A stretch of 64,000 bases of DNA from Hyaloraphidium curvatum SAG 235-1. Its lineage: Eukaryota; Fungi; Monoblepharomycota. Within the stretch, counting starts at the first letter, position 1. Every line of letters starts with the position of its first letter. Both the position numbers and the translations under genes were made by a program. Of this stretch, positions 1 through 64,000 are shown in pieces. The stretch lies in the NCBI GenBank assembly GCA_025558095.1, contig JAIVFI010000041.1:372001-436000 (forward strand), read 5' to 3'. Below the pieces are notes generated by a model. It ran no database searches. It worked only from the letters and a program-made list of their open reading frames with translations, and was not told the DNA's origin.

Positions 1-2300
1 CGGCGATTGAGCATCTGCTGCTTCATGAAGTACTCCAGGTTCTTGTGGTCCGTGAAGACGTCGACTTTATGCGGGCTACCCTCGAGGTATCGCCGCCACG
101 CCTTGAACGCGTCGACAACTGCGAGTAGCTCCTTGTCGTAGATCGGGTAGTTGATCTCCGCCGGCTGGAACTTCCGGGAATGAAACGCCACGGGATGCAT
201 AAGCCCGTCGTTGGGGGCGGGCTGCGACAGCACGGCTCCGAGGGCGAAGTCGGAAGCATCTGCCTCAACTGTGTACGGAACGGCTGGATCGGCGTTACGC
301 AGGAACGGAGCCGAAGTGAAAGCGGATTTGAGCGCATCGAAGGCTGCGCGAGCTTCCGGCGTGAAACGGAACGGATCGCCCGGCTTGAGCTTAGTGAGGT
401 CCGTGAGCGGAAGTGTGATCTGCGCGTAGTCCTTGATGAAGCAGCGGTAGAAGTTGGCAAAGCCGAGGAAGCTTTGGAGCTGGCGAAGGGTCGCAGGCTC
501 GGGCCATGAGGTGATGGACTCGACCTTGGAGGGGTCCATGATGACCTTGCCGTCGCCCACGATGAACCCGGCGTACTCGACGGTCGTAACATCGAACGAA
601 CACTTGGAGAGCTTCGCGTACAGGTGGTTGTCCCGGAGGCGCTGCAGAACCTGGCGCACATGCCCCGCGTGATCGGCTTCGTTCTCTGAGAAGATCAAGA
701 TGTCGTCGAGGTAGATCGCGACGAAGATGTCGAGTACGTCATGGAAGATGCTGTGCATGAAGCGCTGGAAGATGGCCGGCGCATTCATGAGGCCCATGGG
801 CATGACGAGGTACTCGAACTGGCCGTAGCGGGTGCGGAAAGCCGTCTTCCACTCGTCTCCTTCGCGGACGCGAATCTGACGGTAGGCTTCGCGGAGATCC
901 AGCTTGGTGAAGATCTTGGCACGGGAGAGGCGGTCCAGAAGGTCGGAAATGAGCGGGATCGGGTAGCGGTCTCGCTTCGTGATCCGGTTGAGACCGCGGT
1001 AATCCTCGCAGACGCGAAGCCCGCCGTCCTTCTTCTTTGCAAAGATGACTGGAACCCCGCTCGGAGAATCCGAAGGGCGGAGACGCCCCGATGCGGAAAG
1101 CTCTTCGATGTGCTTCCGGAGTGCCTCGGATTCGACTTCGGAGAGGCCGTGGAGACGTCCAGAAGGAGGGACTGCCCCTTCTTCGAGTTCGATTGCGCAA
1201 TCGAAACCGGGACGATGCGGCGGCAGTGACGATGCAGGCTTGTCCGGGTCGAAGACGTCCGCGAAGTCGGCGTACTGCGATGGGACCGTGGGCTCGGCGG
1301 CGGCCGCGCTTGCAGCGCGCGCGGCGGGGTCGGAGACCATGGCGACGAAGATCTGTGCGTCCTTGCGCTCGCGACGCATCTCGGCGACAAACTGGCGCGC
1401 CGAGAGATTAGCGATCTTCACCTTAGGCGGCGGAGGCGGAGGTACTTCCGGAGGCGCGCCCCGACCGGTCCCATCGGCCGGGGTTGGCCTCGGCGGTTGT
1501 TCGTCGACCCCGCGGCCCAAGGGGACGGCCTGCGGAGGTCTGCCTGCGTCGCCCGATCCCATGGAAGCCGAAAAAGAAGCCGTGTGTGGGTATTCGGACT
1601 CCGTGATGTCCTCGAGGATGGTCCGGTCGCTGGCCTGGCTGGAGGCGGGGTCAGCAGCTGGGAGACATCCACCGGCAGAGACGGATACGTCCACCGGGGC
1701 CGCCCGGCTGGCGCCTTCAGCCGGGCTTGTCTTTGGCGGTTCCTGATCCGCCGCCGGAGCCTTAGGCGCGCTCAACGGCGGGGAAACTCCCTGTGCGAAC
1801 GGGCGAGGGATCCGCAGGGATCGACGGGACCAATCGAGCGCCGCGTTCACGAACTCGAGGTACGAGAGTCCGAGAACGACCGGAATCGACGCGCTGATGA
1901 TGTTGAAGCTGACTCCGACGGTAATGCCATCGGCTGTCAGTGCGACGGGCTCCGTCTCCTGGGTGACGTCGCCCGACGAAATAGGCCGCCCGTCCACCAC
2001 GTCGAGCCCGAAAGGCGTGGAGCGCTGCAAGCACGAGTATCCAACGCAGCGCGCGAAAGCCTCGTCCATGAAGCAGGCGTCGGCGCCGGAGTCCACGAGT
2101 GCGTCCACGATCCGAAGCCGGCCGTCCGGAAGCACGATGCGCACGGGAATGACGAAGGAAGGAACCGGGTCGGACCGGAGCAGAGGAAATGGCGGCCGCC
2201 CGGAAGACGCCGCCAAGCAAGGGGCACGGGAAAACTGAAGACTTGTATTGGCATCGCCAGCGTCGGAGGTGCCCCGGAATCCGAGCTGGCGTTTCAAAAA
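1..2300 (-). CDS. pol: Gypsy Pol (aspartic protease, RT, RNase H), in -1 frame relative to gag, runs off window
   Basis: Manual translation: VDALVDSGADACFMD (~2110-2065), AIYLDDILIFS (~720-690), EADASDFALGAVLSQ (~265-225), NYPIYDKELLAVV, FTDHKNLEYF. Absent from the ORF track because it has no stop in the window. Confidence 0.93.
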
Positions 2301-3487
2301 GACGACGATGCAGACTTGGCGGGGCAAAAGGCCTTGACGTGACCGGGCTGACCACAGTAAATGCAGAGCCCCTCGCGAAGGCGGCGCTGGCGCTCCTCCG
2401 GCGTCAGCTTGGCGCGCGACCCTGAGGACGCCGAGCCTGAAGCCCCGCCCGGCTGGCCAGATGCAGACGCGGAGCCCAGCACCATCGGCACGGGGCCGGA
2501 AGCACTTGCGGAAGGAGCTGCCGGAGAGACATGCGATCCGATGGGCACCGACTGCATCGCTCCGGGGTAGGGATACCCAGAGGTGGGCCGGTCGCGGCTC
2601 CGAGCTTTGCGCAGCGCAGCTTGCTGCTCGGAGAGGCGAACTTGAGCAGCAAATGCGATCTTCTTCGCTTCCTGGTACGTGCTGGGCTTCGAATGCTGGC
2701 CCATCTGGTTCACGATCTCCGCGGAGAGGCCAGCCAGGAACATATCCATGAACGTGGCATCACTGTAGCCCTCGACATCCGGCTTCAAGCTTTCAAATTC
2801 GACTGCGTATTCGGCCAGATGCCCGGGCTTCTGGACGAGTGCATGGAGCGCATTGACGGCGGAAGTGTGTCGAAGTGGCATCTGAAAGGTAGAGAGAAAC
2901 TCCTCGCGAAGCGAGATCCACGAGGGCGCAATCGTCCCGGAGCTGCTCTGCTGGGCAGCAAACCAGCGGAGCGCATCGCCCTTGAGAAGCAGACTGAAGA
3001 ACGCGATCTTTTGGGCGTCCGAGGCAAGCTCCGGCTTGAGCTCGAGCGCGTTGTCGACCTGCATCATGAAGTAACGGGTGCGTGCGTGATCGGTCCCGTC
3101 GAACTTGTCCGGGGTAGGCACGTTGATCGGTTTCGCGGTTGGGGCAGCAGCGGCGTGCTGGGGCAGGAACCCCATGCGCGCGACAGAGCCGACAAACGCG
3201 TCCGTGAGCGCAGCGGCGGACACCGAAATCGGAGCAGACAGAGGAGCGTGCTGCGCGACGTGGGTTGCTTGGGAAGCGCGGTAGGTGGCGACTTGGGCAC
3301 GGATCGGGAGCGCGATGAACTCGGGCTGAGCGTCGCCGAGGGCGTCCAAGAAGCTGACGAAAGCAGCACGCTCCTGCGGCTCGAGGGTATCAAGGAAAAC
3401 CCTTTCGCGCTCGATAAGGACTTCGACGGGAGTCTGGGGGTCCGGGGTCGCGGAGAGGAGATCGCGGAGAGCGTCGGCGCCAGCCAT
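2294..3487 (-). CDS. gag: Gypsy Gag with zinc knuckle
   Basis: PDKFDG...LLKGDALRWF retrotransposon-gag motifs; CIYCGQPGHVKAFC. Confidence 0.93.
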   Translation of the reverse strand: MAGADALRDLLSATPDPQTPVEVLIERERVFLDTLEPQERAAFVSFLDALGDAQPEFIALPIRAQVATYRASQATHVAQHAPLSAPISVSAAALTDAFVGSVARMGFLPQHAAAAPTAKPINVPTPDKFDGTDHARTRYFMMQVDNALELKPELASDAQKIAFFSLLLKGDALRWFAAQQSSSGTIAPSWISLREEFLSTFQMPLRHTSAVNALHALVQKPGHLAEYAVEFESLKPDVEGYSDATFMDMFLAGLSAEIVNQMGQHSKPSTYQEAKKIAFAAQVRLSEQQAALRKARSRDRPTSGYPYPGAMQSVPIGSHVSPAAPSASASGPVPMVLGSASASGQPGGASGSASSGSRAKLTPEERQRRLREGLCIYCGQPGHVKAFCPAKSASSSF

Positions 3488-3552
3488 GCTGCACCGAGGG
3501 CGAGGTCACGGGGAACGGGAAACGTGGATTCAGGGTTGGAACGTCGTCAAAC

Positions 3553-3683
3553 TGTCAGGACGGGGCGCGGGGGACCCGTAAAGACCTGTGTTGACGACGT
3601 TGAGGAGTCACTACACAGCACTGCGCCTAGTCTTCCCTCGCCGGGGACCACCGTCCCCCTTGCCCCGACGCCGGCGCGTTACA
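3553..3683 (-). repeat. 5' LTR of Gypsy element (~131 bp)
   Basis: Minus strand reads TGTAAC...TGACA; host coding sequence resumes at 3684; second LTR not in window. Confidence 0.75.
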
Positions 3684-3684
3684 G

Positions 3685-3816
3685 CTGCCTGTCACCTATG
3701 GTTTGGCCAAGACGATCGCCGTGACGCTGCTGACATTGGTGGTCGGGTGCTGGAGCATCTTGCGCGGCTTCGGAGTGTACGTGACCTTGCAGACGTATTG
3801 CCCGGCGCCGGCATAG
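3685..3816 (+). pseudogene. C-terminal end of a 7TM GRL-like family gene interrupted by the Gypsy element
   Basis: LPVTYGLAKTIAVTLLTLVVGCWSILRGFGVYVTLQTYCPAPA* aligns with the C-termini of the ORFs ending at 15746, 47257 and 51374. Confidence 0.8.
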
Positions 3817-3901
3817 GGCGCCCTGGTGGACTGACGCAGCAGAACAGGAGCTTTGCTTTGGACTATTGAACATGGTCGAGCACCGCACGGGCAATATCGT
3901 T

Positions 3902-5793
3902 CTATCGCGTGCGAGACACCAGCGAATCCAAAGCGCATTCGATCGAGTCGGGCGTGTGGGCCAGCATCGCTGCAGGGGTTGCGACAAGGAGGTCAAAGAG
4001 TGCCTCGGGATCCTCCGCTTCGAACAGCTGTCCGGTCCCGTGCTGCGCGGTCCGCATCCAAAGAATCCTCCCGGCCGGGTACAGGCGATGCCGCGAAGGG
4101 GCGGGCCTGCGCTCAGGCCCGAATGCCGCCTCCTCCACGGCCGACCGCGTTCTGCAGAACCACGTCGCATGCTCGTCGAGCTCCGACCCGCCAGTTCCCG
4201 GCACTGACATGGCATCGTCCCGCGCAAGGGCCTCATCAGCGCACCCGAGGTCATGCACGGCGTTGATGAGCCGTTCTGCGTCCATGACGGTCGCCGCCGA
4301 AAGCCTCGAGATCAGGTCGTGGTCCGTGACGAAGCTGGTCACGGTGCCCCTCAGTTCCCCGGACACGCCGAGCGAGACCACAGCAGGTGGGCCGAAAGCC
4401 ACCACGCGGACGTCCGTGTCGATCTCGGGGGCGAGCAGGGCGCCCACGAGCGTGGCGATCGCCGCGCCGAGAGAGTGCCCTACCAGGACGATACGGAAGC
4501 CGGGGTTGGCATCCATCAGGGCCTGGAGGCCGATCATGAACGGCGACGACGGCCGCGTGACGAGCTGGGCCACGGCGAGGAAGAACCCGTGCGCGTACCC
4601 TCCTCGGAAAGGCGCGCTGTCGGCCGCAAAGTCGCACAGCAGGTCCGTGATCCCCGCGCTCCCGCGGACGACAATCGCTATGAGCTTGTTGGGCGTGTTG
4701 CGGACAAAGTAGATGCTGGGGTAGTAGGTGCCCAGGCCGAGCTGGCCGGCAATGCCGAGAACGATCAATGTGGCGGTCGACGCCATGATCCGAGAGTTGG
4801 GTCCGAGGCGGCCCTGGCTGGCGAGGAATACGTGCGAGTGGCGACGATAAAGACGCCTTGGATCGGGGAGAAAGGTATTGGCGTCCAACGTCTGCCTCGT
4901 CGTGTTGCTCGGGCGAGGCAAAGGGGGCAGAATCCCGACCGCCCGCAGCAGGAAGCCGTAGAGGCGTCCGGCCACCAAAGGCACTCTCCCATAAGTGCCC
5001 ATCGTAACGCGAGCAAGTCGACGTAGCAAATGCACTTGGAAACCGACGTCCGCGGGGTCGGTGGAGTCCAGGAGCTCGATAAAGTCGGCCGGCAGCAGCG
5101 CCGGGCACTGGGTGATTCGGAGCTCGCGAAGCGTCGGTCTGCCCCTGATCAGGAAGGGTAAACTGGCTGTTCGAGAAGTTGAGGAGCGATCAAACACCTG
5201 CGAAGCCAGTCCTCCTCGGTCCGTCTGACGATCGCCATCCACGCCCGATACCGCCTGAAGGTCCGCAGCCAGCCCGATATTCCTCGGCAGTCCTCCAGCG
5301 CGACTTCGTTCTGCAGAAAGAGCCGGATGATGTCCTCGGCGATGGCGGCGGTGTACATCTGCGCGTCGAGCTCTTGGTCGGGAGACAGCGGGAGGCAGGC
5401 GCGGGCGTCCGAGAACAGGCGCAGCAGGGCATCGAACGATCCTCGAATTGGAAATGAAAGCATTCGCTCCATAACGTCGATGGCGTGACGGAGGGCGGTG
5501 ACGCACGCGAGACCGAGCGGGAACCAGGCCAGAGCTGTCTCCCAAAGGTCGAGGCACGTCCGCCCTCCGGCGAAAGGGAGGGAAACGAATCCTAGAGCAA
5601 CCTTCTTGAAGCACAGGAGGGACACCCGTGCCGCGGAAAGGAGGGCGGAAAGCAGAGGAAGCCAGGAACCGTCCCCGCCCCTGGCCGAGGCGGCGCGGGA
5701 GCGGCGGGCGTCCTCGCGTCCCGTGTCGGTCGATTCGCGGGCGGCCCATTCAGGGAAGTCGCACTCCTCGAGTGACAATTGAGGGAGTGACAT
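3902..5793 (-). CDS. Class 3 lipase-domain protein (multi-exon)
   Basis: VVRGS, AHGFF, GHSLGAAIA, FGPP, DLISRL and C-terminal His; exon boundaries approximate. Confidence 0.85.
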
Positions 5794-6083
5794 CGTGTTC
5801 GGCCCGGTCTTCAGTTCCGTCGGAATGGGCCGATGCGTCGAGTCATGCAGTCAGGAGCGCTGAGTCACCATCGACGTCGAACGAACGAGCAAGGGCCCCG
5901 CTTGGGAAGAGATGGCAAAGATTGGATTTAACTGAACCAACAGCTGCTTATTGCCGTCGTTGAGCTCCTGGTTTGGAGCTCAAGAGCAGAAATCAGTTCA
6001 ATTAGCTGTCGCGGCGCGAGGCGCGCCCTCCCGTCGCGACCGAAACAGCACCTCACATCCCCCCACCGCCCCCGCCCGCAGCC

Positions 6084-6933
6084 ATGGCCCGCCTCGCCTC
6101 CGCCGCCGTCCTCGCCCTTTTTGCCCTTTTCTTCCTTCTGGCCGCCGCCCCGCGCGCGTCCACGCTGCCGAACGACGCCGCCGCGAAGGCCTTCTGCCGC
6201 CGCAACTTCTGGACCGACGCGGTGCGCAGGCCGCCTCTCCGAGCTCCGTGCGAGCCCGCGGTGACTTTTCCGCCTTTTTCCCAGCCGGTGGTGTTCTCGA
6301 CGACCACGCAGACATACTACACGGTGCGCCCCACCGCCCCACCTGCGCCTCTTGGTCTCACCCGGGGCCCCGCGCGCGCAGACCTGGACCTACACCGTCT
6401 ACCTGCCCGAAACGGCGACCACGACGACCGACGGCTCTGCCTCGACCCTGGAGGTTCGTTTTCGGGGCGAAGATCCGGGTGCGCCCCGCGGGCACGTGCT
6501 TACGCTGCTCCCGCCGTTCTCGCCTTTCTCCAACCCGATCTCCCGGCGGTCTGCATTTTGTGAAGCCCGTGATCACCCCCACCATGACCGCCAGCACCAT
6601 CGAGCCCTCGATCTCCGCCTCGACCGCCGAACCCTCGATCACCGCCTCCACCGTCGAGGTATCCCTAGCTGCACGCCGCCACTTTGGCACCGATCTGACC
6701 TCGAGCCTCCTTCCTTCGCAGCCCGCGCCGTGCACTGCGGGCACCGAGACCCTGGTCGTCACCTCCGTCGTCGTGTCCACCGTCGAGGTCGAGGTCACGC
6801 TAACATCGCTCGCGTACCTGGAGGTCCCGACGACGGTCTTCGTGACGGAGGTGGGCATGCACGGCGCAAAAGGAGATGGGCAGACTGACACCGTCGAATG
6901 CTGCGCACGCAGACAATCTATGGGGCCCGTTGA
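6084..6933 (+). CDS. Secreted Thr/Ser-rich micro-exon protein, copy 1
   Basis: Signal peptide plus LPNDAAAKAFCRRNFWT; exons 6084-6221, 6285-6323, 6382-6453, 6566-6658, 6722-6850, 6913-6933; paralogues start at 31053 and 37168. Confidence 0.75.
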
Positions 6934-7180
6934 GGGGTGATCGGATGCCGTGAGCGTGATGCCGTTGGAGAGGTGGGCCTGCGCTGGGACGGCGGGCATG
7001 CGAGCTCCACGGCTAATTTCCCTTTCCCTCAGTACCCTATTCGATTTGGCTGGAGAGCGCTGGAGAGCATGGTGGATCTGGGAGGACAAGGACGACTGTA
7101 CAGTATTGCGTAGCTTAGTCAAGGATCCATACCGGGGGTAACTACTACATGGGAGCAACGACATAGATGACAGCTCGCTT

Positions 7181-8784
7181 TCAAAACCAGTGGAGGCCCG
7201 AATTCCTGCCGGGAACAGTATACCCCACCGCGCGCACACGGAGCAAGTGCCCTTCGGCTTCCCGCCGGACGGGGCAGTCCGGCTGGAGGGTGTCCAAAAG
7301 GCGCAGGAGGTGGCGCACAAAGTTCGGCACGGCAGAAGAGAAGCCCGTGGATGATGCGGAGCGGTACGCAACGACGACCTGGTGCAGAACGACCGCGGGG
7401 TTTCGAGGAGGAGAGAGGTGGCGAAGGATAGGCCCGCTCGATGGAGAGGTGGGGGGTTGCGAAGCAGCGGGTACGGCCTGTGCCCGACTCGGTGTACTCA
7501 AGGACCGCAGATAGGATCTCCTGTCGACCGGGCGCTGCGGCCGGAAGCGCGATTTCGACGGCGACTTGCCGCGCATCCTCGTCGAGGTAGAAGTCGCTAA
7601 TCGCAACCTCTCTCGGCGACGATTGCTCAGACGGCAATGTGCTCCAGATGTTCGTGATGCTCCCCTCGGTGGCTTGGGCGGGGATCCGCATGCGGAGTGT
7701 GCAGGCGGTGATCTCCTTCGCCCTGACCTTCGCGACGTCGAAGTTAATCAAGATGCTTGAGGAATCGTCCGTCACGGAGAACACGGTTGGATACCGGTCG
7801 GGGCTCGAGAGCTGCACCGTTCTGGACGCCCACGCCGTACGCCAGCAAAGTGACCGCCTTGCTCTTGCACATGGCTTTGAGCTCGCAGACGGTTTCCGTC
7901 GGCAGCTCATCGTCCGAATCCGTAAACAGGAGCACACGGTTTGCAGCGCGCCTGGTCCCCGCAGCGGTGCGGGCTCGGATCAGCCCAAGGCCGCGACGCA
8001 CCCCGCGGAGGATGTCGGTCCCGGAGCCAGTCTCGAGCGAATCAACGAGCTCGATCACGCTCGTCTTGCCCGCAGCATCCATCCGCGTGAGCCCCGAAAG
8101 CAGGTCCGCGCGGCTGTCGAAAGCGACAACTGCCAACCTGTCGTCCTCCGACAGTGTGTCCGAGACGATGTCGCGGAGGGCGTCCTTAACAAACCCCATC
8201 CGGCCGTCGGCTACCATGCTTGAGCTACGGTCCATGACGACCACAAGGTCGATTGCCCGGGCACGAACGGATTGCGGGGCACAGATTCGGGCCAGGGCCG
8301 AGACCCGAACCTCGCCCAGGGCCGACAGCGCAGAGAACTCGGCCTCCAACACTACCGGGTCCGTTGGTGGAACAGTCGTGGCAACGGCTGTCACGCCGGC
8401 CAAATCGACAGCACTATCGGCGGCGTCGAGTCCGAGCTGCTGGGGCATGCGCACCTCGCCGCCCGTCCACCAGTTGGCGCCGATCGACTCATCTTCGATA
8501 CGAGGTACGCGACGAGCCTGCGGTGTGCGAGGTGCTCGGGGGGTATCGGGCGCCGCAAGCCCTGCGGCCGGGGTGTTGCCCGACGGGCTGAGGCCGAGCC
8601 GCTGCCGGCACATCGGGCACGTGGCAAGCGCGTCACTCTCCAGCAGCCGCCCGAAGCAGCGGTAGTGCATCGCGTGCCCGCAGCCCGACTCGACTATGGC
8701 GCGTCCGCCGCGGTGCTGGAGATCCGTGAGGCAGATGGGGCACGCGTCGGGCTCCGCGACGCGGCCGGGCGCTGCGATGGGCAT
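7181..8784 (-). CDS. RING-finger + von Willebrand A domain protein (probable E3 ligase)
   Basis: CPIC...CGHAMHYRC...CPMC RING-H2; DLVVVMDRSSSM MIDAS, GTD, LLFTD; introns in the 3' part. Confidence 0.85.
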
Positions 8785-9073
8785 GTTGTTTCCCTCGGGG
8801 TTGAAGGGCGCGGTGGTCGGTTCAGACGGCGGGCCAGGTGTTCGCGACCGGGCGGACGAGAGATGCAACGCGTAACACACAGCATTTTCGCGGTCTAGTA
8901 GCGTGCTTTTGTGAGCCTCCGCGTCGGGGCTCGGCGGTCGGATGCCTCGTGCAGTCGCCGCTCGTGCCTCGCCACACGTTGGGCCCAAAGCCCCGACAAC
9001 CTCCGACACTCACGCGCGCGCCAACAGAAGCGCGTCAGCCTGCAATTATGTCGCAATCCGGGCCGATTGAACA

Positions 9074-9170
9074 GATGGGGCGTGCTGGGCGATCGATGCG
9101 GAGGAGCAGCCGGCGTTCGGCGAGGTGGCGGACGGGCTTGAAGACGATCCTGGACGCGGTTTATGCTAAG
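9074..9170 (+). pseudogene. Degenerate protein kinase C-terminal fragment
   Basis: CWAIDAEEQPAFGEVADG/LKTIL with a frameshift; similar to 15587-15670 (RCWAFEPAARPAFGEVADKLKAVL). Confidence 0.6.
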
Positions 9171-9653
9171 GTCGTGGGATCTGTCGTTCTATAGAGGCAC
9201 TTTGCATGCGATGCAGGTGCTCTTAATGTTTCCGTTCTGCTCATTGGATTTTGATGAGGCTAGTCGCGCAACTACAGGCACGGTTGTCGATGGACTCGTA
9301 CGATCGGTCGGCGGTTGAGGCCGATCGCATGACCGCTCCGCCCCCATCCTCCTTGGGCCCTTCCGCGCTGGCCCTTGCCCCCCATTGCAGCTAAGCGCGA
9401 GGCTCCCCGAAACTGCCGTCATGAAAGAAAAGCACCCCTCTGTTCTCCGGGACCCTCCTTCCTTCCCTTCGCTCACCCAGAAATCGTCGCATCCGGTTGA
9501 AAACATAAGGAAATGCAAGGTAAAGTAGCACGCAGGAGATTGCAGCAAAGAAGTCCACGAAACCCCGAACTATAAGCATCGGGTTCTGAAGGATCCACTC
9601 TGGGCAGAAAATACCGAGCTTGTAGAGGATGATGACATGGAGGATGATCTTCG

Positions 9654-10121
9654 CTACGACGACTGTACCCTATTTCGGACGAGATGAAAAGTCAGCACGG
9701 TCGACCGCCGGCTCGAGTCGCGAAACACCCGTACTTTGTCGTCTGAGCTGGGAATAGCAAAACGGAAGAACACGGTGCCGGCCGTCTCCCACCAGTCGGC
9801 TGCCATGTAGCTCAAGTCGTCTTCGAGAATTGGCGGGGCAGCTTCCGGACGAGGATCTGCCCGAGATGCCGGCGGAGCCCGAGGTGCCGGTGGAGGCCCT
9901 GCGGCCGGGGTGTTGCCCGACGGGCTGAGCCCGAGCTGCTGCCGGCACATCGGGCATGTCGCGAGCGCGTCGCTCTCTAGCAGCCGCCCGAAGCAGCGGT
10001 AGTGCATCGCGTGCCCGCAGCCCGATTCGACTATGGCGCGTCCGCCGCGGTGCTGGAGATCCGTGAGGCAGATGGGGCACGCGTCGGGTTCCGCGACGCG
10101 GCCGGGCGCTGCGATGGGCAT
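9654..10121 (-). CDS. RING-only paralogue (near-identical N-terminus to 8784 gene, no VWA)
   Basis: 9897-10331 is near-identical to 8560-9007; same MPIAAPGRVAEPDACPICL start. Confidence 0.65.
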   Translation of the reverse strand: MPIAAPGRVAEPDACPICLTDLQHRGGRAIVESGCGHAMHYRCFGRLLESDALATCPMCRQQLGLSPSGNTPAAGPPPAPRAPPASRADPRPEAAPPILEDDLSYMAADWWETAGTVFFRFAIPSSDDKVRVFRDSSRRSTVLTFHLVRNRVQSS

Positions 10122-11768
10122 GTTGTTTCCCTCGGGGTTGAAGGGCGCGGTAGTGGGCTCAGACGACGGGCCAGGTGTTCGCGACCGGCCGGACGAGAGA
10201 TGAAACGCGTAGCACACAGCTTTTTCGGTCTAGTCGCGTGCCTTTTGTGAGCGTCCGCGTCGGGGCTCGGCTGTCGGGCCTTCGGCGGTGCTTCGCCACA
10301 CGCTGTGCCCGAAGCCCCGAAAACCTCCGACGCTACGTATACATACAGAAGGAAAGAGATGACGAGAATCCAGATTCAAAACGCGCCAAAGTATCCTCAG
10401 AGCCATATTCGGCCGTATCGACTAGAATTCATCGCAAGATGGCCACCCGCGGCCACGTCTTGGCGGACGGGACGCGCCGCTCCCGCGTCGGCTTCTCCCG
10501 CGCCTTGCGCAGCTCCTCGGGGCGCTCGGGCAGAGCTAAGCCCCTTCCCTCCCCCGTGCCATGCTACGCCAATCAACCTCGGATCCAGTGTTTCTTTGAC
10601 CGCGTGCGCTTCATCGGGCAACTGCTCGTGTGGCTCTTCGAGGGGACCGTCCTCTTCCTGAGGCCAGGCCGCGGCGACAACGTAACAACCTTTGCGATGC
10701 TCGCTGCCCTATAAGGTCTGAACTGCGCGCCCCCACTAGAACGAGATCATCGTGCGCAAAGTCATCCTCATCGCCATCATCGTGTGCAAGTTGCTGTTTG
10801 TTTTCCCTGAAACCGCCATCTACCGAATCGTTTGGAGCTTCACATCGATGCCAGCGGTCGTGGCACGGAGCCCTCAAGCTCCGCCGGCCGAGGCGCGGAT
10901 CCCTCCGTCGGCTCCAGCCTCGGTCAAGCCGATGGTGTCTTTCATCCTGGTCCTGCTTTCTTTGGCAGCTTTTGTTGTTCTGCTTCTTGTAGACATCGCC
11001 AGTTTCTGCTCGGGCGTCTTCCCCGAACCACCGCTGTCGAGGTCCTGGGCGAACCTTGTCATTTCGTACGTGATACCTTTCCTAGCATGGATCAGCATGC
11101 CCGCACGGAGGCCGCAAAGACGAGCTCGGCGATCACCGGCGGCCGTCAGGTTGCGAGCAAGGAACCGGAAATGGGCGCTGCAAACCCGTAAAGTAGCGGT
11201 GCGTTGGCCGTGGCTGTTGTCGTGTTGTCGCAAGGTCGAGGTAACCGGTGGTCGCAGATGAAAAAGAGATTGGCCAGGGACGCAGCCCAGTCGCTGAAAA
11301 ATGGAGGAAGTGAAGGTGCATTTAGACCGGCGGTTGCCAAGGAGACCATGCAAGGCGGAGGTCGAAACCACGAACAGCAGCAGCATACCCATGGATCGTT
11401 ACCGAGAGCTGAGCCATAGACGAGAGATAGATTGATTCGTTGTGCCGCAAGGAGTCTTGCCGGGCGCAATAGCGAAGGAAGTGCTCTTGCTTGGCCGGGC
11501 TTTCGCTCCGATGGTCCCGCTGCACAGCCCAGTCACATTCACAAGTCGGCCGCACTTGCCGGCCAGGGCTTTGTCGTTGGCGTGGTGGCTTTTTGTCCAA
11601 CGGATATAAGAAGACCGGAAAGCGAGAGTGATTTCGCCGCAAGCCGCTCATCATTGAGTCGTGGCGCGACGTAGCGCGAAAGGCCCCGTGGCTCGAAGGC
11701 CCCAACCTGAAGTCTCGACACTCACGCTGCCGGAGCGTCCCCGTGCCGCCACAACTGCTCCGACCACC

Positions 11769-12296
11769 ATGCTTTCTGCCGAGCAGTCCTCGGACTCCCG
11801 CTGCACCGAAGCCCCAGCCTCCGGAGCCGATTTCGCGCACCTCCGCCGGGCCGTCTCCCTCTCCCTCTCGGGCATGCGTACCTCCCTCGGCGGCCCCTTC
11901 GGCGCCGTCGTCGTCTCTCCCAACGGCACCGTCCTCGCCGAGGCCTCCAACGAGGTCACCTCGAGCAACGACCCGACCGCGCACGCGGAGATCGTCGCCA
12001 TACGGCGCGCGTGCAAGGCGGCGGGGAGCTTCGAGCTGGAAGGGGCCACGGTGTACGCGAGCTGCGAGCCGTGCCCGATGTGCCTCGCCGCGTGCTACTG
12101 GGCCCGCGTCGCGAGGATAGTGTTCGCAAACACGAGGGAGGACGCTGCCGGGGCGGGGTTCTCGGATGCGGAGATTTACGAGGAGGTGGGCAAGGAACCC
12201 GACGAGAGAAAGGTCAAGGGGCTGCACGTAGAGTTGAAGGGCGCGGGGAAGGCGTTCGAGGAGTGGAAGGAGAAGGAGGACAGGGTACGCTACTGA
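11769..12296 (+). CDS. Zn-dependent nucleoside/guanine deaminase (cytidine-deaminase fold, GuaD-like)
   Basis: GGPFGAVVV, NDPTAHAE, SCEPCPMCLAACYWAR; intronless. Confidence 0.9.
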   Translation: MLSAEQSSDSRCTEAPASGADFAHLRRAVSLSLSGMRTSLGGPFGAVVVSPNGTVLAEASNEVTSSNDPTAHAEIVAIRRACKAAGSFELEGATVYASCEPCPMCLAACYWARVARIVFANTREDAAGAGFSDAEIYEEVGKEPDERKVKGLHVELKGAGKAFEEWKEKEDRVRY

Positions 12297-12500
12297 TCGG
12301 GGTGACGTGGACGGGGAAGGCGATGGGGCGGAAATCAGGGGCCAGAACTCGGCCAGCATCTTCAAACAGTGTAGTGCAGCTCGCGATTTGACCTGACCGC
12401 CTTGAAACACTTGAAGCGGCACCTGCTGCCGCCACGTCCAGCGGTCTTGCGTGTCGGCTCCGTTCCCTTGCCCGTGCACAACCCCTCCAACGCGTCTGCG

Positions 12501-13992
12501 ATGGCGGAGCCTCCACCGCCGTTCTTCCCTCTTGCGCCGCCTGCACTCCTCGCGCTCACTCCGCCGCGCGCGTCGCCCGAGTCGTTCGAGAAGATCGTCG
12601 CGGGGCCGGGGCTCCTCGGCCTGCTGACGGGCGGCGTCTTCTCGTCGAACCCGACATTCACGCAGGCGGCGCTGAAAGACATTGCCGAACTCGACAAACG
12701 GCGCGCGGCTTTGGTGGATGCGCTGAAGGCGGCGAGGCTCGCCCGGCCCGGCCCGGACCCGCCGCCCGACGCCGACTGGGAGGGCGCCATCGGCGCCATG
12801 CTGCGCGTGCTCAAGGCGGCGGACGCCTACATCCCCATGCTCAATACTTTCGTGGACATCGTTTGCACCGAGCCGCGCCTCGTCACGAGGACTCCCAACT
12901 TTTCCTGGTCGGCAGTGCTCGCCGCCCCGCGGCACCTCCAATTATCCCTGTCGGAGGGCATCGGCTTCGTCACGCCCGAGCTGGCCGTCTCCTCCTTCCG
13001 CGGGGAGCTCTACCAGACATGCACCGCCTACGCCTGCGCCCTCGTCGACCTCGCCCGCCTCCTCGTCGCGCGGTGCCCGCCATCCCCTCCCTCTCCCGCC
13101 ACATCCCAACCCGCCTCCCCGGTCCCCAACGCCCCCACCATCCCCCCACCCCTCCTCGCCCCCTCCCTCGCCGCCGCAACGACGAACCTGCTCCGCGCCT
13201 CCTCCCTCCTCCTCCACCTCTCCCAGAACGTCCTCCCCGCGTGGCCCGACCCGCCGCCCACCCGCCCGCCGGAACTCCACCCCGGCGGCGCCCTCGCGCT
13301 CTCCAACGCCGCGCTGGCGCAGGCGCAGCACCTCGCCGCCGTGCGCACTTTGCTGACACGCCCCAACACCTCCCGCAAGTTGCTCGCCAAATTGTTCGTG
13401 AAAGCGGCGGACTGGCACCGCGCCGCGCTCGCCGCGCTGCGCGAGCTCCCCGCCGCCGCGGCGGCGGAGATGGACAGAGCGTACGAGATGTACTTTTCCG
13501 ACGCCGGGGTTCTGCCGCGGGGGTGGGCCGAGGGGGTGCTGGCAGCGGAACTCTTCGACACCGAGGGGCGCGCGGGGAGCGCGGTGGCGCTGGTTGGTAC
13601 CCGTTTTCGCCTGCGGTAGGGTGATGGAGCTGATCCAGTCCCGTCGGCAGCTCCGAGACGCCAAGACGTCGCTCGACGCGCTGGCGGGCCACCCCGCGCA
13701 CCCCCTCTCCCGCGGCGCCGCGCAGCTCCTATCCTACCTCGACCCGCTCCTCGAGAAAGCCGAGGACGCCAACGCCACCGTCGTCTTCGAGCCCGTCGAG
13801 ACCGATCCGGACGTGGTGAGGGGGTGGATCGGGGAGGGGAGGGAGCTGGCGGAACGGAAAGCGTGGGAGGGGTGGGAGGGGGAGCTGGGGTTCGGGAGGG
13901 GGAGGGGGGTGGTGTTGCCGGGCGGGGCGGGGAAGAGGAAGGGGGGTAAGGAGGACGGGGGGAAGAAGGAGGGGGTGCCGGGGGCGTTCTGA
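12501..13992 (+). CDS. BRO1-domain protein, PalC/BROX-like
   Basis: FSWSAVL, ELYQTCTAYA, PPELHP..ALAQAQ, KAEDANATVVFEPV pattern; frame change near 13600 unresolved. Confidence 0.65.
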
Positions 13993-14259
13993 TTGGAAGC
14001 TCGAGAGAACTTTCCCGGTGCAGCGATCATCCAGGTCACGTCCGCCCTGGCCGTGGTCGCGTCCACCGATAGGAACTTCGCGGTCGGATCCCGATGGTGC
14101 AGGTCGGCGGGTTCAGGCGCGTGGTCGGTGGGGGCGGGTCACGTGCTCCCCCGTCAGTCAGTCAGTCGCAACGACCGACGCGGCTGTCCCCTCAATCGCG
14201 ACGGCCGCCGGCGTGCACGGTCGGACAGCGGCGACCGCGGTTCCTCGATGGAGGCGGAG

Positions 14260-15690
14260 ATGAGTGCCGCCGAGATGTTCCAGTACGAGATCGACCGCGA
14301 CACGTAGTGGGTCTTCCCCCCACGCGGCCTCCTGTGCCTCCCGTTCTCACCACCTCCTGTTGAAAAAACAGCGCGACTCAGGTCCGAACACTGCATAATA
14401 TTGGCTACACGGACGAGGTTGCCTGCATCAAGGCGCTACGGAAGAGCAATGGCAGCATCCCTGGCGCCATCGACGCGCTCCGTGCCGCTCCTCTTCCCTC
14501 GCGGACTTCGCGGATACCGGGCGGAGGCCTCAACGCCGCCGCTGCGGACCCCGTGCGGATGAGCTCTGGTGGGCTGGACAGCGGCTTACTGTCATTGTCC
14601 GACGAGTACCGCTGGTCCGAGGACGATCGCCGGCGCCACACCGAAAAGGAGGAGATGGTGCAGCGCCGACTCGCCGCCGAGCGGGCCAAAGCCGAGGCGG
14701 AGGCGCGCATCGCCGAGGCCGAGCTCCGCCAGAAGGCCGAACTGGAGCACCTTGCGGAGCTCGTGCGGCTTGAAGAGGAGAGGGAGGCGCTGGAGAAGGC
14801 GGCGCGGGCGGCGGAGGAGAAGCTGAAGGCGACGGAGAGGGAGCACAAAGCCAAGGAGGATGAGCTGCTTCGCAGGCTGGGGAGGCTGACAGCCAAGGAG
14901 CCAGTCGCCGAAGCAGCCGCTGCCCCTGCCCAAAGCAAGGCCCTGGCTCTGTACGATCAGGCCGCCGCCGCCCTCAGCGCCGCGACGGAGAAGGCAGGGC
15001 TCCTGCCCGCGCCGCAACAGGGCAGTGCCTCTGCAAGCGCTCCCCAGGAACGATGAGCCCCTGCCGCGGTTCCACTAGACCAACCAGACCAGGGCGCTGT
15101 GCGGCCGGCACCGGCGTCGGAGTCGTCGAACGGGAGCGCCACGGTGCGCGAGTCGGCGGGCTCCGACGCCGCGGCGGCACCGGAACCGCCAGCAAAGGCC
15201 GCCTCCCACCCGAGCCTGCGCTCCTCGTACGAGATCGCCCCCTCGGACATCGAGCAGGGCAAGTTCCTCGGCGCCGGCGGGTTCGGCCAGGTCTACGAGG
15301 GGACGTACCAGAAACATACCCGGGTCGCGCTCAAGATGATCGGGCCGGGCGCGAGCCCGCGGCAGCTCGAAAAGCGGAGGGCGGACTTCGAGGCGGAGAT
15401 GCTGATTTGGGGGCAGCTTCCGTACCACGCCAATGGTAGGTAGCCGTGAACAGCGCAACGTTGGTCGTCCCATTGATGACCTTCCAACTGTCGCCGCAGT
15501 TCTCCCGCTCATCGGCTGGTGCAGCGCCGAGCCGGATTACCGCCCCGCGCGGCCCGAGGGGTGCCCGAACAGCGCGTGGGAGGTCATGACGCGGTGCTGG
15601 GCGTTCGAGCCGGCGGCGAGGCCGGCGTTCGGTGAGGTGGCGGACAAGCTCAAGGCGGTGCTCAGGGAGTTGGAGGGGACCCCGGACTAG
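14260..15690 (+). pseudogene. UBA + coiled-coil + TKL-type kinase with catalytic core deleted
   Basis: UBA-like LGYTDEVACIKALRKSNGSIPGAIDAL; GAGGFGQVY, VALK, FEAE, then directly RPARPEGCP..MTRCWAFEPAARPAF; no HRD/DFG/APE; stop at 15054. Confidence 0.65.
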
Positions 15691-15745
15691 AAAGCTCGCG
15701 GCGGGAGGCCGGTACTGATCGGGGCCGGTGCGTTCTACTTGTCGG

Positions 15746-17342
15746 TCAGACCGCCGGGCAAAAGACCTGCACCGTCACGAACAGTCCCAGGTCCCTGAAC
15801 ACGCTCCACAGCCCTATTGCGACGGTGAAGGCGGTCACGAGAACCGTCCGCACGAGGCCCAAGCTCACAGGGACCCCGAGGATGCGCCCGCGGTACCGCT
15901 CGATCTCGGCGAAACTTTCCAGGACGCCGTCGTGCCGCGCGAGCTGCGCCGAAAGGTCCAGGTGGCGCTCCCCGCGCCGCTCCGAAGACAATGCGGCTTC
16001 GCATGCGAGCTGCCGCAGCCGCAGCCGGGCGGCGCCGTACAACCCCGCCACGGTTTCGAGCACCCCGTTCCGCCCCGTGGTTCCGAGCACGCCGAACATG
16101 GTCCAAGAGAAGTTGCCCAGTACGGGTATCGGGAACATCCACGCGGGGAGGCACGAGCCCGTGCCGATTGTCAGGGACATGGCGGCAAGGAGCACGGGGA
16201 TCTGAACGTAGATGGAGAACCTGCCGATGTCGAAGGGATGGTCGGCCAGCATGCGCCATTGGTAGGAGAGGCGGTTGTGCAGGCGGGTGTAGAGGAAAGA
16301 GGGCGGCGTCTCCAACGAATGTGCTTCGCGGGCTTCGAGGGCGGCCTCGTAGTGCCCTACCAGCTGGCGCAGGGCGATGGTCATGGCACGGTGAAGCAGC
16401 CGCCGCTCAAGGGATAGGAAGGGTAGCATGTCGACGACGAAGGGGCGCGACGCGAAGGCGACGAAGTTGGCGGCGATGGAGAGGACTGCGGAGGTCGAGG
16501 TTCGCGGATGGTTAGCACAGCCAACACGACAACGGAGCCACCCACGTGTCAAGCATCCCAACAGGATGCCCCACCACCGCGTCCAGAGCGTTCCAGCAAA
16601 GATCACCAAGGCAGTGTAGGCTTGCAGGAAGGGCGTCGCCCAAAACAAGAGCGTGCCATACACGATGTCGAGCACAACATCCATCCGGCCCGCGACGGCA
16701 GCGAGGCGGTGCAGGCCGGGCAGGGACAGTTGCCCCCATCCCTATCGTCGTGACGAACCGGGCTCGAGGCGCACGAGGCGGAGGTACCGCACCATTCCCG
16801 CGCAGGGGTTCGAATCGAGGTAGCCCGGAACGAGGCCAAACCGCTCCGGCCGCCGGAAGAAGGGCAGGCCTCGGCGCGAGTGGGTCGCGGAGGCAACGGC
16901 AATCCAGGTGCCCGTAAGCGCGGCGTTCCACACCACCACGCCGGTCAGACCGCCGGCGACCTGGCGGGGCCCGAAAAGAAAGCGCCCCGTCGTCCCATTC
17001 GGCGACGACCACGGCGAGCGCGAGGGCGAGGAGCTGCGTTGCCGCGATGGTCTGCCAAATCAGCGTCGTGTCGAAGCCCAGCCGGCACGCGATCCAGAAG
17101 GCCGCCCCCAGGGCCCGCGACGCCGCGCCGAGCTCGCGCACCACGCCGTCGGGCGTGAGCGGGTCCGCGGAGCGCGCACCGGCGGCGGGGTCGGGCGCCG
17201 CGTCGCCATTGTCCGGGAACGCGTCGACTATTCGGGGCTCGAAGGGCAGGAGGACGAGCTAATCCAGGGCGCTGAAGTCGCTGCGCTTCTCCGACGACGA
17301 CGACGCGGCGTCGCCGTCGTCCCGGGGTGCTGCAGCCTCCAT
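15746..17342 (-). pseudogene. 7TM GRL-like family member, disrupted (in-frame TAG at 17259-17261, several frameshifts)
   Basis: Family motifs spread over three frames: FGPRQVA, LDSNPCAGMVRY, VRHDDRDGGNCPCPAC, WTRWWGILL, GSCLPAW, GVPVSLGLVRTV..GLWSVFR..VFCP. Confidence 0.75.
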
Positions 17343-17544
17343 TTCGACGTTCCTGGGAAAGTTCTTCGCGGACCTCGGCCGCCGCTCGGACGGCTTCCGC
17401 CAACACCCCGCCTTTCATCGCCCATCGCCAGTAGCGGGACGGACGCCAGGCAGTGCTGAGTTGGAAAGAGGGCATATCTTCCCTGCGGCTCGTGCGTGGG
17501 TTTCCTGATCCACGTCTCGAAGCTCCACATCCGCGTCGACCCGG

Positions 17545-19368
17545 TCAGTTGCCCGTGGGGACCATCGGCGATCCCTCCGCCCTCGCCGTTACTACGTCCC
17601 AAAAGTAGGGCGCCTCCTCCTCCCCCCCATCCACGCCCGGTGAAGGTGAGGGCTGCTCCGAATGCCGGCTGCGGCTGCGCTTCCGCCGCACTTTCTTCCT
17701 CGAAGGCGACGGGGAAGGCGTCGGCGAGGGCGGGACGATGGCGTCCCATTCCGGCACCTCGGAATGGTCCGGGGTGATGGTCAGATCGGGGGTGATGTAC
17801 AGGTCCGGGGTGCCGTCGGGGAGGGTGGGGGGCGGGAGGGCGGGGTAGACGACGCCGGGGGCGCCGATCTGTGGGAGGGAGGCGGAGGGGTTGTACGGCG
17901 AAGGAGGTGCGAGAAGGGAAGCCGAGGGGGGGAGGGATTGGGAGAACTGTCCGGAAGGGGAGGACGTGGCGGGGATGTAGGCGCCGGGTTGGAGGGAGGC
18001 GGACGGGGAGTAAGGGGAGGGTGGTGCTGAGGCGGAAGGCAGGTACGGGGAGGGCTGGAGAGATGCAGATGCCTGCGGGGATGTTGCCGGGATGTAGCCC
18101 GACGGCGCGTACGGCGTCGGTTGGAGCGAGGCCGCTGCGGCAACTGGGTAGGCCGACTGTGCGGCAGGCGAGGCAGGAGGAGCGGCGTACGCCTGGGCGG
18201 CCGGAGGAGGCGCCGCCGCGTACCCTTGCGTCCCCGCGTAGGGCTGCCCGTTGGCGTACGGCTGCCCGTTCTGCGCCTGCACGACGGCCGCACTCGCTGC
18301 GCCCGCAGCAACGCCCACTGCCACAGGCGCGACGGGAAACCCCGGCTGGGGCTGTGGCTGCGGCGCCGCCTGCTGCATCTCCACGCCCTTCCCCTTGTAC
18401 CCCTTCCGCGGCTGTTCCTGCGGCTCGTACCGCGGCTTGTATCCCCCGCACCCGCAGCATCCGCAACCCCCCTTGTCCGGGCGCCAAGGGATCCCCCTGA
18501 ACAGGCCGTACTGGAACAAAATGGAGACGAGCATCATGGAGAGGCAGCCGGCCACCATGCCAATGAGCGCGGGGGTCCAGACCCAGCCGGAAAAGTCGGG
18601 GAGCTGGGGTTTGAAGAGGGAGAGGAGGGCGGTGGAGAAGCCGGAGCGGACGAAGGTGTCTTTCGGCAGGCGGGCGGTGAGCGGCCTTCGCGGGAAGAAT
18701 GGCGGGCACATACCAAGGCCCCAGAAGAACAAGAGCGACCCCGCGACCGCCGAGCACACGCGAATGATCGGCGCCCCCAGGAGCCAAATTGCGATGCCCC
18801 CAGCGACCGCCATGATGACGACCACGGCGATGGCCCAGCCCGGCGGAATGCTCGCAGACGCAAACCCCACGATCACCAACCCCGCCGCCAGCCCGCCGCC
18901 CAGCCCGAGTGCGACGAGGCCGACCTGCCACAACCAGCACAGGAAGATGCCCCCCAGCAGCGCGGCGCCGAAGGTCGTCCCGATGTAAATGGCCAACCTG
19001 TTGTCGCCGTACCCGACCCCGTTGGCCGGTTCGCACGCGTATAGGATCGTGTACGCGATGAATCCCGACACGGCGGCACCGGCGAGGAACAGCGTGGCGC
19101 GGAACACGCGGATGCCGCCGAACGCGAGCAGGAGGCCGACGCCCATGGAGACGACGGCCATGCCGATGGGGCCGGCGGCGAGGTCGCTGCCGGGCGGCAA
19201 GGTGAAAGGTGGGGGCAGTTTCTGCGCGGAAGCAGGGGGCAGCAGGAGGAAGAGGGGGAGGAAGGGGAGCAGGTCGGCCGCCGAAATGGGCACGCGACCG
19301 AACTGTGGCTGGGGCCGTGTCCGGGGCCAGGGGCGGCCCGGTATTGTCCGTGGCCACCTTAGGCCCAT
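17545..19368 (-). CDS. TMEM198/TM7SF3-like (DUF4203) membrane protein with Pro/Tyr-rich tail
   Basis: GLLLAFGGIRVFRATLFLAG and multiple Gly-rich TM helices; probably one intron. Confidence 0.7.
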   Translation of the reverse strand: MGLRWPRTIPGRPWPRTRPQPQFGRVPISAADLLPFLPLFLLLPPASAQKLPPPFTLPPGSDLAAGPIGMAVVSMGVGLLLAFGGIRVFRATLFLAGAAVSGFIAYTILYACEPANGVGYGDNRLAIYIGTTFGAALLGGIFLCWLWQVGLVALGLGGGLAAGLVIVGFASASIPPGWAIAVVVIMAVAGGIAIWLLGAPIIRVCSAVAGSLLFFWGLGMCPPFFPRRPLTARLPKDTFVRSGFSTALLSLFKPQLPDFSGWVWTPALIGMVAGCLSMMLVSILFQYGLFRGIPWRPDKGGCGCCGCGGYKPRYEPQEQPRKGYKGKGVEMQQAAPQPQPQPGFPVAPVAVGVAAGAASAAVVQAQNGQPYANGQPYAGTQGYAAAPPPAAQAYAAPPASPAAQSAYPVAAAASLQPTPYAPSGYIPATSPQASASLQPSPYLPSASAPPSPYSPSASLQPGAYIPATSSPSGQFSQSLPPSASLLAPPSPYNPSASLPQIGAPGVVYPALPPPTLPDGTPDLYITPDLTITPDHSEVPEWDAIVPPSPTPSPSPSRKKVRRKRSRSRHSEQPSPSPGVDGGEEEAPYFWDVVTARAEGSPMVPTGN

Positions 19369-19791
19369 GATTCTGGGCCCGAATGAGGCCCGGCGGGCCC
19401 GGGCAGGGTCGCCGCGGATCCCGAGGTCCCGCCCAAGCCCTTGTCCACCGATGCGGCCGAAGCGAGCGAGACCGGCTTTGCACTGACATCATCTCTCTCC
19501 ACTCTCTTTGTTTGATTCTTGATCTATGTTAGGGTATTTCTCTCCGCTCTATGTTCGAAGTCAGTCCCACCCATCGTCTCTACATAGAGAGTGACTATGG
19601 GCCCAAACACCAACGGTGCCCGCGGCACGTCCCCGCCGGCCCCCGGATTCCAACTCCCTTTTGCGGTACTTGCCGCTGAGCCTTCGCACCAGCCTTCGCA
19701 CCACGGCCTGCTATTTCTTCGAACACGGACCGGTCTAGGTACACCTGCTTTCGAATGCGCCATTTCCCAATAACCCTTCACGGAAGATGCA

Positions 19792-22209
19792 TCACTGGTC
19801 GCTGCCAAACAGATCCGGAGCCTGCCACTCGTCGCCATCGTTGGTCACTTTGACCGGCTCGTCGTCGTCCGCGCCGCCCCTGCCGCCGGTGCCCCGCCCG
19901 CCCGTGCGCGACGAACCGATGTTGACGCGGCTGCCGCCCCGGGAAGGCCCCGCGTTAGCGCGGTTTCTCCCCGTGCCGCTGCCGGAGCTACCGGGCCTGC
20001 CGTTGCCGTTGTCGCCGGGCTCGTCGTCCCCGGGTCCGCCCTCTTCCTCGTCGCCGCTGGGCTCGGAGCCCCCGTCGGCCCCGGCGTCGTCCTTGATGAA
20101 CATCTGGAGCAGGTTGTACAGCTCCGGGGCGAGCTCCTCGACCTCGGGTTCGACGGTGTACTTCCTCTCCTCCTCCGGCTCCTTGTCCTTCCGCGGCCGC
20201 GTGTCGCCCTCCAGGAGAAGCTCCGCGAGCGGGCCCGTGGCCTTGGCGTCGATCTGCTGGATCACCGTGTCCTCCAGGTCGTCCTGCAGGGTCTCTTGGA
20301 ACGAGCTGAGCATCTGCTGCGGGGGCAGCGGCGCCGAGTCGCCGAGCTTGAGCGGCCGGGGGGGGACGACGGTGATGCCCTGGTTCTCGCGCTGGTCGTT
20401 GGCCGCGGCGGCGATCCCGTCGGCGATCGCCGAGTCGACGGTGATGCTGCGGCGGGCGGCGCGGGCGGGTCAGCGGGGTGCGGACCGGCGCGGGCCGGCG
20501 GCGGGCTTACCCCATCTTGGCAAAGAACGGGTGGGCCAGGATCCGGAGGGGGTCCGAAAGCCGGGAGGCGGCATCCACGTGGAGCATCTTGGTCAGCAGG
20601 TCCGCGAGGTCCGCGATGCCCTCGTCGTCAGGGCTGTAGCCGTTCAGGTCGGCGACCTCCTGCCTCCACTGCCGCAGGTTCATGGGCTTGCTGAAGTCGG
20701 GGTCGTACCCCATGCTTGCGATGGCGCGCTTGTTGGGCCACGGTCCGGAGAGCCTGCTCTGGCAGAGGAACCCGGAGAAGACGTCGTACAGCGTCATGCC
20801 GAGGGTGAACCAGTCGGAGGGAGCCCCGTAGGTGAGCTTGGGCTTCAGGGGGCCGCTCAGGGTCTTTCGCCACTCGGTCGAGTACTGCTGCGCAATCGGC
20901 AGGAACTGCTTCTTGACCGCGTCGATCTCCGGTTGGTCCAGGGCCACGTTGTCGTACACGGGCTTGCCCTTGAAGGGGTTTCGGCTCCTCGCGAGCTTGT
21001 TGAACTTCCTCCGGCGCTCGGCCCTCAGCATGTCGGCAAAGATCCTGGTCAGGTCGTTTGACCGGATATCCTGCACCGCCTCGATCAGCATGACCTCGGG
21101 CGCGCGGTAGGACGGGTTCTCCAGGAGGATGTTGCTCTTTATGCCGTCCGCCACCTTAAAGCCGACCTGTTTGCCGAGCCCAGAATGCGAGGCGATCACG
21201 CTGTTGCCTATCACGAGCCGCTGCACGCGGTCCAGCACGTCCTTGTGCACGGCCTCGGGGCGGTTCCGGATCGCCGTGTTGAAGTCCGCCAGACGCAGGT
21301 GCCCGTCGCGGCCCACCAGGAACTGCTGCGCCTTGAGGTCTCGGTGGAGGAAGCCCCTGGAGTGCAGGACGGCGACCGACGCGACCATCTGCGCCGCGAT
21401 CCTGCGCGCCGCCTTGGAGAAGATGGGCAGCGAGCCGCCGAAGGCGCTGTTGACGTAGTCCTCTAGGGTGCCCCGGCCGGCGAGGTTCATGAAGGTGTGC
21501 ACGACCTGGGCCTGCTTGTCGACGATCGAGCCGAGGTACCGGACCATCTGGGGCGGCCGATCGACGGTCAGTGAACACCCGGGATGCGGCGGGCGGGGCC
21601 GACTCACAAAAGGGGCCCCGTTGACGGCCTCCATGACCGCGATCTCGTACTCGGCCAGGTCGAACTCGACTGGATCCTGGGGCCTCTGCACCTGGACTCG
21701 GGCAACCAGAGTCAGAACCGGGACCGCAGAGGCGCCCGGCTCCCCACCTTGACGACGAACTCCCCAGGCCCGGGGATCGCCGTGCCCCTGAACACCTGTG
21801 ACATGCCGCCGGCGGCGAGCAGCGTCATCTTGAACGCCGCGTTCTTGGTCGGGTCCCCGCGCAGGAACTCGGGCTTGAGCACGCGGACCTGGCCCGGCGC
21901 GAGCAGGTCGGTGCCGCCCACGGTCGCCAGGGTGGCGGCGAAATCGGCGCCGCCGCCGTTGCGGTTCCCGCCCTTCCTGCCGCCTTTGCCGCCCGTGGTC
22001 CGGCCGGTGCCGCCCTGAGTGCCGCCGTTGCGGCCGGTGCCCCGCGTGCCTGTGTGGGCCCCCGATCCGCCGGTCCCGGCGTTCGCGGGCACCTGCTTGC
22101 GCCCCGTCCGCCCCGTGCCGCGTTGCCGGCCGCCCTCCGACGCGGACCCGGCGGCGAAAAGCGCGAGGACGAGCAGGGCGGCGAGGATCCAAGCGGCGCG
22201 GCGGGCCAT
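19792..22209 (-). CDS. Protein kinase with N-terminal signal peptide (multi-exon)
   Basis: MARRAAWILAALLVLALFAAGSAS; LAAGGMSQVF, FVVK, AEYE, HRDLKAQQ, LADFN, YRAPE, SDWFTLG, SRL; acidic/Gly-rich tail. Confidence 0.8.
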
Positions 22210-22506
22210 CGCGATGAGCGGCCTCGGTTGGTTGCGGCGGGCAGGCGGTGAACCCAGAAAGGATCCGCCGGCCAGCCGGTGCCCTTGCCACGCGCGACCG
22301 CCGCGGTTTTGCGCATCGAATCATCGAGCAGACCGAAGCGAGCTGGAAACGATTCGCACCCGATCTCATCTCTCTCCTCTCGCTTGGTCGATCCTCATTC
22401 TACATTAGGGTATCCCGCCCCGCTCCCAGTTGGTCTAGCCGATCCGTGTCCAAAGGTGCTCTACAGCCAACGGCCCGTGCGCAAGTTACTCGCCTCGATA
22501 ATCGGA

Positions 22507-25500
22507 TCACGGTGTAAGGGTCTGCACGAGAACACAGATCACGCACGACGCTCCGCGAAACTCAGCCGAGGGCGCACCTCGAGGGCGTCGGGGGCAATTC
22601 TGAGGGTCGCCGTGGCCTGCTCTCCAGGGCCCGTTCCGGTAGCGGCAGTTATGATTAATGCGAATGTGGATCCAGAAATCCCGTCGGTGGTGCTGGTGGA
22701 TGGCCCAGCCTCGGTCGTTTCGGTCGACCCCTCAGAGGTCTGGAAGGCAACGGTGACGATCGTCGCGGTCGTGAGCTCGGTGGTCGTCAGAGGCACGAAC
22801 TCCGAGGTTGACGAAGTTATCGTGGGCTCCGTCATCTGGTGCCGGGGTCGAAGGCAGCCAAAGTCAGATCCAGCGCGTCCGAGCTGAGGCAAACCCACGG
22901 TCCAGCTCGGCGGCAGAACGCTCCGTTCGGTGGTCGACGCGGTGCTTGTCGCGAACGTCCAGAAGGGGGACGTGCTGGTCGAAGTCTCGGCGGTGCTCGC
23001 AATCCCGGCTCCGAAAGTCGTGGAGAACACCGTGGTCGAGGTCTAGAAGGAAGTCGCGTCAGCGATCGCCCTCCCGGAACTGAAATGCCAAGGCACCCAC
23101 GGTCGACAGTGAGGGCTCGGAGGTGGTCACGGGCTCGGTCGTCGTGCTCCGCTCCTGCGAGGCGGTCGAGGCGCTAGTCAGGCTGGTGATCGGGGCCTTG
23201 GTTGTGGTCGTGTGCGGCGCTGCTTCCGAGGTCGTGGCGGGCGGCCGGTCGGTCTGCCAGGAGTCTATGGTCAGCAAAAGGCATGCTGCTTTCTCCAGCA
23301 CGATCTCACCGTCTCCGTGCTCGTTGCCGCGGTCGTGGACGCTAGCGCCTGCGTTTCCGTCGTGACGGCGGCGATCTCGGAAGTGGTGGCGAAGGTGAGG
23401 GCCGTCGTGGTCACCCCGGGCTCCAATGTCGACATCGAAGTCACGGGAAGCTCGGCCTGTGGAGGAGACATACAGAGCGCGAGCGCGACCGTCGATACAG
23501 TGGACCCACGGTCGAGATCTGCTCCTCGGTGGTGGCAGCCTGCGTCGTGCTCGCCTCAGGCGCGGTGATCGAAAGCGTCGGGATCGCGACGGTGCTGATG
23601 TCGAGGGTGGTGCTGCCGATGCCGGGTGCCGAGGTCGTGATCGCGGAAGTCGAGGTCTGAAAAGATCACGATCAGCCACGATACCGCGAACCCGGACACC
23701 GGATGCCCACAATCGGCGCTCTAGACTCCTCCGTGGTCGCCACATCCGTTGAGGGCACGATCGCGATGCTGCGCGTCGGGATCGGGGTCTCGATTGGGAG
23801 CGTCGCGCTCGGCGCCTCGGAGGTGGTCTCGGGCATGGTCAGGGTCGCAAAGGTGGGGATCTGGAAGGGTGACTACATCAGAAGTAGGCCGATATGAAGT
23901 TCCAGAGACACCCACAATAGATGCAGAAGGCTCCGAAATAGTGCCGACCTCCGTCGGGATCGAATCCGTGCTGACGCCCGCCGACAACGACGTCGTGATC
24001 ACCGCGCTGGAGGGGAAAGATTCCGAGCTGATCGTGCCACTGGCCTGGATGGTTGAGCTTGTCTCGATCGCGATGTCCGAAGTCGGGGTCAACGTGGCCG
24101 CGGGCGGGCTCTGCGGCAAGAAGAGCAGATCAAAGATGTCAGCGAGGGCAGCGCCGGGGGATCCGGGGGATCTCGGCGCGGCACGGGGCGACGTGCGCTC
24201 GGGGGGTCTGGAGTGGCTCGCGTCGGGAACGTCTGATTGTACCGACCAACGGTGGGTAGTCTATTCGAGGGACAGGCATCCTTATATCCTGCTTTGCCAC
24301 TGTGCGTCCTGCTCCGCCACGATGACGTCCCAATGACTCCTGAGTGTACCCGGTTCCCAACCCATCCCAGCAATCGGAGCAAGGGCGTATCCGTAACACC
24401 CCCCCTCGGCCGCAGCTCCGTCAAAGCTTGAGACGAACAACGCCGAGTGCACGACGGGCCACATCCATGCGGGCTCCGGGGAGCGCCTTGGTGAGGATAT
24501 CGGCCGCGTTCTGCGCCGTAGGGACGTAGACCAGCTTGATCGCGTCGCGCTCGATCGCGTCGCGAAGGAAGAAGGACTTGATCGCCACGTGCTTGGTCGA
24601 GTCCTTCGAGGTAGGGGCCGCGGCCAGCGCGATCGCGCCGCGGTTGTCGCAGTAGATCACGGTGGGCTCCGTGACGGGCATGCCGATGGTGTCCAACTTG
24701 TTCCGCCACGACAGGCCCTCCTTCGCCGCCATCACCACCCCGTGCAGCTCCGCCTCCGTCGAGCTCAGCGCGACCGTCTGCATCTTGCGCGAGATCCAGC
24801 TGATGGCTGCTCCGTTGTTGAAGAAGGCCAGGCCCGTCACCGACTTCCTGTCGTTGACGTCCGAGGCCCAGTCGGCGTCGGAGTACCCGTAGATCTGCCC
24901 CTTCCCTTGCGTGTACTTGATGCCGAAGTCGACCGTGCCGGCAAGGTAGCGCAGCAGCCGCTTGAGTGCTGCCCAGTGCTCCTGCCCGGGGTTGGTCATG
25001 AACGCAGCCAGGTTGTGTACCGTGGAGACGATATCGGGGCGCGTCCCCTCCGCGAGGTACATGGCGAGCCCGACGCCCCTGGCGTACGGCTTATCGGCCA
25101 TCGCGGCGCGCGCCTCCGGGGTCTGGGGGCACATGTCGAACGTGAGCACGCCCGAGTCCATGGGCGAGTTGACGGGCCGACAGTCCGTCATCCCGAACTC
25201 CTCGAGCAGGTTGCGCGTGTATGTCGACTGGTCGATCGACGCCCACCCGTCCCCGCGGCGGATCCGCATCCCGACGATGAACTCGGGTTCGCCCTTGTCG
25301 GTGATGGTGAAGATCGACTTGAACTGGTTCTTCGCCTCGTCGAGGTACGCCCTGTCATTCGAGACCCAGAGCACGTCGTCGACGTAGATGGCTGCGAGGA
25401 TCCACTTCCCGTCATCCGAATGACGGAAGTAGAGACAAGGATCTGCCGGCGAGTTCTCGAAGCCCATGCCCTGGAGGGTTCTGGCGGCCTCCTTCCTCGT

Positions 25501-28500
25501 CCTCAGCATGGCCTCCTCCTCCTGAGTCCCGTCGCCGCGCAGGGTGGCGTCCAGCTTGCGGTTCCACTCGTAGCCTGCCTGCCGGAGCCCGTAGAGCGGC
25601 CGAAGGAGGCGGAGCACGCCCCCCCTACCCGCAGCAGCCAAGAGCTCCTCGGTTTTGGCTTTCGTCGCGGCGTCAAGGTCGGGCTCCTTCAACACGAGCT
25701 CCAGGACCTGTGCGTAGCCTTCCGGCTCCCGCATGAACAGCAGTTCCTTCAGTTCGCCGAAGAGGTACGCCAGCTTCACGTCAGTGTGAGCGGCGTGGAG
25801 ACTGGGATCGGCGAGGAGGGAAATGAGGAAGCGGATGGTGCTGAGCTTGGCCGTCGGAGCGAAGACCTCCTTGAAGTCGATGCCCTCCTTCTGCGTGAAG
25901 CCCTGCGCCACCAGCCGCGCCTTCTTCTTCTCCTCCGAGCCGTCCGAGTTGTACTTGGTCTTATTGGCCCATTTGCAGCCAATCGCGCGGCGTCCGGGCG
26001 GCAGCGTCGCCGCCTCGATGGTGTCGCGCTCAATGATGCCCCGGAGCTCGGCCACGAAAGCCTTCAGCCATGCCTCCCGGTGCGGGCCGGCCAGGGCTTC
26101 CTTGAAGGTGGGTTCCGGGTTCCCGATCTCGTCGACGTTCGCCACTCCGGCGAGCTCGACCGCGCGCTGCGCGGCGGAGGAGAGGAGGGCCGCCAGCCCG
26201 AGGTGGCTGGCCGCGAGGTGATCGTCCGGATCCACGTCTCCGTCCTCGTCGTCCTCCTTGATCGCCGAATGCTGGCGGTGAAGCTCCTCCCACTCGTCAA
26301 GCATGGATGATCCGTCGTTGATACGGCGCTGTCCGGCGCCGGCGCGGATGGAACGACGTGTTCCCCCCCTCGCCTCCTGGGGGTGGTCGTCTTGCGCCCC
26401 AGCATCCTGCCGATCATCCCCCCCCGACCCCGAGGATTGCGCCCCAGCGGCGTCCGCGGGCGGAGAGGAGGGGGTCTCGTTGGCAGGGGCCGGGTTGTTG
26501 TCGCCGAAGACGACGCGCGGGCGCAGCGCCGGGTGCCCCTGCGTCGGCAGCGCGGGGAGGCGTACCGGCGGGATCACGCCCTCGTCGAAGACAGCAGTCT
26601 GGAAGTCCTTGTACGCCCCCGTCTTCGGGTCCGCAATCCGGAAGCCCTTCGTCCCCGGGGGAAAACCAACGAAGACGCCGGCGAAGCCGTGGGGGTCGAG
26701 CTTGTGCGGGAGCGTGCTGACCGGGATCCGCCCGACGGCGGGGCAGCCGAAGGCGGGGAGCTTGCCAAGCTTCGGCTTCTGGCCGTAGCGGGCTTCGTAG
26801 GGGGAGATGCCGCCGAGCGCGGCGTGGGGGGAGCGGTTTCCGAGCCAGTTGGCGTGGCGAACGGCGTGCGGCCAGAGGCGCTTCGGCAAGTTCGCATCCG
26901 TGAGCATGGTAAGCGCGCACTCCACGATGGTGCGGTTGTAGCGCTCGGCGATGCCATTCTGTGCCGAGGTGTTCGGTGCGGGAGTCTCCAGGCGTGCCCC
27001 CTTGTCCTCCAGATAGCGTCCCAGCTCCTCGTACTCACCGCCGCGATCGACGCGCGCAGCCTTGAGATTCCGCTCGCTTTCCGTCGCCCACTGCTTCGTC
27101 ATCTTCTCGAAAGCCTTCGATGCGCCCGCCTTGCTGTAGTGCGTGATCAGATCCGCCCAGCGCGTGGCGTCGTCGATCGCCGTCGTGAAAACCTTGGAAC
27201 GATCGTGTCCCTCAACGCTCATGTCGCAGACATCCGAATGCACGAGATCCAAGAAGTCCCGCTCCTGTTTCTCCGCCGGCGGCATCGGCGCCTGCGTCAG
27301 TTTCCCTTGTGCGCAAGCGTAGCAGAAGCCGAGTTGCTGGCGGGTCCAGCCCGACGTGTCGACGTCAGCGAGGCCGTTCTTCCGCGCGATGTCATGCATC
27401 CGGCCCTGGCTCATGTGCCCTAGACGGCGGTGCCACAGCTGGAATTCCTCGTGCTCGTCGAGCTTGACTGCGGGCAAAGCCTCCCCGGCCTCTGCCGAGG
27501 GTTTCGCGATGTAAGCCAGGATGGCGAACGACTTGCCGGGGGTTGAAAAGACAGCGCGCGGCTTCTTGTCGTCCTCGCGGCGGTAGATCTCACAGTACGT
27601 GTGCTTGAAGGTGATCTTCTGGCCCTTCCTCGTCGCAAACTTGATGCTGAGTAGGTTGTACGCCAACTCGGGGACCACGAGGGTGTCGGGGAGCAGGCAC
27701 GGAACCCATCCGTCCTTCGATCTCGCCCAGATCACTGCGTCGCCGATCGCCGTGGCGGCAACCTGCGTCTTGTTGCCGAGGAAGACCTTCGATTCGATGG
27801 GGCGCAGCGTTCCAGGCACGAAGCAATCCGTCCTGGGGGTCATGTGCGCCGTCGCTCCCGAATCGAGCTTCCAAACGTGCGCTCCGTTCCGAGAACTCTC
27901 CTCGAGATCGTCGGCCACGAGCGCGGTGTTGTCGGCCGTACCAGCCTCAGTAGGCGGCGCCCCTGCCGTCGGGCCCTCGCGCTTCGCCGCCTCCTCGGCG
28001 GGGAAACCCTGCTTGGGCACGATCGGGGCTCGTCCCGTCTTCACCTTCCCGCGCACGATCTCGGTCTCGTCCTCCGAGTCCGAGTCGATGTCCTCCAGAG
28101 GCGGCATCTCATTGTCCGCGACGGGGGCCGGGGAGGGGGTACTCTGGGCGCCATTGTCGGTCGACGCGGTCGATTCCCGTCCAACCGACGCGTCCGAATC
28201 GTACAGGTGCTCATCGTCGGAGCTCCAGTTCTTGGCGTCGGAGGAATCAAGCGCGTCCTGAACCACGAACATGTCGGCCAGGGGATCGGCGTGAGCGGCG
28301 AGGAGCTCTTCCAGCTCGTCGTCATCGCCGGCGTCGTGCACGGCGATCAGGGAGAGTTGCTCTTCGTCGCTGCCACCGCCGGGCTGCGGAGGGGAGGGGC
28401 AGTTCTTCTTGATGTGCCCTGCGCCGCCGCAGTTGTAGCAGCGGACGGCGGCGGCGGGGCCCTGCCGCGGCGGCTTGCCGACGGTAGCCTTGCCCTTGTC

Positions 28501-31053
28501 GCCGTTCGCGGTCTGCTTCGGGGTTCCAGCGCCCTTGCCAGCTCCGTCGTTCTTGCGAGACGAAAGCTGCCGCTGGAGGGTGGTGACGAGCGCCTGGAGC
28601 TCGTCGTCCTTGAGATTCTTCGCATCCACGTCGCCGGTCGTCAGCTTCGCTGCTTCCTTCTTGGCGGCGGTGCCCGCGGGGGCCGGTCCAGCCTCAACGC
28701 GCGGGCGATCGCCTTGGGAAGCCTCCTCGTGACGGATGGCGAGCACAGCCCGGTCCATGGTGACCGGGATGCCTTGCGCGGCCGAAGTGCGGAGCATCTT
28801 GACCACCACGTCGTACTTCTTCTCCATCCCGCGCAGGAACAGCCTCAACTGCTCGTGATCGGGGCCGTAGCCGGGGTTGATGAGGCGCAGCGACTCGGCG
28901 CTTTCGCGGATCCGATCGGCGAAAACCTCGATGCCCTCCCGCGGCTTCGGGGTCATGTTGGCGAAGTCCTGTAGCCAGATGTTCGCGTATTGCTGCGCCG
29001 TTGTGATGGCGTCCGCGGTGACGGCGTTGAACACCGCCTCGCATGCCATCATCCCGTCAAGGCGCATACGGATCGCATGGGTGTTGTCGACCGAGCGCCG
29101 GGCGATGCCCAGCGCCTTGCTGACGACTTTCTCGCGCTTCTCGAGCCTCAAGTCGAAAGACTCCCAGGCCTTCTGGATGGCGCTGATCTCGTTGGTCGAC
29201 GACAGCCTTATCGACATGCCTTCGCGCTCATCAGGGCTGATCACCGTAAACGTCTCCACGTTCATCACTTCGCGGTACGCTCGGATCATCTGCGGGGTGG
29301 CGACGGCGATATCGACGCCGTCGCCTGCGGCGAGCTCCCGCAGGGCTTCGAGCCAGGTGTCCCGCATGTACGCGGGCTCGCGGGTGTAATCAGGCATGTT
29401 GAGCACGTATAGTCCCGGCCTCTCGAGCGGGGTTGGGATCGGAGCGGGCGTCCGCCGGTGGGCGTCAGCGACTTCGTTCACGCTCAGCGCATTGGTGAGG
29501 CTGCGGAGCCAGGCAGGATAGTTCTTGCCGTCGTAACGGGCTCCGGTGTACGTGAAGGTGGTCGCCGATGCCATGATGATGCGGGGGGCGAGCTTCGATG
29601 CGGGGCGCGGAAACTGCGGGTTGCGCGCTCGAGCGGGCAGGCGGTTCTCTCACGGGGAACTCGGCCGGACCGGTTGGAAGGGGCTCCGAAGACGCTTCGG
29701 AGCCGAGTGAGTTCGAGTCAGACGACCAGTCGTCGAGCCGTGGGCTTGGGCTCGTGACCTGTCAGCGAGGGCAGCGCCGGGGGATCCGGGGGATCTCGGC
29801 GCGGCACGGGGCGACGTGCGCTCGGGGGGTCTGGAGTGGCTCGCGTCGGGAACGTCTGATTGTACCGACCAACGGTGGGTAGTCTATTCGAGGGACAGGC
29901 ATCCTTATATCCTGCTTTGCCACTGTGCGTCCTGCTCCGCCACGATGACGTCCCAATGACTCCTGAGTGTACCCGGTTCCCAACCCATCCCAGCAATCGG
30001 AGCAAGGGCGTATCCGTAACAAAAGATCGGTCGACACACGGAGGCAGTCCGAAATCACCGTCGGCGCAGGAGTCTGCTCGATGCTCGTGGTCTCTGTGGT
30101 CTCCGACGGCTCCAGCAAGGTCACTGCGGTGGCCTGCGAGGTGGCCGGAGGCGCTTCCGGTGCGGTCTCAGTCTCCAAAGTGCCGGTGGGCTTGGGCTTG
30201 ACGACCATGGTCTGCAGAGCGGTCAATGAGCTGAAAGTTTCCAGCATCCAAAGGATATAGAGCTCACCTGCGTGGTGGTCGACGGGACGGAAGTGGTTTC
30301 AGAAGGAGTCGTGAAGGAAATGCCAGGCGAGTCGGTCGAGGTCGAGATCTCGGTGGGGCAGACGGACACGACGGTTACAAAGTGCGAGAAGACGACGGTG
30401 CTGAAGTTGAACGTGATGGTCGCCGGGCAGGGGTCGAGCTGCGAGGAGAGGTGGTCAGGGCGTGCGAATGCAGGGCGGGCTGCGAGATCGCGCACCGTGC
30501 TGGGTTCGACGGTCCAAAGCGAGGTGATCGAGGGCTCGACGGTGCTCTGCGAAGCAAAAGGAGGTAAGAAATGCCGAGATAATGGAAAGATCGGAGCAAG
30601 GAAGGCGATAGAAAGGGCATCAGTGACGTTGGTCCCGCGCTGCCCAGCAGAGTGAGAACGCCGACCTTCGTGGCGCCACTGGGCTCCCCAGTCGTCGTGC
30701 TAGGCGCAGTAGTGGCATTGCTGAGCATCGGGAGGTACACGGTGTAGGTCCAGGTCTGCGGACAAAGGCACTTCAGAAGGGGCGCTCGCAAGTCACCGGT
30801 CGAGCTTTACCGTGAGCACAGTCTGCGTGGTCGTCGAGACAACGTGGGGCTGCAACGATAAAGGGAGAATGCTGAGCACACGTCCGCGCGTGCTGCTTCT
30901 GGGCCGTCTTCGCACCGCTTCGGTCCAGAAGTTGCGGCGGCAGAAGGCGCGCGCGGCGGCGTCGTTCGGCAGCGCGGACGCGCGCGGGACCGCGGCGAGC
31001 GCGAAGACGGTCACAAGGAGCGCGGCACTGGCGGCAGAGGCGACGCGGGCCAT
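22507..31053 (-). CDS. Secreted Thr/Ser-rich micro-exon protein, copy 2 (long mucin-like form; Copia inserted in one intron)
   Basis: Same signal and LPNDAAARAFCRRNFWT, PHVVSTTTQT and TWTYTVYLP exons; Thr/Ser-rich exons continue 24110-22507. Confidence 0.7.
24137..24398 (-). repeat. Copia 3' LTR
   Basis: Identical by eye to 29760-30021. Confidence 0.97.
24421..29574 (-). CDS. Copia Gag-Pol polyprotein (1717 aa)
   Basis: CYNCGGAGHIKKNC; LDSGATAHM; WHRRLGH..CYAC; HSDVC/DRGGEY/NGIAER integrase; IYVDD RT; YSDADW RNase H. Confidence 0.98.
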   Translation of the reverse strand: MASATTFTYTGARYDGKNYPAWLRSLTNALSVNEVADAHRRTPAPIPTPLERPGLYVLNMPDYTREPAYMRDTWLEALRELAAGDGVDIAVATPQMIRAYREVMNVETFTVISPDEREGMSIRLSSTNEISAIQKAWESFDLRLEKREKVVSKALGIARRSVDNTHAIRMRLDGMMACEAVFNAVTADAITTAQQYANIWLQDFANMTPKPREGIEVFADRIRESAESLRLINPGYGPDHEQLRLFLRGMEKKYDVVVKMLRTSAAQGIPVTMDRAVLAIRHEEASQGDRPRVEAGPAPAGTAAKKEAAKLTTGDVDAKNLKDDELQALVTTLQRQLSSRKNDGAGKGAGTPKQTANGDKGKATVGKPPRQGPAAAVRCYNCGGAGHIKKNCPSPPQPGGGSDEEQLSLIAVHDAGDDDELEELLAAHADPLADMFVVQDALDSSDAKNWSSDDEHLYDSDASVGRESTASTDNGAQSTPSPAPVADNEMPPLEDIDSDSEDETEIVRGKVKTGRAPIVPKQGFPAEEAAKREGPTAGAPPTEAGTADNTALVADDLEESSRNGAHVWKLDSGATAHMTPRTDCFVPGTLRPIESKVFLGNKTQVAATAIGDAVIWARSKDGWVPCLLPDTLVVPELAYNLLSIKFATRKGQKITFKHTYCEIYRREDDKKPRAVFSTPGKSFAILAYIAKPSAEAGEALPAVKLDEHEEFQLWHRRLGHMSQGRMHDIARKNGLADVDTSGWTRQQLGFCYACAQGKLTQAPMPPAEKQERDFLDLVHSDVCDMSVEGHDRSKVFTTAIDDATRWADLITHYSKAGASKAFEKMTKQWATESERNLKAARVDRGGEYEELGRYLEDKGARLETPAPNTSAQNGIAERYNRTIVECALTMLTDANLPKRLWPHAVRHANWLGNRSPHAALGGISPYEARYGQKPKLGKLPAFGCPAVGRIPVSTLPHKLDPHGFAGVFVGFPPGTKGFRIADPKTGAYKDFQTAVFDEGVIPPVRLPALPTQGHPALRPRVVFGDNNPAPANETPSSPPADAAGAQSSGSGGDDRQDAGAQDDHPQEARGGTRRSIRAGAGQRRINDGSSMLDEWEELHRQHSAIKEDDEDGDVDPDDHLAASHLGLAALLSSAAQRAVELAGVANVDEIGNPEPTFKEALAGPHREAWLKAFVAELRGIIERDTIEAATLPPGRRAIGCKWANKTKYNSDGSEEKKKARLVAQGFTQKEGIDFKEVFAPTAKLSTIRFLISLLADPSLHAAHTDVKLAYLFGELKELLFMREPEGYAQVLELVLKEPDLDAATKAKTEELLAAAGRGGVLRLLRPLYGLRQAGYEWNRKLDATLRGDGTQEEEAMLRTRKEAARTLQGMGFENSPADPCLYFRHSDDGKWILAAIYVDDVLWVSNDRAYLDEAKNQFKSIFTITDKGEPEFIVGMRIRRGDGWASIDQSTYTRNLLEEFGMTDCRPVNSPMDSGVLTFDMCPQTPEARAAMADKPYARGVGLAMYLAEGTRPDIVSTVHNLAAFMTNPGQEHWAALKRLLRYLAGTVDFGIKYTQGKGQIYGYSDADWASDVNDRKSVTGLAFFNNGAAISWISRKMQTVALSSTEAELHGVVMAAKEGLSWRNKLDTIGMPVTEPTVIYCDNRGAIALAAAPTSKDSTKHVAIKSFFLRDAIERDAIKLVYVPTAQNAADILTKALPGARMDVARRALGVVRLKL
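29760..30021 (-). repeat. Copia 5' LTR
   Basis: Identical by eye to 24137-24398. Confidence 0.97.
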
Positions 31054-31145
31054 GGCTGCGGGCGGGAGCGAGGTCCAGAGAGAGGGTGGAAGGGACGGCC
31101 GGCCCGACTGACCGACTGACCGACTTCTCGACCGCCACGCCAGCG

Positions 31146-31703
31146 ATGTCAATTCTCTGGCGCCGACTCGACACCGAGGGGCACGACAGCGCGCGTCTCA
31201 TTTCACTCGGAGATTCGTGGCGAATCGTCGGGACAGCCGTGTTTCTCGGCGACGGCGGGGAGCCGTGCCGGATGGACTACGAGGTCGACGCGTCTCCCAC
31301 TTTCGAAACGCGCCGCGCCGCCGTGCGAGGCTGGGTCGGGGAGACGCCCGTCGAGCACATTATCTCGGTCGACTCGGAGAGGAAGTGGACGCTGGACGGG
31401 ACCGCGGTGCCCAAGTGCGACAACTGCGTGGACGTGGACCTCTCCTTCACCCCCGCCACCAACCTGCTCCCTCTGCGCCGCCTCGCTCTCCAGCAAGACC
31501 AAAACGTTTCTGTTACGGCAGCGTGGCTGACGTTCCCCGAGTTCGGTCTGGAGACCCTCAATCAGTCGTACCTGAACCGTGGCGGGGGCAAGTTTGCGTA
31601 CGAGGCCCCGGACCTGGACTTCAAAGCAGAGCTGGCTGTGCGCGAGGACGGGTTCGTGAGCAGCTACGAGGGGCTCTGGAAGGAGGTGGTGAAGGGAGAT
31701 TGA
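31146..31703 (+). CDS. Putative glycolipid-binding (PA1994/PF06475-like) protein
   Basis: ILWRRLD..GHDSARL, DVDLSFTPATNLLPLRRL, L.Q.Y, DGFVSSYEGLW; intronless. Confidence 0.8.
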   Translation: MSILWRRLDTEGHDSARLISLGDSWRIVGTAVFLGDGGEPCRMDYEVDASPTFETRRAAVRGWVGETPVEHIISVDSERKWTLDGTAVPKCDNCVDVDLSFTPATNLLPLRRLALQQDQNVSVTAAWLTFPEFGLETLNQSYLNRGGGKFAYEAPDLDFKAELAVREDGFVSSYEGLWKEVVKGD

Positions 31704-31730
31704 CGTCTTGAACGACCCGGATTGAACAGC

Positions 31731-32796
31731 TCAGCGGTTCCACTTCTTGATGAACGCCACGGCCTCCTTGTTGACCTCCTTCGGGTGGCTCGCGCTCAGG
31801 AAGTGCTGCCCCTTCTCAACCACGATCACCTTGGCCTCGGGCGAGTTGGTGAACAGCTTGATCTCCTCCTGGGCGTTGGCGACGGAGTAGACTACGTCCG
31901 CCGTGCCGTGCATCCACAGAACGGGGCAGCGGATGTCGCCTAGGCGGAGTTGGAGGCCATCGCGCGACGAGAGGTTGATGGCTGGCAAGCGGGCGCCGGA
32001 TTAGCCAACCAAACCCAAAACACGGTGCCGAAGGACCCACCGCTGACCCAAATCCTCCTCCGCCCGTCATCGCCAGTGTAGTTCTTCGAGTAGGCATCGA
32101 TCCAGAACTTCTTAAGCTCCGGGTCCACGTCCGCGCCGAGCCCGGCCCCTGGACCGAAATCAGCGAAGCACCGCAACCCAACAGCCGGGCACCCCACCGA
32201 CGACCATCTCGCTAAAGTCCAGCGGCACCACCCAGTCGTCCCCCACGGGCTTCGAGTACGCCTCGATGACGGGCGCGCAGAACCCGACGCCGTCCCAGCA
32301 GCCGAGCTGCCTGCTCCGCTCCGACTCGTAGTCCATCGACGTGCCCAGCGGGATGATGCCCTGCACCACGTCCGGCGCCAGGAGGGCCATGCGTGCGGCG
32401 ATCCAGCCGCCCTGGGAGGTGCCGAGGACAAAGGCCTTCTTGATGCCGAGGGCCTCGAGGACCTGGAGGGCGGCGATGGCGGTATCCCAGTAGGTGAACT
32501 GGATCGTCGGGTCGGGACCGCGTCAGAAGGCGAATCGGAACGCGTGCGGGCCTGCCCACGTGAGGAACGTCGGTCCGCGTCTTCCCGTGCCCGAACGGCT
32601 CGACCGCCAGCAGGTTGGCCGTCGCCGACAGCTCGGCATCCTCGAACTGCGGGTGGTACAGGTCGCTGGACGTCGTGAACGAGTTGGCCATGACCAGCGT
32701 GGGCTTGCTGGGGTCGTAGGAGGGCATCTGGTAGCCGACCGTCGCGTTCAGGTGCGCGACCTTGACGGTCTTCACGTTGGCGTTGGGGGCGGGCAT
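31731..32796 (-). CDS. Alpha/beta hydrolase
   Basis: GHGKT, LGTSQGG nucleophile elbow, HGTAD, GQHFL; several introns. Confidence 0.85.
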
Positions 32797-33016
32797 CGCG
32801 GTGCAAAGGGCTCTCCGACGACCTCGGGAGGAGCGAGGACGCGAATGGACGCGGTCTGGTAGGAAGCTGGCCACCGGAAACGCGCGGAAAAGGATCGTTT
32901 TGTCTCCCGACGGAAGGGCCCTTGCGGCCCGATCGGATCGGCGGCATCGCGGGCGACGACTTCCCCCGATCCAACAAGAATGGCAAAGCGTCAACGATTC
33001 TCGAAGCACGTATATG

Positions 33017-34599
33017 CTAATCCACCTTGCCGACGACGAGGGTCGCGTTTCCCCCGCCGAAGCCGAAGGAGTTGCTCATCGCGAAACGGATGTCCGCATC
33101 GGCCTTCTCGGGCCCGTCCATCACGTGGAGGATATCGCGGGTGCCGACAGGAACAGACGGAGTGGCTATGGGGTTCTTCAGGTTGCGCGTGTGGGGAATC
33201 GTTTGCTGTCACGGGCGAGGCGACGAAAGATTAGAAGTCGAAAGCCCAATCTCTCCGAGTCCCAAAAACTCACCGTCCGCAACGCCCAGAGCGTGAGAAT
33301 GAGCTCGCCGGCTCCCGCGGCACCCATCATGTGGCCAAGAGAGGGCTTGCACGACGAAACCCGCAGCGGGCCGCGGGTGCCGGCAAAAGCGCGGGCGATT
33401 GCCAGCAGCTCCGCCTCGTCCCCGGCCAGGGTCGCGGTGGCGTGGGCGTTCACGTAGCCCACATCTGTGGCGACGTCGGCTGTTGTCCGGTCGCCCAAGG
33501 TGCGCGCGGCGTCCTCCAGCGCCCTGGTCATGCTGAACATGGCCCCCGTCCCCTCGGGATCGGGCCGCACGGGGTGGAAAGCGTCCGCGGCGCTGCCGTA
33601 GCCCAAGATCTCGCCCAGCACGGGCACTCCCCGTGCGCGGGCGTGATCCATGTCCTCGAGGACGACGAGGGCGGCACCTTCCCCGACGAGAAGTCCGCAG
33701 CGGTCGACGTCGAACGGCCGGCACAGCATCCTCGGGTCCCCGTCCGACGGGCTCCCAAACTTGGGCAGCGCGCGGAGCTTGGCGAAGCCCGCCAGTCCCA
33801 AAGGCGCCACAGTGGCATCAGCGCCCCCAGCAATGGTCACATCGGCATATCCGTGCCGGACCAGCCTGAACGCTTCGCCAATGGCCACGGTACCGGTCGT
33901 GCAGGCCGTTGTCGGGCAGGAAATGGGGCCGCGGAAGCCGTACTCGGCCGCAACGGCCCCGGCGGGGATGTTGGCGAGGGATCGGGGGAGGAACATGGGG
34001 GAGAAGCCGCGGTACGAGGCCGAAGCGAGCGTCGCCGCGTGGTCGAACCAGTCCTGCAGGCTGCCCACCGATGAACCGATAACGACGGCCTGAAAGCGTG
34101 CGGCTAGGTTACAATCTCGTGGCGAGGGAATCGCGGTGCCTCACAGTTGTGTCGCGATCCCCGCGTGACTCGGGCGGCCACTTCGCCTGCGAGAGCGCCT
34201 CGTGGGCCGCAGCGAGGGCCATCTTGACCACCTTCGGCGTCCGCTTCTCATCCTGGACATAGCAATATGTCAACAGGTGCTCATGATCGTTCAAAACGCG
34301 TCACGGACCCCGTTCCTGCCGACCCATTTGTCTCCCCGGATAACGTCGAAGTCCACGCGCGCTCCAACCCGGCATGGGAATCCGTCGTAGTCCTTCTCCG
34401 GCAGAAACACGGCACCAGAATCCCCAGCCAAAAGGCGCGACCAGGTCTCGGGGAAGCTGAGCCCGAGGGAAGAGACGAGGCCGACGCCCGTCACTGCGAC
34501 GCGTCTCTCCCGCGGCCGCGAGCTGTTCCGCGTCCCGAAATCACGGGAGCGGAAGACACGTTTCGTTGCCGAAAGAGGATATCGGAGCGCAGACGACAT
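33017..34599 (-). CDS. Mitochondrial 3-oxoacyl-ACP synthase (CEM1/OXSM-like)
   Basis: Arg/Ser-rich presequence, RRVAVTGVG, TACTTG, VNAHAT, KPSLGH, SNSFGFGG. Confidence 0.88.
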
Positions 34600-34722
34600 C
34601 GCATCGCGACAGCTCGCGCGTCTGCGAAATGTGTTGACCGTTTACACGTACAGGCGCAATCAGCGGACTTTTGTCGTTGACTTCTGCGATCATGCTTTCC
34701 TTCTCAATATACGTAGCTCGTT

Positions 34723-35394
34723 TCATCCGAAGCTGATCCCACAGCAGGTACCGTCGAGGTCGGTGTACAGGTTCGTGCGCTCCGCGTCGTAGTCCGCCGG
34801 CTTGTCCCGGATCAGCATGATGGCAGTGATCACGCGGGTCTTCGCCGCGAACTCGCTCTGGAGGGCGTACGTTCCTTCCTTGGGCCGTCCCCCGGGGAGT
34901 TTGTCCAGCTCCTGCTTCATGGGCGGCTTGTCGAAGACGATGAGCTTGCCCAGGTACTTCTCAGCCGCACCCTCCCGCCGCGCGTCCGCGGATGAGCCGG
35001 ACGGGGGTTCAACGTCCGCAGGCAATGCCTCGGCATCGCCAGACGCGTCCTTGGGTTCCTTGACGCCCCTTTCCTTGGCCTTCTTCTCCAGGTCCTCCCA
35101 CTCCCGGAGCGCGTCCTCGGCCGGCCCAATCGCGTTCTCCTGGAACCCGCCCATTTCATTCCGCAGTCTGCCGAACTCCTTCGTGTCGCCCTTTGCCCGC
35201 GCTTCCTCGGATGCCTTCTTCATCCCCTCGTATTCCGCACTGAGCTCGGCCAGCTTCTTCCGGGCCGCTTCCGCGTTCTTGGGCGCGTTGCGGAGGGAAT
35301 CAGCCTCCGCCTTGGCGCGGGACGCGTCGGAGGCGAGTTTCTGATACTGCGCATGGTGCGCGAGGAGCGCGGCGTGGTACGCTTTTTCGTCCAT
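34723..35394 (-). CDS. Hypothetical coiled-coil protein
   Basis: Open ORF with host-like GC3 bias, E/K/A-rich. Confidence 0.55.
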   Translation of the reverse strand: MDEKAYHAALLAHHAQYQKLASDASRAKAEADSLRNAPKNAEAARKKLAELSAEYEGMKKASEEARAKGDTKEFGRLRNEMGGFQENAIGPAEDALREWEDLEKKAKERGVKEPKDASGDAEALPADVEPPSGSSADARREGAAEKYLGKLIVFDKPPMKQELDKLPGGRPKEGTYALQSEFAAKTRVITAIMLIRDKPADYDAERTNLYTDLDGTCCGISFG

Positions 35395-35516
35395 CGTTCG
35401 GGTGTGTTCGGCTTTGCTGGACCCTGAGGAGGCGCGGGTGCGGGAGTGCCTCCCGCGGCCGAGTCCCTGCGCACGACTCGAATATCGATCACCTGGATCA
35501 GATTCCAATCTGTTGT

Positions 35517-36505
35517 CTACAGCTTCGCCTTGTTCCACCAGTTGAGCCACGTCGGCGCGTCCTTCACCTTCCCCTTGAAAGCCGGGCTCCTCTTCTCCTT
35601 GAAGCTGTCCAGCCCCTCGGACACGTCGACGTTCTTCCCGACCACGAAGTGGTGCAGCGCACGCGAGTCAAGGAGGTGCTGCTCCTTCGACGACCCGGCC
35701 GCGTGCACGACGAGGGCCTTGGTCGCCGCGTTGGCCGGCACGCTGCATTCCTTTGCGATCTCCCTCGCGATCTCGAGCGCGCACGGCATCACGTCCTCCG
35801 GCTTGTCGACCAGCTCGAAGAACAGCGGCGCGACGGCGGGGTGCGAGGCCGACATGATGCGGCCGGTGAGGAAGAGGCCGAGGGCGCGGGACTGCCCCAG
35901 GAGGCGGGGGAGGTGGTAGGTCGACATGGACTCGGGGACGATGCCGCGGCGGGTGAAGACCCAGCCGATCTTGTTGTCCTTGAAGGTGATCCGGATGTCC
36001 ATCGGTAGGATCATGGTAGCGCCGATCCCGACGGTGACGCCGTTCAGTGCTGCGATGGTCTTTCGGCGCGACATCGAAGGTTCAGAGAGATGTGCCATGA
36101 AGCGGAAACAGATGAAGACGCACCACTTTCTTGCAGTCCTCGAAGGCGAACGCCAGGGGTCCCCCCGGGTCCCTGTGCTCCTCCTCCTTGACGGGGTCCT
36201 TGACCCGCACGCCGTACCGGTTGTCGGGATTCGACAGCGTCGCGCCGGCGGAGAAGGCGCGGCCGGAGCCGGTCACGATGATGACCTTGCACGCGTCGTC
36301 GGCTTCGAGCTGGTGGACGGCCGCGTTGACCTCGGAGAGGTCGATGGCGCCCACGGCATTGAGCTCTGACGCGAGAATGAGTCGCCGAAAGGGGCGGAGA
36401 AGTGCGGAGGTGGCCACCTTTCGGCCTATCGAAGGTAATGATTCCGACACCGGTGTCCTCGACCGCGACCTTTATTGTCTTGTAGTGGGAGTAGGCGGAC
36501 GCCAT
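35517..36505 (-). CDS. Enoyl-CoA hydratase/isomerase (crotonase family)
   Basis: TGSGRAFSAGA, IAALNG..VGIG, RGIVPE, EGLDSFKEKR. Confidence 0.88.
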
Positions 36506-37167
36506 TGGAGCCCCAGCGACCGAAGCACAAGAGCGGCGGCGAATAGACGAAGGTGTGCGACGCGTCGAAGCGGGTTGCGGTAGGTCCACGGAGTTGAATC
36601 GGCCCGGGAGACGCGGAGTTTCCGGAGATGAAGCGGTCCCTCCCTAGTCCGCCCGGCCGCCGCCCGACCGCCCGCCGACCACCCTACCACCCGAGGAACA
36701 CGCAGAAAGAGGTGAATCCAAAAAAGAACTGGTCAATCGAAGGTCCCGGAAGCGATGTTGCTGGCATCCGCCTTCCGGTGAAGTCTTTCGGACTCGATCC
36801 GCCACTGATGCCCCTGAAGGGCTTGGCGTTGAAGGACAGACCCGGCCAGGGGAAGCTAGTACGAAGATGGATGTTCAAAACTGGTCATCGTACACGGCGT
36901 CCGAGAGATCCGCAGCGGATTGCTCGGATTCGAACGGCTGGCTCGCCCGAGGCGGTTGCTTGGCAGAAATGATTCACTCCCGAGGGCGTCGACGTGCTGG
37001 ATCCTGCGACATCTGCCATTCCCGAGGACACGCGAGAGGTTTACGATGGTGAGCTCGAGGAGATAGAGAAATTCTGCTTAGAGCTCGCACCTACGAATTC
37101 CCCGCGGGGCATCCGTCCCCGGACCTCTCATCACTCCCAACTCCCCCCACCGCCCCCGACCGCAGCC

Positions 37168-38441
37168 ATGGCCCGTCTCGCCTCCGCCGCCGTTGCCGCG
37201 CTCCTTGTGTCCGTCTTTGCGCTCGCCACCGCCCCGCGCGCGTCCGCGCTGCCCAACGACGCCGCCGCGAAGGCCTTCTGCCGCCGCAACTTCTGGACCG
37301 TCGCGGTGCGCAGGCGCTCCTCCGCCCGCCGCGCGAGCTCGCCCTGACTTCTTTCGTCCTTTTCGCAGCCGGAGGTTGTCTCGACGACCACGCAGACGGT
37401 CTATACGGTGCGCCCCACCGCTGACTCGCGCGGAGCGAACCTTACCCTGGGCCGTCCGCGCGCAGACCTGGACCTACACCGCGTACCTCCCGATGCCGGG
37501 CATGACCTCCGAGACGCCGTTGGCCACCACCGAGATCCCCAGCACGACGGAGCAGGTGGAGATTCGCACGCGGCTGGCGGTGTCGGGACCGCCGTCACTA
37601 ATTGACTTCTCTCCGCCCTGCGTGCTCCGATCTTTTTCCTTCCATCCTCTTCTCGTTGCAGACTGCTTCGCTGAGCACCGTTGAGCCATCGATCACGCCG
37701 CTGTCGACCGCGGAGCCGACGACGGTCAGCGATCTGCGTGTCTCCGCTTCGGACCGCGCTGACCTTCTTTTCCTTCGCAGCTCTACCCGTGCACCGCCAC
37801 TGTCTCGTACAACTACACTACGGTCATCGTCTCGCTGATCGAGAGCCCCGTGACAACCTTCGTTACCGAAACCTCGTTCTCTTCGGTTACCGTCGCGGTC
37901 ACCTCGTTTATCACCCAAATCGAGACGCAGCAGGTCAACTTCACGACCACGATGGAAATCCCCACGACCGTAACCGTCACATCGGTGCGTTTGCTTTGGC
38001 GACTTGGGCTCTAGCATGCATCTGACGTCGCGATCGCGCATGAAGACCCTCTTCGTCCTTCCCAAGACCACCTCGGCCGCCAAGGAGACCAGCAGCGGCA
38101 CGGCTCCCGCTTCTGCGACCATCGCTGCGTCCACCGAGGAGCCCGCCATCTCGACTGCGAGTGGCCGACTTCGTCCGCGTGCCTATCGGCCTCGCTCACT
38201 TCCGCCCCTCGCAGACCGCCGCCCCGATCGTTTCGACCACCGACGCGGGACTCGTCACTAGCTCTGCTCCCGGACCGGCTTCCACCGCCGCCGTCGAAGG
38301 CCCGACCTCCAGCTTCGCCGGGCCCGGCGCGTCCCTCACGGCTTCCCGCACGACCCAGGTGAGACGGCCACGACTCCTCATCACCCGTTCGTCTCACCTT
38401 TCCCTGCCTCGCAGACTCTCGTTGCTCCCGCCAACTTCTAA
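37168..38441 (+). CDS. Secreted Thr/Ser-rich micro-exon protein, copy 3
   Basis: Exon 1 138 nt and exon 2 39 nt as in copy 1; TWTYTAYLP; phase-0 introns. Confidence 0.72.
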
Positions 38442-38542
38442 AGGGTGATCGATCGTTAGGGAGAGGACATGGATACCCGGTATTCATCGCGAGTATAGAG
38501 CATGTAGAATCCATTGATTCCCAACGAGTTGTGGCGTTCGAT

Positions 38543-39212
38543 CTACTCTTCCTTCACGTCTTCCTTCTTTGCCTTCTGCTTCTTCCGAGTCGGAGCCTTT
38601 CCGGCGTCGCCTTCCTCCGCCGAAGCAGCCTTGCCGCGCTTCCCCCTCTTCGGAGCAGGCAGCTCCTGTGCGTCCTCCTCCGGCATCGGAACACCTCCAC
38701 CGGCACGGCGCGCAGCTCGCTCTGCCCTCGACGTGGCCGTCCCGGTCAGAGGAGCCAGATGGCTTGCTCCCCGCGGGAAGACCAGCTCGTCTTCGGGCAC
38801 TTCCGCGACCTTGCCCGTCGGCAGCACCCTCGTCCCGTCGCGGCGCTTCCAAAACTTGTGCTGGATGATAATGTCGATCTTGCTCGCTATCCCCTGTTCG
38901 CGGGCGGGGGCGGACGTCGGTCGGTGACTCCGCGGTCCCGGCGGGGCTTCCCACCTTCCCGACGCCGTCCATGACCTCCGCCGCCTTCTTGCCGTCCGTC
39001 ACCGGCACGCCCATGTACCGCACGTTCTTCGCGAACCGGGAAAGCGCGCGGCCGGCCCAGTCATCGCCCTCGGCGAGCAGCGCGGTGGCGAGCTGTCCGA
39101 TGACGTCCGAGAGGAGCAGGTTCGGGTTCTCGTAGGGACCCCAAGGGGTTGGCCACGTCGGGGGAGGGGGTCTAGCCTCTTTGGAGCCGGAGGAGGTTGG
39201 CGGGGATGACAT
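38543..39212 (-). CDS. Stand-alone Pol-beta 8-kDa/Mus81-N-like HhH domain protein
   Basis: After splicing intron 38954-38894: NPN..L..LA....GD.WAGRAL..FAKNVR..VTDGKKAAEVMDGVGKGIASKID; basic NLS-like tail. Confidence 0.65.
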
Positions 39213-39744
39213 TGGTGTAGGGGTGTGGTTCGTGCGGGACACAGTCGAATCCAAGAGCGGTCACACGAGCAGCTCGACGCCAGAAAATGGAACCGAATCG
39301 ACAAAGACCAAACATTGTTCCATTTGTCAACATGCTGCTTTCTGTTTCCATGATTGAACTCCATCCACCAGGCACTGGCACAGGACCACCCTGACCGTGC
39401 CCCGCAGCGATTGCTAGAACTCCCTCGCGGCTCCCGCATCTGGCGCCTCCCAGTCGGCCGTTTTCATGCGCAGCAGCCCCAGCCTGTGGAATCCACAGGT
39501 CGCTTTGATGTCCGCAAAGTGGTCCGGCGAACGAAGGTCGAGAATCGGAGCTTGAAGCGCGGTCCCGGCGATCCATGTTGGGACTCCCAAAACGGTGATC
39601 GCAGAGGTGCGCTAAGTCCGCGCCCTCGATCACTAATTGACGGACCGACGAGAGGCCACACAGCTGGTGCCAAAGGTCAGCTGGCATCAGAGACGATGAG
39701 GTGTCGATCGCGAGGTAGAGCTTGACGAGGTGACGGCAGAGATT

Positions 39745-40800
39745 TCACGCGGGATCACAAGCCGGTTCCAAAAGCGCCAGCGAAGGCCCTGTGGGATCGA
39801 GCTCAGCCAGAATTCCCAGCGGCAGAATCAGCTGGGGATCCGTGTGCCCAAAGTCCATGTTGGCGACGATGGGCAGGTCCGAGCGCCCAAACTCGCCGGC
39901 GACGATCTTGACTATCCGCTCCTCCAGCTCACGCTTTTGCGACGCAGTGTAGCCGCGCGCCCGGCCAAACAGGATTCCGGATACCCGGTCGAAGATGCCC
40001 TGCATGCCGTAGTTCCGCAGGAACCAGCTGACCTGAGTCGGTGTGGGCACGTCCTCCGAGGTTTCGAAGAAGAGGATGCGGTCGTCCCAGAAGGACGTTG
40101 GAGGCCAGAATGCAGTACCTTTGAGGAACTCGAGCACCTCGATGCACCCGCCGAATAGCCTGCCCCGCACCGGCAATGCTCCTTGGAGCACCCGCCATCC
40201 GTCAGGATCCGGCTGTAGGGGCTCGATGAGGCCGGTATTGGCCGGTTCTACCCATTCCGGATACCGCTCACTGTAAACTCCGTACGGCCTGTACCTGTAC
40301 GTCGACGGGGCGCCGAAGAGGATTTCGCGGAGGTGGTTGGCGAAAGCGGGGGGCAAGGCCCGCAACTGGGAGATGCCCGCCATCACCGACGGGCCGTTGA
40401 AGGCCACAAGACCAAGCTGGTTGACGAAGGTGAGGACGGCGGTCGTGTCCGAGAATCCCATGAGAATCTTCGGGTTCGCGGCGATGACCTCCCGGTCCAG
40501 GTACGGCAGGATCCGAACCGAATCTTCGCCGCCGATGGACGTGACGACGGCGGCAATGTCCCGGTTGGCAAACGCGGCGTTGATGTCGGCAGCGCGCGCC
40601 CGCGGATCCGCACTGAGCTGCGCGGGCGTCCACCGCGCCGTCGGCATCTCGAGAACGCGCAGGCCGAGGTCTTCTCGCAGAACGGCAAGTCCCTGCTCGT
40701 AAATATGCGGAAACACGGCAGGGCCGCCCCAAGAGGGTGAGAGCACCGCGACTGTGTCGCCCCGCCGCAGGTGGCGCGGTCGGCGCGGAGCGGCAGGCAT
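39745..40800 (-). CDS. S66 family LD-carboxypeptidase / MccF-like peptidase
   Basis: LRRGDTVAVLSPS, IGGED, GFSDTT, FNGP, FFETSE, DFGHTDP; intronless. Confidence 0.92.
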   Translation of the reverse strand: MPAAPRRPRHLRRGDTVAVLSPSWGGPAVFPHIYEQGLAVLREDLGLRVLEMPTARWTPAQLSADPRARAADINAAFANRDIAAVVTSIGGEDSVRILPYLDREVIAANPKILMGFSDTTAVLTFVNQLGLVAFNGPSVMAGISQLRALPPAFANHLREILFGAPSTYRYRPYGVYSERYPEWVEPANTGLIEPLQPDPDGWRVLQGALPVRGRLFGGCIEVLEFLKGTAFWPPTSFWDDRILFFETSEDVPTPTQVSWFLRNYGMQGIFDRVSGILFGRARGYTASQKRELEERIVKIVAGEFGRSDLPIVANMDFGHTDPQLILPLGILAELDPTGPSLALLEPACDPA

Positions 40801-41191
40801 TGCGTCCGAGGATTCCATTCTGTTGTCAATCTTGAATGCGGAGGGCGTTCTGCGCGTTTTCGAGGGGATCCAGTACCCGCCGACAGAAGATTGGGAGGCA
40901 GACCCCGCGAAGCTTTGGGGATGTGGAGATGTTGCGACGCCGTTCGTGGAGAAGCCGGTCGGCCTGGGCCGCGCTGCTCCGAATCGAGGTCTAGAGACAC
41001 GTTTGAAGTAAGATGTAGTTATGCAAGTGCTGGACATCCGGTTCTTGATCTGTCCGATCGAGCGGATTATTGCTTGTTTGTCCGCCGGCCGGAGTCGAGT
41101 CATCGACGACGCGCAAGCAGCTAAAGCACGAGCTCAGAGACGGCTCTGACAGACTCTACCCTCACTAGATTAAAGGCAGCAGCGAGGAGAG

Positions 41192-41806
41192 ATGCTCAAA
41201 GCTTTCTTCATGCCCTTCTTCGGACAGCCGTCGGGCCTCGCCGGCCGGATCGGCGGCTACATCATGGCCCGTTCCAACGCCGCGCAAGACTCCAAAGCAA
41301 CCGCCCTCCTTCCCCTCGAACCTTCCGGAGAGCACAGGATCCTCGAGATTGGTTTTGGCCCGGGAACTCTGGTTGCCCACCTGCTCGATGCCTTCCCGCG
41401 GGCCACGGTTTGCGGGATCGACCCAAGCGCGGAGATGGTCGGGATGGCCAAGCAGCGCGTCGGCGACAAACCCCGGGCCGTGCTCGAGATCGGATCGGCG
41501 TCGAAGCTCCCGCATGAGGACGCCAAGTTCGACGCGGTGCTGGCCGTGAACACGTACCACCTCTGGCCCGACCCGACGGCTGGGACGCGCGAGGCCTTGC
41601 GGGTGCTCAAGCCTGGCGGACATCTGCTGTTCGTGATCCGGGTGCAAGGGCAGGGAGTGGCCTCTTCCGGGGGCGTCCCGCGAGAGGAGACCCAGGCGAG
41701 GCTGAAATCTGACCTGGACGAAGCCGGGGCGCGGATCGCAGACGAAAGGCTCGAGACCGGCGGCTGGGTCAGCGACCAGTGGTGGGTGCTGGCGAAGAAG
41801 GAGTGA
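41192..41806 (+). CDS. Class I SAM-dependent methyltransferase
   Basis: FGQPSGLAG..G..M, LEIGFGPG, GIDPSAEM, RVLKPGG; intronless. Confidence 0.9.
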   Translation: MLKAFFMPFFGQPSGLAGRIGGYIMARSNAAQDSKATALLPLEPSGEHRILEIGFGPGTLVAHLLDAFPRATVCGIDPSAEMVGMAKQRVGDKPRAVLEIGSASKLPHEDAKFDAVLAVNTYHLWPDPTAGTREALRVLKPGGHLLFVIRVQGQGVASSGGVPREETQARLKSDLDEAGARIADERLETGGWVSDQWWVLAKKE

Positions 41807-41899
41807 TCTCGAGGGCAAAGTTCCGTCCATCCAAGACTTGTACAAACAGATCAATCTGTGATTGAAGCGTCCCTTCCCCAAGTCTGCCGGCCCCCCTCT

Positions 41900-42869
41900 T
41901 CAGTCCTCGATGTCGGGCTCGAAGAACACAAACCGGACGGCTGGGAACCTTTCCTTGATCGCCTTTTCGCACGCGTTGATGTTCATGGAGAGCTCCTTGA
42001 CCGAAGGAACCTCCCGCATCGTCGCCTTGACGGCGACGATAACGTCCTCGCCGTTCTGCAGCGTGATGCAATTGAGCAGCGACGTGACATTCGGTTGGGC
42101 TGAGATGAAGTCGTTGATCGCCTTCCGGTCCTCCACCTCGACGGAGGTTCCAAGCAGCAGATGATAAACTTGGTAAGCCGTCATGCAGGCCACGATAACC
42201 AGCAACGCGCCAATGGCAATGCTCCCCGCGGCGTCGATCTTGGTGTTGCCCGTAGCGGTTGCGACCGAAACAGCGATGAGCGCCAGCGTCAGGCCGCAGA
42301 TGGCCGCCGAATCCTCCCCGAGGACGACGATGAGCTCCGAGCTCCTCGTTTCACGGTACCACTTCCAAAGCGGCTTGTCGCCGCGCGCCTTGTTGATCTC
42401 CCGCACACACCCCCAGAGCGAGATGCCCTCGGCGAGGATCGAAAAGAGCAGCACGCCGATGGCCACCCACGGCGACGACAGCTCTTCCTGGTGCGTCGTG
42501 AGCTTTTCCACGCCCTCGTAGATGGAGAACATGCCGCCGATCGTGAACAGGAGGATCGCCACCAAGAAGCTCCAGAAGAAGAGGTCGCGGCCGTAGCCGA
42601 GAGGGTGGTTCTCGTCCGGTTTCCGCTTGGCGAGTCGGCGGCCGAGCAGGAGGAGCAACTGGTTCGCGCAGTCCGCAAACGAATCTGCGAGGACGTCAGG
42701 AATCAGCTCGCCAGAAACGGTCCGAACACCCACGAATTGCCTCGGCCAGCATCGACGCCGAGCTCGTGATGAAGAAAGCGACGAGCTTGGCTATGGCTAT
42801 GGCCAGGTTTGCGGCCAGCGCAAAGAGAATCGTCCTGATAGGGTTGGCCTCCCCTTCGCCGTGCCCCAT
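41900..42869 (-). CDS. Cation diffusion facilitator (CDF) transporter
   Basis: SMLAEAIHSFAD (His codon split by an intron), HPLGYG, EDSAA, FFEPD. Confidence 0.9.
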
Positions 42870-43426
42870 TTTCGGCCGGTTTCGTGGGCAATCGGGTGTC
42901 CGGGAAGGCACGAAATGAAGCGGCGACGCGGACGGCGGCTGCGTCCGTTCTCGACGGAAAGGCCCGGCCGACCGGGTGCCGAGGGCTCCCCGAGGACTAC
43001 GGTACTCCAAGAAGCGGTTCCCTCCGCAGGAGGCACGCTCGATGGGCAGGAGCGCAGCGAACGGGTTGACGGGGGCGGGGGTCTTCAGGGACCTGGCCAC
43101 GCGAGCCTCACCAGCCCCTCTCCCCGGGTCGGTTCTTGCGCAGTCGGATCGGATCGGAGCACACCGCCGAAAGAAACAGATTCCTCCTCCTGGTATTTCG
43201 GTATCCAGACACATGCTCAGTGTACAGTTGACGGGCAATGTGCCCCGTTTCCACAGCAGACCATCGAATCAGAGAAACCATACCGAACGAATCGATCCCC
43301 TCCAAGTAACCAAACCGTGAACAGTCCAACGTGAACCAGCTCCATGCACCCATGTAGAAGTCCGGGTCCCAGCCCGCCAGAGAATGGAAGGTAACCCCGC
43401 GCGTCCGAAAGCGGTGGCCGCCTCGA

Positions 43427-44341
43427 TCACCCCCACGCCTGCGGCTTGAACGCCTTGGCCTTGGCCAGCTTCTCCTCCTTCTCCTTCCTCAGCCGCTCCG
43501 CGCGCTCCTCCTCCTTCCTGCGCTTCTCCCTCTCCTTCTCCTCGACCATGGCCTTGTACCGCGGGTCGCGCCTCCGCACCGAGGCGGCGAGCCTGCGCAC
43601 GGCCTCGGAGAACTCGACCTTCTCCCTGTGGCGGGCCGATTCTGAAGGGTTGCGGATCGAGAAGAAGGCAAAGAGGGATTCGAGCGGGTCTGGGCCGCGG
43701 AAGTCCTTGGCGGTCGAGAAGACCGAGAGCCTGACGTACAGGTCCGCGGGGTACGGGGATGAGGCGTCGCCGAACTCAAGCACCTCGTCGTGCTCGTCGT
43801 CGTCGCGTTTGCTGCGCCCCTTGCGGCCCTTCTTGCCCCTCGGCCGGCCCTCGAACTCCTCCCGCTCGCGCTGCTCGGCCCTGGCCTCGATCTCCTCCTC
43901 CTGCAGCGCGGCAAAGAGCTTCCCGTAGACGTCGTAGAAGGATCCCGGGCCCTCAAATCCCTTGTAGCAGGTTGGGGAGAACCAGCGGTACAGGTCGTGG
44001 ACGTCGATCCAGGCTGACCCGGCGCCCCATCCTCCCTCAGAAGAGCCCGGGCTCCGCCTCCCCGACAGGATCTCCTCGCGGTGCAGATCGTACCACCTCT
44101 TCTCCGCCGGGTCCGAGAGCACCTCGTACGCCTCCTGCACCCTTTTGAACCTCTCCGTAGCCGCCGTCCCGGCGTCGCCGTCCGCGGAGCCCGAGTGCCG
44201 GTCGGGGTGCCACAGCAGCGCCTGCCGCTTGTACGCGGCCCGGATCTCGTCGGCGCCCGCGGAGTGGTCGAGCCCGAGCACGGCGTAGTGGCATTCGGGC
44301 GCGTCCGAGGGAGGCGTCTCCGGGCGGATGGGCGGGACCAT
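43427..44341 (-). CDS. DnaJ protein, DNAJC21/Jjj1-like, without visible C2H2 fingers
   Basis: HYAVLG..WHPD..AYEVLSD..WYD; VRRRDPR followed by coiled coil. Confidence 0.8.
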   Translation of the reverse strand: MVPPIRPETPPSDAPECHYAVLGLDHSAGADEIRAAYKRQALLWHPDRHSGSADGDAGTAATERFKRVQEAYEVLSDPAEKRWYDLHREEILSGRRSPGSSEGGWGAGSAWIDVHDLYRWFSPTCYKGFEGPGSFYDVYGKLFAALQEEEIEARAEQREREEFEGRPRGKKGRKGRSKRDDDEHDEVLEFGDASSPYPADLYVRLSVFSTAKDFRGPDPLESLFAFFSIRNPSESARHREKVEFSEAVRRLAASVRRRDPRYKAMVEEKEREKRRKEEERAERLRKEKEEKLAKAKAFKPQAWG

Positions 44342-44771
44342 GGCGGCGCCGCGCGGGGGACCGGGCCGCGGAGGGCAGGGAGAGGGGTGGAATGCGCAAC
44401 TGGAAGAGAGGAGACGGCGCAGAGAGACGCGGAGGGGCGGCTGCCGGGGTCGAGAAAACGGGAGAACGGGTTCTCAGAAGACGGTCGAGCCCGGGTTGAT
44501 TAGCGAAACGCCGAACCAACGAAGGGAAGGCACAGGCGCTGCAGCAATCTAGGCGGGACATGCTTAACATCATAGATGTAACTCTGGCCTGGTGGTACCG
44601 CGGCTCTGCCGGTGGTCCACGAAACCGATCCGCCGAGATCGCCTCAAATCTGGAAGCTCCTCGAGGAACTTCGCGGCAAGAAATCAGGTCCTCCTCCGGC
44701 GGTAATCTATGGCAAGGTCCGCCCTCCCTCTTTCGCGACCTTCTGGGAGATCCAAAAGGCACCCCTCCCGT

Positions 44772-46749
44772 TCAGGCGCCTTCTCCGCCGTCGGCCCGGC
44801 CATCCTCCTCGGAATTCTTGCGGGTCAGGATCTTGGCCAGCAGCCGGTCCGACACCATCATCGTCTCGGCAAACGCCCTCGTCAAATCGTCTACGTCCGT
44901 GTCCGATGGCGAGGCGGCCGGCTGGGGGCTCGGAGTGAGGTCGACTGCGAGCTGGACCCCCGAATCCGCGAGGAGCGCGACGATGCTGTCCATGAACGTG
45001 ACCGCTAGGTGGCACAGGGGGTGAGGGTGAGGCACGGCAAAGATGCGAGCGATGCGGCGGCGACCCACCCGCGGGGAGCACCTCGGCAAAGGCCGCCATG
45101 TACTTGAGGCCGGTACGGATGTCGCGCAGCACCATCGACGCGCCGCCGGCCCTGGCCACGGCCGCCTGGAGGGTGACCGACCTCAGGGCGCCCATGTACG
45201 ACGTCAGGTGGCAGTGCCTGAGCATGGGTTCCCGGGCGAGCAGCGCCTCCATGAGCCGGGTTGCGACGATGCCGGCTTCCAGGGCAGCGGCTAGCGGCCG
45301 CGACGAGAAGAAGGCCCCCGTAGCGGTCGCGGGGTTCCCCGCCACCCACGCAGAAACAGGGAGGGATTGGAAAGCGAGGAGCAGGGAGACCACGGATTCC
45401 GCGGCCGCCGTGCTGCCCAGGTACTCGTCCGCGCGTGCAAAAAGCGGTTCCGGGTCTCCGGCAGCGAGCGCAGATCCGATCGGCTCCGGCATCGCCCGGT
45501 GGAGCTCGGCGACGAGACGGCCCGGCAGCTCCGTGCGCCAGCGGTGGTCCGCATCGGAGGGGGAATCCAAGGCGGGATCCTGCGCGGCCAGGGCGAGGAG
45601 GTCCACCCCGTCCCGGGCGGCCCGGTCCCGGGCGCGGGCTTGGAGGCCGGTGAAGAGGTCGAAGAGGTAGATGAAGACGTATCTGCTGGCCCGCAGGCTA
45701 AAGACGGCGCCGACCAGCTTGTGGACAAGCCGCGTGCACGAGTCAAAGTCCGGATCGGCGGCGAGGAAAGGGGACGGATCCGCGACGACGCGTTCGCCCT
45801 GCGAGGCGGCGAAGAGGGCGAATGCGTGTTCCGCCGACGGCATGTCGAAGAAAATATCGTGGCAGGGCATCAGCACACGGCCGGAAAAGTAGGAGAACGG
45901 CTCCCTCTCGGCTGGCGTCGTCGAGACTGCGACAGTGTTCGCATCGGTGTGCCCCACGTCGATGGCGCAACGTATGGCCATTTCCGACGACAGCCACTCG
46001 ACGACGTCCCGCGGGGCGAAAACGCCGCCAAAGGGGATGCCGTCCGGGCCGGTGACTGGGCGGAAGATCCGGTCCAGCAGGTCTCTGGCCCTCGTGCGCA
46101 CGGCAGGGAGCTCGGTCGTGAGCCCGTACCCGATGTGGTAGCGCATGAGGAATGTCAACACCTGAACGGCCTCGAGGATCGTCATGGTCGGCGCTCCCGG
46201 CCCGTCGAATCCGTCCCGGAACAGCTGCATCGCTTGCTGGAAGTACCCCTCGACAATCTTCCACCGCTGCTCCTTCGAGATTCCCGGAGCGCTGAGAAAC
46301 GAGCCTCCGCAGGCAGCCACGACGCACATGAGCGCAGCGGGCTTGTGCGGCCCGTAGACGCGGGAGGGCGGCCTGAGGAACGCGGCCTCGAACGTCTCTC
46401 GGTGCACCGCGCCGCCGGGGGCGTGGGTGGTCTCCCAGTGTAGAGAGATGCACGCGAAAAGAAAATCTGGCTGAGCCAGGATGCCTTCGGGCCCGGGGGA
46501 CGCGTCGGAAGCCGCACGGCCCGGGCCGGCCGGACCCGGATTCCCGCGGGGCCCATCCGCGCCCGCCCGCTCCTCGCAGGGCTGCCCCAACCGAGCACAC
46601 CTGTCGCAGGGCGCCGATGGGTCGTCGGGCCACGTGCAACGTTTCTTCCTGAGCCGGCAGGTTCGGCAGGCGGGCCGGACCGGTGTCCGCGACGTCGACT
46701 GCTCCGGTCCCGCGGAATCCCGCAGAGGCGCGCCGGGCGGCGCTGCCAT
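44772..46749 (-). CDS. Zn(II)2Cys6 transcription factor with fungal TF middle domain
   Basis: CRTCRLRKKRC..PCDRCARLGQPC; VHRETF; one 3' intron. Confidence 0.9.
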
Positions 46750-47256
46750 CGTGTCTGGAGACCCTTGGCACGGGACGGACAACACCGAGAGCGGCAGAGA
46801 GAGTCCGGGCCCTATCACTGACGAAGCATTGTGTTTGGTTCGAGCTGGGTTGCCACTGCGGGCTTCTTCCGGGCGACGAATACTCCGCTACTCCGCCGAG
46901 TCCCCTGCGCAGCTTGATGCTTTGCTTGGCAACGAAGAACGCATATGGAGGAGAACAGGGGCTATTGAAGCTTTGTCGCTGCGCAACGGGGAGAGTCCTT
47001 CTACATCAGCACCGTTACCATCTCTGTCCAGCATCCAGTCTCCATTGCGTTCCATTGAAGCCGTGGCGGGGATTGATTGCGGACACTTTGGGGCCAAATC
47101 GGTCTCCGTTTCGCCCGAACGGAATCTGGCCGACGTGGCCCGGTTCAGGCGCGGACCGAGACTCCTCCACCGACCCCACCGACCTACGTTCCGACCAAGC
47201 AACCCTGGACACAGCCATGGCTTCGTGAACTCCGTCGACAGGCTTGGTCTTCCCAA

Positions 47257-48672
47257 TCACCCGGCGCACACCGTCTCGACCGTAAAGTACACCCCCGCCG
47301 CCCTGAGCACCGTCCAGAGCCCGAACGAGAGCGTCACGCACGTCACCGCCAGCGTCCTCACCACCGCCGCGTCCACCGTGAACCCCATGTACTTCTGGCG
47401 CGCCCCCTCCGTCTGCGCAAACAGCGCCAGCAGGGCGTCGTGGTCCGCCAGCGACCTCTCCACGCGGTCCGACGGCCGCCTCGAGCGGAGCACCAGCACG
47501 TCGGCGCGGGTGCGGCGGTACAGGGCCGCGACGTCCTCGATGCGGAGGTTGGCGGCGGCGATCGCCAGCAGCGAGGTGAAGTAGATCGCGAGCACGTCCA
47601 GGAAGATGAGCGGCATCCACAGCGGCACGCACCCCGCGGCCACTGCGTTCAGGAGCAGGCCGACGATGAGCGTGGAGAGGGCGCCGAGGAACTGCGCGCG
47701 CCCCTGGGAGATGTAGGCCAGCTGGGAGGGCCAGGATTCCGCGAGGCGGAAGTGCAGCTCCACGTAGGGCTCGTCGGCGGCGGCGACGGGGACGAGGTCC
47801 TCGGCCGCGGCGCGGCGGTGCCGGTCGACCATGTCCGAGAGGAGGACCACCATGGCACGGTGCTGCAGGCGGCCCGAAAGACCCAGGATGCGGACGCTCG
47901 GGGTGTTGTACGAGAAGGTGAAGTGCGACGGCAGGGTGTGCAGGAGCAGCAACGCCGCGTAGACGGCAAAGAGGAGGATGCTCCACCAGGTCGACCACAT
48001 CAGGGGGGCGAACGTCACGCACAGCGTCCAAACAGACAGGGCGTGTCCGCCGAGGAGCACTGCGCTCTGCATCGCGGCGTCGATCGGGTACATGATCCAG
48101 GAGGAGCGGACGACGGAGCTGCAGTCCCCGCACGGGCAAAGCCGGTCCGCGGGGTCGTGCCGAACGAGCGGCAACACCTGGCTTCCCTTGTCCGAGAGCA
48201 GGTCCCGCCACCGGACGAGCTGCGCAAAGGGGTTCGCGTCCAGGGACGGCACGGCGGCGACGAACTTGTGGCTCGTCCAGACACCGAGCGCGCCCAGCCA
48301 GAACACGGCCAGGAAAAAGACGGTGATGGCGACCGAAGCCGCGGCGATTTGCTTGGTGCCGAAGGCGCCCAGCCTCGCGTTGAAGACGAGGAGGGGCACC
48401 AGCATAAGGTACCACGACAACACCGAGGCCGCGAGGCGCGCACCCGAGTTCCGGGCCAGGAGCGCGAAACAGTGCGACACGTAGATGCGCGAGAACGCCA
48501 GGGGGATGGGCAGGCCGCGGAGGCCGGCCAGCAGCGAAGCTTCGTCGAGCGGCGCGGAAGCGCCGGCGTAGTCGCCGTCCTCGGGCAGCAGCGCGCGGCG
48601 CTCGGCGGGGCACAGGGACAGCGGCGGCAGAGGCTGCTTGGCGCCCGCCGCCGGCGCGCCGTCGTCCGCCAT
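47257..48672 (-). CDS. 7TM gustatory-receptor-like/DUF3537-like (7TMIC) protein, intact and intronless
   Basis: Seven hydrophobic segments; long helical loops after TM4 and TM6; HDALLALF..MGFTVD..VRTL C-terminal motif; three paralogues in window. Confidence 0.7.
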   Translation of the reverse strand: MADDGAPAAGAKQPLPPLSLCPAERRALLPEDGDYAGASAPLDEASLLAGLRGLPIPLAFSRIYVSHCFALLARNSGARLAASVLSWYLMLVPLLVFNARLGAFGTKQIAAASVAITVFFLAVFWLGALGVWTSHKFVAAVPSLDANPFAQLVRWRDLLSDKGSQVLPLVRHDPADRLCPCGDCSSVVRSSWIMYPIDAAMQSAVLLGGHALSVWTLCVTFAPLMWSTWWSILLFAVYAALLLLHTLPSHFTFSYNTPSVRILGLSGRLQHRAMVVLLSDMVDRHRRAAAEDLVPVAAADEPYVELHFRLAESWPSQLAYISQGRAQFLGALSTLIVGLLLNAVAAGCVPLWMPLIFLDVLAIYFTSLLAIAAANLRIEDVAALYRRTRADVLVLRSRRPSDRVERSLADHDALLALFAQTEGARQKYMGFTVDAAVVRTLAVTCVTLSFGLWTVLRAAGVYFTVETVCAG

Positions 48673-48923
48673 CCGGGCGTGTGTTCTGGGGGAAGGTTTG
48701 TCTCCGGGCGAGATCTGCGCTTGGCTCAAGGCTTGGCTACTGTCTCCCGCCCAGTGGACCTTGCCAAGATCAATGCCATTCGATCTCCCTCGTCGCAAGT
48801 GCACCGGGTCAAGTGAAGGCACCGCACGTCCAACGCCGGCGGAAGCGTCAGGCCACGACCCAGACCAGATCGACCGGAGACCTGTCGCCCGCCCCGTGCC
48901 TCAATCCCCTCCCACCACACACA

Positions 48924-49609
48924 TCACCGCCTTTCCTCGTCCCCGATGTAGTACGGCACCACATCTTCCGCAGCGATCCCGAACCTCCCGTCGTCTACCA
49001 AGTGCGAATTGGTCGCCTCGGGCACGACGGGCGGGGCCTTGCCCGCGTGCTCGGCCTCGCGCCACCGCAAGGCGCAGAGGCACCACCTGTCGCCGGGCTT
49101 GAGGCCGGGGAAGCGGAAGTCCGGGCGGGGGGTGATGAGCTGTTTCCGGGAAGGTTTCGGGTGGCCGATCCGAGGTCGTCGGGGGTAGGCAGCAAGCGCA
49201 ACGCCGCGGGCAGGACGGGACTACGAGTCAGGGCCGGCAGGGCAGTAGCATCGCGGGCATGCAAACACGCACGTCGTTGCCGCGGGATCGCGTGAACTCG
49301 AGGAACTCCTTGGTCACCTCGGCGCAGACTGCTCGCCGGCGGGATGGCAGAACGGGGTCAGCTTGCCACGCTTCCCATGGGGGCCCGCGTCCGAGACCGA
49401 CCGACATGAGTACCGGAATCCTCGGGACCCGTCACGCACCGCCCGTCGCGGTAGAACCCGGTCAGCGGTGCGAGCGAGCAGATCTCCAGCGGGCGGCCGA
49501 GCAGGTTGCGGGGGGACGCCTGCGCGGGCATCGCGGGGAGCAGCAGCAGCAGCGCCGCGAGGAGGGCGGTGAGGGCGGAAAGAACAGAAGGCGGGGGCGG
49601 GCGGGGCAT
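48924..49609 (-). CDS. DUF2237-family protein with signal peptide (2 introns)
   Basis: NLLGRPLEICS..TGFYRDG.C.TGPEDSGTH|VCAEVT.EFL.F..SRGND|L.TPRP...FPGLKPGDRWCLCA.RW.EA. Confidence 0.85.
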
Positions 49610-49701
49610 GGGGGCCGCGGTGAGGCCTTCCCGCGGTGTGCGGAGGATCGATCGGAGCGCGGTGGCTGCGGGCTGCGGGCGGGGGAATCAGCTTGCATCC
49701 C

Positions 49702-51374
49702 ATGGAGCCGCCCACGGAGCCGGCCTCCGCCGCGCCCCCGCCGGCGCTGCTGACGCGCGAAGAATGGCTGGCGTGTTTTCCGGCCGCGGCGCCGGCGACC
49801 GGCGGGCTCGGCACCCTCCCGGGTCCCCCCGACCCGGCCGCGGCACTGCGGGACGCGGCCCCGCTCACGCAGTCGTCGATGCTGCGTGCCCTCGCCCCTT
49901 GGCCTTCGATGCGTGCCGTGCTATCCGCCCAGTTCGCGACGGGCGCGCTGCACTTCGCGATAATGCCGGCACAGCTGTTGACGCATTTCTTCAACCTGGC
50001 CATAATGGGCGCCATGTTCTGGTTTCTGGAGCAGGCAAATTTCGCTGGCTTCGGCCGCTCCAATGCCGTGGTGGGCGTCACCGCCGGGGTCGTCGTCAAC
50101 GCGTCAGGGTTGCTGTCCTATCTCGTTTTCCTGGTCTCGCGCGAAGCCAGAATGGAGTATCTGAGCTGGTTTGAAGTGAAATCGCTCGATTACAACTATT
50201 GCGCCCAGGCTGTGAGGTGGAGCGAACTCTGCTCGGGCGTTTTGAAGCATGGGGAAATGGAGGACGGTGGCTGCCTGGGCTCCTTCTCCAAAGGCCGCCT
50301 GGTGGCTCACGACCCCGACGACAAGCTTTGCCCGTGCCCGGACGAACGTTGCGCCGGTCAGCTCCTTTGGCAGGCCGCTGTGGCGGCCGCGTCGACGGCC
50401 CTTGTCGTCACGACGGCGGCCGTTACCTCGATGGGGGTGTGCATGGTTTGGACTCCTTTCGTGACCCTGCGCTTGCAGTTTTGGTCGACCTGGTGGAGCG
50501 TTCTTTTGGCCGTCGTCTTTCGTGAGCTCCTGTGTAGCCGCGCTCCTTCCGCCGCACCCCCACTCATGAAGCCCCACGCAGTAGTGTCCATGGTCACCTA
50601 CTTTGTGACGTCCTTAGCGCACAACCACATAACGCTGCCCCTGCTCCGCCTCACCCTCCGGATCCACCACCGGGCGATGCACCTGGCGCTGTCGGACCTC
50701 GTCGACGGCTACCGCGCCGTGCTGGAGGACTCCGCCGCGGTCCATCGCGGTTGCCTGGAGACCGCATCCGCGTACGCTTCCCTCTATGCTCGCATAAAGA
50801 TCGAATGGCAGACCCGCCTCAGGGAGCTCCTCCGCGGTCGGGGGTTCGCGGCGACCGCGGCGGCGTCCCTGGTCGCAGCAGGAGCCATCAACATCGTGAG
50901 CGCGCGCCAACCCACGGCAGGCGATCGCCCCTTTCTGACCGCCCGATGACACCGCAGATCGGCGGCTCCTGCCTCCCCGCGTACATCCCCATCTGGCTCC
51001 TCCTCGGCTTCGTGTACGTCTTCGCCACAGACATGGCCGGCGTAGCCGTCAGCAACGCCCAGATCTCGGACATCACCGCGCTCTTCCGCGACGCCCGCGC
51101 GGCGCTGGGCGAGCTCTCCATGCTCGCCACGCTCCCCGGCACCTCCCCCGCCCCGCAGGCCGCAATCATAACCTCGATCGGCGAACACCAACGGCTGCTG
51201 GGCTCGTTCGCGGACGCGGACAGGTACAAGGTCCGTCTTTTCGGCTTCGCGATTGACTATTCGGGGGTCAGGGCGGTGCTGGCGACGCTCCTGACGATCG
51301 CGCTGGGGTTGTGGACCGTCCTTAGGAGCGCGGGGGTGTTTCTGACCCTGGAGACGGTGTGCCCGTCTCCATGA
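49702..51374 (+). CDS. 7TM GRL-like (7TMIC) protein, with introns
   Basis: HDPDDKLCPCPDERC, WSTWWSVLL, RIHHRAM, GSCLP, AVSN, HQRLL..F..LFGFAID..GLWTVLR..ETVCP. Confidence 0.7.
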
Positions 51375-51489
51375 ACGATCCCCGAGGCTGCATCCGACGA
51401 CATGCGAGCGCAGACGACTGAGCAAACCAATCAAATCAGAGCAAATCAATACAATCACATTGGGGCGCACTGGCCTCCGAAACCCCGCA

Positions 51490-53525
51490 TCACCCCTCCC
51501 CGTCCACCATCGTCCAGCTCCCCTCCATGTCCGCCAGCGACCCCACCGTGCTGCTCGACAGCGTCCGCCCCCTGATCCTCCCCTCCTCGAGCGCCTCGGC
51601 GAGCGTGGGCGCGAACTCGGGGCTCCCGGGGAGCGACGCCACCGACGCCGCGAGGTCCCGCTCCGGGGGGCCGAACGACGAGAGGAGGCGGGAGAGGAGC
51701 GCGCCCATCCTCGACGTCCGCGGGGCGGGAACCTCCGCCGTCGGGAGCGGCAGCTGTCCTGCGTCCTCGTCGCCCGTGTCCACGGGGGCGAACGCGGGGG
51801 GCAGCTCCAGCCCGTCCTCCATGGCCTCGAGCACCTCCCCCGCCACCCTCTCGAGCTCCTCCACCCCCGGCTCCCCCTCCCCCTCCGCAGCCGGAACGCG
51901 CATCTCCGGCCTGGGCGCCGGGCTGACCAGCACCCCCTCCCCCTCGTCCTCCTCCAGCCCCACGGCCTTCCTTCGTGCCACAGTGGCCGCCAGCGCCTCC
52001 CCGGCCCTCTCCAGTATAAAGTCCGCCGCCCGCTCCGCCCCGCCTTCCTCCCCCATCCGCCGACCCATTTCCCTGCACCGCCCGGCCATGCCCCCGTCGG
52101 CCAAGCACGCTCTCACGGCCTCGAGCAGCTCCCTGCCCCCCGCCCTCCGGACCCATTTGCCCACCCCCCTGGCCTCGCACTCGCGCGCCCACAGGTACTG
52201 GTCCCCGAAGAACGGCACCACGACCGAAGGTACCCCCGCGAGCAGCGCGGCCGACAGCGTGCCGGAACCGCCGTGGTGCACGGCGCACGAGAGGTGCGGG
52301 AACAGCGCGCCGTGCGGCACCGAGGGGACCACGTGGAACGCCGGGGGCAGGGAGAGCAGCGGGTCCGCGGGGGCGGGGGGGTACGCCGCGCCCGGGGGGG
52401 AGCCCGGGGGTGGTGGTGTGGGGGTCGGGTGGGCCCAGCCTCGGGCGAGGACGACGCGCCAGTTGCCCGCCTGGGCGGCGTCGACGACCGCGCGGAGGAG
52501 GGCGGGGGGGTCGGGGGGCACGATGGAGCCGAAGCCGACGTAGATGATGGGATTTGAAGGGGTGGCGGGGGGTTGGAGGAAGGCGAGGAGGTCGGGGGGG
52601 AGGGAGTCGGTGGATGGGGCGGAGGGGATGGTGAAGGCGCCGCTGCGGGGAAACGTGGAGGAGGGACGATCAGATAAACGGAAACAATGAGCACGCCTGA
52701 CAGGCCCCACCACACATCGATCTCGTCGCCCCAGTCGGGCGGCTTGGGCAGCAGGCTCGGCGAGTAGCCGTAAACGGTGGGGATCCCCTTGGCCGGGTAG
52801 CGCCACCCTGCCCCCCTCGCGACCTCCCTCCCCATCGCCCGCTGCTCCCTCGCGTGCATCGAGTTCGTCGGCAGCCCCCTCGCCCTCCTGAAGGCCGAGA
52901 TCAGCGCGCGGGCGCCGAACTGCAGCGCCTCCTCGGCGGCCACGTGGCTAGCGAGGTTGTACGCGCGGCCGAGGTCCCGCGGGGGCACGAGGAACGGGTG
53001 CGGCACGTGAGCTGTGCGGTGCCACGGCATGAAGAAGGCGTGGGCGAGGGGCAGCCTCATTGCGTCGGCCAGATGGGTGGAGCACAGCAGCGAGGGCGCG
53101 GCGACCAGCAGGTCCGGTGCGGCCGCCAGCGCCGCGGCATGTGCCGAGTCGAACAGCTCGGCGAGAAAGGCGAGCAGCGCGGGCGCGGCGGCGGGGAGGT
53201 GCAGCAGCCCGCGGGACAGCGTGGCCATCAGCGCGTGCGGCGAGCCCGAGAGGGGGAGGAAGGCGACGCCGTGCGCCTCGACGAAGGCGCGGTGGGCTTC
53301 GTGGCTCGCCAAAATCACTTGATATGTGGTCGACGGGTCCTTAAATCGGTCGTCCGGGGAGGCCCCCGCAGCGGACGCCGGAGACGGCTGCCCGGCAGTC
53401 CGGCCCCTCTCCGCGAACGCCAGCGCCAGCGCCACGAACGGCTGCACGTCGCCGCGCGACCCGATCGTCAGCAGCAGCACCCGCACCGCTCGGCCGCCGC
53501 CCGGGGGGGCTGGGGGCGGGGCCAT
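51490..53525 (-). CDS. Sterol 3-beta-glucosyltransferase-like GT1 enzyme
   Basis: IGSRGDVQP, YGYSP..PKPPDW, IYVGFGS, VHHGGSGT, PFFGDQ. Confidence 0.9.
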
Positions 53526-53659
53526 CGTGGTGGCGGGTCGCGCGTCACGCGCCACGGAAGGGGATGTCGGACATCGGGGGCCCCATTATCAGACGGACGG
53601 GGGATCGGACGCTAACAATGGGACTGGGGAGATGCAAGATGGGAATATTGGCAGACGGA

Positions 53660-54823
53660 TCACAGCTTGGTGGTCTTGGCGGTCAGGAACCGGTTGGGCG
53701 AGTGGCCCATGACGGTCGACGCGCCGCCGTCCACGACGACCTCCACCCCCGTCCTGGAACGAAACCCGTCAGCACTCTCTGCAACCACACGGGTCAGCGG
53801 CAGCTCCCCACATGTAGGAGCTCTCGACCGACGCCAGGAACAGCACCGCCTGCGCGATCTCCTCGGGCTCGCCCCACCTGCCCATGGGGGAGCCCTCGGC
53901 GGCGCGGCCGAGGAACTTGTCGACGCTGGAGCGGGGCAGCGAGGGGTTGGCGAGGATGTAGTCGTGGATGTCGGTGGGGAAGAAGCCGGGCTGCGCAAAC
54001 GGGGGAAACGGAGGGGTCAGAAGACCGGACCGCCATCGCGTGTCGCACCCCGGCAACTCCCACGTACGTGAATGGAGTTGCAGCGTATGTTGCGATGCGC
54101 CAGGTACGCCGCCGCGTGCTTGGTCATGCCCCTCACCGCCCACTTGGCCGCGTTGTACCCGAACCCGGACCCGGCCCCCTGCAGCGCCGCCGCCGACGAC
54201 ACGTTGACGATGCTCTTGCCCTCGGCGGCGGCGTTGCGCACCATCGACGCCGACCCCTCGCGGATGCCAAAGTACACGCCGTCCTGGTTGATGGCGAGCT
54301 GCTTGCGCCAGTCGGACGTGGGGTGCTTGTAGATGCCGTGCTGCGCGGGGTCGTGCGCCGAGGCGTAGCCAAAGTACTGGGAACGTGGGAGGGGAGCAAA
54401 GAAGAGGCGTCCGGAGGGTGAACGCAGGTCGGCCGACGACACGGGTGAGCACGCGTCGGACCGTGCCGGCCCCGGGGACAGACGCACCTCCTGCGCGTAC
54501 CCCGCGTTGTTCACCAGCACGTCCAGCGGCCCGTACGTCCTCTCCGCGAACGCCACGGCGTCCTTCCACCCGCCCTCGCTGGTCACGTCCAGCGGGAACC
54601 ACTCCGCCTCGCCGCCGTCCCTGCGGATCTCCTCGACGACCTCGCGGCCCGTGGCGGCCTGCGAGGGCAGGTCCGTGACGACCACGCGGGCGCCGTGCCG
54701 CGCGAGGAGGACGGCCGAGGTGCGCCCGAAGCCGCGCTTGGAGCCGGCGCCGGTGATGAGGACCACCCTCCCGAGCCCGGTGGAGGGGTTCAGCATGCGC
54801 TTGGCGGGGGGCGGGTACTGCAT
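53660..54823 (-). CDS. Short-chain dehydrogenase/reductase
   Basis: ITGAGS..GFG, LVNNAG, NVSS, YNAAK, PG...T; introns. Confidence 0.9.
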
Positions 54824-55315
54824 CGCGGCGGGGGAGTCGGAAGCGGACGCACGCCGGGACGGGGCGCGGACGGATGTGTGTGGGCGAGGTGTCTCCCGCG
54901 GGTGGCAAGGGAGTTCGCGGCGCCGCCATCGCCTCCACGGCCACTATCCGGCCCGCGGTGCATCTTCGCGAGGGTTGGGGTTCGCGAGCCGGAGAAGCAG
55001 GGTGAAGGGAACGTGCGAGGGGCCCGATGCGGGGGGACGGCAAGAGGGGAGAGGGAGATGCTGAGCCGCCTCGGAGCGATCCGACTTTGAGGCGCCGCCC
55101 CGCGAGGCCGGTTTCCATCCGGGCATAGCTCAGCGCTCTGAGATCCTCTCGCATTGCGATGCGGGGGACGGCCCTGATCCGTTTGCCGGGTGTGGGTCCC
55201 GATGACCTGCGGGCGGCTGAAGTCAAGCGGCGCAAAGCCGGGCGGATAGCCGGGCGGCCGGGCGGTCTCCGTGCGTTTTCCCCGGCCCGCCTTCCCACCC
55301 CCCCAATCCCGCCAG

Positions 55316-55918
55316 ATGGCCGCGCCACGCGCCGCCCCTCTCCGCCTCCGCGCCGCGCTCCTCGCCGAGCTCCTCGCCCTCCTCCTCGCGGTGGCGCTGG
55401 CCGCCCCCGCCGCCGGCTCCGACTGGGACAAGCTCGAGATGGTCAACCGGCACTCGGTGGCCTGCAAGGTCCACGGCGACGCAGGCCACGACGTCCGCTG
55501 CGCAAGTGGAACTACGCGTTCCGGTACAAGCTCGCCCTGCACAAGGGCCCGATCGGCGCCGTGGGGACCAAGCCGGGCGAGAAGGAGGACGAGTATTCGG
55601 CAAAGGTGGCCGTGTACGGCGGCAGCATCTGCCACCTCCCCGGGGTCCCCATCCATGACCAAGGACCGTGAGTGGCGGGCGGCGCAGCCTGCGGGCATTG
55701 TCGCTCACGGAACACGGCTCGCTCCCCCAGAACATCAAGGAGGGCTGGCAAATCATCCGCACCGAGTCGTCCCCGATGTTGTTCGGCGTGCGCCCCCTCG
55801 AGGTGTTCATAAGCCAGTGCCAGGGCAGAAGGGTGGGCGGCGGGATACAGCGAAGCAGGCTGCCGATTGTCCGGTTCTCGATGTTGCGTGCGTCTTCGCG
55901 GAAGCCCAGGCGTAGGTA
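55316..55918 (+). pseudogene. Putative secreted protein of unknown function, apparent frameshift near 55500
   Basis: Signal peptide; the coding-like frame switches without an evident intron. Confidence 0.35.
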
Positions 55919-56372
55919 GTTTACCGAGATTGTCTTCCCCAGATTGCGGTGCTTTGCACTCGTGCGCAGGAGAAGCTAGGGAAGCTTGCCGCGGAGGCCG
56001 ACATCAAGTTCGTGCAGCGGCACGCGGACGACAAGGCCAAGGACGAGATGGCAGAGCTGCTCGGGGAGCCAGGCTATGCCGAGCATCCCGTGCTGCTCGC
56101 GCACCTGGCGCAGTACTGGCAGGCGCTCGCAAAGAAGCGGATCAAGGCCTAGGGGCGCAAGCGCCCCGAGAAGAAGGAACCGGGCGGGTCGGGGAGGAAG
56201 GATGTTTACTTCTGCAGCAAGTGCGGGTTCTGCTGGAGCGTGCTTGTGAGCAGGGAGAAGTTCGCCGCGCACCCGTGCGGCACGGCCTTCATGGAGTTCA
56301 AGGACCGGAGGGGAACGAGTCAAAAGTAGCGTGTCGTCTGTTTTTATCGACTCATCTATCTTGCCGCCGGTT

Positions 56373-57415
56373 TCAGATCTTCGCCTTCTCGGCGCCCTTC
56401 CCCCTCTTCATAGCCCCCATGGGTATCGGCCTCGCGAGCGCGACCTGCCTCCCCACCGCCACCACCTCCCCGTTCTCTCCCCACGCCGCAACCTCGTACT
56501 CCGTCGTCGTTCCCCTCCGCAGCGTCATGTGCTGTCTGATCCGGAGCCACTCCCCCCGCGGTGGCGCGAAGAAGTGCACCGAGAACGAGATGGTGCTGTG
56601 AGGCGCCGCGTGGCCCGCGGGGACGTCGCTGCCCCCGACCATGAACCGGATCCCGTAGTTGAGCGAGCCCAGAAAGTCCGTCACGGCCGCGACGCCGGCG
56701 CAGTCCCACGGGCGGCCGTCGCGCGTGCGGATCCAGACCTCGCCGTCCTCGCCCAGCGACAACCTCCGCGGGTCGCCGGAAGGCAGGGATCGAGCGGCCA
56801 CGACGGCGGCGCCGAGGCGGTCCAGGTCCGCGTGCGAGATCACCAGCTCGTAGTTGTCGGCGAACGGCGGCGAGGGCTTGCTCCAGCCGGCGAGGTTGAA
56901 GAGCTCGCGGGCATCGCAGGCGTCTTGGCCCGGAGGAGGCACGGAAGGAAGCCGGGAATAGTAGGGAAGAGCTTCCGACGGGCCCGCATAGGGAAGTCGG
57001 CCGAAAGTGGCCTGAGTGGAGGCAAAGGGTGCCGATGATCCCGACTTGGGGTCGACCTGGGAGAGAATGCAGATCGCCGTTGCTGACAGGCCGTGACAAA
57101 GGAACGTCAGCGCTTGAAACTGGAATTGGGCAGCCCTTGAAACCCACCGAAGCTCTTGCCCGTCTTCAGGACGCGGACCTCGGCCTCGACCGTGCTGTCC
57201 GCCGGCGGCGCGCCGAAAAATTCGGTGCCCGCGCTGAACACGTCCGGGTGTGACTCTCCAAGCACGGTGGCGATGGCCTTCAGCGCGATGGCCGCCGTGA
57301 AGCCGCCGAACGGCGCGACGGCAGGGCCGCCCCACCCCGGCGACAGGCGCAGCGAGAAGCGGCCCTTTGAAACGGGCACGAGGGCCGTTGCGCGGTCGAA
57401 GGCGTAGGAAGCCAT
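56373..57415 (-). CDS. Double-hotdog thioesterase-like protein
   Basis: L.PGW..PFGGF, F..P......V.VLKTGKSF, TISFSVHF, W.ENGEVVAVGRQ. Confidence 0.78.
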
Positions 57416-57813
57416 GAATAGGGCAAAAGAGGGAAAAGAGCGGCGATTCCGAGAGCGGCGGCCAACCGGTGGATTTCGAGAGAGGGAGCCGGCGGGCCGA
57501 CTACTATGCCGCTGATGCAATTACTGCACTTCGCGCCCTACACGTCACGACCGACCCGCTAACGATGTGGCCTGCGAGTGAGGGAAGCTGAGGTCCTGAA
57601 AAGTGTGCGCCAACCGGCCCCGATCGTGTCCGTAATCGGGGCCGGCGCGCACCCGGCTCCTGAAGCCGGGGTCTCTAGCTCTACGTCTAAGTCCGAACGC
57701 AAGGTCTCCAAAGCCAGAGCGTCGCCCGCTCATAGGGTCCCCAAAGTCCCGCCGCCAAAATCCGAGGACGCCCCTCGGCTCACCCCACGCCACGCCGCCA
57801 GCCGCGGGGACCC

Positions 57814-60800
57814 CTACCCGATCCCCTCGGCATCGTCGTCATCGTCATCCGGATCCGAGTCATCCCCCCCTGCGAGGTGGTGCGGGAACGGCTGTGGATC
57901 CCCAGGCCAGGCCCCGGGCGGTGCGGGTCCGATGCCCCACCGCCGCGCGCCCGGGGTCAGCTGAAAGTACGGGATGGCCCCGCGGTTGAAGCAGTGGAAA
58001 ATGGCCCTGTAACCGGTGTTGCCGCCGCCGATCGTGTCCCGCTCGAAGAAGAAGCGCCGCATGTTGCCGGCGTGGCCGGCGGGCGGGTCGACAAGGTGCT
58101 CGTGGCCAGGGCCGGCGGGCCGATCGCACCTCTTGAGCCGGTGGGTCTTGTGGTTGTGGTCTGCGCGATCGACCTCGTGAGCGGGAATCGAGGCCGCGCA
58201 GAGAGGAAGCACCCACCGACGTCGCGATCCGGGCACTCCGAAGCCCACCGGTTCGAGGTCAGGCAGAAGTTGCGGTGCCGGTGGTGCCCCTTGACCCGCC
58301 GCCGCTCCCACCTGTCGCGAGACGGCCACGATGAGCTCACGACAAGAAAGAACGAGAGCGCAGCAAACTCACACGTGGTCCCGCGGGCACTTGGTCTTCG
58401 AAACCGTGGTCGCGCGCAGCCGGTGCCCGTGACCCCCGGTCCGGATGTTGTCCAGGAGGCAGGCGTTCGAGGTGCGCTGGTCCGGCACGAATCCCACCGT
58501 CGCGCCCTGGCACGCCATCCACCGCACGATACTCTGCGGCGACGGAGACGGTTAACGAGGGCGGTGTCGGCTCTCGTTCAAGTGCGACCCACGAATTGGC
58601 CTGTCTGGGCGACGGGCCCGTTCCACATCCACCGAGGGAGGTCAAAGACGTGCAGCGCGGCCCTGAACGGGCTGATCGGGCGCCGATACTCGGGATAGCG
58701 GGTGTCGGCGGGGCCCCGCTTTGTTGGGTCGAACTGCTGCGAGACCAGCCGGAACTTTTGCCGCCGCAGCTTTGGAACGGAGCGGAGGTGGAAGAGCTCG
58801 GGCTCGTCGAGCTCGCGGGGCTCGCCGATGTTGTCCCGGGCCGCGCGGTAAGTGTTGGGGTACTGCAGAGGGGCGGTAGTGAGAGACTGCGGAGGCAGCG
58901 AGGGAGCTGCTGGAACCCACCATCACTCCCCTCTTCCACAGCGCCGTGAGCTGCGCCGCGCGGCCCTTGTTGACCTTGAGCTCGTACACGAGCTGCATGT
59001 GGAGCTTCGAGTAGAAAAAGTCGCGGATGCTGGCAAGGCGCGGCGGTGAGCCGCGTTGGGGAGGGGCGGCGAAAGGCGGTCGAAACCCACGAGGCCTGCA
59101 CCCTGTACTTGATGGTCTGGTAGAAAAACATCTCCCGCGGGTCGGGCTGCTGGAGGAACTGGCGCTTGAGGCCCTTCAGCATCTCAATCGCCTCTGCGCG
59201 ATCGCGAAGATGGTCAGCGGGGCAAAGGAGCAGCAACGAGGTCGGAAAACCCACGGCTGACGGGAAGCTGGCCGGGGGGCGGGTCGTGCGCCGCCCGAGC
59301 GACCTTGTTCTCGAGGTGGTTGAATCGCGCCTGGCCTGTGAGGTGGCTGGGAAGGAGGAAGTCGAAGTCAGCTCCAGTGCCGAACCGAGAGCGTCGTCGG
59401 GATCCTCACTACATGAGACGGCCCGGGAGCGTGCGGATGTAAGAGTCTCGCTGCCGCTTGGCGTTCCTGACGGCGACGACGTTGGTTGGGTCGACGGGCG
59501 CGGGCTGCTGCCGGTAGAACAAGTCCATGTCGACCTCCTGGATCGAATTTTTCTCCCCTGGAAAGGTCCGTCAGAGCACTCTCGTCCCGTCCAACGGAGC
59601 ACACCCACCAAAGTCGTTGCCGAGGATCTTGCAGTCCAGGCCGAGCACCCACGTCGCCGCCGGCGTTCCAGGACAGCTGTAAAAGTTGATCATCTGCCCC
59701 TCGGTGGCCTGCGCCGGCGGCGTCGGCCACGGGTACAGCGGCTTGCGCCGCTTCTTGTAGAACTCGGCCATGGTGTACGCGAAGCGGCCTTCGAAGTGGG
59801 GCGTCAGCATGGCCTTCCTCGGCCCAATCAACGACCAGGCTCACGTCGGTAGTGAGGATCCGTCTTCTTGAGCACATTCTTGGTCCGCAGGAAGGCCATG
59901 ATCTGCGAGTGCTTGCTGTCGGTACTGAACCGCCAAAAGGTCACCGCAATTGGACGACCTGGTCGATGTGCGCGTGAGCAGACTTCGAGCTCGCCAGAAC
60001 CACCGCGGCGCTCACCTCCGCGGGCCTCGTTGCCCTTGTTGTAGGTCATGACCATCGGCTTGCGGATGCACTGCGCGAGAGTGAACTGCGGCTCGTCGCG
60101 CACCTCGATGCGCACGGCGCGGCTGCGTTTGGCGGAGAAGAGGAGGTCGAGAAGGCGGTTCTCCATCATCTTGTGCTGGGCGGCGTTGCCGGCGTTGAAG
60201 ATTTCCGAGTCGGAAAACTGCGTACGCGCCGCGTGGCGATCGACATAGCGGGGCACGAGCGGGGAGAGGAAGCCGACCGGCAAAATAGGGTTGTTGGCGT
60301 CGTCGTCCTGGAGGTCGGTGCGGTTCAGATGGACCAGGATCCGGGCAGCGATCTTGCCGTCAAATTTGACTTCGTCTGCTCGGCGCATTGAGCGGGAAGG
60401 AGCAGAACGACGGCGACGCTCAACACCTACACGGCTCCCGCTTGGCGGAAAGGTTGAGCAGACGAAGCGGCGCCTTGGGCTTGACCCATTGCGGGTGATT
60501 GGCCGACTCGTACTCGACGGGAACGATGTACGACATGAAGCTGGGCACGTCGTCGATCGTGAGCCGCCAAAACGCCGACGTGGGCAGAGGAGACCTACTT
60601 GACGAGCGTGCGAAGCTTCGACGCCGCCTCGGGGAACTTGCGGATCACGTAGCTCCAGTCGCCAGCCGTCCGCCAGTCCTCGAGCGTCTCCACGGTCGGC
60701 TCCACCGCCGAGTCCCACGGCGCGACGGTGGTGCCCTCCAAGACGAAGCTAAGGTAGTAGCGAAAACGGCTGCAAGGCAGCAAAGGGATCAGCGCCTTCA

Positions 60801-62273
60801 GTCGACCATGTGCGGCCAGCGGAGAGACCCACAGAAACCAGCCGGCGATGCGGCGGCGGACGTTGGGGAAACCGGGGCCGTCCGCATTGACGGTCACGCC
60901 GTCAAAGTAAAGCCTCCACATGGCGGGGCAGACGAAGACGAACTGCTTTCCCTTGACGGCCCTGGGCTTGTTCCCGAGGGTCAGCCGTTCGGCTGGCGAA
61001 ACGGGCAGGGATCGGTGAGCCGCCGCTGGAACGAGACGACGAGCGAGGCGTACCCATACGAATCCGCTGCGCCAGGGGAATGTGCGTGGTGTCGGCGCTG
61101 TCCTTGAGCAGCGCAAAAAAGCACCTATACATCCATGATTCAAAGTTGGCGGCGTAGTCGTTGCGGGCGTCTGCGGCGGCACAGTCAGGGCCAACAAGGC
61201 TCGCAACGGCTCCGCAGCAGCCCACCCTTGGCCATCTCCACCGACATGGGCCTGTAGACCTCCTTGGACGGAAGGAAGGGAAACTTCTGCTCCGCAACGG
61301 GCAACGGGTCCGTCCACTCCGGCCGCATCTGGCCGTCGGCGCCGGCCCTGCCCTCCATGAGCACCGTCGGCGCGGGGTCCGGGAATTGTTGGTTGGCCGG
61401 CCACGCTGAGGAGAAGTAGGGATAAGCGACGCGAGATACCGACGTTGAAGAGCCCACATGGATTGACACAAGCACCAGGGACCCAGATGCGCTGGTAGTA
61501 GCGCTCCAGAGGCCGGATCCACGGTGCTCGCCATCCGGGAGCAGAACGTCCGACGCCTGTCTCGACCGGGACCCCTGCGCATGTTGTCAGCAGTGAAGGA
61601 TCGCGGGCGAGGTCAGCACCCACTTGGCGCGCCTCGGTGGCACATCATGAGCGCCTCGAAAAACATCTCCCCGTGGTCGAGCACGCGGAAGGAGCTGCCG
61701 ACGTTGACGTGGTGCGGCGGCTTGAGCGGGTCGTCGACTGTGAAACATGCAATTAGGCAGAGGAACGACGACGGAACGCCGGAAAACCGACCGGTCGCGG
61801 CGAGGATGTTGTAGTCCGTGTTCCAATCCAACATGGCTGTCGGATCGTTCATCAAGACGTTGTACGCCCAGGTGTCGATGGGCGTCGCGGGGCGCTCGTC
61901 GGGCAGGCCTGTGAAGGCCGTCCAGTCTGTGCGGGGGGCGGAAAGGAGGAGAGATCAGCAACGTAGTACGACAAGAGCGGAGGGAGAACGAACCCCGAGG
62001 TACGTAGGCTTGGCCGTCCCACCGTAGAAGCCCAAACTCGGGCAGCGCGGCGAGCCGGTTCGTCTCGTACCGGAAGAAGGAATACAGCAGATCCATCGCC
62101 CGCATCCGGGCGTCCGAGGTGACATGGACGAGCATGCCGCACACGCCGGAGACGGCGCGCCGGTCTTGCCGCCGGGGGCCGAAGGTCTCGCGGTTGAGGT
62201 TGCTGGTAATGTCCCCCAGCGGGTGGCCCGCCGCGTAGCCCCAGGACCCGCGGTTCTTGTTTGGTGTCGACAT
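57814..62273 (-). CDS. Large multi-exon orphan gene (or genes) with His/Cys-rich C-terminus
   Basis: Chain of GC3-biased exons separated by GT-AG introns; no recognised domain; some junctions unresolved. Confidence 0.45.
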
Positions 62274-63085
62274 GTCAAAGCTGCCTAGAGGTCCGTGGCC
62301 AAGCCGCCCACGACCGACGTGGCAGGGGGCGGCGGAGCGAGGAGGTGTCGGCCGGGGCTGCGCCCCAGCAGTGATGCCGAGCTCGACGCCTGCGAATGAT
62401 GGGCCGCGTTAGCGTTGAGTACCGTGGAGGAAGAAGGGCGCTCTCGCGCCGGAGCCGGCGGACGACGCGCCGACCGACTGCGCGGGCGGAACGGTGAAAC
62501 CGCGCGTCCGAGCGCGTCGCGGGCGCGGAGTAACGGCGGCGACAGTGGTTCCGCCGCCGCAAGGCGCCCACGGCGCGTACTCACGGCCGATGTTCACGGC
62601 TAGAGATGGGGGGAGACGAACGGGGTGTTCGGATTCCGCGCGTAGACCAGCGGCTGGCGCGGGAAGCCTCGAAGTTGCCACCCGGAATCCCCCTTTACGG
62701 TCCTGAGCAGATAAAGAAACGGACATAAAAGAAAGCGAAGTTATCATCTTCCATCTGCACTTTTGTTTTCCGTTACTGCTTTGGTAACATCCTGCCTAGT
62801 TGCCGAAGGGAAGAGGAGTCCGAACTGCTTCCTCCGGGACGGCCACCACCGGGCTGAAGACATGGTACTTTGTTGATGGATCTACTCCGAAAGCTCTGGT
62901 TCCGTCGTCGCTGACCGTCCTCCGGGACCGTTTCGGCGAAATGGATTTAGGGGACCGCCCAAGGCCCAGGCCCCGCCCGGCCGACAGCCCCGCTGCCTTC
63001 CCACCTGACCGAAAGTGCCCCTCGCCGCCAGCGAGTGAGGTGTCATCGACGGGCGTGCCTGCGGGCAACGGAGCGACCTGCAGGC

Positions 63086-64000
63086 ATGGCGCCGTGGGAC
63101 CCCGGCGGCGGGGACGCGGTGGTTCGGGCGTCGCATGACGAGGACCACGAACCGGGTCCCGAACACGAGAACTGGTGCGTCGGACCTGTTTCTACCGGGA
63201 ACAGGCTCAAGCTCACTCTCCCTTTTGCAGCGGGCCGTGTTTCAAGGACAAAAAGCGCTGCTCGTTCTCGGCACCACCTCCTTCGGCCTGCGACCGTTGC
63301 AGAAGGGCCGGCCGCGCGTGCACCGAACGGGACAAATCCGTTTCGCGCCGGGCGCTGGAGAGGATCAAGAAGCAGAATCGCCACCGGACTGGACCGCCCG
63401 AGGGCCGCGTGGTCCGCAGGAAACCGAACTTCAAGCCCCTGCCACTGCCGCCGCTGCCGCCCCCGTCACCGCCACGGCAGTGGCCTCCCGTGGCTTCTTG
63501 CCCCCTCTCGCCTGTACGCACTAATGGCGTGTCGCCACCGGCAATCCTACCGGGCCGGCCGTCCCCCCCTTATGTCGGCCCATCGCCGTCTCGGGGCATC
63601 GGTTCGCCGGCTTCCACCTCTCTTCCCATGGAGCCAGGTGAGCACGCGCTGCCTCCGGATCTTGGTCTGCTACTCACATACTCCACAGACTACCTAGTGT
63701 TACCCTGCGTTGCCCACTTTTGGTCGGACTACCACAAGCTCTTCCCGGTCATCCACCGCGCCTCCTTCGAGGCCGCGTTTGCGCCAAACACCAATTCTGA
63801 ACTCTATGGACCGAACCCCCCTCTTTCCCTCCTCTTTGCCTTGGCGGCAACCGGTGCCCGGACGTTGGAACTTGGCCTTTCCGACATGGACAAGGCGAGG
63901 CTCGGCCGCGCCTACTGCGAGAGGTCGCGGGACTTGCTCCTGGCGGGCTACTTCGGCGCGGACCCGACTCGCAGGCCGATCGGCGATCTCGAAGCCCTGC
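63086..64000 (+). CDS. Zn(II)2Cys6 transcription factor (partial; paralogue of 46749 gene)
   Basis: Spliced ENC|GPCFKDKKRC..SACDRCRRAGRAC; FPVIHRASFEAAF..YGP.PP. Confidence 0.8.

Follow-up and report, generated by a model that had tools for sequence, protein, structure and literature searches.

The question raised by this locus is what kind of proteins are encoded by the long, highly divergent membrane-protein frames of the window (the whole 64-kb stretch of Hyaloraphidium curvatum DNA analysed here), and whether they may represent a fungal counterpart of the insect gustatory and odorant receptors. A profile HMM of 23 full-length paralogues, compared with the six-frame translation of the window, matched four places only: 3685-3807 (+), 15752-17243 (−, in four frames), 47260-48639 (−), and 49726-50904 plus 50961-51365 (+). 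These are exactly the four related loci named in an earlier note on this DNA. In BLASTP, gene 1 matches the other long copies with E values of 7e-25, 3e-17, and 9e-24 at 29–32% identity, a similarity well past chance, and the long copies are paralogous.

The translations agree with the motifs previously claimed for these loci: each of the three long copies carries WxxWWxxLL and RxxHRAM, all four loci carry the C-terminal block GLW..LR..G...T....C, and AxxN is confined to the two intact copies. GxCxPxW/Y, attributed to the three long members as well, is exact in copies 2 and 3 and fails in gene 1, which has GCVPLW, shorter by one residue. Within the window, an unannotated family of seven-helix membrane proteins is represented by two expressed genes, a dead one, and a relic, the four loci being unequally preserved copies of a very large, fast-diverging H. 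curvatum gene family. Their features are as follows.

3685 to 3816, plus strand: relic of a family member, reduced to its final 41 codons, which cover TM7, the C-terminal tail, and the stop (HMM, translation).
15746 to 17342, minus strand: gene 3, a family pseudogene with an in-frame TAG and three frame changes.
47257 to 48672, minus strand: gene 1, a seven-TM family member with an intact CDS of 471 aa in one exon (open frame, HMM, AF2, RNA).
47257 to 47259, minus strand: stop codon of gene 1.
47299 to 47370, minus strand: gene 1 codons for residues 435–458, the last membrane helix, equivalent to TM7b (column entropy, AF2 model).
48121 to 48159, minus strand: gene 1 codons from His172 to Cys184, including Cys179 and Cys181 (the H-x6-C-x-C-x2-C loop that links TM2 to TM3 and is predicted to be cytoplasmic).
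49702 to 50521, plus strand: gene 2 exon 1, N-terminus to TM4 (HMM, RNA joint).
50522 to 50581, plus strand: gene 2 intron 1, 60 nt (RNA contig).
50582 to 50895, plus strand: gene 2 exon 2, TM4-5 loop and TM5 (HMM, RNA joints).
50896 to 50957, plus strand: gene 2 intron 2, 62 nt (RNA contig).
50958 to 51374, plus strand: gene 2 exon 3, GSCLP loop, TM6, TM6-7 loop, TM7, and stop (HMM, BLASTP, RNA).

Gene 1 matches the family HMM with an E value of 3e-162, and RNA contigs of 100% identity extend over 47000-47957 and 48075-48640, none of them showing a joint within its CDS. Gene 2 is an intact gene of three exons with both introns backed by RNA contigs, so the earlier reading of it is amended by the two introns at 50522-50581 and 50896-50957. 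A single RNA contig spans both joints, each of the GT..AG type, with 50521 joined to 50582, and continues through exon 3 to 51500. The GTGAGC donor at 50522, a CTGAC branch-like site, and a CAG acceptor can be read in the intron sequence. Exons 1 and 2 correspond to family HMM positions 5–359, and exon 3 to positions 358–484 (E 5e-44; BLASTP to gene 1, E 9e-24).

The earlier reading of 15746-17342 is amended too, since this copy is broken. The in-frame TAG of gene 3, at 17260-17262, stands where the FSPAEW-type motif of the N-terminus has its Trp. Its HMM match falls into four pieces in four frames (16995-17243, 16763-16978, 16666-16770, and 15752-16678), which represent profile positions 24–104, 112–175, 177–212, and 209–485. 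Because these pieces abut or overlap, no bases are left for introns, and a live intron-containing gene was rejected on this ground together with the in-frame TAG. The nearest paralogue of gene 3 shows just 36–52% identity to it. The relic matches the family HMM with an E value of 8e-15 at profile positions 445–485 only (3685-3807), and no family-like sequence was found upstream of it. Some 200 bp from the relic is a Ty3-type gag ORF (2294-3487, −). The presence of one pseudogene and one relic alongside two expressed genes supports the birth-and-death evolution proposed previously for this family.

The large repertoire supposed in the same proposal is supported by the genome searches, which gave 95 and 83 matches among 90 and 83 scored candidates, drawn from about 680–710 first-look candidates in the 32-Mb genome, and by 306 family representatives at 50% identity (E <= 0.001). 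The scored family loci of H. curvatum number at least about 125; the family has several hundred members, which by a rough estimate amount to some 2% of the gene set. Of ten representatives sampled without selection, nine were H. curvatum “hypothetical proteins”, and a word-indexed protein search gave at least 3–4 family proteins among the matches listed. The copies are spread across almost all contigs and are mostly intronless, and encode proteins of 470–540 residues that are 27–58% identical among paralogues with the motifs conserved. In paralogue pairs with dS of 0.5–0.7, dN/dS is 0.28–0.46; these young pairs are under purifying selection. Family copies also occur in a metagenome and in a second organism (Logan assembly SRR26194948, 54% GC). 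The symplekin of this assembly shows 42–54% identity to that of H. curvatum.

Family-averaged hydropathy, in agreement with the AF2 helices, gives seven membrane segments (approximately 78–97, 108–133, 196–220, 225–247, 325–347, 350–373, and 435–458 in gene 1 numbering). In 23 paralogues, the number of Lys and Arg no more than 15 residues away from a helix end averages 12.3 on the side of the N-terminus, L2-3, L4-5, and L6-7 vs 0.9 on the other side. The predicted topology is N-in and C-out, the reverse of that of GPCRs. The inner loops are long (on average 68, 76, and 62 residues for L2-3, L4-5, and L6-7) and the outer ones very short (4, 6, and 5 residues for L1-2, L3-4, and L5-6); the TM4-5 and TM6-7 loops are helical, and the GF motif forms a small hairpin ahead of the last helix. 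Thus, the layout described in the earlier note, with seven segments, short TM3-4 and TM5-6 connections, TM4-5 and TM6-7 loops that are long and helical, and a GF turn, was seen in full, and the N-out arrangement that it had named as contrary evidence was not predicted.

The last helix is the most conserved of the family (mean column entropy 1.66 vs 2.8–3.1 for TM1–TM6), with the consensus VRT..VT..T.A.GLW..LR; R439, T444, T447, G451, R457, and G460 are conserved at 73–98%. TM1–TM4 are the most variable helices. His172, Cys179, Cys181, and Cys184 are, with the start Met, the sole invariant residues in 92 diverse members, and the His/Cys residues are invariant in the 23 paralogues as well. Their loop sits on the Lys/Arg-rich side. 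This cytoplasmic loop is a family-specific addition that most likely binds zinc or is a site of acylation or redox chemistry, and its invariance suggests a regulatory input that is not described for the superfamily in the literature examined. Two conserved cysteines on the outside, Cys348 of the TM5-6 loop and Cys469 of the C-terminal tail, probably form a disulfide.

Sequence searches did not connect the family with any known one. Pfam gave no match for the window copies, nor for 23 members at E <= 10, including 7tm_7, PF12056, and GPCR families, and a profile search of PDB sequences returned nothing relevant, just a chance regulator at E 0.05. No link to GR, OR, or DUF3537 was found at the sequence level by these two approaches, and TYhhhhhQF, the GR-type TM7 motif, is absent from the last helix. 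A genome search with PF12056 and PF08395 gave no match, and its controls were equally without match, so that it carries no weight. A language-model atlas search, with low recognition and weak leads (a DUF3537-labelled set scored 0.90), was excluded from the evidence.

The AF2 monomer model of gene 1 has a pLDDT of 90.7 and a pTM of 0.87, and a replicate monomer model of a 22–26%-identical member from another organism has values of 89.5 and 0.88. Their DSSP helices run at 229–291, 302–346, 352–397, and 402–419 with a separate 435–458 in the first model, and at 262–321, 331–384, 389–439, 448–468, and 484–507 in the second. In both models, this layout fits an anchor domain (long TM4, TM5, and TM6 below the bundle) and a TM7 split into 7a and 7b. 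Syntaxin-type four-helix bundles align to gene 1 residues 246–430 only. In Foldseek, the best 17 and the best 10 matches of the two models are all insect GR/OR, and insect OR/GR chains were likewise at the top for both models with an independent all-against-all aligner. Two confident models thus agree with the Orco/GR fold, against which a check had been proposed earlier. Their similarity to solved receptors in Foldseek is nevertheless weak (E values no better than 0.0035, TM-scores of 0.21–0.44), and the structural alignments to insect receptors show 7–15% identity. In the ESM Atlas, the first model gave TM values of 0.60/0.64 to DUF3537 (363 residues) and 0.53/0.60 to nematode GUR-4. We consider that the family very probably has the 7TMIC fold, that of the superfamily to which the odorant and gustatory receptors of insects, the GRLs of animals, and the DUF3537 proteins of plants belong.

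We suggest that the H. curvatum proteins, with seven helices of the 7TMIC fold, a cytoplasmic N-terminus, and an extracellular C-terminus, may form tetramers via a cytoplasmic four-helix “anchor” composed of the TM4, TM5, and TM6 extensions and the TM7a helix. The conserved last helix would line a central pore with its Thr444/Thr447/Gly451 face, while the variable outer helices TM1–TM4 would make a ligand pocket differing among paralogues. The family would then represent a repertoire of ligand-gated channels sampling environmental chemicals. We lean slightly towards this explanation as a whole. Its functional parts follow from the fold and the conservation pattern: the chances that the modelled proteins are ion channels appear evenly balanced, and a chemosensory role is a somewhat more tentative proposal. 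Close to its outer end, the last helix carries a near-invariant Arg (R457), which is not known from the cation-selective OR/GR pores. This residue, the missing TYhhhhhQF, and the absent sequence link were counted against the main explanation. As far as is known, H. curvatum is non-flagellate and non-motile, and therefore chemotaxis cannot be the use of this family, which is a further point against.

The same fold may serve purposes other than ligand-gated chemosensing that likewise favour huge, fast-diverging repertoires, such as recognising non-self or parasites at the cell surface, or some further membrane role in which external chemicals do no gating. This would accord with the lack of motility, the tiny extracellular surface with loops of 4–6 residues, and the invariant cytoplasmic His/Cys loop, which points to intracellular regulation; moreover, no function is established for any non-animal 7TMIC (PMC9998090). 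We hold it to be unlikely, since the combination of a conserved pore-type last helix and anchor with variable outer helices and birth-and-death evolution is chemoreceptor-like. Insect ORs, too, take up their ligands within the bundle of helices and not at the loops. The likeness to insect receptors might also arise without homology, either by convergence of the helix arrangement or through a leaning of AlphaFold2 towards a fold already known to it, the seven-TM family being otherwise novel; we regard this as distinctly improbable.

Two further readings were rejected. Seven TM helices in a large family are also typical of the PTH11-like receptors of some fungi, and the proteins could be N-out GPCR-like receptors acting through G proteins. 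This is extremely improbable in view of the positive-inside count placing the N-terminus inside, the lack of a Pfam GPCR match at E <= 10 in 23 members, and the long cytoplasmic helical bundle foreign to GPCRs; the sole GPCR listed in the structure searches is GPR55, at Foldseek rank 48 (E 0.93, probability 0.07). It is also very improbable that a mobile element carries the family or gave rise to it, or that the family is the noise of non-functional ORFs. The scattering of copies over almost all contigs, the relic adjoining a Ty3-type gag, and the many long spurious ORFs of GC-rich genomes may suggest this; however, paralogues just 27–58% identical keep their motifs with dN/dS < 0.5, transcripts are spliced, the models are confident, and members occur in a second organism with 54% GC.

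A broader proposal, which we advance tentatively, is an independent massive expansion of 7TMIC-fold ligand-gated channels to several hundred genes in a non-motile planktonic fungus, each with a cytoplasmic His-Cys3 metal/redox module. If true, a chemosensory repertoire of insect-like size would exist without neurons or flagella, and large 7TMIC repertoires would have arisen outside animals as well. Outside animals, a fungal family of hundreds of copies, shaped by birth-and-death and purifying selection, would be the first to bear the genomic hallmarks of sensory receptors. The mostly intronless, expressible members would make the role of non-animal 7TMICs testable. Large 7TMIC chemoreceptor repertoires are known from animals only (PMC7746228, PMC9998090); our literature search revealed no report of comparable family size for this fold outside animals and no paper connecting Hyaloraphidium with gustatory or odorant receptors.

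Benton and Himmel (2023, PMC9998090) define 7TMICs by seven TM helices, an intracellular N-terminus, intracellular loops longer than extracellular ones, an anchor domain, a split TM7, a tetramer with a TM7b-lined pore, and ion conduction. For the H. curvatum family, seven TM helices, the N-in orientation, inner loops longer than outer, and long TM4–TM6 with a split TM7 are all predicted. Non-animal 7TMICs have so far been described with between one and twelve or so genes in each genome, and no function is known for them (PMC7746228, PMC9998090). PHTF and Drosophila Grl (PMC9998090) belong to other lineages and small families, and a His/Cys loop is not mentioned for them in the literature examined. 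The GRLs of chytrids (Spizellomyces punctatus and S. palustris GRL1; Benton et al. 2020, PMC7746228) likewise come from early-diverging fungi, have GRL secondary-structure features, and show poor conservation of the TM7 motif. However, they are represented by one gene per genome and were found through sequence similarity to GRLs, whereas the H. curvatum family, from the Monoblepharidomycetes, has hundreds of members beyond sequence reach. Plant DUF3537 (PF12056), a non-animal 7TMIC with unassigned function, has a similar predicted fold overall; the H. curvatum family gives no Pfam match and has several hundred members vs 4–12 per plant genome (PMC7746228).

The insect receptors (Orco, MhOR5, AaegOR10, BmGr9, Gr43a, and Gr64a; 7tm_6 and 7tm_7) differ from the family in several respects: it is fungal, mostly intronless, and devoid of detectable sequence similarity to them and of TYhhhhhQF, and it has a 60–70-residue cytoplasmic TM2-3 loop with the invariant His/Cys motif, extremely short outer loops, and a conserved outer Cys pair. 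In insect receptors, TM7 is the most conserved helix and TM1–TM4 are the most variable, and the H. curvatum family follows the same pattern.

A profile HMM built from an alignment of 23 full-length paralogues (A1) and run against the window translated in six frames recovered four loci of one seven-helix membrane-protein family and nothing further at E < 0.1. These are the same four that the earlier note had counted in 64 kb, so its observation of the family members is confirmed. The motifs it described as shared are also present, except that gene 1 reads GCVPLW instead of GxCxPxW. The loci and their neighbours are arranged as follows.

2294-3487, minus strand: Ty3-type retrotransposon gag ORF (Retrotrans_gag, E 1.3e-12; Ty3_capsid, E 3.9e-11)
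3685-3807, plus strand: relic, final 41 codons only, followed by a stop
3902-5749, minus strand: class-3 lipase
15746-17342, minus strand: gene 3, pseudogene, profile match across four frames
17545-19368, minus strand: TM7S3/TM198-like membrane protein with a long Pro-rich tail
47257-48672, minus strand: gene 1, single open frame of 471 codons
49702-51374, plus strand: gene 2, three exons (49702-50521, 50582-50895, 50958-51374)
51490-52806, minus strand: UDP-glycosyltransferase-like protein

The four loci include no recent duplicates: the best paralogue of gene 3 shares 36-52% identity with it, and the paralogue search with exon 1 of gene 2 returned none at E <= 1e-25.

In the six-frame search, gene 2 appeared with a single frame switch, across which the profile match was continuous. 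The sequence reads as a 62-nt intron at this point (GTGAGC donor at 50896, CTGAC branch-like site, CAG acceptor ending at 50957), and contigs of a public sequencing run confirm this joint and reveal another of 60 nt (50522-50581, GT..AG) with the same GTGAGC donor. Gene 2 therefore has three exons, which were queried separately in the searches. To judge from the adapter tails and spliced joints in it, this run behaves like RNA. Gene 1 is matched by RNA contigs at 100% identity, with no joint in the coding region; together with the spliced contigs over gene 2, this demonstrates that both intact genes are transcribed, the contigs showing presence and not expression level. Some RNA contigs depart from the window at 50308, 50337, 50865 and 49538 with loose ends of 214-255 letters, which may be chimeras, transcripts from paralogues or alternative gene 2 forms.

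Genes 1 and 2 are divergently oriented, and a separate spliced transcript lies between them (48743-49625, minus strand; introns 49140-49272 and 49329-49401 in one RNA contig). Its ORF (49358-49609, minus strand) has a hydrophobic signal-like start and matches bacterial-type DUF2237 (E 1.2e-10). The long ORF directly downstream of gene 1 (44707-46818, minus strand) matches the fungal Zn2Cys6 cluster weakly, at an E of 9e-4 that misses the Pfam cut-off. From the 3' part of gene 1, one RNA contig extends 2.4 kb toward this ORF, which does not imply a single transcript.

The other two loci are decayed. Profile pieces of gene 3 abut or overlap, leaving no bases for introns, and comparison with A1 places an in-frame TAG (17260-17262) at the Trp position of the family N-terminal motif; gene 3 is dead, with its His/Cys motif and last helix still legible. 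The relic lies about 200 bp from the gag ORF, and the rest of this copy may have been removed by the retrotransposon insertion or an associated deletion.

In the H. curvatum assembly (31.9 Mb, 55 contigs, about 65% GC), a search with gene 1 gave at least 95 matches (90 scored of 678 first-look candidates) and a search with a distant member at least 83 (707 first-look candidates). By hand count, about 40 loci of the second search were absent from the first list; pooled, the two indicate at least about 125 distinct family loci, and the contig carrying the window has at least 11 within 472 kb. HMMER over 1.84 billion cluster representatives, mutually less than 50% identical, returned 306 proteins at E <= 0.001, of which 224 also pass E <= 1e-10; in a sample of ten spread over this list, nine were from H. 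curvatum. The family extends beyond this genome, since members occur on three contigs of the Logan assembly SRR26194948 and one on a metagenome scaffold (ENA ERZ28593542), all at no more than 32% identity to any H. curvatum copy. L033, the only Logan contig measured, has 54% GC versus 65% for the window. The symplekin of the SRR26194948 organism is 42-54% identical to that of H. curvatum. In young paralogue pairs (dS 0.5-0.7), dN/dS by NG86 is 0.28-0.46, a rough figure given the GC bias of the genome, which indicates purifying but fairly relaxed selection.

Hydropathy averaged over the family bears out the seven membrane segments proposed earlier. Counting Lys and Arg no further than 15 residues from a helix end gives a mean of 12.3 for the side that carries the N-terminus along with loops TM2-3, TM4-5 and TM6-7, and 0.9 for the other side; this count predicts an inside N-terminus and an outside C-terminus, opposite to the GPCR-like topology that would have spoken against the proposal. 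Outside loops have 4-6 residues and inside loops 62-76.

In the literature covered, fungal candidates for the seven-transmembrane ion channel superfamily (7TMIC) are limited to one GRL in each of two Spizellomyces species (PMC7746228), and a 2023 structural screen reported none in Fungi (PMC9998090); in Himmel et al., "Fungi" covers only Chytridiomycota and Blastocladiomycota. We found no paper naming Hyaloraphidium together with "gustatory" or "odorant" in the literature searched. Pfam on the window copies and paralogues and a PDB profile search gave no sequence-level link to GR, OR or DUF3537, while genome searches with PF12056 and PF08395 carry no information, their controls being as silent as the queries.

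The AlphaFold2 model from A1 (pLDDT 90.7, pTM 0.87) had no Foldseek match in PDB at E <= 0.001; its first 17 rows are exclusively insect gustatory and odorant receptors (probability 0.77-1.0, best E 0.0035, TM just 0.21-0.44). Syntaxin, STAT and designed bundles at similar Z are unrelated, their alignments being confined to 100-180 residues in the cytoplasmic bundle. In the ESM Atlas, matches include plant DUF3537 (TM 0.60/0.64), nematode GUR-4 with 7tm_7 (0.53/0.60) and unnamed cnidarian and arthropod clusters (0.50-0.67), every bacterial row scoring below 0.3 (query-normalised). A second model, of a member from the second organism, repeats the helix pattern: TM4, TM5 and TM6 are long, a short helix in the cytoplasm follows, and the last membrane helix stands apart. 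This pattern corresponds in both models to the anchor domain and split TM7 of 7TMICs (Benton and Himmel 2023, PMC9998090). The proposed likeness to the insect GR/OR fold is thus supported, and the family very probably has the 7TMIC fold. Since the GR TM7 motif is absent, we would file it only under this fold-defined superfamily, not as GR/GRL proper; a channel and chemosensory function is plausible for these putative channels.

After the start Met, only His172, Cys179, Cys181 and Cys184 (gene 1 numbering) are invariant in 92 members. All four sit in the TM2-3 loop, in the cytoplasm, behind a conserved A..RW..L helix; such a His-Cys3 set, facing the reducing side, points to a putative zinc site, acylation or redox sensing being alternative roles. 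Cys348 (TM5-6 loop, 100% conserved) and Cys469 (tail, 98%) are both outside; the model has two short strands (348-350, 462-464), and each cysteine falls inside one of them or immediately behind it, which makes a disulfide between the two cysteines plausible. Conservation is far higher in the last helix than in any other (entropy 1.66 versus 2.8-3.1), and Thr444, Thr447 and Gly451 share one of its faces; variability is greatest in TM1-TM4, and the cytoplasmic helices hold conserved RL..RA, EPY..LH and W314. Such a pattern, without proving it, is as expected if the last helix lined the pore, the cytoplasmic bundle held the subunits together and the outer helices formed a variable pocket; Arg457, near the outer mouth, is not accounted for by this proposal. 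In insect receptors, the last helix lines the pore, the cytoplasmic bundle joins the subunits and the outer helices form the variable pocket.
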